Source: a virus (taxonomy: Duplodnaviria; Heunggongvirae; Uroviricota; Caudoviricetes). Taken from it: DNA of 8,016 nt. The stretch covers positions 1-8,016 of IMG/VR virus record IMGVR_UViG_3300029181_000038, one strand, 5' to 3'. How positions within the stretch are numbered: the stretch's first letter is position 1; each line of letters starts with the position of its first letter. The notes below the pieces were generated by a model, which made no database searches, had not been told where the DNA came from, and was given only the letters and a program-made list of their open reading frames with translations. This document shows, in pieces, positions 1-8,016 of the stretch. The translations under genes and the position numbers were made by a program.

Positions 1-1093
1 TTGAGTCGATACCGATGTATGTCACGTTGTACTGTTCGGTCAGTTTTTTGATGGCGTCAGCCTGGGCGCGGAAGTCCATCCCGCGCCACTGGTGACGTTC
101 AAGAATGCGAAACTTACCGCCTGGCACGGCTGGCGGTGCCACCACCACGCATCCGGCGCTGTCGCCGTTCTGCGTACCTTTTGCCGGGTCATAACCGATC
201 CACACTTCGCGCCAGCCAAACGGGCGCAGGGCCAGTGCATGAAAGTCGCTCCAGACTTCCCAACTGTCCACCATGCACGCCTGCAGCTCGCTGAGCGGGA
301 ACACGGACGCGAGATCGTCCACAAACTCGCACATCAGCAGGTTCTGGTATTCGTCCGGGCTGTACTCCATGCGCAACTGATCGAGGTCGAAAAGGTTACA
401 TCCGCCGCGCACTGCATCTTCCACGGTGACTATCTGGCGGTATTGCCCGTCTGCGCACAGCAGGCCGGGGGCCAGATTGCTGTGGGACAGGTCGATGTCC
501 ACCTTATCGGCTTTGTTGCGCCCACGGTTGAACAGCGCACCAGACCAGAACGGATAAGCACTGTGTGTCAGGCTGGATGGCGTGGAAAAATAGGTTTGTC
601 GCCATTTTTTGTGAATAGCCATACCGGAAGCCACTTTGCGCAGCTCCTGGAATTTCGGTATCCAGAAATATTCATCCAGATACAGGTTGCCGTGATAACT
701 CTGGGCAGTGCGGGCATTGGTGCCGAGGAAGTAAAGCGTGGCCCCGTTAGGAAGCACCATCGGATCGCCTTTCAGCTCCACCTCGACTTCTTTGGCGAAG
801 TCGATGATGTATTGCTTAAAGACGTGAGCCTGTGCCTTACTGGCAGAAAGGAAAATCTGGTTACGTCCGGTAAGCAGGGCGTCAATCAGGGCTTCACGGG
901 CAAAGTAAAAGGTCGCGCCGATCTGGCGTGACTTCAGCAGATTACGGATGCGGTTGGTTTTTCCAGCTTCCCACCAGTGGCGCTGGTAGTTGAACATGGA
1001 GGAATGGAAGATTTCTTCCAGCTTCTCAATCTGTTCATCGGTGAAAACATTCTTTTCCGGCTGACGGCGCGGCCCTTTGTTGCGGTTCCTGCC
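1..1093 (-). pseudogene. P: Phage terminase large (ATPase) subunit, P2 gpP-like; 3' end runs off the left window edge; 5' end appears truncated (no in-frame start between the stop at 1094-1096 and the first ATG at 997-995)
   Basis: Minus-strand frame (codons at 2-4, 5-7, ...) is open across the whole region and translates to ...QPEKNVFTDEQIEKLEEIFHSSMFNYQRHWWEAGKTNRIRNLLKSRQIGATFYFAREALIDALLTGRNQIFLSASKAQAHVFKQYIIDFAKEVEVELKGDPMVLPNGATLYFLGTNARTAQSYHGNLYLDEYFWIP..., which reads as a terminase ATPase domain. It is not in the ORF track because it has no stop inside the window. The listed + ORF 92-931 is its antisense. Whether the gene is truly truncated or simply starts at Met997 is uncertain. 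Confidence 0.6.
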
Positions 1094-1565
1094 TTATCTC
1101 GCCTGGGCGTTCTCTGTGGATCGCTGGGACGAGAGCTGGACAGAAAGCGTCAAGCGCCAGGTGGTGAAGGATGCTTTTTATATTCATCAGCATAAAGGGA
1201 CCACCAGTGCCGTGCGGCGGGTGGTGGAGCCGTTCGGCTTTCTGATCCGCATTATTGAGTGGTGGCAGACCGGAGAGGCACCGGGCACGTTTCGCCTGGA
1301 TATCGGCGTGCAGGACCAGGGCATTACTGAAGATACCTATCTGGAACTTGAGCGACTGATAAGCGATGCCAAACCATGTAGCCGCCACATGATCGGCATG
1401 TCCATCAATCTGCAGACCAGCGGCCCGCATTGGGTGGGAGCCGCCAGCTATCTTGGCGAAGAAATCACGATCTATCCGTATATCAACGAAACGATTATTT
1501 CCGGTGGCACCGCGCATGAAGGCGGGGCGGTCCATGTTATTGACACAATGAGAGTGAATCCATGA
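1077..1565 (+). CDS. I: Baseplate assembly protein, P2 gpI-like, probably N-terminally truncated (frame opens at 1065; only a TTG start at 1077)
   Basis: Translation MLRFLPYLAWAFSVDRWDESWTESVKRQVVKDAFYIHQHKGTTSAVRRVVEPFGFLIRIIEWWQTGEAPGTFRLDIGV... matches the P2 tail protein I family as I remember it. Its stop overlaps the H start (ATGA at 1562-1565), the usual gene order upstream of tail fiber H. Confidence 0.65.
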   Translation: MLRFLPYLAWAFSVDRWDESWTESVKRQVVKDAFYIHQHKGTTSAVRRVVEPFGFLIRIIEWWQTGEAPGTFRLDIGVQDQGITEDTYLELERLISDAKPCSRHMIGMSINLQTSGPHWVGAASYLGEEITIYPYINETIISGGTAHEGGAVHVIDTMRVNP

Positions 1566-2983
1566 GCACAAAATTTTATACCCTGCTGACGGATATTGGC
1601 GCGGCGAAACTTGCCAGCGCCGCCGCGCTCGGTGTGCCGCTAAAAATTACCCATATGGCGGTGGGCGATGGCGGCGGAGCATTGCCGACGCCGGACGCAA
1701 AGCAGACGGCACTGGTAAATGAGAAACGCCGGGCTGCGCTGAATATGCTCTATATCGACCCGCAGAACAGCAGCCAGATTATTGCTGAACAGGTGATCCC
1801 TGAAAACGAGGGCGGTTGGTGGATACGTGAAGTGGGCCTGTTTGATGAGTCAGGGGCATTGATTGCCGTGGGGAACTGCCCGGAAAGCTATAAACCGCAA
1901 CTGGCTGAAGGCAGCGGGCGTACCCAGACCGTGCGCATGGTGCTGATTACCAGCAGCACGGACAATATCACCCTGAAAATCGACCCTGCCGTAGTGCTGG
2001 CAACCCGCAAGTATGTGGATGACAAGGTACTGGAGCTGAAGGTGTACGTGGATGATCAGATGGCAAAACATCTTGCCGCACCGGACCCGCATTCACAGTA
2101 TGCACAGAAAGAAAGTCCGACGTTTACCGGGACACCAAAAGCGCCAACGCCAGCGGCAGGGAATAACACCACGCAGGTTGCGACCACCGCGTTTGTTCAG
2201 GCGGCACTGACGGCCCTTATTAATGGTGCTCCAGCCACGCTGGACACGCTAAAAGAAATAGCCGCAGCCATTAACAATGATCCGAATTTCAGTACCACCA
2301 TTAACAATGCGCTGGCACTGAAAGCGCCGTTGTCGAGTCCGGCACTCACCGGAACGCCAACAGCACCTACTGCGGCACAGTCGGTCAACAATACACAGAT
2401 TGCCACTACGGCTTTTGTGAAATCGGCGATTGCGGCAATGGTAGGTTCTGCACCTGCGGCACTGGATACACTGAACGAACTGGCGGCGGCGCTGGGGAAT
2501 GACCCAAACTTTGCCACGACAATGCTTAATGCACTGGCAGGTAAACAACCGCTGGACAATACGCTGACTAATTTGAGTGGAAAGGATGTAGCTGGTCTTC
2601 TCACATACCTTGGTTTGGGAGAAGCGGCAAAACGGGATGTGGGGACAGGGGAAAATCAGATACCGGATATCTCCAACGTTCCATTTACAAAAAACAATCC
2701 TCTTAATTTTGAGTTACCAGGAGGATTAATTCTGAAAGCCGGGTATGGAAAGCTGACAACGCAGTCCAGTATCTGGATTAATTTCCCTGCAGCATTCCCT
2801 AATGACTGTATTGCCGGAGGAGCTTTAAGTGCGGAAGAGAACACAAATGACTATGTATTTGCTCAAACTACATCACGCAAAGCAGGAGGATTAACTCTGG
2901 CGTTTTATCGTGGGGGCATTAGTCAGCCACCAACAGCCAATTCCAGAGAACTTTCTTTCTCGTGGTTTGCGATAGGATATTAG
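1562..2983 (+). CDS. H: Tail fiber protein, P2 gpH-like; constant N-terminal part (to ~2610) fused to variable C-terminal cassette Hv (2611-2983) in the current orientation
   Basis: 473-aa ORF; N-terminus MSTKFYTLLTDIGAAKLASAAALGVPLKITHMAVGDGGG... is the conserved P2-family tail-fiber N-terminal domain; internal tandem fibre repeats; translationally coupled to upstream I (ATGA) and downstream tfa. Confidence 0.92.
   Translation: MSTKFYTLLTDIGAAKLASAAALGVPLKITHMAVGDGGGALPTPDAKQTALVNEKRRAALNMLYIDPQNSSQIIAEQVIPENEGGWWIREVGLFDESGALIAVGNCPESYKPQLAEGSGRTQTVRMVLITSSTDNITLKIDPAVVLATRKYVDDKVLELKVYVDDQMAKHLAAPDPHSQYAQKESPTFTGTPKAPTPAAGNNTTQVATTAFVQAALTALINGAPATLDTLKEIAAAINNDPNFSTTINNALALKAPLSSPALTGTPTAPTAAQSVNNTQIATTAFVKSAIAAMVGSAPAALDTLNELAAALGNDPNFATTMLNALAGKQPLDNTLTNLSGKDVAGLLTYLGLGEAAKRDVGTGENQIPDISNVPFTKNNPLNFELPGGLILKAGYGKLTTQSSIWINFPAAFPNDCIAGGALSAEENTNDYVFAQTTSRKAGGLTLAFYRGGISQPPTANSRELSFSWFAIGY
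2598..2623. repeat. Left crossover site of invertible segment (gix/cix/hix-like 12-2-12 site) located inside gene H
   Basis: ttctcacatacc-tt-ggtttgggagaa. Its reverse complement ttctcccaaaccaaggtatgtgagaa is identical to the right site at 4437-4462 over the first 14 nt; the exact inverted repeat is 15 nt (2610-2624 vs 4436-4450). Half-sites fit the TTCTC..AAACC pattern of Gin-family recombination sites. Confidence 0.8.
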
Positions 2984-2984
2984 A

Positions 2985-3425
2985 ATGAGAATTTTTTTCA
3001 GTGCATCAACATTGTGGTTTTATGATGAAACTCGCAAAGAAGAATATCACAACGGTATTGGATGGCCAGATGATGCTATCGAAATATCAGATGATGAATG
3101 GAATAAATATACGCAAATTCCTCCTGATGGTTTTATATTAGGTGCCACCTCTCAGGGAAGACCTGCATGGATATTAATATCTCCGCCAGATAAAAAAATG
3201 GTTATGGATATTGCTGAAACTAAAAAACAGCAGTTAATTAGCCAGGCCAATGAATACATGAACAGTAAACAATGGCCCGGTAAAGCCGCTATTGGTCGTC
3301 TGAAAGGCGAGGAACTGGCGCAATATAATTTGTGGCTGGATTACCTGGACGCACTGGAGCTGGTTGATACCTCCAGTGCTCCAGATATTGAATGGCCTAC
3401 GTCTCCGGCAGTTCAGGCCAGATGA
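2985..3425 (+). CDS. G: Tail fiber assembly chaperone (Tfa, P2 gpG / Mu U-like), partner of the currently expressed Hv cassette
   Basis: 146-aa ORF starting 1 nt after the H stop (tag-a-atg) with AGGA 7 nt upstream; C-terminal motif LDYLDALELVDTSSAPDIEWPTSP is typical of Tfa-family chaperones. Confidence 0.85.
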   Translation: MRIFFSASTLWFYDETRKEEYHNGIGWPDDAIEISDDEWNKYTQIPPDGFILGATSQGRPAWILISPPDKKMVMDIAETKKQQLISQANEYMNSKQWPGKAAIGRLKGEELAQYNLWLDYLDALELVDTSSAPDIEWPTSPAVQAR

Positions 3426-3999
3426 CATCCGGCGCTGTGCTGGTATCTGTTGCCGTCACCGCGTCAATGTAATCCAGCACAGCGTTAAGCCGGGTTGTTT
3501 CTGCCTGCGTCAGTTTACGTCCGGCCTGCAATTTCAACTGAATCAGACTGACGGAAGCCATTGCTGCATCAATTAGTGGCTGGCGCAGTGCTTCTGCCGC
3601 GTCTACTGCGGCATTATGCTGTGCCTCAGTATCTGTCACCCATTTCTCACCATCCCATTCATCGTATGGCGTTAACGGAGCGATAGTGGTCGTATTTTCA
3701 TGATAATCACCCGGACCTGTGATTTCTTTCGATTCTCCTGTTTCGGTGCTATAAACGATTTCACCGCGATGGTCTGGCACATATTCCCATGAGTTTAAAT
3801 CCATCGAACGGCAGATAGCATAACCCGCCTTATGTGTGCCAGGGGCATCTAAACAGGAATATGCAGGGATACCGACACCAATGGCAAGATATTCATTTGA
3901 AGTGGAAATATATTCCCGAGTTTCACCATCATAGTTATAGACGGTAATATTCCCCGCCTTCGTGGCAATAAGCTCGCTATTTAATACGGCGTTATCCAT
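3397..3999 (-). CDS. Alternative tail fiber assembly chaperone (tfa'), partner of the silent Hv' cassette
   Basis: 200-aa minus-strand ORF; C-terminal motif LDYIDAVTATDTSTAPDVIWPELPE parallels that of tfa; its ATG overlaps the Hv' stop (TAATG on the minus strand at 4001-3997); 3' end overlaps tfa convergently. Confidence 0.85.
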   Translation of the reverse strand: MDNAVLNSELIATKAGNITVYNYDGETREYISTSNEYLAIGVGIPAYSCLDAPGTHKAGYAICRSMDLNSWEYVPDHRGEIVYSTETGESKEITGPGDYHENTTTIAPLTPYDEWDGEKWVTDTEAQHNAAVDAAEALRQPLIDAAMASVSLIQLKLQAGRKLTQAETTRLNAVLDYIDAVTATDTSTAPDVIWPELPET

Positions 4000-4449
4000 T
4001 ATGCAGCCCTCACGATATAGTTAAATGCAATATTTCGTGGACGGGTTTCACTCCCGCCGGGGAGCTGAAAAGCGTTGATAATCCCACCGCTTGCCTGACT
4101 TATTCCATCCGTGTACAACCCGCCACCGGCACTGTCGCTGAGTGCAAATGTTTTTGATGGTGAACTGTTTGAAGCTGGCCCCCAGTATTTTAATGCGAGC
4201 TTTCTGACTTCATCACTCTGAATACTCAATAAAGCACGCCCTGTATCAATGCCGCGCCCATCATCCCAGCCACGAATAAACTCACCACGTAAATCAGGCA
4301 ATTTATTTGTCGGATAAGCCTTTGCCAGTTCCGGGTATTCTTCAGCAGAAAAAGCTGCACCGTTGCATTTCAGCCAGCCTGTCGGCGGAGTGGCTGAAGG
4401 CCATGGAACAGGGACACCAACAGGTAATGCCGAACCTTCTCCCAAACCA
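3999..4449 (-). CDS. Silent alternative tail-fiber C-terminal cassette (Hv'); no start or promoter of its own; would be fused in frame to the H constant region after inversion
   Basis: Minus-strand frame reads ...VGLGEGSALPVGVPVPWPSATPPTGWLKCNGAAFSAEEYPELAKAYPTNKLPDLRGEFIRGWDDGRGIDTGRALLSIQSDEV...NIAFNYIVRAA, which looks like a side-tail-fibre receptor-binding C-terminus. The GLGE codons sit on the crossover repeat in the same codon phase as LGLGE of H (2609-2623). The ORF-track start MMPVARYL at 4490 lies on or beyond the crossover site and is probably not used. Confidence 0.8.
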
Positions 4450-4462
4450 ACGTTTATGAAAA
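4437..4462. repeat. Right crossover site of invertible segment (gix/cix/hix-like), ~55 bp upstream of the invertase gene
   Basis: ttctcccaaacc-aa-cgtttatgaaaa; inverted copy of the site at 2598-2623; imperfectly palindromic around a central AA dinucleotide. Confidence 0.8.
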
Positions 4463-4517
4463 TGCAGAGATAACGGGCAACTGGCATCATCTCCGGTTTT
4501 TATTCAGGGGGATGCTC

Positions 4518-5084
4518 ATGCTTATTGGCTATGTACGCGTGTCAACAAATGACCAGAACACGGAATTGCAGCGTAACGCGCTGGAGTGCGCAGGATGCGA
4601 GCGGATTTTTGAGGATAAAATCAGCGGCACGAAGTCCGACCGACCGGGACTGAAAAAACTGCTCAGAACACTATCGGCAGGAGACACGCTGGTTGTCTGG
4701 AAGCTGGACAGGTTGGGGCGCAGTATGCGGCATCTTGTTACGCTGATAGAAGAGTTGCGCCAGCGTGGCGTGAATTTCCGAAGCCTGACTGACAGTATTG
4801 ATACCAGTACCCCAATGGGCCGTTTCTTTTTTCATGTCATGGGTGCCCTGGCTGAAATGGAACGCGAACTGATAGTTGAACGTACCAGGGCAGGGCTGGC
4901 TGCAGCTCGTGTTAAAGGCAGAGTAGGTGGACGCCGTCCTAAGTTGACCAGCGAACAGTGGGCACAGATTGGGCGTTTACTCGAGGCCGGAGAATCAAGA
5001 CAGCGTATTGCACTGATTTTTGATGTAGGCGTTTCTACCATTTATCGAAAATTTCCGGCAAATAAGAGCAATGAATCTCCCTGA
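4518..5084 (+). CDS. Site-specific DNA invertase, serine recombinase of the Gin/Pin/Cin/Hin family
   Basis: MLIGYVRVSTNDQNTELQRNALECAGCERIFEDKISGTKSDRPGLKKLLRTLSAGDTLVVWKLDRLGRSMRHLV...GRFFFHVMGALAEMERELIVERT...GGRRPKLT... with a C-terminal HTH (VGVSTIYRKF); catalytic Ser in the YVRVSTNDQ motif. Start chosen at ATG 4518 (AGGGGG at 4505-4510, 7-nt spacing) rather than the in-frame ATG at 4512, which sits too close to the SD. Confidence 0.93.
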   Translation: MLIGYVRVSTNDQNTELQRNALECAGCERIFEDKISGTKSDRPGLKKLLRTLSAGDTLVVWKLDRLGRSMRHLVTLIEELRQRGVNFRSLTDSIDTSTPMGRFFFHVMGALAEMERELIVERTRAGLAAARVKGRVGGRRPKLTSEQWAQIGRLLEAGESRQRIALIFDVGVSTIYRKFPANKSNESP

Positions 5085-5132
5085 CTCAGCTTTATTTTGA
5101 TTATCCCTGAAAGCAGACAAATACCGTCATTT

Positions 5133-5150
5133 TGTGTGAATAACGGTACA
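5133..5150 (+). promoter_or_regulatory. P2-type late promoter activator element (TGT-N12-ACA, Ogr/Delta-family binding site) upstream of FI
   Basis: tgt-gtgaataacggt-aca in the 142-bp FI upstream region, centred ~85 bp before the FI ATG; consistent with a -55-centred Ogr site and a ~30-nt leader. No strong -35 is visible, as expected for activator-dependent late promoters. Exact -10 not assigned. Confidence 0.5.
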
Positions 5151-5226
5151 ACTGCGCTTAGCTGTTTGTCAGGCACAATCACTTCAACATAGGGCGAAGC
5201 CTAATCCAATCAGGAGGTTCGCCACT

Positions 5227-6399
5227 ATGGCTCAGGATTACCACCACGGGGTGCGCGTTGTTGAAGTCAACGAAGGCACTCGATCCATTACTACGGTGAG
5301 CACCGCCATCGTGGGCATGGTCTGCACGGGCGATGATGCCGATGCAAAAATGTTCCCTCTTAATAAACCCGTGCTGATCACTGATGTGCTTACTGCCAGC
5401 GGTAAAGCGGGTGAGTCCGGTACGCTGGCCCGTTCGCTGGATGCCATCGCTGACCAGGCAAAACCCGTGACCGTTGTTGTGCGTGTGCCGCAGGGTGAAA
5501 CGGAAGACGAAACCACGACCAATATCATCGGCGCAGTGACTGCTGAAGGTAAAAAAACAGGTATGAAAGCCCTGTTATCTGCCCAGTCACAGCTCGGCGT
5601 TAAACCGCGCATTCTCGGCGTGCCAGGCCACGACACCAAGGCGGTAGCTACTGAGTTGCTGAGCATGGCGCAAAGCCTGCGTGGATTTGCTTACCTGTCA
5701 GCATATGGCTGCAAGACGGTACAGGAGGCGATCACTTACCGTGAAAACTTTAGCCAGCGCGAAGGGATGCTGATCTGGCCTGACTTTACTGGCTGGGACA
5801 CTGTGCTGAATGCCGAAGCAACGGCATATGCCACCGCCCGTGCGCTTGGTCTGCGCGCCAAAATTGACGAGCAAACCGGATGGCACAAAAGCCTGTCCAA
5901 CGTGGGCGTGAACGGTGTCACCGGAATTTCTGCAGATGTGTTCTGGGATCTGCAGGACCCGGCAACCGATGCAGGTCTGCTGAACCAGAACGACGTCACC
6001 ACGCTTGTGCGCAAGGATGGTTTTCGCTTCTGGGGTTCCCGCTGTCTGAGCGATGATCCGCTCTTTGCCTTCGAAAACTACACCCGCACGGCGCAGGTGC
6101 TGATGGACACGATGGCAGAAGCGCACATGTGGGCGGTGGACAAACCGCTGAACCAGTCGCTGGCCCGCGACATTATCGAAGGTATCCGCGCCAAAATGCG
6201 CAGCCTGGTCAGTCAGGGCTATCTCATTGGTGGTGATTGCTGGCTGGACGAGTCGGTGAACGATAAAGACACGCTGAAAGCCGGGAAGCTCACCATCGAC
6301 TACGACTACACGCCAGTGCCGCCACTTGAAAATCTGATGCTGCGCCAGCGCATCACCGATCAGTATCTGGTGAATTTTGCCAGCCAGGTCAGCGCGTAA
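5227..6399 (+). CDS. FI: Contractile tail sheath protein, P2 gpFI-like
   Basis: 390-aa ORF; [40 protein letters not shown]...[19 protein letters not shown]...[24 protein letters not shown] closely matches the P2 sheath protein as I remember it; RBS CAGGAGG at 5211-5217. Confidence 0.93.
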
Positions 6400-6408
6400 G
6401 GGGACAAC

Positions 6409-6924
6409 ATGGCTTTACCACGCAAATTAAAACATCTGAACCTGTTTAACGACGGGAACAACTGGCAGGGGATCGTAGAGTCGCTGACGCTGCCGAAATT
6501 CACCCGCAAATATGAGAAGTATCGCGGCGGCGGAATGCCAGGTGCAGTGGATGTGGATCTGGGGCTTGATGACAGTGCGCTGGACACAGAATTTTCCATT
6601 GGTGGTACTGAACTGCTGCTGTTTAAGCAGATGGGCAAAGCCACGGTGGATGGCATCCAGTTGCGCTTTACCGGCTCTATCCAGCGTGACGATACCGGGG
6701 AAGTGCAGGCCGTGGAGCTTGTGGTGCGTGGACGTCACAAAGAAGTTGACTCTGGTGAGTGGAAGACGGGCGAAAGCAACACCACCAAAGTGACCAGTAC
6801 CAACAGCTACGCGAAGCTGACCATCAATGGTGAGGTGCTCTATGAAGTGGACCTTATCAACATGGTGGAAATTGTGGACGGTGTGGACCTGATGGAAGCG
6901 CACCGCAACGCACTCGGCCTCTGA
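6409..6924 (+). CDS. FII: Tail tube protein, P2 gpFII-like
   Basis: 171-aa ORF 9 nt after FI with RBS AAGGGGA; MALPRKLKHLNLFNDGNNWQGIVESLTLPKFTRKYEKYRGGGMPGAVDVDLGLDD... fits the P2 tail tube family; conserved FI-FII order. Confidence 0.9.
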   Translation: MALPRKLKHLNLFNDGNNWQGIVESLTLPKFTRKYEKYRGGGMPGAVDVDLGLDDSALDTEFSIGGTELLLFKQMGKATVDGIQLRFTGSIQRDDTGEVQAVELVVRGRHKEVDSGEWKTGESNTTKVTSTNSYAKLTINGEVLYEVDLINMVEIVDGVDLMEAHRNALGL

Positions 6925-6935
6925 TGTATCTGAAC

Positions 6936-6953
6936 GGCGCGGAATGCCGCGCC
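6936..6953 (+). other. GC-rich hairpin (7-bp stem GGCGCGG/CCGCGCC, 4-nt loop) between FII and E; no following U-tract
   Basis: ggcgcgg-aatg-ccgcgcc seen directly, 12 nt after the FII stop. Not a canonical intrinsic terminator; could be an mRNA stability or processing element that affects the FII:E expression ratio. Confidence 0.3.
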
Positions 6954-6978
6954 AGAACCCAATTTACAGGACAGCAAA

Positions 6979-7281
6979 ATGAGCGATAAGCAGACTGAAA
7001 AGACCATTCAACTGGATACCCCCATCAAGCGCGGTAAAACAGAAATCACCGAAATTGTGCTGCGTAAACCGCAGTCTGGTGCGCTGCGCGGCACACGCCT
7101 GCAGGCCATTATGGATATGGATGTGAACGCGATGATGACCGTGATCCCCCGCATCTCCAGTCCGGCACTGACTGCACAGGAAATCGCAGAGATGGACCCG
7201 GCAGATCTCACAGCCATGTCGGTTGAGGTTGTCACTTTTTTGTTGAAGAAGTCGGTGCTTGCCGGTTTACCGACAGCCTGA
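6979..7281 (+). CDS. E: Tail assembly chaperone, P2 gpE-like (zero-frame product)
   Basis: 100-aa ORF MSDKQTEKTIQLDTPIKRGKTEITEIVLRKPQSG...; position between the tube gene and the tape-measure gene, as for P2 E and lambda G. Confidence 0.85.
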   Translation: MSDKQTEKTIQLDTPIKRGKTEITEIVLRKPQSGALRGTRLQAIMDMDVNAMMTVIPRISSPALTAQEIAEMDPADLTAMSVEVVTFLLKKSVLAGLPTA

Positions 7282-7415
7282 CGGTTGACGATCTGGTGGC
7301 AGATATCGCCACCATTTTTCACTGGCCGCCATCCGTTACTGACGTTATGCCGCTGACCGAAGTGCTGGAATGGCGGTATAAAGCGATTCAGAGATGCGGG
7401 GCCAACGATGAGTGA
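6979..7415 (+). CDS. E+E': Frameshift fusion product E+E' (tail assembly chaperone long form), made by -1 slippage at 7236-7242
   Basis: -1 frame after the slip site encodes VEEVGACRFTDSLTVDDLVADIATIFHWPPSVTDVMPLTEVLEWRYKAIQRCGANDE with no stop until 7413-7415, which overlaps the T start (ATG 7408). This matches the known P2 E/E' arrangement. Confidence 0.7.
7236..7242 (+). promoter_or_regulatory. Programmed -1 ribosomal frameshift slippery heptamer T-TTT-TTG within E
   Basis: Zero-frame codons TTT (7237-7239) and TTG (7240-7242); the -1 frame is open from 7242 to a TGA at 7413-7415. Confidence 0.75.
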
Positions 7416-8016
7416 TAACAACCTGCGCCTGCAGGTCATTCTTAATGCGGTTGACAAACTCACCCGCCCATTCCGTGCTGCACAGGCCAGTTCGAAAGAG
7501 CTGGCTGGCGCAATCAGAAACTCCCGTGACGCATTAAAGCAACTCAATCAGGTGGGTAACAGCCTGGAAAAATTTCGCAAGCTGCAGGCTGATAACAAGA
7601 AGTTAGGCGACAGGCTGAACTATGCCAGACAGAAGGCTAATTTGCTTAGCTCTGAGCTGGAGGCGATGGAGCAACCATCACAAAGGCATCTTGTGGCTTT
7701 AGGTCGGCAAACGCTGGCAGTCCAACGCCTGGAAGAACAACAAAAATATTTGCAGAAGCAAACGGCGCTTGTGCGTGCTGAACTGTACCGGGCGGGAATT
7801 TCTGCGAAAGATGATGCGGGAGCAACTGCCCGTTTAGCCCGTGAAACATCACGTTATAACCAGGAACTTTCGAAACAGGAGGCGCGGCTGAAGCGACTGG
7901 GGGAAGCTCAGCGCAGGATGAATGCAGCGCGTGCCAGTTATGCCCGTTCGCTGGAGGTGCGTGATCGTATTGCAGGTGCCGGAGCCACCACCACGGCTGC
8001 AGGGCTGGCAATGGGC
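7408..8016 (+). CDS. T: Tail tape measure protein, P2 gpT-like, N-terminal 203 codons (continues beyond the window)
   Basis: Open frame from ATG 7408 to the window end: MSDNNLRLQVILNAVDKLTRPFRAAQASSKELAGAIRNSRDALKQLNQVGNSLEKFRKLQADNKKLGDRLNYARQKANLLSSELEAMEQ..., a coiled-coil-rich N-terminus typical of tape-measure proteins. Missing from the ORF track because it has no stop in the window; the listed minus ORFs 7008-7547 and 7646-8011 are its antisense. Confidence 0.85.
   Translation, partial: MSDNNLRLQVILNAVDKLTRPFRAAQASSKELAGAIRNSRDALKQLNQVGNSLEKFRKLQADNKKLGDRLNYARQKANLLSSELEAMEQPSQRHLVALGRQTLAVQRLEEQQKYLQKQTALVRAELYRAGISAKDDAGATARLARETSRYNQELSKQEARLKRLGEAQRRMNAARASYARSLEVRDRIAGAGATTTAAGLAMG

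What the first reader, a model, noticed from the sequence alone, without database searches (positions are those of the whole stretch)
1060..1100. Probable deletion junction fusing the 5' region of terminase gene P to the 5' region of baseplate gene I
In P2 the leftward P gene and the rightward I gene are separated by roughly 10 kb (promoters, capsid genes O-N-M-L, lysis genes, tail completion genes R-S and baseplate genes V-W-J). Here the minus-strand terminase frame ends at the stop at 1094-1096 while the plus-strand gpI frame opens at 1065, so the two overlap with no intergenic region, no promoter, and no ATG for either. The prophage would lack capsid and most baseplate genes, and the H/tfa operon would have lost its native late promoter. 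Yet the invertase, both crossover sites and both cassettes look intact, suggesting a recent deletion or retention of the switch for some host benefit.
Basis: inference. Interest (0 to 1): 0.6.

Follow-up and report, generated by a model that had tools for sequence, protein, structure and literature searches.

The report
Deletion scar in a P2-like prophage
This is the scar of an 8.3-kb deletion that removed the head, lysis and baseplate genes from a P2-like prophage, an ordinary kind of prophage decay, although its tail-fibre inversion switch still flips and a second, unrelated prophage broke at exactly the same base.

Summary
Window 1-1087 (minus strand) is a 5'-truncated terminase gene P. Window 1086-1565 (plus strand) is a 5'-truncated baseplate gene I. 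They meet at a 2-bp TT overlap (1086-1087) with no inserted bases. Measured on the intact CFT073 prophage, 8,305 bp are missing: the first 113 codons of P, the late promoters, genes O through J, and the first 42 codons of I. Homology to P2 gpP starts at residue 115 of 590, and to gpI at residue 44 of 176. No complete E. coli genome (5,426 searched) has this junction, while 1,082 records are intact across the site. Three independent metagenome assemblies carry the identical junction, so it is not an assembly artefact. Two of them hold the 1.8-kb tail-fibre segment inverted with 0 of 8,016 other differences, so the invertase has acted since the deletion. This is routine illegitimate-recombination decay of a prophage, and sibling remnants (P'-J', P'-T', P'-D', P'-lysozyme, O'-J') occur in other E. 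coli. One point is unexplained: strain UR21/11-869 has P broken at the very same base but joined to J, in a P sequence that looks independently derived. The retained left arm carries a SIR2-HerA defence pair.

The parts
1..1087 (-). P' : 5'-truncated terminase large-subunit (gpP) gene, which continues past the left edge of the window. The first 113 codons are missing. The longest ATG-initiated ORF starts at 997.
   Evidence: Window 1-1087 = CFT073 L003 6609-7695. 68% identity to P2 gpP residues 115-475. Hits Terminase_6N and Terminase_6C. In L004 the ORF is called as 445 aa.
1086..1087 (.). Deletion junction: a TT dinucleotide shared by both parental sequences (2-bp microhomology), with no inserted bases.
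   Evidence: P side ...GTTGCGGTT|GGCGAC, I side ...GGTCAGTTT|CCTGCC, window ...GTTGCGGTT|CCTGCC.
1094..1096 (-). Stop codon (TAA on the minus strand), encoded by gene-I sequence, that closes the terminase frame just upstream of the junction.
1086..1565 (+). I' : 5'-truncated baseplate/tail gene I. The first 42 codons are missing. The frame is open from 1065, with possible starts at TTG 1077 or GTG 1116.
   Evidence: Window 1086-1500 = L003 16001-16415. Homology to P2 gpI begins at residue 44 of 176. Tail_P2_I profile matched from position 38.
1562..2983 (+). Tail-fibre gene H (473 aa in this orientation). Its constant part ends at crossover site A.
   Evidence: Phage_tail_fib N-terminal domain, Gp53-like_C.
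2598..2623 (.). Crossover site A (TTCTCACATACC TT GGTTTGGGAGAA) inside H.
   Evidence: (I1).
2985..3425 (+). Tail-fibre assembly gene (146 aa) paired with the currently expressed H C-terminus.
   Evidence: Caudo_TAP.
3397..3999 (-). Alternative tail-fibre assembly gene (200 aa), in the silent orientation.
   Evidence: Caudo_TAP. It is on the plus strand in L008.
3999..4490 (-). Alternative H C-terminal cassette (Collar domain), in the silent orientation.
   Evidence: In L008 it is fused to H to give a 499-aa product.
4437..4462 (.). Crossover site B (TTCTCCCAAACC AA CGTTTATGAAAA).
4512..5084 (+). Serine DNA invertase of the Cin/Gin/Hin/Pin type, with an intact ORF.
   Evidence: Resolvase 179 bits, HTH_7 59 bits. 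N-terminus reads ..IGYVRVSTNDQ.
5133..5150 (+). TGT-N12-ACA motif 77-94 bp upstream of the FI start, at the position expected for the Ogr-dependent late promoter pF, which the deletion spared.
   Evidence: The position is analogous to the P2 pF activator site. The function is inferred.
5227..7281 (+). Intact tail genes FI (sheath, 5227-6399), FII (tube, 6409-6924) and E (6979-7281). The tape-measure gene follows to the window end.
   Evidence: Lengths are the same as in CFT073.

Best explanation
A P2-like prophage of an Escherichia-type host lost 8,305 bp in a single illegitimate-recombination event between a TT inside gene P (codon 113) and a TT inside gene I (codon 42). The loss covers the 5' end of P, the divergent pP/pO promoters, capsid genes O-N-M-L, X, the lysis cassette, tail-completion genes R-S, the pV promoter, baseplate genes V-W-J and the 5' end of I. 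The element can no longer build heads, baseplates or lyse the cell, so it is a locked-in defective prophage. Its remaining genes are still intact ORFs: Q, H and the tail-fibre assembly genes, the invertase, FI, FII and E. The invertase-driven tail-fibre switch has continued to flip since the deletion. Shown: the junction, its endpoints, the missing gene set, its presence in several independent assemblies, and both inversion isomers. Inferred: that the deletion was a single step, that it was mediated by microhomology (slippage or end-joining), and that H and the assembly genes are now transcribed only by read-through, if at all.
For: Endpoints and TT overlap. Gene content of the deleted interval. 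Protein-level truncations. Intact state in 1,082 E. coli records and 120 of 120 IMG/VR copies. A near-progenitor with intact P (L066) is 99.4% identical from cos to the breakpoint, with 0 differences in the last 500 bp. The identical junction occurs in independent assemblies L004, L007 and L008. Inverting window 2612-4448 reproduces L008 with 0 mismatches over 8,016 bases. Sibling deletions in the same prophage family also show only 1-2 bp or imperfect microhomology. No IS, repeat or filler lies at the junction. There is no significant hairpin at the P site (z = -0.29).
Against: An E. coli genome (UR21/11-869, L001) has P broken at exactly the same base but joined to J. A purely random illegitimate event would repeat that endpoint with probability of roughly 1 in 1,767, or 1 in 121 if only TT positions are counted. 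The two right-hand partner sites also share CAGTT(G/T)CCTGC at 10 of 11 positions, which is seen in about 1% of random site pairs. These hints of a non-random component are unexplained. The host genome and the rest of the prophage are not available, because the longest contig is 14.6 kb.
Confidence: 0.88

Rival explanations
1. Two-step (nested) origin. An ancestor first suffered the P'-J' deletion seen in UR21/11-869. A second deletion then ran from that junction into gene I, which would explain the shared left endpoint by descent.
For: The P endpoint is identical in L001 and the window. The SIR2-HerA cargo of the two elements is 99.8% identical. The L001 junction reads GCGGTTTCG and the I site reads CAGTTTCC, so a GTTT microhomology is available.
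Against: The two P' segments differ at 38 of 1,087 positions. Each is far closer to intact P genes of another sublineage (6 and 4 differences), and they share no private alleles, even close to the junction. Any TTT- or GTTT-mediated second deletion predicts three Ts at the junction, and the window has two. The second deletion would still have to start exactly at the first junction.
Confidence: 0.06
2. Site-directed break. The P site (GCGGTT|GGCGAC) is a recurrent target of an enzyme, such as the element's own serine invertase acting on quasi-crossover sites, terminase nicking a pseudo-cos site, or a host nuclease. Deletions then start there and end at variable partners.
For: Two apparently independent deletions use the same TT. 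The invertase crossover core is also TT/AA. The deleted side begins GGCG, like the cohesive end GGCGTGGCGGGG of this lineage. The partner sites share a 10-of-11 motif.
Against: The half-sites flanking the P, J and I breakpoints match the element's own crossover half-sites at only about 5 of 24 positions, which is chance level (by eye from the sequences printed). The junctions carry no half of a genuine crossover site. The cos resemblance is 7 of 12 bases and rests on a common tetramer. None of at least 120 IMG/VR copies, and no species-representative genome or JGI metagenome contig, is broken at this base with a non-G next base. Other P-anchored deletions end at different bases (7138, 7637, 7725).
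Confidence: 0.06
3. Assembly artefact. The P'-I' adjacency is a chimeric join made by a metagenome assembler between two parts of an intact prophage.
For: The only sources of this exact sequence are short-read metagenome assemblies.
Against: The identical junction occurs in three assemblies from different projects and assemblers (L004 in two samples, L007, L008), with 100% identical flanks. There is no repeat at the junction that could mislead an assembler, only 2 bp of overlap. Analogous junctions exist in finished E. coli chromosomes.
Confidence: 0.01
4. Native arrangement. This lineage naturally has a short P starting at Met997 and a short I, with no deletion.
For: None was found.
Against: Searches show that both proteins lack conserved N-terminal parts. 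Searches show that close relatives (up to 99.4% identical) have full-length genes 8.3 kb apart.
Confidence: 0.005

Closest known systems
Defective (cryptic) P2-like prophages of E. coli formed by internal deletion
   Same: The phage family and the type of scar are the same. Finished E. coli genomes hold P'-J' (UR21/11-869), O'-J' (LP50-1), P'-T' (strain D2), P'-D' (about 100 genomes, e.g. KBN10P04869) and P'-lysozyme remnants. These also retain the cos-proximal cargo, Q and a 5'-truncated P.
   Different: This P'-I' endpoint pair is absent from all 5,426 complete E. coli genomes searched. It keeps the whole H/assembly-gene/invertase module and the F operon, unlike the larger P'-T' and P'-D' deletions.
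Invertible tail-fibre segments of P1 (Cin/C segment), Mu (Gin/G segment) and the defective prophage e14 (Pin/P segment)
   Same: It has a serine invertase next to a roughly 1.8-kb segment that carries alternative H C-termini and assembly genes, bounded by 26-bp imperfect inverted repeats with a 2-bp core. Both orientations are seen in nature. As in e14, the switch works inside a defective prophage. Inversion of the e14 P segment by PinQ has been reported to create a chimeric fibre protein that blocks T2 adsorption (PMC12529663).
   Different: Here the operon that the switch serves has lost its own late promoter and the baseplate to which the fibre would attach. No host phenotype is known.
The cos-proximal defence hotspot of P2-like phages (Rousset et al. 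2022, PMC9122126)
   Same: The retained left arm (outside the window, in L004) has SIR2 and HerA between the replication region and cos, plus a PIN_12 gene between cos and Q. This is the locus described as a hotspot of anti-phage systems.
   Different: The defence genes lie outside the 8-kb window. Their role in the persistence of the remnant is inferred and was not tested.

Membership tests
P2-like (Peduoviridae) prophage late region | gpP-type large terminase and gpI-type baseplate protein homologues | tested here: met
   68% identity to P2 gpP and 59% to P2 gpI. Pfam Terminase_6N/6C and Tail_P2_I.
P2-like (Peduoviridae) prophage late region | Conserved gene order Q-P / I-H-G ... FI-FII-E-T, and a P2-type cos | tested here: met
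   The gene order in the window and L004 matches CFT073 and P2 apart from the deleted block. The cos GGCGTGGCGGGGATACGAG lies in L004 at about 3835-3853.
Deletion by illegitimate (short- or no-homology) recombination | The two flanks are collinear with an intact relative, and the interval between them is absent without replacement DNA | tested here: met
   Window 1-1087 = L003 6609-7695 and window 1086 onward = L003 16001 onward. There are no extra bases.
Deletion by illegitimate (short- or no-homology) recombination | Only a few bases of homology at the join, with no IS element, long repeat or recombinase site | tested here: met
   2-bp TT overlap. No repeat family involves the junction. No significant hairpin.
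Invertase-mediated deletion at quasi-crossover sites (as described for Cin) | Matching 2-bp core at both partner sites | tested here: met
   TT at the P, I and J sites, and a TT/AA core in the genuine sites. A 2-bp match is weak evidence.
Invertase-mediated deletion at quasi-crossover sites (as described for Cin) | Recognisable similarity of the flanking 12-bp half-sites to the crossover consensus (TTCTCNCAAACC) | tested here: not met
   About 5 of 24 positions match for the P site and 2 of 12 for the I right half, which is chance level (by eye from the sequences).
Cin/Gin/Hin/Pin-type invertible tail-fibre switch | Small serine recombinase (Resolvase domain plus C-terminal HTH_7) adjacent to the segment | tested here: met
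   Window 4512-5084 hits Resolvase at 179 bits and HTH_7 at 59 bits.
Cin/Gin/Hin/Pin-type invertible tail-fibre switch | Inverted 26-bp crossover sites bounding alternative fibre C-termini and assembly genes | tested here: met
   Sites at 2598-2623 and 4437-4462. Cassettes identified.
Cin/Gin/Hin/Pin-type invertible tail-fibre switch | Both orientations occur | tested here: met
   L004 and L005 have the window orientation. L007 and L008 are inverted. The predicted isomer equals L008 with 0 of 8,016 mismatches.
Cin/Gin/Hin/Pin-type invertible tail-fibre switch | Fis-dependent recombinational enhancer | not tested
   No scan for Fis sites was run.
R-type tailocin (domesticated contractile tail) | A complete tail and baseplate gene set plus lysis genes, without head genes | tested here: not met
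   Baseplate genes V, W, J and the start of I, tail-completion genes R and S, X and the lysis cassette all lie in the deleted interval.
SIR2-HerA anti-phage system (in L004, outside the window) | Adjacent full-length SIR2 and HerA genes | tested here: met
   PADLOC HerA at 885 bits over 3-616 of 618, and SIR2 at 698 bits over 1-347 of 347. Defence activity was not tested.

The most novel reading that the evidence does not exclude
The base in gene P at which this deletion starts (GCGGTT|GGCGAC, codon 113) may be a genuine site-specific deletion hotspot in P2-like prophages. Under this reading, a directed break made by an as yet unidentified nuclease, recombinase or pseudo-cos cleavage repeatedly initiates rightward loss of the lethal late genes. 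That would drive domestication of these prophages while sparing their cos-proximal defence cargo.
Probability: 0.07. Interest if true: 0.55.

Novelty: new member of a known kind. Interest (0 to 1): 0.2.

Why it matters
On its own it matters little, because it is one more defective prophage. It is useful as annotation: the terminase and gpI ORFs here are pseudogene fragments, the element cannot form particles or tailocins, and H and the assembly genes have lost their late promoter. Three side results may be worth more. First, this lineage gives a natural example of a tail-fibre inversion switch that keeps operating after the phage has lost the ability to use the fibre. That is relevant to recent claims that such switches in cryptic prophages serve the host (PMC12529663). 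Second, the remnants of this prophage family consistently keep the defence-hotspot arm while losing the late genes, which fits the idea that the cargo is what selection preserves. Third, the double use of one breakpoint base is a small, testable hint of non-random prophage decay.

Tried and rejected
1. Invertase quasi-site deletion. The core TT matches, but the half-sites are at chance similarity and no genuine half-site lies at the junction. Rejected.
2. Pseudo-cos terminase nick. The lineage's cos is GGCGTGGCGGGGATACGAG, and the breakpoint shares only GGCG plus scattered bases (7 of 12). Not supported.
3. Hairpin-promoted slippage at the P site. Folding gives z = -0.29. Rejected.
4. Common descent of the window and L001 junctions. 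Distances and the lack of shared private alleles argue against it, and the T-count at the junction does not fit.
5. Pattern scans for 'P broken at this base' (P side followed by a non-G base). There were 0 hits in genome contigs, metagenome contigs and viral contigs. The positive control found at least 120 intact copies.
6. Searching the protein database for the antisense-P leader peptide, to catch other in-frame fusions. The first try was too short. The second returned only 3 tiny ORFs, probably because fusion proteins are hidden inside 90% clusters. Unproductive.
7. Regional clustering of endpoints in the 5' part of P. The control window showed other endpoints elsewhere, and the detection window limits the inference. 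No claim is made.
8. Tailocin reading. Rejected because the baseplate and lysis genes are gone.
9. A late promoter for I'/H. The only TGT-N12-ACA nearby (1032-1049) lies in antisense P, is also present in intact P, and is within chance expectation.

Full report
**Observation.** The minus strand of window 1-1096 translates as a stop codon (1094-1096) followed by an uninterrupted terminase large-subunit sequence. The plus strand is open from 1065 and reads into a gpI-like protein ending at 1565. A megablast of the whole window against 5,426 complete E. coli genomes showed that almost every intact P2-like prophage matches only from query position 1086 onward. That pointed to a breakpoint at that base.

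**Mapping the junction.** The intact prophage of E. coli CFT073 (L003) served as the reference. Window 1-1087 aligns to L003 6609-7695 at 96.8% identity, inside P (CDS 6268-8034, minus strand). Window 1086-1500 aligns to L003 16001-16415 at 98.8% identity, inside I (CDS 15875-16480). The parental sequences and the junction read as follows:

- P side: ...GTTGCGGTT|GGCGAC
- I side: ...GGTCAGTTT|CCTGCC
- Window: ...GTTGCGGTT|CCTGCC

The join is therefore a 2-bp TT overlap at 1086-1087 with no filler. L003 7696-16000, 8,305 bp, is missing. That interval holds:

- the first 113 codons of P and the pP/pO region;
- O, N, M, L, X, holin, lysozyme and lysA/B/C;
- R, S and the pV region;
- V, W, J and the first 42 codons of I.

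At the protein level, homology to P2 gpP begins at residue 115 of 590 (68% identity). Homology to P2 gpI begins at residue 44 of 176 (59% identity). Pfam Tail_P2_I is matched only from profile position 38.

**Is it real and is it unusual?** No complete E. coli genome has this junction. In contrast, 1,082 records are intact across the P site, and 120 of 120 sampled IMG/VR copies continue as normal P. The window is 100% identical to positions 6446-14461 of an ENA metagenome contig (L004). A look-up of the truncated I' product found the same junction in two further assemblies from other projects (L007 from a human gut sample, and L008). That excludes an assembly chimera. An intact-P relative (L066) is 99.4% identical to L004 from cos through PIN_12 and Q up to the breakpoint, with 0 differences in the last 500 bp. 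The deletion is therefore young relative to diversification of the phage group.

**Mechanism.** Nothing at the junction suggests a specialised process. There is no IS element, no repeat family and no significant hairpin (z = -0.29). The same prophage family shows a series of analogous scars in finished E. coli chromosomes:

| Junction | Strain | Left endpoint (L003) | Homology at the join |
|---|---|---|---|
| P'-J' | UR21/11-869 (L001) | 7695 | TT overlap |
| O'-J' | LP50-1 (L002) | 8349 | 1 bp |
| P'-T' | D2 (L130) | 7637 | AA overlap |
| P'-D' | about 100 genomes, e.g. KBN10P04869 (L129) | 7725 | imperfect short homology |
| P'-lysozyme | H215 | about 7138 | not examined |

All are illegitimate joins. 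Every remnant whose left arm was viewed except LP50-1 (window/L004, L001, L129, L130) keeps cos-proximal cargo, Q and a 5'-truncated P. I conclude that the window carries an ordinary microhomology-type deletion that converted a P2-like prophage into a defective remnant.

**Consequences.** The remnant cannot make heads or baseplates and cannot lyse the cell, so it is not a tailocin. The V operon promoter that normally drives I-H-G is gone. No sigma-70-like promoter appears on the plus strand near the junction. The only nearby TGT-N12-ACA (1032-1049) lies in antisense P and is within chance expectation. A TGT-N12-ACA at 5133-5150, 77-94 bp upstream of FI, sits where pF is expected. The F operon therefore probably keeps its late promoter. 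This last point is inferred.

**The switch still works.** The invertase ORF (4512-5084) hits Resolvase and HTH_7. The crossover sites are TTCTCACATACC TT GGTTTGGGAGAA at 2598-2623 and TTCTCCCAAACC AA CGTTTATGAAAA at 4437-4462. L004 and L005 have the window's orientation, and L007 and L008 have the segment inverted. Computationally inverting window 2612-4448 reproduces L008 with 0 mismatches over 8,016 bases. Since both isomers carry the same deletion scar and are otherwise identical, inversion has occurred after the deletion. A working fibre switch in a defective prophage has a classical precedent in e14. A host-protective role for such inversions has recently been reported (PMC12529663). Whether that applies here is untested.

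**Unexplained coincidence.** UR21/11-869 has P broken at exactly the same base as the window, again with a TT overlap, but joined to codon 6 of J. Common descent is not supported:

- The two P' segments differ at 38 of 1,087 positions.
- The window's P' is 6 differences from intact L066, and L001's is 4 differences from several other intact copies.
- There are no shared private alleles.
- A nested second deletion through the available GTTT microhomology predicts three Ts at the junction, where the window has two.

The chance of an exact repeat is of the order of 1 in 1,767, or 1 in 121 if restricted to TT positions. The J and I partner sites also share CAGTT(G/T)CCTGC at 10 of 11 positions, which is seen in about 1% of random site pairs.

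I tested three ideas for a directed break, and none is supported:

- **Invertase quasi-sites:** the half-sites are at chance similarity.
- **Pseudo-cos site:** only 7 of 12 bases match.
- **Hairpin at the P site:** none is significant.

Pattern scans for further cases found nothing in three collections. I therefore leave this as a flagged curiosity needing a proper census.

**Context outside the window.** L004 shows that the retained left arm carries DinI, a full-length SIR2-HerA pair (PADLOC 698 and 885 bits), cos, a PIN_12 gene, Q and P'. This is the cos-proximal defence hotspot described for P2-like phages (PMC9122126). The SIR2-HerA block is 99.8% identical between L004 and L001, and that identity ends exactly at cos. 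Q-P' is only 94% identical, which is a clear mosaic.

**Verdict.** The feature is a new instance of a well-known kind of event, and its interest is low. There are two modest extras: the post-deletion activity of the inversion switch and the repeated breakpoint.

Noticed in passing
window 1086-1087; L001 7086-7087 (NZ_OU342919.1): E. coli UR21/11-869 has gene P broken at exactly the same base (L003 7695, TT overlap) but fused to gene J. The two P' sequences look independently derived, with 38 differences and no shared private alleles.
   Followed up: partly
window 2598-2623 and 4437-4462; L007, L008: Both inversion isomers of the tail-fibre segment exist among otherwise identical metagenome contigs that carry the same deletion. 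Inverting 2612-4448 reproduces L008 with 0 of 8,016 mismatches.
   Followed up: yes
L004 512-3411 and 3981-5042 (left of the window): The retained arm carries a full-length SIR2-HerA defence pair, and a PIN_12 gene (no PADLOC hit) between cos and Q. This is the P2 cos-proximal defence hotspot.
   Followed up: partly
L004 1030-3861 vs L001 1-2832: The SIR2-HerA block is 99.8% identical between two elements whose Q-P' genes are only 94% identical. The high-identity block ends exactly at the cos site, which suggests cargo exchange with a boundary at cos.
   Followed up: no
L129 7191-7270 (NZ_CP026473.1) and about 100 other E. coli genomes: A widespread P'-D' remnant at the ybjL locus retains only cargo, Q, P', a D fragment and ogr. 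Its P endpoint is 30 bp from the window's. The join shows imperfect short homology (GG.TTTAA..CAGC).
   Followed up: partly
L130 7103-7182 (NZ_CP010137.1); H215 (NZ_CP076305.1); H214; H145: There are further remnant types: P'-T' (AA overlap), P'-lysozyme, and records in which portal and terminase fragments are rearranged or internally deleted. The last three were not examined.
   Followed up: partly
L003 14970-15010 and 15981-16021 (partner sites in J and I): The two right-hand partner sites share CAGTT(G/T)CCTGC at 10 of 11 positions within a few bases of the breakpoints. About 1% of random site pairs do as well.
   Followed up: partly
window 1032-1049 (+): A TGT-N12-ACA match (the Ogr-type activator motif) lies 37-55 bp left of the junction in antisense P. 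It is also present in intact P and is within chance expectation, so it is probably meaningless.
   Followed up: partly
window 1059-1074 (+): A terminator-like hairpin with a T-rich tail lies just before the junction on the plus strand. The number of such sites in the region is not above shuffled expectation.
   Followed up: no
whole window vs P2 (L006): The element is only about 67-75% identical to phage P2 at the DNA level. It belongs to the CFT073-type group of P2-like prophages, whose members L002, L003, L129 and L130 sit next to ybjL, and it has a 186-like cohesive end (GGCGTGGCGGGG...).
   Followed up: partly

What the first reader, a model, noticed from the sequence alone, without database searches (positions are those of the whole stretch)
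2598..5084. Invertase-driven tail-fibre host-range switch embedded in a P2-type tail operon
The C-terminal third of tail fiber H and its chaperone tfa sit inside a ~1.84 kb segment flanked by inverted 26-bp crossover sites. A second, promoterless receptor-binding cassette (Hv') with its own chaperone (tfa') is encoded on the opposite strand inside the same segment, and a Gin/Pin/Cin/Hin-family serine invertase lies just outside the right border. This is the Mu G / P1 C / e14 P architecture, so the mechanism is established. Canonical P2 has a fixed H-G pair, so this is a P2-family variant carrying a biphasic switch. Inversion would swap adsorption specificity, and the locus may be in different orientations in sibling strains or within one culture.
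Basis: partly seen in the sequence, partly recalled or inferred. Interest (0 to 1): 0.75.

Follow-up and report, generated by a model that had tools for sequence, protein, structure and literature searches.

The report
Known invertible tail-fibre switch, crippled prophage
This is a real but already well-known DNA-flipping switch that lets a P2-like E. coli prophage alternate between two tail-fibre tips, and the copy in this window sits in a prophage that has lost about 8.3 kb of head, lysis and baseplate genes, so here it is probably a relic.

Summary
Two 26-bp crossover sites (2598-2623 and 4437-4462) lie in inverted orientation. They bracket Hv + tfa on the + strand and tfa' + Hv' on the - strand. 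A 188-aa serine invertase (4518-5084) lies just outside; it is 85% identical to e14 PinE and 74% to Mu Gin.

Inversion is demonstrated by comparison. Intact E. coli prophages with the identical invertase carry the same segment in either orientation, with breakpoints inside the sites. Two assemblies differ by 0 SNPs in 6.4 kb and only by orientation. Flipping the window's segment in silico gives a 499-aa fibre identical to the one annotated in E. coli 14EC007.

The system is not new. The nearest relative is the e14 P segment, whose right site is identical 27/27. Inversion in P2-like prophages has been shown experimentally in EPEC E2348/69, inferred by genome comparison for Fels-2, and such invertases are annotated in deposited phage genomes.

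Interest is low.

The parts
1..1087 (-). 5'-truncated terminase ATPase (gpP-like) fragment. The reading frame is open across the whole stretch and runs off the left end of the window.
   Evidence: 97% DNA identity to terminase genes of Salmonella phage SEN8 and Klebsiella P2-like phages. The translation aligns to P2 gpP residues 115-475 at 68% identity.
1086..1087 (.). Deletion junction with 2-bp TT microhomology. 8,307 bp are missing relative to the intact prophage of E. coli 14EC007.
   Evidence: blastn of the window against L026. The same junction is present in metagenome contig L002, which is 100% identical to the window. It is absent from 5,426 complete E. coli genomes, from the GTDB species representatives and from JGI metagenomes.
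1088..1565 (+). 3' part of baseplate gene I; the first ~42 codons are deleted.
   Evidence: Pfam Tail_P2_I matched from profile position 38 onward. Intact relatives encode 201 aa. 100% DNA identity to 14EC007 from position 1086.
1562..2983 (+). Tail fibre gene H in its present state (473 aa). The constant part is 1562 to ~2609; the variable tip Hv is ~2625-2983 (Gp53-like_C).
   Evidence: Pfam Phage_tail_fib 2.9e-65 and Gp53-like_C 2.2e-11. 50% identical to P2 gpH over the first 360 aa.
2598..2623 (+). Left 26-bp crossover site TTCTCACATACC-TT-GGTTTGGGAGAA, with the core dinucleotide at 2610-2611. It lies inside H at the codons for ...TYLGLGE...
   Evidence: The breakpoints of naturally inverted relatives fall within 2610-2624.
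2985..3425 (+). tfa, the tail-fibre assembly chaperone paired with Hv (146 aa).
   Evidence: Pfam Caudo_TAP 4.8e-31. 45% identical to e14 TfaP.
3397..3999 (-). tfa', the chaperone paired with Hv' (200 aa). Its 3' end overlaps that of tfa by 29 nt.
   Evidence: Pfam Caudo_TAP 2.5e-29. 89% identical to e14 TfaE. e14 shows the same 29-nt overlap.
3999..4490 (-). Alternative fibre tip Hv' (Collar domain). It exists as an ORF whose start codons (4490 and 4487) and 18-aa leader lie outside the invertible segment.
   Evidence: Pfam Collar 1.1e-15. 62% identical to e14 StfE, with a conserved leader. Similar to the T4 gp37 tip and gp12. Fuses in frame to the constant part of H after in-silico inversion.
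4437..4462 (-). Right 26-bp crossover site; on the - strand it reads TTTTCATAAACG-TT-GGTTTGGGAGAA, with the core at 4449-4450.
   Evidence: Identical 27/27 to the right pix site of e14.
4518..5084 (+). Serine DNA invertase (188 aa; Pin/Gin/Cin/Hin subfamily).
   Evidence: Pfam Resolvase 6.5e-53 and HTH_7 5.8e-16. 85% identical to PinE and 74% to Gin. Gin structure 3UJ3 matched at E=2.4e-92. Ser9 and the Fis-contact residues are present. The identical protein is indexed in 423 blocks of the assembly collection.
4540..4602 (.). Candidate Fis-dependent recombinational enhancer. Two Fis-like 15-mers, 4540-4554 and 4588-4602, have centres 48 bp apart; the proximal centre is ~98 bp from the right core.
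   Evidence: Motif scan and alignment with gin and pinE, which have matches at the same codon positions. The geometry matches the hin enhancer: 47 bp between centres and ~100 bp from hixL (PMC3798978). Binding was not tested.
5133..5150 (+). TGT-N12-ACA dyad, probably the Ogr/Delta activator site of the pF late promoter for the sheath operon.
   Evidence: the pattern alone is not rarer than chance. It lies 85 nt before the sheath ATG, and P2's annotated pF activator site lies 83 nt before FI.
5227..8016 (+). Context: sheath FI (5227-6399), tube FII (6409-6924), chaperone E (6979-7281) and the start of the tape-measure gene.
   Evidence: Pfam. Gene calls in relatives.

Best explanation
The locus is a Pin/Gin-type site-specific inversion switch of the e14 P-segment kind, carried in the G-FI accessory hotspot of a P2-like (Peduoviridae) E. 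coli prophage.

**How it works.** The 188-aa serine invertase binds the two 26-bp sites. It is probably activated by Fis bound to an enhancer in the first ~85 bp of its own gene (inferred). It makes 2-bp staggered cuts at the TT cores (2610-2611 and 4449-4450) and rotates the 1.84-kb segment. This exchanges which tip-plus-chaperone pair is fused in frame to the constant 350-aa N-terminal part of fibre H:
- state A, as in the window: Gp53-like tip + 146-aa chaperone, H = 473 aa;
- state B: Collar-type tip + 200-aa chaperone, H = 499 aa.

**What is shown and what is inferred.**
- Shown by comparative data: the segment really flips in this lineage, on a time scale shorter than point-mutation accumulation.
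- Inferred from family knowledge: the two states give virions different receptor specificity.
- Specific to this window: an 8.3-kb illegitimate deletion fuses the terminase gene to gene I. It removes O, N, M, L, X, the lysis genes, R, S, V, W, J and the pV promoter. This copy therefore cannot build heads or baseplates, and H-tfa has lost its late promoter.

The invertase, both sites and all four cassette ORFs are still intact, because the deletion is very recent. The switch can probably still flip, as in the defective prophage e14, but without any effect on host range.
For: - Anatomy and domains.
- The site pair is far beyond chance.
- The sites match e14 pix (right site 27/27) and resemble Mu gix.
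- Invertase 85% identical to PinE and 74% to Gin, Gin structure E=2.4e-92, catalytic Ser9 and the invertase-specific Fis-contact residues present: with residues taken from PMC3798978.
- Fis-like motif pair with 48-bp spacing, ~98 bp from the site, conserved in gin and pinE; hin geometry.
- Both orientations occur in intact prophages carrying the identical invertase.
- Breakpoints lie inside the sites, with flanks 100%/99.97% and segment 99.9% identical.
- L010 versus L022 show 0 SNPs in 6.4 kb but opposite orientation.
- In-silico inversion gives an H identical 499/499 to that of 14EC007.
- In 5,426 complete E. coli genomes, the Collar tip is fused to the constant part of H in 410 and lies next to an invertase in 877.
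- Deletion. P2 operon and promoter map.
- Experimental precedent for inversion in e14 and in P2-like prophages of EPEC: PMC4272514.
Against: - No reads or cultures were available, so flipping in this very copy is not shown.
- The deletion junction is seen only in one metagenome contig (reported in 2 samples) and nowhere else. A chimeric artefact cannot be fully excluded, although a 2-bp overlap cannot create a de Bruijn-graph join.
- No sigma-70-like promoter was detected for the invertase, so its expression is assumed.
- The Fis motif is degenerate, and the proximal site starts with T rather than G.
- Receptor specificities of the two tips are unknown. The Gp53-like tip has no solved homologue by sequence.
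Confidence: 0.85

Rival explanations
1. It is a fully working host-range switch in a viable P2-like phage. On this reading the terminase-I junction is an assembly or library artefact, and the real genome has the complete V-W-J-I-H operon.
For: Every intact relative has the complete operon. The junction was found in no complete genome, species-representative genome or JGI metagenome. The terminase part is only 96.2% identical to 14EC007 whereas the rest is 99.97-100%, as might be expected if two different prophages had been joined.
Against: The two sides share only 2 bp at the junction, so a k-mer graph assembler cannot join them without reads that span it. The contig is reported from 2 samples at ~9x coverage. 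Mosaicism between head and tail modules is normal in P2-like phages (one search shows the same patchy identity).
Confidence: 0.1
2. It is a domesticated defence function. In the crippled prophage the switch is retained because one state produces a short orphan tip protein that blocks adsorption of other phages. That protein would be the leader MMPVARYLCIFINVGLGE fused to the Gp53-like tip, 137 aa, read from the - strand next to the invertase. This is what was reported for e14 StfE2.
For: The orphan ORF has its own start codon and a GGAG just upstream, outside the segment. Its leader is conserved with e14 StfE. After inversion it would carry a Gp53-like domain like StfE2's, and it is annotated as a 137-aa protein in 14EC007. 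PMC12529663 reports that StfE2 blocks T2 adsorption.
Against: The deletion is so recent (0-1 SNPs from intact prophages) that retention implies no selection. No promoter was found for the orphan ORF. The window is in the state where the Gp53-like tip is on the full-length fibre, not on the orphan. The Gp53-like tip shows only weak, local similarity to e14 StfP (31% over 67 aa, E 0.008). The published effect rests largely on overproduction.
Confidence: 0.08
3. It is a static relic. The inverted repeats merely reflect homology between two fibre cassettes, and the orientation differences among genomes arose by rare RecA-dependent recombination or by cassette replacement rather than by the invertase.
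For: None specific. The repeats are short and sit in coding sequence conserved among fibre genes.
Against: Identical or near-identical prophages (0-1 SNP) occur in both orientations, interleaved on the SNP matrix, which implies repeated recent flips. The breakpoints are confined to the 15 bp that include the core. A 13-15-bp identity is far too short for efficient RecA recombination (established knowledge). The invertase and sites are near-identical to e14's, for which inversion within clonal cultures is shown (PMC4272514, PMC12529663).
Confidence: 0.02

Closest known systems
e14 P segment / PinE of E. coli K-12 (stfP-tfaP / tfaE-stfE-pinE)
   Same: Same gene order and strands. The right crossover site is identical 27/27, and the inner half-site plus TT core are identical on the left. 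The invertase is 85% identical, TfaE/tfa' 89% and StfE/Hv' 62%. Both have the same 29-nt overlap of the convergent chaperone genes and a similar segment length (1797 versus 1839 bp). Both sit in a defective prophage. The window's orientation corresponds to the K-12 reference orientation (PMC12529663).
   Different: The constant fibre part is a 350-aa P2 gpH-type N-terminus (Phage_tail_fib), not the short StfP. The Gp53-like tip and its chaperone are diverged (tfa 45% identical to TfaP; the tip shows only weak, local similarity to StfP). The flanks are Peduoviridae sheath and tube genes rather than mcrA.
Invertible tail-fibre modules of P2-like prophages and phages: EPEC E2348/69 P2-like prophages, Salmonella Fels-2 (fin), Escherichia phage 500465-1, Cartapus, Klebsiella phage KP12
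   Same: The invertase lies between the fibre-chaperone genes and the sheath gene FI, with two alternative C-termini for H. Coexistence of both orientations in clonal cultures was shown by sequencing and PCR for EPEC (PMC4272514). Fels-2 inversion between LT2 and LT7 was attributed to fin (PMC7953296). 500465-1 has the same layout with an annotated DNA invertase, and its flanks are 95-97% identical to the window.
   Different: This copy has lost V, W, J and the head and lysis genes. Some EPEC loci have three sites and four variants, whereas here there are only two sites. I did not retrieve the EPEC or Fels-2 sequences, so their identity to the window is untested.
Phage Mu G segment / Gin (and P1 C segment / Cin)
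   Same: Sc-Sv-U / U'-Sv' logic with the invertase outside the right border. Gin is 74% identical. The gix site has a related dyad (TTATCCAAAACC-TC-GGTTTACAGGAA). The spacing between right site and invertase start is conserved, and Fis-like motifs occur at the same codon positions.
   Different: The core dinucleotide is TC in Mu and TT here. The G segment is 3 kb, and the fibre and chaperone proteins are essentially unrelated in sequence. P1 was not examined here.
Canonical phage P2 tail region (V-W-J-I-H-G, fun(Z), FI-FII-E-T-U-D)
   Same: Gene order I-H-chaperone ... FI-FII-E-T. Proteins are 44-68% identical (I 58%, H N-terminus 50%, FI 68%, FII 53%, E 44%). The late-promoter dyad lies at the same distance before FI.
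   Different: P2 has one fixed H-G pair, with fun(Z) in the hotspot where this element has the invertible module. The element belongs to a different genus: its closest classified phage is a Wadgaonvirus.

Membership tests
Gin/Hin/Cin/Pin DNA invertases (serine recombinase subfamily) | N-terminal resolvase-type catalytic domain with the serine nucleophile in the YxRVSTxxQ motif | tested here: met
   Pfam Resolvase 6.5e-53. The N-terminus MLIGYVRVSTNDQ has Ser9, Arg7 and Tyr5, aligned with Gin and PinE.
Gin/Hin/Cin/Pin DNA invertases (serine recombinase subfamily) | C-terminal HTH DNA-binding domain; total length about 185-195 aa | tested here: met
   HTH_7 5.8e-16 at residues 140-183 of the 190-aa ORF translated from ATG 4512 (138-181 in the 188-aa numbering used here); total 188 aa.
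Gin/Hin/Cin/Pin DNA invertases (serine recombinase subfamily) | Closer to known invertases than to resolvases | tested here: met
   85% identical to PinE and 74% to Gin. PDB Gin 3UJ3 scores 311 bits versus 119 bits for gamma-delta resolvase.
Gin/Hin/Cin/Pin DNA invertases (serine recombinase subfamily) | Invertase-specific residues that contact Fis and the enhancer (Hin Q151/R154/L155; basic residues 47/48/51) | tested here: met
   Q150, R153, L154 and K46, K47, R50 in Gin-type numbering. The residue list is from PMC3798978.
Gin/Hin/Cin/Pin DNA invertases (serine recombinase subfamily) | Two 26-bp imperfect-dyad crossover sites in inverted orientation with identical 2-bp cores | tested here: met
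   The core is TT in both sites when aligned; the right site is identical to the e14 right pix site.
Gin/Hin/Cin/Pin DNA invertases (serine recombinase subfamily) | Fis-dependent recombinational enhancer: two Fis sites about 48 bp apart in the 5' part of the invertase gene, about 100 bp from one site | tested here: inconclusive
   Fis-like 15-mers are centred at 4547 and 4595, 48 bp apart and 98 bp from the core, and are conserved in gin and pinE. This matches the hin geometry. The motif is degenerate and lies in conserved coding sequence, and binding was not tested.
Gin/Hin/Cin/Pin DNA invertases (serine recombinase subfamily) | The segment actually inverts | tested here: met
   Shown for the lineage, not for this copy. 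Both orientations occur among prophages with 0-1 SNP differences, with breakpoints inside the sites.
Invertible tail-fibre segments (Mu G / P1 C / e14 P type) | A constant fibre N-terminus outside the segment, and two alternative C-terminal cassettes inside it, each followed by its own chaperone, in opposite orientation | tested here: met
   The tips belong to different domain families (Gp53-like_C versus Collar), and both chaperones are Caudo_TAP.
Invertible tail-fibre segments (Mu G / P1 C / e14 P type) | Both orientations give an in-frame full-length fibre | tested here: met
   State A gives 473 aa. In-silico state B gives 499 aa, identical to the annotated 14EC007 protein.
Invertible tail-fibre segments (Mu G / P1 C / e14 P type) | The two states confer different adsorption specificity | not testable with these tools
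   Inferred from family knowledge. The Collar tip resembles the T4 gp37 and gp12 receptor-binding regions.
P2-like (Peduoviridae) tail gene cluster | Complete V-W-J-I-H-G operon driven by the pV late promoter | tested here: not met
   V, W, J, the first ~42 codons of I and the pV region are deleted. The sequence upstream of I' is antisense terminase. Intact relatives meet this feature.
P2-like (Peduoviridae) tail gene cluster | FI-FII-E-(E')-T operon with a late-promoter dyad upstream | tested here: met
   Pfam sheath, tube and TAC_7 domains. Dyad at 5133-5150, positioned as in P2. 44-68% identity to P2 proteins.

The most novel reading that the evidence does not exclude
In a prophage that can no longer make particles, the switch may have been co-opted as a recombinase-activated anti-phage device. 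Flipping would place the Gp53-like tip behind the 18-aa leader of the orphan ORF next to the invertase. The resulting 137-aa protein could then block adsorption of other phages, as claimed for e14 StfE2. That would extend the StfE2-type mechanism from e14 to the very widespread P2-like invertible modules.
Probability: 0.08. Interest if true: 0.5.

Novelty: already known. Interest (0 to 1): 0.15.

Why it matters
The finding matters little beyond correct annotation.

- It is a textbook serine-invertase fibre switch. The identical invertase protein is on record in hundreds of assemblies (index-listed in 423 blocks), and related junction sequences occur in hundreds of complete E. coli genomes.
- It is already demonstrated experimentally in e14 and in P2-like prophages of EPEC, and inferred by genome comparison for Fels-2.
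- The comparative data give a clean natural record of repeated flipping between otherwise identical prophages. That can serve as a positive control for inversion-calling pipelines.
- It is also a reminder that assemblies freeze one state of a phase-variable locus.
- The deletion shows how an intact-looking 'host-range switch' can sit in a prophage that can no longer use it. Such modules may act as reservoirs of fibre cassettes for superinfecting phages, or possibly as raw material for host defence.

Tried and rejected
- **CFT073 as a within-strain test.** I fetched four independent CFT073 assemblies hoping to see orientation differences within one strain. Its related prophage has no invertase: it carries a fixed fibre-chaperone pair plus an acyltransferase in that hotspot. 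The test was uninformative, apart from showing that the module is hotspot cargo.
- **Searching for the deletion junction elsewhere.** Nothing was found in 5,426 complete E. coli genomes, in the GTDB species representatives or in JGI metagenomes.
- **Searching complete E. coli genomes for the window's own Hc-Hv junction.** No genome covered 80% or more of the query. This Gp53-like tip in the expressed state is found only in draft or GenBank assemblies.
- **Promoter scan.** No sigma-70-like promoter was found for the invertase, for the orphan ORF or upstream of I'-H. The total number of hits was below the shuffle expectation.
- **A first orientation-calling script** had an off-by-one error and its output was discarded. 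It was replaced by a blast-based version.
- **A first terminase-versus-P2 comparison** used the wrong reading frame and was redone.
- **The Gp53-like tip has no solved homologue** by sequence.
- **Papers not held.** The e14 analysis (PMC331406) and the Fin paper (PMC1347348) are not in the library. Statements about them rest on citing papers and on my own knowledge.
- **A third crossover site (shufflon)** was considered and rejected. The half-site occurs only twice, even allowing one mismatch.

Full report

Yes. The repeat finder reports arms 2598-2624 and 4436-4462 (27 nt, 85% complementary) as the longest inverted pair in the window. The shared 13-mer GGTTTGGGAGAAG occurs exactly twice, on opposite strands. 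Only 0.02 matches are expected from dinucleotide-preserving shuffles, and none of 200 shuffles gave two.

Read as 26-bp sites, the two are:
- left: TTCTCACATACC-TT-GGTTTGGGAGAA (2598-2623);
- right, reverse-complemented: TTTTCATAAACG-TT-GGTTTGGGAGAA (4437-4462).

The inner half-sites and the central dinucleotide are identical. The outer half-sites match 8/12. The cores are 1839 bp apart.

- H, 1562-2983, has a P2-type Phage_tail_fib N-terminus and a Gp53-like_C tip.
- tfa, 2985-3425, is Caudo_TAP.
- tfa', 3397-3999 on the - strand, is Caudo_TAP.
- Hv', 3999-4487/4490 on the - strand, has a Collar domain.
- A Resolvase + HTH_7 protein lies at 4518-5084.
- Sheath, tube and chaperone E follow.

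The left site lies in H at ...TYLGLGE|AAK..., and the right site lies in the - strand ORF at ...INVGLGE|GSA... Exchange at the core therefore keeps the reading frame.

**2. What is it?**

*The invertase.* It is 85% identical to PinE of e14 and 74% to Gin of Mu. Its best solved-structure matches are the two Gin entries, 3UJ3 at E=2.4e-92, far ahead of gamma-delta resolvase. It has Ser9 in MLIGYVRVSTNDQ. It also has the residues that McLean et al. (PMC3798978) describe as uniquely conserved in Fis-dependent invertases. These are Hin Q151/R154/L155 and basic residues 47/48/51, which correspond here to Q150/R153/L154 and K46/K47/R50.

*The sites and cassettes.* The right crossover site is identical 27/27 to the right pix site of e14. 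The left site shares the inner half and the TT core with the left pix site. Mu gix is a more distant version with a TC core. tfa' is 89% identical to TfaE, Hv' 62% to StfE and tfa 45% to TfaP. The convergent chaperone genes overlap by 29 nt exactly as in e14. The nearest known system is therefore specifically the e14 P segment.

*The candidate enhancer.* In the 5' end of the invertase gene there are two matches to the degenerate Fis consensus, centred at gene nucleotides 30 and 78 (window 4547 and 4595). gin and pinE have matches at the same positions. The centres are 48 bp apart, and the proximal one is about 98 bp from the right core. The hin enhancer has two Fis sites with 47 bp between their centres, about 100 bp from hixL. 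This fits a Fis-dependent enhancer. However, the motif is loose and sits in conserved coding sequence, so I rate that feature inconclusive.

**3. Does it really flip?**

Comparative evidence says yes for this lineage.

- Exact-protein look-ups with the invertase and with tfa' returned intact P2-like prophages in E. coli assemblies that encode the identical 188-aa invertase. Some are in the window's state (H 473 aa + 146-aa chaperone). Others are in the opposite state (H 499 aa with Collar tip + 200-aa chaperone, with a 146-aa chaperone and a 137-aa Gp53-like ORF on the other strand).
- blastn shows that in the opposite-state loci the left flank (1086-2624) and right flank (4436-8016) are collinear with the window. 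The stretch 2610-4462 matches on the other strand at 99.5-99.9% identity. The alignments overlap only within the repeats.
- The outer half-sites differ at position 2609 and stay in place. The exchange point is therefore confined to 2610-2624, which contains the core.
- Inverting the window in silico at the cores gives a 499-aa H that is identical, 499/499, to the H annotated in E. coli 14EC007.
- On a SNP matrix over 4,574 nt of flanks and the 1,837-nt segment, orientation is interleaved among near-identical prophages. L010 (state B) and L022 (state A) have 0/0 differences. L009 (B) and L015 (A) have 1/0. The window (A) and L009 (B) have 1/1. Flipping is therefore faster than point mutation, as expected for an active invertase and not for rare RecA events on 13-15 bp of identity.
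- Among 5,426 complete E. coli genomes, the constant part of H fused to the Collar tip is found in 410. The Collar tip abutting an invertase is found in 877, a count that includes e14-type elements.

**4.

Phage matches to the window start only at position 1086. Positions 1-1087 match the terminase ATPase gene of the same group of phages at 97%, on the same strand sense as in intact genomes but 8-10 kb away.

Against the intact prophage of E. coli 14EC007, exactly 8,307 bp are missing. The missing stretch runs from about nucleotide 340 of the terminase gene to about nucleotide 126 of gene I, with a 2-bp TT microhomology at the junction. The terminase fragment corresponds to P2 gpP residues 115-475.

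The deleted interval holds the capsid scaffold, the major capsid protein, the small terminase, head completion, X, holin, lysozyme, LysA/B/C, R, S, V, W and J. By analogy with the annotated P2 record, it also holds the pO/pP and pV activator sites. In P2, pV drives V-W-J-I-H-G. No sigma-70-like promoter is predicted upstream of I'-H.

The window is 100% identical to metagenome contig L002, which continues leftward into portal, a PIN-domain gene and a SIR2-HerA pair. The junction was not found anywhere else. A 2-bp overlap cannot produce a graph-assembly chimera and the contig is reported from two samples, so I take the deletion as real. It is also very recent: the remaining tail genes are 99.97-100% identical to intact prophages.

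The consequence is that this copy cannot make heads or baseplates, and H has lost its late promoter. The switch may still turn, as in the defective e14 where coexisting orientations were shown in clonal K-12 cultures (PMC4272514). It cannot alter the host range of a particle.

**5. Comparison with what is known.**

Canonical P2 has one H-G pair and fun(Z) between G and FI. The window's proteins are only 44-68% identical to P2's. Its closest classified phage, Escherichia phage 500465-1, is a Wadgaonvirus with the same layout and an annotated DNA invertase.

Invertible fibre modules in P2-like elements are established:
- Goldberg et al. 2014 found and PCR-verified phase variation by inversion in two P2-like prophages of EPEC E2348/69. 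One is a simple two-state version and the other a three-site, four-state version with ~1.8 and ~2.2 kb inversions.
- Inversion of the Fels-2 fibre gene between LT2 and LT7 is attributed to the pin homologue fin (PMC7953296).
- A 2024 preprint notes that a DNA invertase, with inversion of the neighbouring genes, is often present in this P2 hotspot.
- The CFT073 relative carries an acyltransferase there instead, which confirms that the module is exchangeable hotspot cargo.

The finding is therefore already known, and the copy here is a degraded one.

**6. The most novel reading not excluded.**

The so-called silent cassette is a complete ORF. Its start codon, a GGAG just upstream, and its 18-aa leader (MMPVARYLCIFINVGLGE) lie outside the segment next to the invertase. 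The leader is conserved with e14 StfE.

Kirigo et al. 2025 (PMC12529663) report that after P-segment inversion in e14 the corresponding chimeric ORF, StfE2, blocks adsorption of T2 and other phages. StfE2 consists of the StfE leader plus a gp53-like tip. State B of this element would make an analogous 137-aa protein, which is annotated in 14EC007.

There is no evidence of expression here. The deletion is too recent for retention to mean selection, and the published effect relies largely on overproduction. I give this reading about 8%.

**7. Verdict.**

- Observation: confirmed.
- Interpretation: supported in mechanism and architecture, and the predicted orientation polymorphism was verified.
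- Novelty: none.
- Context: this copy lies in a freshly truncated, non-viable prophage.
- Interest: 0.15.

Noticed in passing
window 1-1087 and junction 1086/1087: The left 1.1 kb is a 5'-truncated terminase ATPase gene on the - strand, fused with 2-bp TT microhomology to a 5'-truncated baseplate gene I. The 8,307-bp deletion relative to intact prophages removes the head, lysis, tail-completion and baseplate genes and the pV promoter.
   Followed up: yes
window 1-1087 versus 1086-8016: Mosaic identity. The terminase fragment is only 96.2% identical to E. coli 14EC007 (97-97.5% to Salmonella SEN8 and Klebsiella P2-like phages), whereas the tail part is 99.97-100% identical to 14EC007.
   Followed up: partly
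L002 512-3411 (same contig as the window, upstream of it): A SIR2-HerA anti-phage defence pair (PADLOC HerA 5.9e-267, SIR2 6.1e-211) and a PIN_12 gene sit between DinI and the portal gene. This is the P2 old/tin-type accessory hotspot.
   Followed up: partly
window 3999-4490 (-): The 'silent' Collar cassette is a full ORF with start codons at 4490 and 4487, a GGAG just upstream, and an 18-aa leader encoded outside the invertible segment. The leader is conserved with e14 StfE. The e14 equivalent after inversion (StfE2) has been reported to block phage adsorption.
   Followed up: partly
window 3397-3425: The convergent chaperone genes tfa and tfa' overlap by 29 nt at their 3' ends, and e14 tfaP/tfaE have exactly the same overlap. 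The nearby 18-nt inverted repeat (3335-3352 / 3461-3478) reflects the homologous ...LDY(L/I)DA... C-termini of the two chaperones.
   Followed up: partly
window 2600-3400: G+C falls to 40-43% across Hv and tfa, against about 55% in the flanking tail genes and 45-51% in the tfa'/Hv' half. This suggests that the Gp53-like cassette was acquired from a lower-GC source.
   Followed up: no
window 5133-5150: A perfect TGT-N12-ACA dyad lies 85 nt upstream of the sheath start codon, at the same distance as P2's annotated pF activator-binding site before FI. The sheath operon seems to keep its late promoter although the fibre operon lost pV.
   Followed up: partly
window 4479-4498: A weak hairpin followed by a T-run lies between the right crossover site and the invertase start. 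The block TGGCAT(C/G)AT...CTTTT is conserved in e14 and Mu. It could insulate the invertase from read-through out of the segment, or it could simply be the reverse complement of the orphan ORF's start region.
   Followed up: no
window 2126-2141 / 2348-2363 (H codons ~190-340): The H shaft contains a tandem duplication of about 74 aa (...TQVATTAFV...APATLDTLKEIAAAINNDPNF... and ...TQIATTAFV...APAALDTLNELAAALGNDPNF...), seen as a direct repeat with 222-nt spacing.
   Followed up: no
L027-L030 (E. coli CFT073, four assemblies): The closely related CFT073 prophage (gene I 99.6% identical) has no invertase or second cassette. It carries a fixed fibre-chaperone pair followed by an acyltransferase on the opposite strand in the same G-FI hotspot.
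   Followed up: yes
L004, L013 versus the window: Prophages encoding the identical 188-aa invertase carry different fibre-tip cassettes. The segment matches the window only partly, at 92-93% identity, so cassettes are exchanged independently of the invertase.
   Followed up: no

What the first reader, a model, noticed from the sequence alone, without database searches (positions are those of the whole stretch)
2598..2623. Crossover site inside H preserves reading frame and a GLGE motif across both cassettes
The 15-nt exact inverted repeat (2610-2624 and 4436-4450) encodes (L/V)GLGE in the same codon phase in H (ctt-ggt-ttg-gga-gaa at 2609-2623) and on the minus strand of Hv'. Recombination at the central dinucleotide (2610-2611 and 4449-4450) would therefore create an in-frame H(1-~350)-Hv' fusion. 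Both 26-bp sites are imperfect palindromes with TTCTC..AAACC half-sites, like gix/cix/hix. The site doubles as coding sequence, which constrains its evolution.
Basis: seen in the sequence. Interest (0 to 1): 0.6.

Follow-up and report, generated by a model that had tools for sequence, protein, structure and literature searches.

The report
Pin-type tail-fibre inversion crossover site

Summary
The observation and the interpretation are both confirmed. The arms 2598-2624 and 4436-4462 form the longest inverted repeat in the window, with a 15-nt exact core. They flank a 1839-bp segment that carries two convergent tail-fibre tip and chaperone cassettes. A Gin-family serine invertase gene sits next to the right arm.

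Inverting the segment in silico gives a 499-aa in-frame H-Hv' fusion whose stop overlaps the tfa' start. The inverted sequence matches E. coli 14EC007 over all 2401 nt with about one mismatch, and H there is annotated at 1500 nt. Two O157:H7 strains carry a related segment in opposite orientations, with the breakpoints inside the shared core.

The right site is 26/26 identical to the published pixR of prophage e14. Both sites align without gaps to pix, cix and gix, and the central TT falls on the crossover annotated in P1.

The site-coded peptide xLGLxE is read in the same codon phase in e14, Mu, P1 and P2 tail-fibre genes.

The host element is a deleted, defective P2-like prophage.

Verdict: a correct reading of an already known kind of system. 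Interest is low.

The parts
1562..2610 (+). Constant part of tail-fibre gene H (codons 1-350, up to the crossover core); carries the only start codon of the fibre gene
   Evidence: ORF 1562-2983. Pfam Phage_tail_fib N-terminal domain aa 1-150, E=2.9e-65. 50% identical to P2 gpH over aa 1-360. 100% identical to 14EC007 over 1086-2624.
2598..2623 (.). Left 26-bp crossover site (pixL-like), TTCTCACATACC-TT-GGTTTGGGAGAA, inside H; codes LLTYLGLGE
   Evidence: ungapped alignment to pix/cix/gix. 22/26 to published pixL and pixR. Internal dyad 10/12.
2610..2611 (.). Central dinucleotide TT of the left site, the inferred 2-bp staggered cleavage and exchange point; 2nd and 3rd bases of codon 350 (CTT)
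   Evidence: Aligns to the P1 cixL crossover annotated between the two central T, and to the Mu G-segment boundary. Natural isomers place the breakpoint within the identical 15-nt core but cannot resolve it further.
2611..4449 (.). Invertible segment, 1839 bp between the two cores
   Evidence: This segment lies on the opposite strand relative to both flanks in E. coli 14EC007. The homologous segment is mirrored between two O157:H7 strains.
2611..2983 (+). Hv cassette: C-terminal tip now joined to H (gives the 473-aa fibre)
   Evidence: Pfam Gp53-like_C aa 385-473, E=2.2e-11. 25% identical to the C-terminal part of e14 StfP.
2985..3425 (+). tfa: tail-fibre assembly chaperone cognate to Hv (146 aa)
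   Evidence: Pfam Caudo_TAP E=4.8e-31; PHROG 188, tail fiber assembly protein.
3397..3999 (-). tfa': chaperone cognate to Hv' (200 aa), silent in this orientation
   Evidence: Pfam Caudo_TAP E=2.5e-29. 89% identical to e14 TfaE.
3999..4449 (-). Hv' cassette: alternative C-terminal tip with no start codon of its own, silent in this orientation
   Evidence: Pfam phage tail Collar domain E=9e-16. First 73 aa identical to e14 StfE. Joined to Hc it gives the 499-aa ORF, matching the 1500-nt gene annotated in 14EC007 and in O157 ECP19-2498.
4437..4462 (.). Right 26-bp crossover site, TTCTCCCAAACC-AA-CGTTTATGAAAA; core AA at 4449-4450
   Evidence: 26/26 identical to published pixR (PMC3241671 Table 3) and to the e14 site in the K-12 genome.
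4518..5084 (+). Serine DNA invertase (Pin/Gin/Cin subfamily, 188 aa; the listed ORF starts two codons earlier, at 4512)
   Evidence: Pfam Resolvase + HTH_7. PDB Gin 3UJ3 E=2.5e-92. 84% identical to PinE, 77% to Cin, 74% to Gin, 86% to the O157 homologue, with the N-terminal MLIGYVRVSTNDQ (Ser9) conserved. PHROG 125, DNA invertase.
4536..4607 (.). Probable recombinational enhancer (Fis-dependent by homology) inside the 5' end of the invertase gene; Fis-consensus-like 15-mers at 4540-4554 and 4588-4602
   Evidence: Equivalent to cin nt 19-90, annotated as the enhancer in P1. 78% identical to P1 here against 68% in the rest of the gene. Two consensus matches 48 bp apart are conserved in all five invertase genes; 25/5000 shuffles give such a pair. 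Synonymous codon identity is raised in the first ~48 codons. This is an inference, not a demonstration.

Best explanation
The flagged sequence is the left recombination site of a two-site, Pin-type (Din family: Hin/Gin/Cin/Pin) DNA-inversion switch in the tail-fibre operon of a P2-like prophage of E. coli. Dimers of the serine invertase encoded at 4518-5084 bind the two 26-bp sites. Probably with Fis bound to an enhancer inside the 5' end of its own gene, the invertase makes 2-bp staggered double-strand cuts at the identical central TT/AA dinucleotides (2610-2611 and 4449-4450). It rotates one pair of half-sites by 180 degrees and religates, which flips the 1839-bp segment. The cores sit at codon positions 2-3 of the same Leu/Val codon in both cassettes. 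The constant 350-codon head of H is therefore joined in frame either to Hv (473-aa fibre, followed by tfa) or to Hv' (499-aa fibre, coupled to tfa'). The other cassette has no start codon or promoter and stays silent. The biological result is alternation of the receptor-binding tip, and so of host range. Shown here: the sites, their identity to pix, the in-frame fusion, the intact invertase, and natural genomes in both orientations with breakpoints inside the core. Inferred from family knowledge: cleavage at the central dinucleotide, dependence on Fis and the enhancer, and the host-range consequence. In this particular element a deletion has removed the head, lysis and baseplate genes and the late promoter of the V-W-J-I-H-G operon. 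The switch here is therefore most likely a still-flippable relic.
For: The inverted repeat and its codon phase were checked. In-silico inversion gives a 499-aa ORF coupled to tfa'. The inverted sequence matches E. coli 14EC007 over 2401 nt with about 1 mismatch, and H there is annotated at 1500 nt. In the window against 14EC007, both flanks lie on one strand (100% and 99.97%) and 2598-4450 on the other. O157:H7 FRIK944 and ECP19-2498 have identical flanks and a mirrored segment, with the same protein accessions on opposite strands and the switch point inside TTGGTTTGGGAGAAG. The right site equals published pixR 26/26, and the ungapped alignment to pix/cix/gix puts the core on the annotated P1 crossover. 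The e14 repeats reported as the inversion sites, TTGGTTTGGGAGAAGG, contain the window's 15-mer (PMC12529663). The invertase is 74-86% identical to Gin, Cin, PinE and the O157 homologue, and its best PDB hit is Gin. The enhancer-equivalent region has two conserved Fis-consensus matches 48 bp apart. Phase variation by inversion in P2-like prophages of E. coli has been seen experimentally (PMC4272514).
Against: Nothing contradicts the explanation, but several steps are untested. No reads or cultures were examined, so flipping in this very element is inferred from sister genomes. Natural isomers place the breakpoint only within the 15-nt identical core. The enhancer call rests on homology within a strongly conserved coding region and on a degenerate consensus recalled from the literature. 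The deletion at 1085/1086 removes the operon's normal promoter, so the fibre may not be expressed at all in this element.
Confidence: 0.93

Rival explanations
1. The switch is a dead relic. The repeats and cassettes are left over from a once-active system, and the opposite orientations in different genomes are old, fixed states rather than ongoing flipping.
For: The host element is defective: the terminase lacks about 113 codons, gpI lacks about 42 codons, and everything between them is missing. No read-level data were examined.
Against: The invertase ORF is intact, with the catalytic-serine motif and 84% identity to active PinE. Both sites are intact, and one is identical to functional pixR. 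The window and 14EC007 differ by 0-1 substitutions over about 5 kb of flanks yet hold opposite orientations. Clonal O157:H7 strains also differ in orientation. These points argue for recent, repeated flipping.
Confidence: 0.05
2. In this defective prophage the switch has been taken over by the host. Inversion would change which short 'orphan' protein (a 13-codon leader next to the invertase plus the distal cassette) is made. Such a protein could block adsorption of other phages, as reported for the e14 chimera StfE2.
For: PMC12529663 reports that inversion of the e14 P segment at the same repeat creates StfE2, which blocks T2 adsorption. The window has the analogous ORF 3999-4490 on the minus strand. 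Hv' and tfa' are close homologues of e14 StfE and TfaE.
Against: No promoter-like site was found for the orphan ORF. By reading the sequence, its GGAG lies 0-3 nt from the ATGs, a poor spacing. The cassette that would form the StfE2 analogue (Hv) is only 25% identical to the StfP C-terminus. The same locus sits in apparently complete P2-like prophages and in sequenced phages, so virion host range is the simpler role.
Confidence: 0.05
3. The inversion is made by general (RecA) homologous recombination between the inverted repeats, or the repeat is a chance match, and the neighbouring recombinase plays no part.
For: A 15-nt exact inverted repeat arises in 2.5% of shuffled windows.
Against: The repeat is 26/26 identical to a published recombinase site and lies next to a Pin homologue. 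It is in the same codon phase as in four other systems. Fifteen bp of identity is below the roughly 25-bp minimum for efficient RecA recombination (established knowledge, not tested here).
Confidence: 0.01

Closest known systems
e14 cryptic prophage P segment (PinE / pixL-pixR) of E. coli K-12
   Same: The right site is identical, 26/26, and the repeat core TTGGTTTGGGAGAAG is the same. The invertase is 84% identical. tfa' is 89% identical to TfaE, and the first 73 aa of Hv' are identical to StfE. Segment sizes are similar (1839 against 1797 bp). The crossover is in frame in a tail-fibre gene, and the invertase gene sits just outside the right site.
   Different: The host element is a P2-like myovirus prophage (gpI, H, sheath FI, tube FII), not the lambdoid e14. 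The outer half of the left site differs (TTCTCACATACC against CTCTCGAAAACC). The Hv cassette is only 25% identical to the StfP C-terminus. The constant part is a P2 H-type fibre.
Phage Mu G segment (Gin / gix) and phage P1 C segment (Cin / cix)
   Same: The architecture is the same: constant Sc joined to Sv-U or Sv'-U', convergent cassettes, 26-bp sites with a 2-bp core inside the fibre ORF, and the invertase gene flanking the segment. P1 has an enhancer annotated at the start of cin. The site-coded xLGLxE peptide is in the same phase.
   Different: The invertases are 74-77% identical. The sites match at 17-21 of 26 positions, and the Mu core is GA/TC. The segments are about 3 kb (Mu) and 4.2 kb (P1, with 0.6-kb repeats). 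The cassette sequences are unrelated.
Invertible tail-fibre loci of P2-like prophages in E. coli (EPEC E2348/69; O157:H7)
   Same: This is the same kind of element. Phase variation by inversion in P2-like prophages was detected by sequencing (PMC4272514). The O157:H7 locus is colinear with the window, about 91% identical over roughly 78% of the 2300-4700 query, and is found in both orientations.
   Different: One EPEC prophage has three repeats and four isomers. This window has only two sites. The cassette alleles differ.
Salmonella Hin / hix flagellar phase switch
   Same: The recombinase subfamily and the site design are the same. The sites match hixL at 20/26.
   Different: Hin flips a promoter rather than swapping coding C-termini, and the hin gene lies inside the segment (established knowledge, not tested here).
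Multiple-inversion systems (Min of p15B; Rci shufflons)
   Same: They also shuffle the C-termini of adhesin or fibre genes by site-specific inversion.
   Different: Those systems have many sites. Shufflons use a tyrosine recombinase and 19-bp sfx sites (established knowledge). Here there are two sites and a serine invertase.

Membership tests
Din (Hin/Gin/Cin/Pin) serine-invertase DNA inversion systems | A small serine recombinase of about 190 aa (N-terminal catalytic domain with Ser9/10, C-terminal HTH) encoded next to the invertible segment | tested here: met
   Pfam Resolvase + HTH_7. Gin structure 3UJ3 E=2.5e-92. 74-86% identical to Gin, Cin, PinE and the O157 homologue, with MLIGYVRVSTNDQ conserved. 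The gene starts 56 bp after the right site.
Din (Hin/Gin/Cin/Pin) serine-invertase DNA inversion systems | Two 26-bp sites in inverted orientation, each made of two imperfect 12-bp half-sites around a 2-bp core, matching the family consensus | tested here: met
   Ungapped alignment to pix, cix and gix from real records, with T-C..A.AC.T.GGTTT....GAA invariant. 26/26 to pixR and 22/26 to pixL. By hand, 14 of 15 positions of the published dix consensus match at each site, assuming one dash was lost in the text copy of the table.
Din (Hin/Gin/Cin/Pin) serine-invertase DNA inversion systems | Identical core dinucleotides at the two sites, so that religation after 180-degree rotation restores base pairing | tested here: met
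   TT at 2610-2611 and AA at 4449-4450, which is TT on the other strand.
Din (Hin/Gin/Cin/Pin) serine-invertase DNA inversion systems | The segment is actually found in both orientations, with junctions inside the sites | tested here: met
   Window against 14EC007. O157:H7 FRIK944 against ECP19-2498. Resolution is limited to the 15-nt identical core.
Din (Hin/Gin/Cin/Pin) serine-invertase DNA inversion systems | A cis-acting recombinational enhancer with two Fis sites about 48 bp apart | tested here: inconclusive
   The region equivalent to the annotated P1 enhancer is 78% identical, against 68% for the rest of the gene. Two matches to (G/T)NNYRNNWNNYRNN(C/A), 48 bp apart, are conserved in five invertase genes; 25/5000 shuffles give such a pair. 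The region is coding and the consensus was recalled from the literature. There are no binding data.
Din (Hin/Gin/Cin/Pin) serine-invertase DNA inversion systems | Dependence on Fis and supercoiling; 2-bp staggered cleavage with a 5'-phosphoserine link | not testable with these tools
   This is biochemical and is inferred from family membership only.
Phage tail-fibre host-range switches (Mu G, P1 C, e14 P type) | Crossover inside the fibre ORF: a constant N-terminal part is joined in frame to either of two convergent C-terminal cassettes, each followed by its own assembly chaperone | tested here: met
   473-aa and 499-aa products. Cassette domains are Gp53-like_C and Collar, and there are two Caudo_TAP genes. 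The codon phase is the same as in Mu S, P1 S and e14 StfP.
Shufflon / multiple-inversion systems | More than two crossover sites; for shufflons, a tyrosine recombinase (Rci) | tested here: not met
   Only two matches to the core even with 3 mismatches allowed. The recombinase is a serine enzyme.

The most novel reading that the evidence does not exclude
The prophage has lost its head, lysis and baseplate genes and the late promoter of the fibre operon, so the retained, intact and still-flippable switch may no longer serve a virion. It could instead be kept by the host as a recombinase-driven defence toggle, like the e14 StfE2 case. There, inversion changes which short leader-plus-cassette protein is made, and that protein blocks adsorption of other phages.
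Probability: 0.05. Interest if true: 0.5.

Novelty: already known. Interest (0 to 1): 0.12.

Why it matters
It matters mainly for annotation. The locus should be read as one tail-fibre gene with two alternative C-termini, not as several separate "phage tail protein" or "gp53-like" genes. Assemblies that differ by this 1.8-kb inversion are isomers, not misassemblies or distinct alleles. It also shows again that the xLGLxE joint, which is the translation of the invertase-binding site, marks a module boundary shared by Mu, P1, e14 and P2-type fibres. No open question is advanced.

Tried and rejected
- **Deletion junction:** The junction at 1066-1105 was searched in species-representative genomes and gave no hit. 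A 400-nt query across it found no complete E. coli genome covering it. It was found only in an ENA metagenome contig.
- **Truncated gpI:** An exact look-up of the truncated gpI protein found nothing on record.
- **pix core in P2 H:** The pix-type core does not occur in P2 gene H. A gix-type 26-mer does.
- **Promoter and terminator scan:** The scan of 2400-5300 found fewer promoter-like sites than shuffles give and nothing useful for the invertase or the orphan ORF. It did find a hairpin with a T-run at 4479-4498.
- **Strict Fis pattern:** G-N13-C 15-mers with an A/T-rich centre did not give a consistent pair. The older degenerate consensus did.
- **Synonymous-site test:** The test for extra constraint over the enhancer gave only a modest excess, 0.58 against 0.46 pairwise codon identity on 19 codons.
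- **Extra crossover sites:** A search for further sites (Min- or shufflon-like) found none.
- **Cassette similarity:** Hv and Hv' share nothing beyond the site-coded pentapeptide.
- **Technical problems:** My scripted count against the published 'dix' consensus was off by one because the text copy of the table is one character short, so I counted by hand.
Full report
**1. The observation**

Positions 2610-2624 (TTGGTTTGGGAGAAG) and 4436-4450 (CTTCTCCCAAACCAA) are exact reverse complements. With mismatches the repeat extends to 2598-2624 / 4436-4462 (27 nt, 85%) and is the longest inverted repeat in the window.

A 15-nt exact inverted repeat is only moderately unlikely on its own: 5 of 200 dinucleotide-preserving shuffles reach 15 nt. 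The 14-mer core occurs nowhere else in the window, even with three mismatches allowed. What follows puts the repeat far beyond chance.

H is the ORF 1562-2983 (473 aa). Codons 350-354 are CTT GGT TTG GGA GAA = LGLGE at 2609-2623. On the minus strand, 4451-4437 reads GTT GGT TTG GGA GAA = VGLGE in the frame of the ORF that ends at 3999. The central dinucleotides of the two 26-mers (2610-2611 TT; 4449-4450 AA) are the second and third bases of the Leu/Val codon in both.

**2. In-silico inversion**

Inverting 2610-4450 or 2611-4449 gives the same sequence, because the cores are identical. The result is a single 499-aa ORF from 1562...DVAGLLTYLGLGEGSALPVGVPVPWPS...NIAFNYIVRAA. Its TAA overlaps the ATG of the next gene (GCATAATGG). 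Off-register inversions (2611-4450, 2610-4449) truncate the ORF at 385 and 375 aa.

**3. Anatomy**

- **Constant part and Hv:** The constant part of H carries the P2-type N-terminal fibre domain. The present C-terminus (Hv) is a Gp53-like_C domain.
- **tfa and tfa':** 2985-3425 (+) and 3397-3999 (-) are both Caudo_TAP fibre-assembly chaperones. They converge and overlap by 29 nt.
- **Hv':** 3999-4449 (-) has a phage tail Collar domain.
- **Invertase:** 4518-5084 (+) is a Resolvase + HTH_7 protein. Its best solved relative is Mu Gin (3UJ3, E=2.5e-92). It is 84% identical to PinE of e14, 77% to P1 Cin, 74% to Mu Gin and 86% to the O157:H7 homologue, with the N-terminal MLIGYVRVSTNDQ motif intact. 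That alignment places the real start at 4518, not at 4512.
- **Downstream genes:** the P2-type sheath (FI), tube (FII), E and tape-measure genes follow.
- **The two cassettes:** Hv and Hv' share nothing beyond the site-coded pentapeptide.

**4. Both orientations exist in nature**

The in-silico inverted 2300-4700 sequence matches E. coli 14EC007 (NZ_CP024131.1) over all 2401 nt with about one mismatch. It also matches two further strains at 99.8% and 98.8%. The window's own orientation reaches at most 78% coverage in any of 5,426 complete E. coli genomes.

A direct comparison with 14EC007 shows window 1086-2624 (100%) and 4436-8016 (99.97%) on one strand and 2598-4450 on the other. In that genome H is annotated at 1500 nt, which is the predicted 499 aa plus a stop. 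Hv lies next to the invertase as an orphan "gp53-like" ORF.

Two O157:H7 strains give independent support. FRIK944 and ECP19-2498 carry a colinear locus, about 91% identical over roughly 78% of the query, with identical flanks and an exactly mirrored segment. The same protein accessions appear on opposite strands at mirrored coordinates. A six-way alignment of the junctions shows the sequences swapping partners immediately after ...TTGGTTTGGGAGAAG. The breakpoints therefore lie inside the shared core. The data are consistent with the central dinucleotide but cannot resolve it.

**5. Comparison of the sites with the known family**

I took reference sites from real records:

- P1: cixL and cixR with their annotated crossover points.
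- Mu: the annotated G-segment boundaries.
- e14 in K-12 MG1655.

Ten sites align without gaps, with T-C..A.AC.T.GGTTT....GAA invariant. The window's TT falls on the P1 crossover, annotated "between nt 32224/32225", and on the Mu boundary.

Against the published Din-family table (PMC3241671, Table 3) the matches out of 26 are:

| Window site | pixR | pixL | cixR | hixL | gix |
|---|---|---|---|---|---|
| Right, 4437-4462 | 26 | 21 | 19 | 20 | 17 |
| Left, 2598-2623 (reverse complement) | 22 | 22 | 21 | 20 | 17 |

The repeats reported as the e14 inversion sites, TTGGTTTGGGAGAAGG / CCTTCTCCCAAACCAA (PMC12529663), contain the window's 15-mer. The exact pixR 26-mer occurs only in Escherichia/Shigella among 185,579 species representatives.

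The two inner half-sites are exactly TTCTCCCAAACC. The outer ones are degenerate, at 10/12 and 8/12, as in pix and cix.

**6. The site as coding sequence**

Each site was translated in the frame of its fibre gene:

| Gene | Site-coded peptide |
|---|---|
| Window H | YLGLGE |
| Window Hv' | NVGLGE |
| e14 StfP | NLGLGE |
| e14 StfE | NVGLGE |
| Mu S and S' | NLGLQE |
| P1 S | YLGLRE |
| P1 S' | NLGLRE |
| O157 H | YLGLGE |

All are in the same phase, and G, L and E are invariant. The invariant residues are the translation of the invariant DNA positions (GGTTT...GAA). The variable residue (G/Q/R) falls on the non-consensus positions. The recombinase-binding requirement and the peptide are therefore locked together. 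This link is my inference.

P2 gene H has no invertase and no partner site, yet it still carries an in-frame gix-like 26-mer (23/26 to gixL) coding VIEYLGLQE. The joint thus marks a module boundary across fibre families.

**7. Enhancer**

P1 annotates the Cin enhancer at cin nt 19-90. The equivalent region of the window, 4536-4607, is 78% identical to P1 and 74% to Mu, against 68% and 66% for the rest of the gene. Synonymous codon identity among the five genes is higher in the first ~48 codons (0.54-0.64) than further on (0.33-0.49).

Two matches to the degenerate Fis consensus (G/T)NNYRNNWNNYRNN(C/A) lie at gene nt 23-37 and 71-85. That consensus is recalled from the cin-enhancer literature and was not verified here. 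The two matches are 48 bp apart and are conserved in all five invertase genes. Only 25 of 5000 shuffles give such a pair. This fits a Fis-dependent enhancer but does not prove one.

**8. Context**

The element is a defective P2-like prophage. Window 1-1085 is the minus-strand terminase large subunit. It lacks about 113 N-terminal codons by comparison with E. coli M8. It abuts gpI, which lacks about 42 codons.

The P/O promoter region, the capsid, lysis and baseplate genes, and the late promoter of the V-W-J-I-H-G operon are therefore gone (operon organisation from established knowledge of P2). The junction is absent from complete E. coli genomes and from species representatives. It is present in an ENA metagenome contig with the same gene order, which is probably the source of the window.

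Apparently complete sister prophages (14EC007) and sequenced phages with a colinear invertase locus (Escherichia phages 500465-1 and Cartapus, several Klebsiella phages) show that the switch belongs to functional viruses.

**9. Mechanism**

Dimers of the invertase bind the two sites. With the Fis-bound enhancer they form the invertasome. 2-bp staggered cuts are made at the identical TT/AA cores, followed by subunit rotation and religation. The 1839-bp segment flips.

Hc (codons 1-350) is then read into either Hv + tfa or Hv' + tfa'. This changes the receptor-binding tip together with its matched chaperone. The distal cassette has no start codon and is silent.

- **Shown here:** the sites, the frame, the intact enzyme and the natural isomers.
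- **Inferred from the family:** the cleavage chemistry, Fis dependence and the host-range effect.

**10. Rival explanations**

- **A frozen relic** is unlikely. Near-identical genomes differ in orientation.
- **RecA recombination or chance** is excluded for practical purposes by the site's identity to pixR and its setting.
- **A host-side defence role** of orphan leader-plus-cassette proteins, as claimed for e14 StfE2, cannot be excluded for this defective element. It has no positive support here: no promoter was found, the Shine-Dalgarno spacing is poor, and Hv is only 25% identical to the StfP tip.

**11. Verdict**

The closest named relative is pix/Pin of e14 rather than gix, cix or hix. 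This is a well-understood, already described kind of system, and phase variation in P2-like prophages has been reported (PMC4272514). Its value is mainly in correct annotation.

Noticed in passing
window 1-1565 (junction at 1085/1086): The minus-strand terminase large-subunit gene, lacking about 113 N-terminal codons, is fused to gpI lacking about 42 codons. This is an internal deletion of roughly 10 kb that makes the P2-like prophage defective and removes the late promoter of the fibre operon. The junction is absent from 5,426 complete E. coli genomes and from species-representative genomes. It is present in ENA metagenome contig L012 at 5505-5544.
   Followed up: yes
L012 1-1405 (ENA ERZ19662054 contig, upstream of the window): A SIR2 (PADLOC E=6e-211) plus HerA anti-phage defence gene pair, and a PIN_12-domain gene, lie beside the portal gene of the same defective prophage. 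This looks like defence cargo in a P2-type hotspot.
   Followed up: partly
L011 1858-1883 (phage P2 gene H): P2 H contains an in-frame 26-mer that is 23/26 identical to Mu gixL and codes VIEYLGLQE. P2 has no invertase and no partner site in the H-G region searched. It looks like a fossil or module-boundary copy of the crossover site.
   Followed up: partly
window 3335-3478: The two chaperone genes converge and overlap by 29 nt (3397-3425). An 18-nt inverted repeat (3335-3352 / 3461-3478, 89%) encodes their shared C-terminal LDY(L/I)DA motif on both strands. The same repeat is present in e14.
   Followed up: no
window 3999-4490 (-); L002 763-2184; L001 5973-6386: RefSeq annotation treats the silent cassette as a free-standing gene by borrowing a 13-codon leader (MMPVARYLCIFIN) from the spacer next to the invertase. 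In O157 FRIK944 it splits the H region 763-2184 into a pseudogene and a separate gp53-like ORF. That region is 1422 nt, in frame by coordinates, and identical up to the crossover to the H gene annotated intact in ECP19-2498; I did not translate it. These look like annotation artefacts of the invertible design.
   Followed up: partly
window 4479-4498 (+): A hairpin followed by a T-run lies between the right crossover site and the invertase start. It is conserved in e14 and O157 and partly in Mu. It may terminate read-through from the fibre operon before the invertase gene.
   Followed up: no
window 2598-4450 versus other E. coli genomes: About 3,000 of 5,426 complete E. coli genomes hold similar segments, with a median of 2 and up to 15 places per genome. 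Some relatives have three chaperone genes or an IS1 insertion in the locus, which suggests cassette exchange and multi-cassette variants.
   Followed up: no

What the first reader, a model, noticed from the sequence alone, without database searches (positions are those of the whole stretch)
2641..3240. The expressed receptor-binding cassette (Hv + tfa) is compositionally foreign relative to the rest of the prophage
Hand counts give about 40% G+C over 2641-3240 (242 of 600), against roughly 55-65% in two 60-nt lines of the H constant region (1561-1680). The silent Hv'/tfa' cassette is visibly more GC-rich than the expressed cassette in the one line I counted (3421-3480). This points to the two host-range modules having different evolutionary origins, with the AT-rich one acquired by horizontal exchange from a lower-GC phage.
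Basis: seen in the sequence. Interest (0 to 1): 0.5.

Follow-up and report, generated by a model that had tools for sequence, protein, structure and literature searches.

The report
AT-rich swappable tail-fibre tip cassette
The low-GC stretch is real and is a swappable module (a phage tail-fibre tip plus the matching half of its assembly chaperone) inside a flip-flop host-range switch of a P2-like E. coli prophage; this is an ordinary example of the long-known mosaic evolution of phage tail fibres.

Summary
Observation confirmed. Window 2641-3240 is 40.0% G+C (240/600), the lowest stretch in the window. The backbone is 55% (GC3 0.29 against 0.62, p=2e-17).

The low-GC tract (about 2665-3233) coincides with a homology block: the gp53-like receptor-binding tip of fibre protein H plus the variable N-domain of its Tfa chaperone. 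The GC step falls inside the tfa gene, at the N/C domain junction.

The block lies in a 1.84-kb Gin-type invertible segment (26-bp sites at 2598-2623 and 4437-4462, invertase 4512-5084). E. coli 14EC007 carries the same prophage with the segment flipped exactly at the site cores.

Interpretation partly supported:
- The two cassettes do have different ancestry. Their tips have different folds (Gp53-like_C and Collar). Block A occurs in 5 of 5426 E. coli genomes and in no phage record at DNA level. Cassette B occurs in 3098 genomes and 77 phage records.
- The silent cassette is also AT-rich (GC3 0.39, p=5e-12), as are cassettes of four sister phages. "Expressed" is only a switch state.
- No lower-GC donor was found. 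Every relative recovered is less AT-rich than block A.

This is ordinary tail-fibre mosaicism. Low interest.

The parts
1..1087 (-). Internal fragment of the P2-type terminase ATPase gene (gpP), open on the minus strand and running off the left end. Context only; it marks an internal prophage deletion.
   Evidence: 100% DNA match to 'terminase ATPase subunit family protein' genes in E. coli genomes. Open minus-strand frame. Pfam Terminase_6N/6C on the same gene in contig L011.
1077..1565 (+). Truncated baseplate/tail gene I (P2 gpI), lacking about its first 37-39 codons. The homology with intact prophages starts at 1086.
   Evidence: Pfam Tail_P2_I matched from profile position 38. Identity to L001 and L002 begins at 1083-1086.
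1562..2983 (+). Tail fibre gene H as currently assembled (473 aa): constant part 1562-2597, crossover site, linker, then the gp53-like tip.
   Evidence: ORF. Pfam Phage_tail_fib at aa 1-150 and Gp53-like_C at aa 385-473. GC3 of the constant part is 0.57.
2598..2623 (.). Left 26-bp crossover site (12-2-12: TTCTCACATACC TT GGTTTGGGAGAA), lying inside the H reading frame.
   Evidence: Inverted repeat I1 with 4436-4462. Against the flipped copy in E. coli 14EC007 only the outer half-site differs (positions 2600, 2604, 2606, 2609), which places the exchange at the central TT, 2610-2611.
2624..2670 (+). Conserved linker just inside the segment (encodes ...EAAKRDVGTGENQIPD). Proposed 5' recombination handle shared by many phage lineages.
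   Evidence: The first 46 nt of query 2625-3240 match 35 phage records at 89-98% identity (phi80, mEp237, P2-like, SfV, Klebsiella phages), and nothing downstream matches. Homology to L002 ends at 2664.
2665..3233 (+). Block A, the low-GC module: receptor-binding tip of H (2665-2983) plus the N-terminal, fibre-specific domain of Tfa (2985-3233).
   Evidence: G+C 39.9%; tip GC3 0.33 and TfaN GC3 0.24. No similarity to the sister element L002 across exactly 2665-3233. 99.3% identical in a Mu-like backbone (L013), where the neighbouring sequence is 85-96% identical. The tip model (pLDDT 72.8) matches AP22 gp53 (4mtm) and the R2 pyocin fibre foot (6ct8, 6cl6).
2985..3425 (+). tfa, the tail fibre assembly chaperone of cassette A (146 aa).
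   Evidence: Pfam Caudo_TAP, E=5e-31. The exact protein is in public E. coli genomes, in a 44-member cluster.
3234..3425 (+). Conserved C-terminal domain of Tfa. Composition is intermediate (49.5% G+C, GC3 0.48). Proposed 3' recombination handle.
   Evidence: Homology to L002 resumes at 3234 (89%). GC3 of TfaN 0.24 against TfaC 0.48, p=0.005, within one ORF. Its best match in L005 (81%) is to the other tfa gene, not the one next to the tip homologue. Literature: the Tfa C-domain is conserved and the N-domain is variable and binds the fibre (PMC9608196).
3397..3999 (-). tfa', the chaperone of the alternative cassette B (200 aa). It converges on tfa with a 29-nt overlap.
   Evidence: ORF. Pfam Caudo_TAP. 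Its cluster has 1743 members. GC3 is 0.39 for the N part and 0.55 for the C part.
3999..4448 (-). Hv', the alternative fibre tip (Collar domain), promoterless and without a start codon of its own in this orientation.
   Evidence: Pfam Collar, E=1e-15. In 14EC007 it is fused in frame to the same H constant part as a 1500-nt ORF. GC3 0.40.
4437..4462 (.). Right 26-bp crossover site (TTCTCCCAAACC AA CGTTTATGAAAA), inverted relative to the left site.
   Evidence: The outer half-site (4451, 4454, 4456, 4460) stays with the invertase flank in the flipped copy.
4512..5084 (+). Gin-family serine DNA invertase (190 aa).
   Evidence: Pfam Resolvase plus HTH_7. phmmer E=2.5e-92 to phage Mu Gin (PDB 3UJ3, 4M6F), aligned end to end and including the YVRVSTNDQ catalytic-serine motif.

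Best explanation
The low-GC stretch is a discrete, horizontally exchanged host-range module.

Setting (shown). It lies inside a Gin/Cin/Pin-type invertible segment (about 1.84 kb between the site cores) of a P2-like E. coli prophage, and this copy of the prophage is internally deleted. The switch fuses the constant part of fibre gene H to one of two alternative tips, each followed by its own chaperone gene.

Block A (about 2665-3233). It comprises the gp53-like beta-sandwich receptor-binding tip and the N-terminal, fibre-binding domain of its Tfa chaperone. These two parts must match each other, and they travel together.

Boundaries. Block A is bounded by sequences conserved across many phages: the crossover site plus a 46-nt linker on the 5' side, and the Tfa C-domain on the 3' side. 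I infer that these act as handles for homologous recombination, letting tip/chaperone cassettes be swapped between co-resident phages and prophages.

What is shown: the mosaic boundaries, the co-inheritance of tip and TfaN, near-identical copies in unrelated backbones, the inversion at the site cores, and the distinct ancestry and distribution of A and B.

What is inferred: the recombination mechanism; that A reached the E. coli prophage pool recently from a lineage not yet sampled; and that its AT-richness reflects the composition of a cassette pool shared among phages rather than the P2 backbone.

AT-richness is a graded property of all variable host-range modules in this phage group. Block A is simply the most extreme case. 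It has nothing to do with being the expressed copy.
For: Composition:
- A 39.9%, B variable 47.7%, rest of switch 49.2%, backbone 55.1% G+C.
- GC3 is 0.29 (A), 0.39 (B) and 0.62 (backbone).
- The scan LLR of 22.6 exceeds all 200 shuffles.
- There is a within-gene step in tfa: N-domain GC3 0.24, C-domain 0.48, p=0.005.

Boundaries equal homology breakpoints:
- The sister element CP019275 aligns at 95.6% up to 2664, shows nothing over 2665-3233, and aligns at 89% from 3234.
- In the Mu-like prophage of E. coli Res13 (L013), 2665-3233 is 99.3% identical while 3234-4050 falls to 96, 92 and then 85%.

Co-inheritance of tip and TfaN. In L003, L005, L018 and L020-L022 a tip 50-69% identical to A is followed directly by a TfaN 52-56% identical, and an invertase lies within about 2 kb.

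The switch is real:
- The flanks are 100% and 99.97% identical to E. coli 14EC007 while the segment is inverted, and only the outer half-sites differ.
- The invertase matches Gin at E=2.5e-92.

Different ancestry.

AT-richness is general. In the window, L002, L014, L015 and L016, the intact H tips have GC3 0.31-0.40 (the 54-codon tip of the disrupted L016 fibre gene, 0.52, is the exception), TfaN 0.24-0.39 and TfaC 0.44-0.62, against FI/FII 0.64-0.66.

Chaperone modularity matches published structural work (PMC9608196).
Against: - No donor with matching composition was found. All relatives of A are less AT-rich (tip GC3 0.39-0.55), including the one in Xenorhabdus mauleonii, where the tip has the same composition as its own fibre gene.
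- The A against B difference at third positions is only marginal (p=0.03).
- Recombination at the handles is inferred from breakpoints, not observed.
- Cassette B is endemic and diverse in E. coli yet is still AT-rich. Low G+C alone therefore cannot date or prove an import.
- The tip model is only of moderate confidence (pLDDT 72.8 from a 6-sequence alignment).
Confidence: 0.75

Rival explanations
1. One reading: only the expressed cassette is foreign. It was recently captured from a phage of a lower-GC host, while the silent cassette is native to the P2-like backbone.
For: - A is the most AT-rich block.
- A is extremely rare and shows no sequence-diverged relatives in E. coli (5/5426 genomes, all >=99%) or in phage genomes.
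- Among 5.8 billion proteins there is an identity gap between 97% and 69%.
- GC3 of 0.24-0.33 would suit a genome of roughly 40% G+C (my estimate from general knowledge, not computed here).
Against: - The silent cassette also deviates strongly from the backbone (GC3 0.39, p=5e-12).
- Cassettes in sister phages do the same.
- No low-GC relative was found in genome, viral or metagenome searches.
- Expression state is reversible.
Confidence: 0.3
2. AT-richness is generated or maintained in place and is not inherited from a donor. Hypervariable host-range cassettes would be kept AT-rich by selection or mutation bias, for example weak codon selection on rarely or alternately expressed genes, or silencing by AT-binding nucleoid proteins.
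For: - AT shift is seen in every variable cassette examined, in both orientations and in five related phages.
- Relatives of A are at or below their own backbone G+C in most backbones.
- Endemic cassette B has not drifted to the backbone composition despite wide diversification within E. coli.
Against: - The composition step lies inside a single ORF (tfa), exactly at a homology breakpoint. Expression-level arguments cannot produce that.
- In Xenorhabdus the homologous tip is not AT-shifted.
- No mechanism was tested.
Confidence: 0.25
3. Artefact: a chance fluctuation, an amino-acid-composition effect, or a chimeric metagenome assembly.
For: The window comes from a metagenome contig (L011, 100% identity), and it does contain an unusual deletion junction at about 1086.
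Against: - The same block at >=99% identity, and the same switch, occur in complete E. coli chromosomes.
- The effect is largest at synonymous and 4-fold sites.
- The LLR exceeds all shuffles.
Confidence: 0.01

Closest known systems
Invertible host-range segments of phage Mu (G segment, Gin), P1 (C segment, Cin) and the e14 element (P segment, Pin)
   Same: - A serine invertase about 78% identical to Gin by my count from the printed alignment (E=2.5e-92).
- 26-bp inverted crossover sites with a 2-bp core, lying inside the fibre reading frame.
- A constant fibre N-part outside the segment and two alternative tips inside it, each with its own tfa gene; the two tfa genes converge.
- Segment size of about 1.84 kb, close to the 1797-bp e14 P segment (PMC12529663).
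   Different: - The backbone is P2-like, not Mu, P1 or e14.
- One of the two tips is a gp53-like domain rather than the Collar/Stf type.
- This copy of the prophage is deleted for head, lysis and baseplate genes.
Phage P2 H/G tail-fibre genes and the classic case for horizontal transfer of tail-fibre genes among unrelated phages (Haggard-Ljungquist, Halling and Calendar 1992; title seen in the reference list of PMC13100340; paper not held, content from my own knowledge)
   Same: - The same gene order (I, H, tfa/G, then FI, FII) and the same H N-terminal domain (Pfam Phage_tail_fib).
- Cassette B is 90% identical in DNA to a P2-type E. coli phage (KC618326) and is related to lambdoid Stf/Tfa and T-even gp37/gp38.
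- A mosaic C-terminal fibre part with a cognate chaperone.
   Different: - Canonical P2 has no invertase and no second cassette (my knowledge).
- Cassette A has no close relative in any sequenced phage.
Modular Tfa chaperones (phage Mu Tfa, PDB 5YVQ; Pam3 gp25)
   Same: The N-domain is variable and binds the fibre, and the C-domain is a conserved helical domain (PMC9608196). Here the N/C junction is both a composition step and a recombination breakpoint.
   Different: No structure or binding data exist for this Tfa. The domain boundary is inferred from homology and composition only.
gp53 tail fibre of Acinetobacter phage AP22 (PDB 4MTM) and the foot domain of the R2 pyocin fibre (PDB 6CT8, 6CL6)
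   Same: Pfam Gp53-like_C, E=2e-11. Foldseek E=1e-4 to 1e-3 with TM about 0.5. All are C-terminal receptor-binding beta-sandwich tips of contractile-tail fibres.
   Different: Only 19-24% sequence identity, and there is no sequence-level PDB hit. The receptor is unknown. The model is of moderate confidence.
PinQ/e14 StfE2 recombinase-activated phage inhibition (PMC12529663)
   Same: An invertible fibre-tip segment retained in a defective prophage of E. coli.
   Different: Nothing here shows an anti-phage role. This is a lead only.

Membership tests
Gin/Cin/Pin/Hin-type invertible host-range switch | Adjacent small serine recombinase of the Gin/Hin invertase family with a catalytic serine | tested here: met
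   Pfam Resolvase plus HTH_7. E=2.5e-92, aligned end to end with Gin (3UJ3/4M6F). The motif YVRVSTNDQ is present.
Gin/Cin/Pin/Hin-type invertible host-range switch | Two 26-bp crossover sites in inverted orientation with a matching 2-bp core | tested here: met
   Sites at 2598-2623 and 4437-4462, with 12-2-12 architecture and core TT/AA.
Gin/Cin/Pin/Hin-type invertible host-range switch | Both orientations occur in nature, with exchange at the site core | tested here: met
   The E. coli 14EC007 prophage has 100% and 99.97% identical flanks and an inverted segment. Only the outer half-sites differ. Both fusions give intact fibre ORFs.
Gin/Cin/Pin/Hin-type invertible host-range switch | Fis-dependent recombinational enhancer within the 5' part of the invertase gene | not tested
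   Not examined. The Fis consensus is too degenerate for a meaningful scan, and biochemical assay would be needed.
Caudo_TAP tail fibre assembly chaperones with modular N/C architecture | Pfam PF02413 match, variable N-domain, conserved C-domain | tested here: met
   E=5e-31 and 2.5e-29 for the two proteins. The TfaN of cassette A has no close relatives, while its TfaC is 81% identical to the C-domain of a non-cognate Tfa (the one not adjacent to the tip homologue) in L005.
Gp53-like_C receptor-binding tips | Pfam PF21882 above the gathering score, and a fold like AP22 gp53 | tested here: met
   44.5 bits against a cutoff of 24.9. Top Foldseek hit is 4MTM, E=1.2e-4, TM 0.52, with a model of pLDDT 72.8.
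Horizontally acquired compositional island | Synonymous-site composition deviates from the host element, with sharp boundaries | tested here: met
   GC3 0.29 against 0.62, p=2e-17. There is a step inside tfa. The maximum-likelihood segment is 2653-3273.
Horizontally acquired compositional island | Patchy distribution, and the same block in unrelated backbones | tested here: met
   5 of 5426 E. coli genomes. 99.3% identical in a Mu-like backbone as well as in the P2-like one.
Horizontally acquired compositional island | A donor lineage whose own composition matches the island | tested here: not met
   Relatives found in genome contigs, viral contigs and metagenome proteins all have tip GC3 of 0.39-0.55 and backbones of 46-63% G+C.

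The most novel reading that the evidence does not exclude
The AT-richness of tip/chaperone cassettes may be a maintained, functional property of a cassette pool shared among phages, not a relic of a particular donor. In this internally deleted prophage the still-invertible segment might be retained for a host-beneficial role such as receptor masking, as reported for PinQ/e14 StfE2. In that case cassette A would be a recently spread module conferring a new specificity, one that moves at >99% identity between P2-like and Mu-like prophage remnants.
Probability: 0.1. Interest if true: 0.5.

Novelty: new member of a known kind. Interest (0 to 1): 0.2.

Why it matters
This mostly serves as a clean worked example. 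The composition step, the homology breakpoints and the chaperone domain boundary all fall at the same coordinates. That defines the natural exchange unit (fibre tip plus Tfa N-domain) that phage engineers would need to transplant to retarget P2-like phages or tailocins.

It also gives a caution. Low G+C in a host-range cassette is generic in this phage group, so it cannot by itself be read as evidence of recent foreign origin or be linked to expression state. Cassette A is a rare, uncharacterised receptor-binding module, but no new principle is involved.

Tried and rejected
- Chance or amino-acid composition as the cause: rejected by the synonymous-site tests and the shuffles.
- Metagenome misassembly: rejected, because the same block and switch occur in complete E. 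coli chromosomes.
- Donor hunt. No relative more AT-rich than the window was found in: DNA search of 50,697 phage genomes; protein searches of 5.8 billion sequences; GTDB species genomes; IMG/VR. Xenorhabdus mauleonii (61% aa identity) looked promising as a lower-GC host, but its copy has GC3 0.49-0.50.
- Sequence search of the PDB with the tip: no hit at E<=1. NCBIfam has no model for H, tfa or tfa'.
- The classic P2 papers (PMC206541, PMC4836473) are not held. What I say about them rests on my own knowledge and on a citation seen.
- Errors of my own, corrected or set aside:
  - One search used an out-of-frame Hv translation; it was redone.
  - timed out; it was redone.
  - The 'Hv2tip' GC3 values printed for the window and for L002 are out of frame and were not used. 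Searches give the in-frame values.
  - Searches failed on the term-length rule.
- A coarse scan found a near-tied optimum at 2499-5210. This means the whole switch module, invertase included, is somewhat GC-poor (49%), with block A nested inside it as the extreme. I treat this as a two-level pattern, not as a contradiction.
Full report
**What the window is.** The window is identical to positions 6440-14455 of a 14.6-kb ENA metagenome contig (L011). It carries the tail region of a P2-like E. coli prophage:
- a truncated gene I (1077-1565)
- fibre gene H (1562-2983)
- tfa (2985-3425)
- tfa' (3397-3999, minus strand)
- a promoterless alternative fibre tip, Hv' (3999-4448, minus strand)
- a serine invertase (4512-5084)
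- the sheath, tube and gpE-type genes

The best phage matches are Peduoviridae of E. coli and Klebsiella at 95-96% identity. These matches exclude the middle of the window.

**Checking the observation.** The numbers hold:
- 2641-3240 is 240/600 = 40.0% G+C.
- The two H-constant lines are 51.7% and 66.7%.
- Line 3421-3480 is 56.7%.

This is the G+C minimum of the window. A maximum-likelihood scan places the low-GC segment at 2653-3273 (39.3% against 53.4% outside) with LLR 22.6. No shuffle came close: the maximum was 10.7 in 100 mononucleotide shuffles and 13.7 in 100 block shuffles.

The deficit is concentrated at synonymous positions:

| Region | GC3 | G+C at 4-fold sites |
|---|---|---|
| Fibre tip (A) | 0.33 | – |
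| Tfa N-part (A) | 0.24 | – |
| Cassette A combined | 0.29 | 0.29 |
| Backbone genes | 0.62 | 0.68 |

The combined A value differs from the backbone with Fisher p=2e-17.

**What the low-GC tract corresponds to.** Independent homology evidence puts boundaries at the same coordinates.
- Against a sister element (CP019275, L002), the window aligns at 95.6% up to 2664, shows no similarity over 2665-3233, and resumes at 89% from 3234.
- Against a Mu-like prophage in another E. coli (L013: YmfQ, gp46/gp47-type baseplate), 2665-3233 is 99.3% identical. The sequence to its right falls to 96%, 92% and then 85%.

Block A therefore consists of the C-terminal tip of H together with the first 83 codons of tfa.
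- The tip is a Pfam Gp53-like_C domain.
- A moderate-confidence model of the tip (pLDDT 72.8) matches AP22 gp53 and the R2 pyocin fibre foot.
- The composition step falls inside the tfa ORF: N-part GC3 0.24, C-part 0.48, p=0.005.

This fits published work that Tfa chaperones have a variable, fibre-binding N-domain and a conserved C-domain (PMC9608196).

Tip and TfaN also travel together. In six other loci, a tip 50-69% identical to A is followed directly by a TfaN 52-56% identical, and an invertase lies nearby. In L005 the window's TfaC instead best matches the other tfa gene (81%).

On the 5' side, a 46-nt linker just inside the crossover site is conserved at 89-98% in lambdoid, Mu-like and P2-like phages. 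I infer that this linker (with the crossover site) and the TfaC region serve as handles for homologous exchange of tip/TfaN cassettes. This step is inferred from breakpoints, not observed.

**The switch.**
- Sites at 2598-2623 and 4437-4462 are 26-bp inverted sites of 12-2-12 design.
- The invertase aligns end to end with Mu Gin (E=2.5e-92) and keeps the catalytic-serine motif.
- E. coli 14EC007 carries the same prophage: 0 mismatches over 1086-2624 and 1 mismatch over 4436-8016. Its segment is inverted.
- Eight of the nine mismatches in the segment alignment are the outer half-sites. These stayed with the flanks, which places strand exchange at the central dinucleotide.
- In that genome Hv' is the in-frame tip and the AT-rich tip is the silent one.

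"Expressed" is thus a reversible state, not a property of the cassette.

**Testing the interpretation.** The two cassettes do have different histories.

| Measure | Cassette A | Cassette B |
|---|---|---|
| Tip Pfam family | Gp53-like_C | Collar |
| Phage records matched by variable DNA | none beyond the 46-nt linker | 77 |
| Complete E. coli genomes, of 5426 | 5, all >=99% identical | 3098, at 60-100% identity, chromosomes and plasmids |
| Phage records matched by protein | 53, all below 60% identity; listed hits about 25-40% | 1318, including a P2-type phage at 91%, lambdoid Stf/Tfa and T-even gp37/gp38 |

In a 5.8-billion-protein collection, the A tip has only E. coli copies (96-98% identical), then a gap to 69%.

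But the silent cassette is also compositionally deviant:
- Its variable part is 47.7% G+C against 55.1% in the backbone (p=8e-5).
- Its GC3 is 0.39 (p=5e-12 against the backbone), and A against B is only p=0.03.

The pattern is general across four sister phages (CP019275, 500465-1, Cartapus, KP12):

| Module | GC3 range |
|---|---|
| Tips | 0.31-0.40 |
| TfaN | 0.31-0.39 |
| TfaC | 0.44-0.62 |
| Sheath and tube genes | 0.64-0.66 |

One exception is the disrupted fibre gene of KP12. AT-richness is therefore a general, graded feature of the variable host-range modules, and block A is the extreme.

**The donor.** I looked for a lower-GC source and did not find one. Relatives in metagenome contigs, IMG/VR and GTDB genomes sit in backbones of 46-63% G+C. 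Their tip GC3 is 0.39-0.55, always higher than the window's 0.33-0.34. In Xenorhabdus mauleonii the homologue has the same composition as its own fibre gene.

"Acquired from a lower-GC phage" remains plausible but unproven. A rival reading, that AT-richness is maintained in such cassettes, cannot be excluded. It does not, however, explain a step inside one ORF at a homology breakpoint.

**Comparison with what is known.** This is a member of the Gin/Cin/Pin class of invertible host-range segments, placed in a P2-like backbone. Sister phages are already annotated this way: Cartapus carries a "Mu phage Gin invertase homolog". It also shows the tail-fibre mosaicism described for P2 H/G in 1992 (citation seen; content from my own knowledge). 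All proteins are present, with automatic annotation, in public E. coli genomes.

The only new element is that cassette A is a rare and uncharacterised gp53-like tip/chaperone pair. It is shared at >99% identity between P2-like and Mu-like prophages.

**Verdict.**
- Observation: confirmed.
- Interpretation: partly supported. Different ancestry holds. "Only the expressed one is foreign" does not hold. The lower-GC donor is unproven.
- The feature is an ordinary, well-understood kind of phage mosaicism. Interest is low.

Noticed in passing
window 1-1087 (minus strand) joined to 1077-1565: An internal fragment of the P2-type terminase ATPase gene abuts gene I, which lacks about its first 37-39 codons. 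The scaffold, capsid, small terminase, head-completion, lysis and baseplate genes (P2 O to J, by the known P2 gene order) are missing, so this prophage copy is defective. The same junction is in contig L011, which is reported from 2 samples. E. coli 14EC007 has the intact I, J, W and V genes.
   Followed up: partly
L011 128-5036 (upstream of the window in the source contig): Next to the portal gene lie DinI, a DUF87 (HerA-like ATPase) plus SIR2_2 gene pair, and a PIN_12 protein. These look like anti-phage defence cargo at a P2 variable locus.
   Followed up: no
window 3397-3425: tfa and tfa' converge and overlap by 29 nt. The same 29-nt overlap is present in L001, L002, L003 and L005, although the cassettes differ. 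The flanking LDY(L/I)DA-coding stretches form an inverted repeat (3335-3352 and 3461-3478).
   Followed up: partly
window 2678: This is the only substitution inside the invertible segment relative to E. coli 14EC007 (G against T), and it also differs from L013. The window's tip protein reads ISNVPF where the public E. coli copy P0002 reads ISNFPF, i.e. Val against Phe at the start of the gp53-like tip.
   Followed up: no
window 2499-5226: The whole switch module, including the invertase (GC3 0.50) and the invertase-sheath intergenic region (5085-5226, 43.7% G+C), is GC-poorer than the structural backbone. A coarse scan gives a near-tied optimum at 2499-5210. This suggests the entire switch is itself an insertion into the P2-type tail operon, between the fibre genes and FI.
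   Followed up: partly
L005 3831-4019 against window 3234-3425: The window's Tfa C-domain is 81% identical to the C-domain of the non-cognate tfa in L005, but only 34% identical to the one next to the tip homologue. This indicates domain shuffling within tfa genes.
   Followed up: partly
L013 3824-3946 (E. coli Res13-Sevr-PER07-33): In this Mu-like prophage, which carries block A at 99.3% identity, the adjacent invertase is annotated as a truncated pseudogene. The segment there is probably locked in one orientation unless it is inverted in trans by another Pin-family enzyme.
   Followed up: no

What the first reader, a model, noticed from the sequence alone, without database searches (positions are those of the whole stretch)
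7236..7415. Conserved -1 programmed frameshift producing E+E' tail chaperone
The slippery heptamer T-TTT-TTG lies near the 3' end of E, and the -1 frame is open for 57 further codons ending at a TGA that overlaps the ATG of tape-measure gene T. This matches the established P2 E/E' and lambda G/GT paradigm. It suggests the FI-FII-E-T tail module is under selection and possibly functional despite the upstream deletion.
Basis: partly seen in the sequence, partly recalled or inferred. Interest (0 to 1): 0.45.

Follow-up and report, generated by a model that had tools for sequence, protein, structure and literature searches.

The report
P2-type tail chaperone frameshift site
This is the well-known ribosomal frameshift signal that lets P2-like phages make two tail-assembly chaperones (E and E+E') from one start codon; it is intact here, inside a prophage that has lost its head, lysis and baseplate genes, and it is ordinary.

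Summary
Gene E (6979-7281, 100 aa) carries an in-phase T TTT TTG heptamer at 7236-7242. The -1 frame then runs 57 codons to TGA 7413-7415. It overlaps the tape-measure gene T (ATG 7408) by 8 nt, so the TGA lies just after that ATG rather than on it.

The -1 extension matches Pfam Phage_P2_GpE (5e-18). The predicted 145-aa fusion aligns without gaps to P2 gpE+E' (48% identity, E 1.6e-50), and P2's own TTTTTTG sits at the homologous codon.

The heptamer is invariant in 65 distinct close relatives. All 19 diverse P2-like lineages examined have an in-phase X XXY YYZ heptamer in the E/-1 overlap. Codon-position variability switches from frame 0 to frame -1 at the site.

I found no conserved downstream RNA structure, as reported for P2. 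An upstream Shine-Dalgarno-like GAGG (7225-7228) is only a weak candidate stimulator.

The element is about 97-98% identical to known Peduoviridae (Escherichia phage Cartapus, Klebsiella phage 4LV2017), so this is already known biology. The upstream deletion is real: terminase fragment fused to gene I at about codon 43. FI, FII, E and T show strong purifying selection (dN/dS 0-0.07), but that cannot be dated to after the deletion. Current function is therefore unproven.

The parts
6979..7281 (+). Gene E: tail assembly chaperone, 100 aa, the frame-0 product
   Evidence: ORF. Pfam Phage_TAC_7 1e-18. PHROG 103 'tail protein' 2e-42. Variable sites among 65 relatives fall on third codon positions of this frame (66 of 95).
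7236..7242 (+). Slippery heptamer T TTT TTG, in phase (ACT TTT TTG), the site of the -1 tandem tRNA slip
   Evidence: Sequence. Same heptamer at the homologous codon in P2, 19678-19684, next to the RefSeq-annotated frameshift site 19685. Invariant in 65 distinct close relatives, including its three synonymous positions. An in-phase heptamer is present in 19 of 19 diverse lineages.
7242..7415 (+). E' extension: 57 codons in the -1 frame plus TGA. With E residues 1-88 it gives the 145-aa E+E' fusion.
   Evidence: Translation. Pfam Phage_P2_GpE 5e-18. PHROG 1756 covers it from the heptamer onward. 54% identity to P2 E'. In the E'-only region 7282-7407, variability is periodic in the -1 frame, with 25 of 37 variable sites at -1-frame third positions.
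7225..7228 (+). [quoted passage not shown]
   Evidence: It meets the SD criteria of PMC4066793. 13 of 19 lineages have such a motif against a 7.7% background, but 9.1 of 19 are expected from the protein sequence alone, p about 0.02.
7251..7282 (+). Local hairpin 8 nt downstream of the heptamer: not significant, not conserved
   Evidence: MFE -13.5 kcal/mol, z -0.88. Absent in P2, and mean z over 19 lineages is -0.5. One stem pair is broken without compensation in a relative clade.
7408..8016 (+). Start of tape-measure gene T, which runs off the window. It overlaps E' by 8 nt.
   Evidence: Translation. Homologous position annotated as tape measure in Cartapus, E. coli prophages and P2.
6409..6924 (+). 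FII tail tube gene, the upstream neighbour that defines the tube / chaperone / tape-measure gene order
   Evidence: Pfam Phage_tube 9e-60.
5227..6399 (+). FI tail sheath gene, first gene of the F operon
   Evidence: Pfam Phage_sheath_1, Phage_sheath_1C and Gp18_domIII_N.

Best explanation
This is the E/E+E' tail-assembly-chaperone cassette of a P2-like (Peduoviridae, Elveevirus-like) prophage.

Most ribosomes translate E (6979-7281) to its TGA and make the 100-aa chaperone. A minority slip on ACU UUU UUG. With tRNA-Phe in the P site on UUU and tRNA-Leu in the A site on UUG, both tRNAs slip back one base and re-pair with UUU UUU. The next codon read is GUU at 7242. Those ribosomes add 57 residues in the -1 frame and produce the 145-aa E+E' protein, which ends 8 nt inside gene T.

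By analogy with lambda G/GT, the shared E part binds the tape-measure protein T. The E' domain is thought to recruit the tail tube protein FII. Low-efficiency slipping fixes the E : E+E' ratio.

What is shown here: the sequence anatomy, homology of both parts to P2 E and E', conservation of the heptamer, and the frame switch in the substitution pattern. What is inferred: the slip mechanism, its efficiency, the chaperone roles, and whether the cassette is expressed or useful in this defective prophage.

The site appears to work without a conserved downstream RNA structure. The upstream GAGG is a possible but unproven stimulator.
For: - Anatomy.
- Pfam: Phage_TAC_7 on residues 9-88 and Phage_P2_GpE on residues 107-143 of the predicted fusion. 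PHROG 1756 covers residues 85-145.
- Gapless alignment to P2 gpE+E': 48% identity, E 1.6e-50. Both E' parts are 57 residues. TTTTTTG sits at the same codon (GGT TTT TTG in P2, ACT TTT TTG here).
- The P2 RefSeq record annotates E+E' as a 2-piece join with a '-1 translational frameshift' at 19685 and calls it an 'essential tail protein'.
- PMC3091744 states that the P2 frameshift occurs at TTTTTTG, giving E (91 aa) and E+E' (142 aa), and that P2 lacks a downstream structure.
- tblastn of the fusion against phage records: 419 records match, 387 at 80% coverage or more, and every high-coverage hit listed is in two pieces.
- The heptamer is invariant in 65 distinct relatives of 79-97% identity, while 66 of 85 other third positions in E vary.
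- 19 of 19 diverse lineages have an in-phase XXXYYYZ in the overlap. Fifteen have TTTTTTG. The others have TTTTTTC, TTTTTTT, GGGAAAG and AAATTTT.
- The codon before every T-run heptamer ends in T, although it encodes G, T, N, S, D or P.
- 4 of 19 lineages have no start codon in the -1 frame between the heptamer and the conserved E' motif. Almost none of the rest has an SD there.
- Gene order FI-FII-E-E'-T is confirmed.
Against: - No direct evidence of the frameshift product from this sequence. Everything rests on homology and comparison.
- PMC4066793 does not list U_UU.U_UU.G among the efficient motifs in E. coli, so efficiency is probably low and may depend on context that I could not establish.
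- The prophage is defective: head, lysis and baseplate genes V, W, J and part of I are deleted. The cassette may never be used in this host.
- Most public annotations treat E' as a separate 39-aa gene.
Confidence: 0.9

Rival explanations
1. E' is a separate small gene, translated on its own from GTG 7296 as a 39-aa 'GpE family phage tail protein'. Most automated annotations show it this way. No frameshift is involved.
For: PGAP and RefSeq records of close relatives annotate exactly this 120-nt ORF. The Pfam PF06528 model covers only the last 37 residues.
Against: - No SD-like motif precedes GTG 7296.
- In RSA1, VHML, Mannheimia 1127AP1 and Klebsiella CP052639 the -1 frame has no start codon at all between the heptamer and the conserved ADIA motif.
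- The -1 frame is open back to the heptamer in all 19 lineages.
- The 18 codons between the heptamer and the GTG match a protein profile (PHROG 1756). They align with P2 E' and vary mostly at -1-frame third positions (8 of 13 variable sites).
- P2 genetics, as recorded in RefSeq, assign the essential product to the fusion.
Confidence: 0.04
2. The -1 frame is reached by RNA polymerase slippage on the T6 run, which would add one extra U to a fraction of mRNAs, rather than by ribosomal slippage.
For: The site contains a run of six T. Transcriptional slippage on homopolymer runs is known in bacteria and IS elements (review PMC5009743).
Against: - Related lineages reach the same E' frame with G GGA AAG (Mannheimia) and A AAT TTT (phage 503458). 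These have no six-base homopolymer but fit tandem tRNA re-pairing.
- The motif is always in the X XXY YYZ phase relative to frame 0. That phase matters for ribosomes, not for RNA polymerase.
- From general knowledge, six T is shorter than the runs (about 8-9 or more) that give appreciable slippage in enterobacteria.
Confidence: 0.04
3. The cassette is an inert relic. The signal is intact only because the prophage decayed recently, and in this host it is not expressed or has no function. This concerns present-day function and does not contradict what the sequence encodes.
For: - The element lacks the N-terminal ~113 codons of terminase, all head and lysis genes, V, W, J and the first ~42 codons of I.
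- The low dN/dS against intact phages can be fully explained by selection before the deletion.
Against: - FI, FII, E, E' and the visible part of T have no disruptions.
- A P2-type late-promoter dyad is still present upstream of FI.
- Three different deletion derivatives of this prophage type all retain H through ogr. This is compatible with selection for the tail module, and equally with selection against lysis and head genes.
Confidence: 0.35

Closest known systems
Bacteriophage P2 gpE / gpE+E' (-1 frameshift in the FETUD tail operon; Christie et al. 2002, cited through PMC3091744 and RefSeq NC_001895)
   Same: Homologous E and E' parts: 48% identity overall, 54% in E', no gaps. Identical heptamer TTTTTTG at the homologous codon. 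E' of 57 residues in both. An 8-nt overlap with T in both. Same FI-FII-E-E'-T gene order. No conserved downstream RNA structure.
   Different: E is 100 aa here and 91 aa in P2 (3 extra N-terminal residues and 6 extra frame-0 codons after the slip site). The preceding codon is ACT (Thr) rather than GGT (Gly). The element here is a deleted prophage, not a viable phage.
Elveevirus / Felsduovirus-type Peduoviridae: Escherichia phage Cartapus, Klebsiella phage 4LV2017, Salmonella phage RE-2010 (Fels-2-like)
   Same: 97.5-98% nucleotide identity over 6900-7500 for Cartapus and 4LV2017. RE-2010 is about 86% identical at protein level. Cartapus has the same E length, heptamer and E', differing by one residue.
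   Different: Those are complete phage genomes. Their records annotate E' as a separate 39-aa ORF rather than as a fusion. The window carries Cys (7395-7397) where most relatives have Ser in E'.
Phage lambda gpG / gpGT tail assembly chaperones (Levin et al. 1993; Xu, Hendrix and Duda 2004, 2013, 2014; summarised in PMC5009743)
   Same: Same strategy and genomic position. Two overlapping ORFs lie between the major tail/tube gene and the tape-measure gene. A low-level -1 slip near the end of the first ORF gives a fixed ratio of short and long chaperone.
   Different: No Pfam family other than Phage_TAC_7 and Phage_P2_GpE matched at E<=0.01, so lambda-type chaperone families did not appear. Lambda uses G GGA AAG. 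Lambda has a non-contractile tail. This is a functional analogue, not a sequence-family member.

Membership tests
P2 gpE / gpE+E' tail chaperone pair | N-terminal part homologous to gpE (Pfam PF10109 Phage_TAC_7) | tested here: met
   E 1e-18, 67.5 bits against a 25-bit cut-off. Aligns to P2 gpE.
P2 gpE / gpE+E' tail chaperone pair | C-terminal extension, encoded in the -1 frame, homologous to E' (Pfam PF06528 Phage_P2_GpE) | tested here: met
   5e-18, 64.8 bits against a 23-bit cut-off. 54% identity to P2 E' over 57 residues, E 2e-23.
P2 gpE / gpE+E' tail chaperone pair | In-phase X XXY YYZ slippery heptamer (TTTTTTG in P2) inside the E/-1 overlap, at the homologous codon | tested here: met
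   7236-7242, ACT TTT TTG. P2 has 19678-19684, GGT TTT TTG.
P2 gpE / gpE+E' tail chaperone pair | Position between tail tube gene FII and tape-measure gene T, with E' ending just inside T | tested here: met
   FII 6409-6924, E 6979-7281, T ATG 7408, 8-nt overlap as in P2.
P2 gpE / gpE+E' tail chaperone pair | The fusion protein is actually made by -1 frameshifting and is needed for tail assembly | not testable with these tools
   Needs a reporter assay, mass spectrometry or genetics. Only recorded for P2 itself.
Lambda G/GT-type conserved tail chaperone frameshift (functional class of Xu et al. 2004) | Two overlapping ORFs between the major tail/tube gene and the tape-measure gene, linked by a -1 slippery site near the end of the first | tested here: met
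Lambda G/GT-type conserved tail chaperone frameshift (functional class of Xu et al. 2004) | Sequence homology to lambda gpG / gpT | tested here: not met
   The Pfam scan at E<=0.01 returned only Phage_TAC_7 and Phage_P2_GpE. It works like G/GT but is not a member of that sequence family.
Stimulated bacterial -1 frameshift signals (dnaX / IS911 type: upstream SD and/or downstream hairpin) | SD-like sequence 6-17 nt upstream of the motif | tested here: inconclusive
   GAGG at 7225-7228, spacing 8. 13 of 19 lineages have one against a 7.7% background, but 9.1 of 19 are expected given the protein sequence, p about 0.02 without phylogenetic correction.
Stimulated bacterial -1 frameshift signals (dnaX / IS911 type: upstream SD and/or downstream hairpin) | Conserved downstream stem-loop or pseudoknot 5-9 nt after the motif | tested here: not met
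   The local hairpin has z -0.88. Mean z over 19 lineages is -0.5 and P2 has none. No covariation, and one uncompensated break. No Rfam match.

The most novel reading that the evidence does not exclude
The tail module, with its intact frameshift cassette, may be kept by selection in otherwise gutted prophages. Three different deletion derivatives of this Elveevirus-like prophage all lose head, lysis and baseplate genes yet keep H-G-invertase-FI-FII-E-E'-T-U-D-ogr: the window, E. coli UR21/11-869 and E. coli LP50-1. Two of them share a deletion endpoint to the nucleotide. The module could serve as a recombination or complementation reservoir for superinfecting P2-like phages, or as part of a tailocin completed in trans. 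A smaller possible novelty is that the upstream SD-like GAGG is the real stimulator of the intrinsically weak U UUU UUG motif in P2-like phages.
Probability: 0.1. Interest if true: 0.45.

Novelty: already known. Interest (0 to 1): 0.1.

Why it matters
Little is at stake scientifically. The E/E+E' frameshift is an established feature of P2-like phages, and near-identical copies exist in sequenced phages.

There are two practical points.

1. Automated annotation still splits E' off as a separate 39-aa 'GpE family' gene in most records. A correct annotation here should be a 2-piece join: 6979-7242 and 7242-7415.
2. An intact cassette does not show that this defective prophage is functional.

Tried and rejected
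- **Downstream stimulatory structure.** The 48-nt fold has z -0.88. The 80-nt fold has z -2.88. That signal comes from a hairpin at 7294-7314, about 50 nt from the site. It encodes the conserved VADIAT motif and is absent in P2. Mean z over 19 lineages is -0.5 (45 nt) and -0.8 (70 nt). Close relatives show no compensatory change. Rfam gave no match at E<=1. Rejected as a conserved stimulator.
- **Upstream SD-like motif.** It looked strongly enriched: 13 of 19 against a 7.7% background. Resampling synonymous codons while keeping the protein sequence gives 9.1 of 19 expected, p about 0.02. Kept only as a candidate.
- **NCBIfam.** No hit for E, E' or the fusion.
- **PDB sequence search.** No hit.
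- **Christie et al. 2002 (PMC135442).** Not held in the library. I relied on PMC3091744 and the P2 RefSeq annotation instead.
- **Source genome.** The 30-nt deletion junction has no exact match in the species-representative genomes. No complete E. coli genome is more than about 96% identical over the window. The source organism was not identified.
- **IMG/VR relatives of P2 itself.** They are 99-100% identical, too similar to test synonymous constraint.
- **Invertase-mediated origin of the shared deletion endpoint.** I compared the junctions by eye with Din-family crossover sites as I recall them. The half-sites do not resemble them. Rejected informally.

Full report
**1. The observation**

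The window encodes, on the + strand:
- a tail sheath gene FI (5227-6399);
- a tail tube gene FII (6409-6924);
- a 100-aa ORF, E (6979-7281);
- the start of a long coiled-coil ORF, T (ATG 7408, running off the window).

In the E frame the codons ACT TTT TTG occupy 7234-7242. T TTT TTG at 7236-7242 is therefore in the X XXY YYZ phase needed for tandem -1 slippage.

The -1 frame is open from 7227. Read from 7242, it gives 57 codons (VEEVGACRFTDSLTVDDLVADIATIFHWPPSVTDVMPLTEVLEWRYKAIQRCGANDE) and stops at TGA 7413-7415. The coordinates and the count of 57 codons are correct.

The only imprecision concerns the stop codon. The TGA lies two bases after T's ATG (ATGAGTGA). The reading frames overlap by 8 nt rather than the stop overlapping the start codon.

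TTTTTTG by itself is not unusual: 4 copies in the window against 1.75 expected. What matters is its phase and place, and what it connects.

**2. What it connects**

E matches Pfam Phage_TAC_7 ('tail assembly chaperone proteins E, or 41 or 14', 1e-18). The -1 extension matches Pfam Phage_P2_GpE (5e-18). In the predicted 145-aa fusion, the two domains occupy residues 9-88 and 107-143.

PHROG 1756 covers the fusion from residue 85 to the end, which is the whole stretch from the slip site onward.

I built the P2 fusion from NC_001895. There, E+E' is annotated as a two-piece join with a '-1 translational frameshift' at 19685 and described as an essential tail protein. Comparison with the window fusion:
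- The two proteins align without gaps: 48% identity, E 1.6e-50.
- The E' parts are both 57 residues and 54% identical.
- P2's heptamer TTTTTTG (19678-19684, GGT TTT TTG) is at the homologous codon.
- In both, the E+E' reading frame ends 8 nt inside T.

PMC3091744 summarises the P2 facts: -1 frameshift at TTTTTTG, E 91 aa, E+E' 142 aa, and no downstream structure in P2.

**3. Conservation**

*Close relatives.* 80 IMG/VR loci plus phage and E. coli records give 65 distinct gapless E..E' sequences of 79-97% protein identity. All keep the heptamer and none has a stop in the -1 frame. Across these sequences:
- 66 of 85 third codon positions in E upstream of the site vary, yet the three synonymous positions inside the heptamer never do.
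- In E, variable sites fall on third positions of frame 0 (66 of 95).
- In the E'-only stretch 7282-7407 they fall on third positions of the -1 frame (25 of 37).
- So the translated frame switches at the site.

*Phage records.* tblastn of the fusion finds 419 phage records, 387 with 80% coverage or more. Every high-coverage hit listed is in two pieces.

*Diverse lineages.* I examined 19 lineages: this window, Cartapus, P2, Fels-2-like RE-2010, ENT90, the eganviruses SW9 and 613R3, Shewanella M16-3, Burkholderia CEP1 and KL3, Ralstonia RSA1, the Citexvirus Dobby, SEN4, VHML, Mannheimia 1127AP1, Aeromonas LPM4, phage 503458, a Zymomonas prophage and a Klebsiella prophage. All 19 have an in-phase heptamer inside the E/-1 overlap:

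| Heptamer | Lineages |
|---|---|
| TTTTTTG | 15 |
| TTTTTTC | VHML |
| TTTTTTT | Zymomonas |
| GGGAAAG | Mannheimia (lambda's motif) |
| AAATTTT | phage 503458 |

The codon preceding every T-run heptamer ends in T, although it encodes Gly, Thr, Asn, Ser, Asp or Pro. This holds even in GC-rich hosts.

**4. Rivals**

*Separate initiation.* Most public records annotate E' as a separate 39-aa 'GpE family phage tail protein' starting at the equivalent of GTG 7296. Against this:
- No SD-like motif precedes that GTG.
- Four of the 19 lineages have no start codon at all in the -1 frame between the heptamer and the conserved ADIA motif.
- The -1 frame is open back to the heptamer in every lineage.
- The 18 codons upstream of the GTG behave as coding sequence.

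*Transcriptional slippage on the T6 run.* This is unlikely. GGGAAAG and AAATTTT lineages reach the same frame without a six-base homopolymer, and the motif is always phased to frame 0.

**5. Stimulators**

*Downstream.* A hairpin lies 8 nt downstream (7251-7282, -13.5 kcal/mol) but is not distinguishable from shuffles (z -0.88). Other findings:
- The 80-nt fold scores z -2.88. This comes from a hairpin at 7294-7314 that is too far away, encodes the conserved VADIAT motif and is absent in P2.
- Across the 19 lineages the mean z is -0.5 and P2 has no structure.
- Relatives show an uncompensated break in the stem.
- Rfam finds nothing.

This agrees with the published statement for P2 and the Burkholderia phages.

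[quoted passage not shown] 13 of 19 lineages have such a motif, against 7.7% at control positions. However, resampling synonymous codons with the protein sequence kept gives 9.1 of 19 expected (p about 0.02, lineages not independent). It remains a candidate only.

That paper does not list U_UU.U_UU.G among the efficient E. coli motifs. This fits a low-level shift.

**6. Context and the 'functional despite deletion' suggestion**

The region is 97.5-98% identical over 6900-7500 to Escherichia phage Cartapus (Elveevirus, Peduoviridae), Klebsiella phage 4LV2017 and many Klebsiella and E. coli prophages.

The deletion is real:
- Positions 1-1087 are a terminase large-subunit fragment on the minus strand, lacking about 113 N-terminal codons.
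- It is joined at 1086/1087 to gene I at about codon 43.
- The head, lysis, V, W and J genes are gone.

FI, FII, E, E' and the visible part of T are undisrupted. Against Cartapus and two E. coli copies, dN/dS is 0-0.07 for FI, FII, E and T. E' has too few changes to be informative. This shows purifying selection along the lineage. It cannot be assigned to the period after the deletion, and the element cannot build a baseplate on its own.

Two E. coli prophages carry other deletions of the same region and also keep H through ogr. One of them shares the window's terminase-side endpoint to the nucleotide. I did not resolve why.

**7. Verdict**

The finding is correct and is a textbook P2-type E/E+E' programmed -1 frameshift cassette, in a sequence nearly identical to known phages. 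It is already known, and interest is low. The proper annotation is a join of 6979-7242 and 7242-7415 for E+E', alongside E at 6979-7281.

Noticed in passing
window 1-1090 (junction at 1086/1087); L003 7041-7120; L102 7049-7140: The terminase fragment ends at ...TTGCGGTT and is fused to gene I (native I: CAGCTT|CCTGCC). E. coli UR21/11-869 has the terminase fragment ending at exactly the same base but joined to J near its start. E. coli LP50-1 has a third, different deletion (O' to J'). All three keep H through ogr. The shared endpoint is unexplained: nested deletion or hot spot.
   Followed up: partly
window 2598-2624 and 4436-4462; invertase 4512-5084: 27-nt inverted repeats (TTCTCACATACCTTGGTTTGGGAGAAG, which resembles a Din-family crossover site) flank a segment with an alternative tail-fibre tip and two oppositely oriented fibre-assembly genes. 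A Hin/Gin-type serine invertase lies next to it. This is an invertible host-range switch, as in Mu G or P1 C.
   Followed up: partly
window 5133-5150: A TGT-N12-ACA dyad lies about 77 nt upstream of the FI start codon. This is the position expected for a P2-type Ogr/delta-dependent late promoter (consensus recalled from knowledge of P2 late promoters; the P2 pF site is annotated at 17555-17583). The F operon could therefore still be switched on in trans.
   Followed up: partly
window 7294-7314 plus T-run to 7319: A terminator-like hairpin (7 bp, 5 G-C) followed by TTTTT lies inside E', between E and T. The T-run is specific to this window (the close relatives shown read ATC TTT) and the stem encodes the conserved VADIAT motif. 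It is probably incidental, but it could attenuate T expression.
   Followed up: partly
window 7296-7415 and equivalents in L001, L002, L003, L086, L102: Public records, including PGAP/RefSeq, annotate E' as an independent 39-aa 'GpE family phage tail protein' instead of a frameshift fusion. Pfam PF06528 models only the last 37 residues. This appears to be a systematic annotation artefact across P2-like prophages.
   Followed up: yes
L097 694-700, L099 655-661, L096 634-640, L100 652-658: Some P2-like lineages have replaced TTTTTTG with other slippery heptamers at the same place: GGGAAAG in Mannheimia 1127AP1 (lambda's motif), AAATTTT in Escherichia phage 503458, TTTTTTC in VHML and TTTTTTT in a Zymomonas prophage.
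   Followed up: partly
window 7395-7397: E' has Cys (TGC) where most relatives have Ser (..QRSG..). The Cys allele is shared by only 3 of the 65 distinct relative sequences.
   Followed up: no
L104 and L107 (IMG/VR contig IMGVR_UViG_2695420821_000010): One viral contig carries a full P2-type E+E' locus and, about 6 kb away, a second match covering only residues 1-105 of P2 E+E' at 100% identity. This may be a duplication or an assembly artefact.
   Followed up: no
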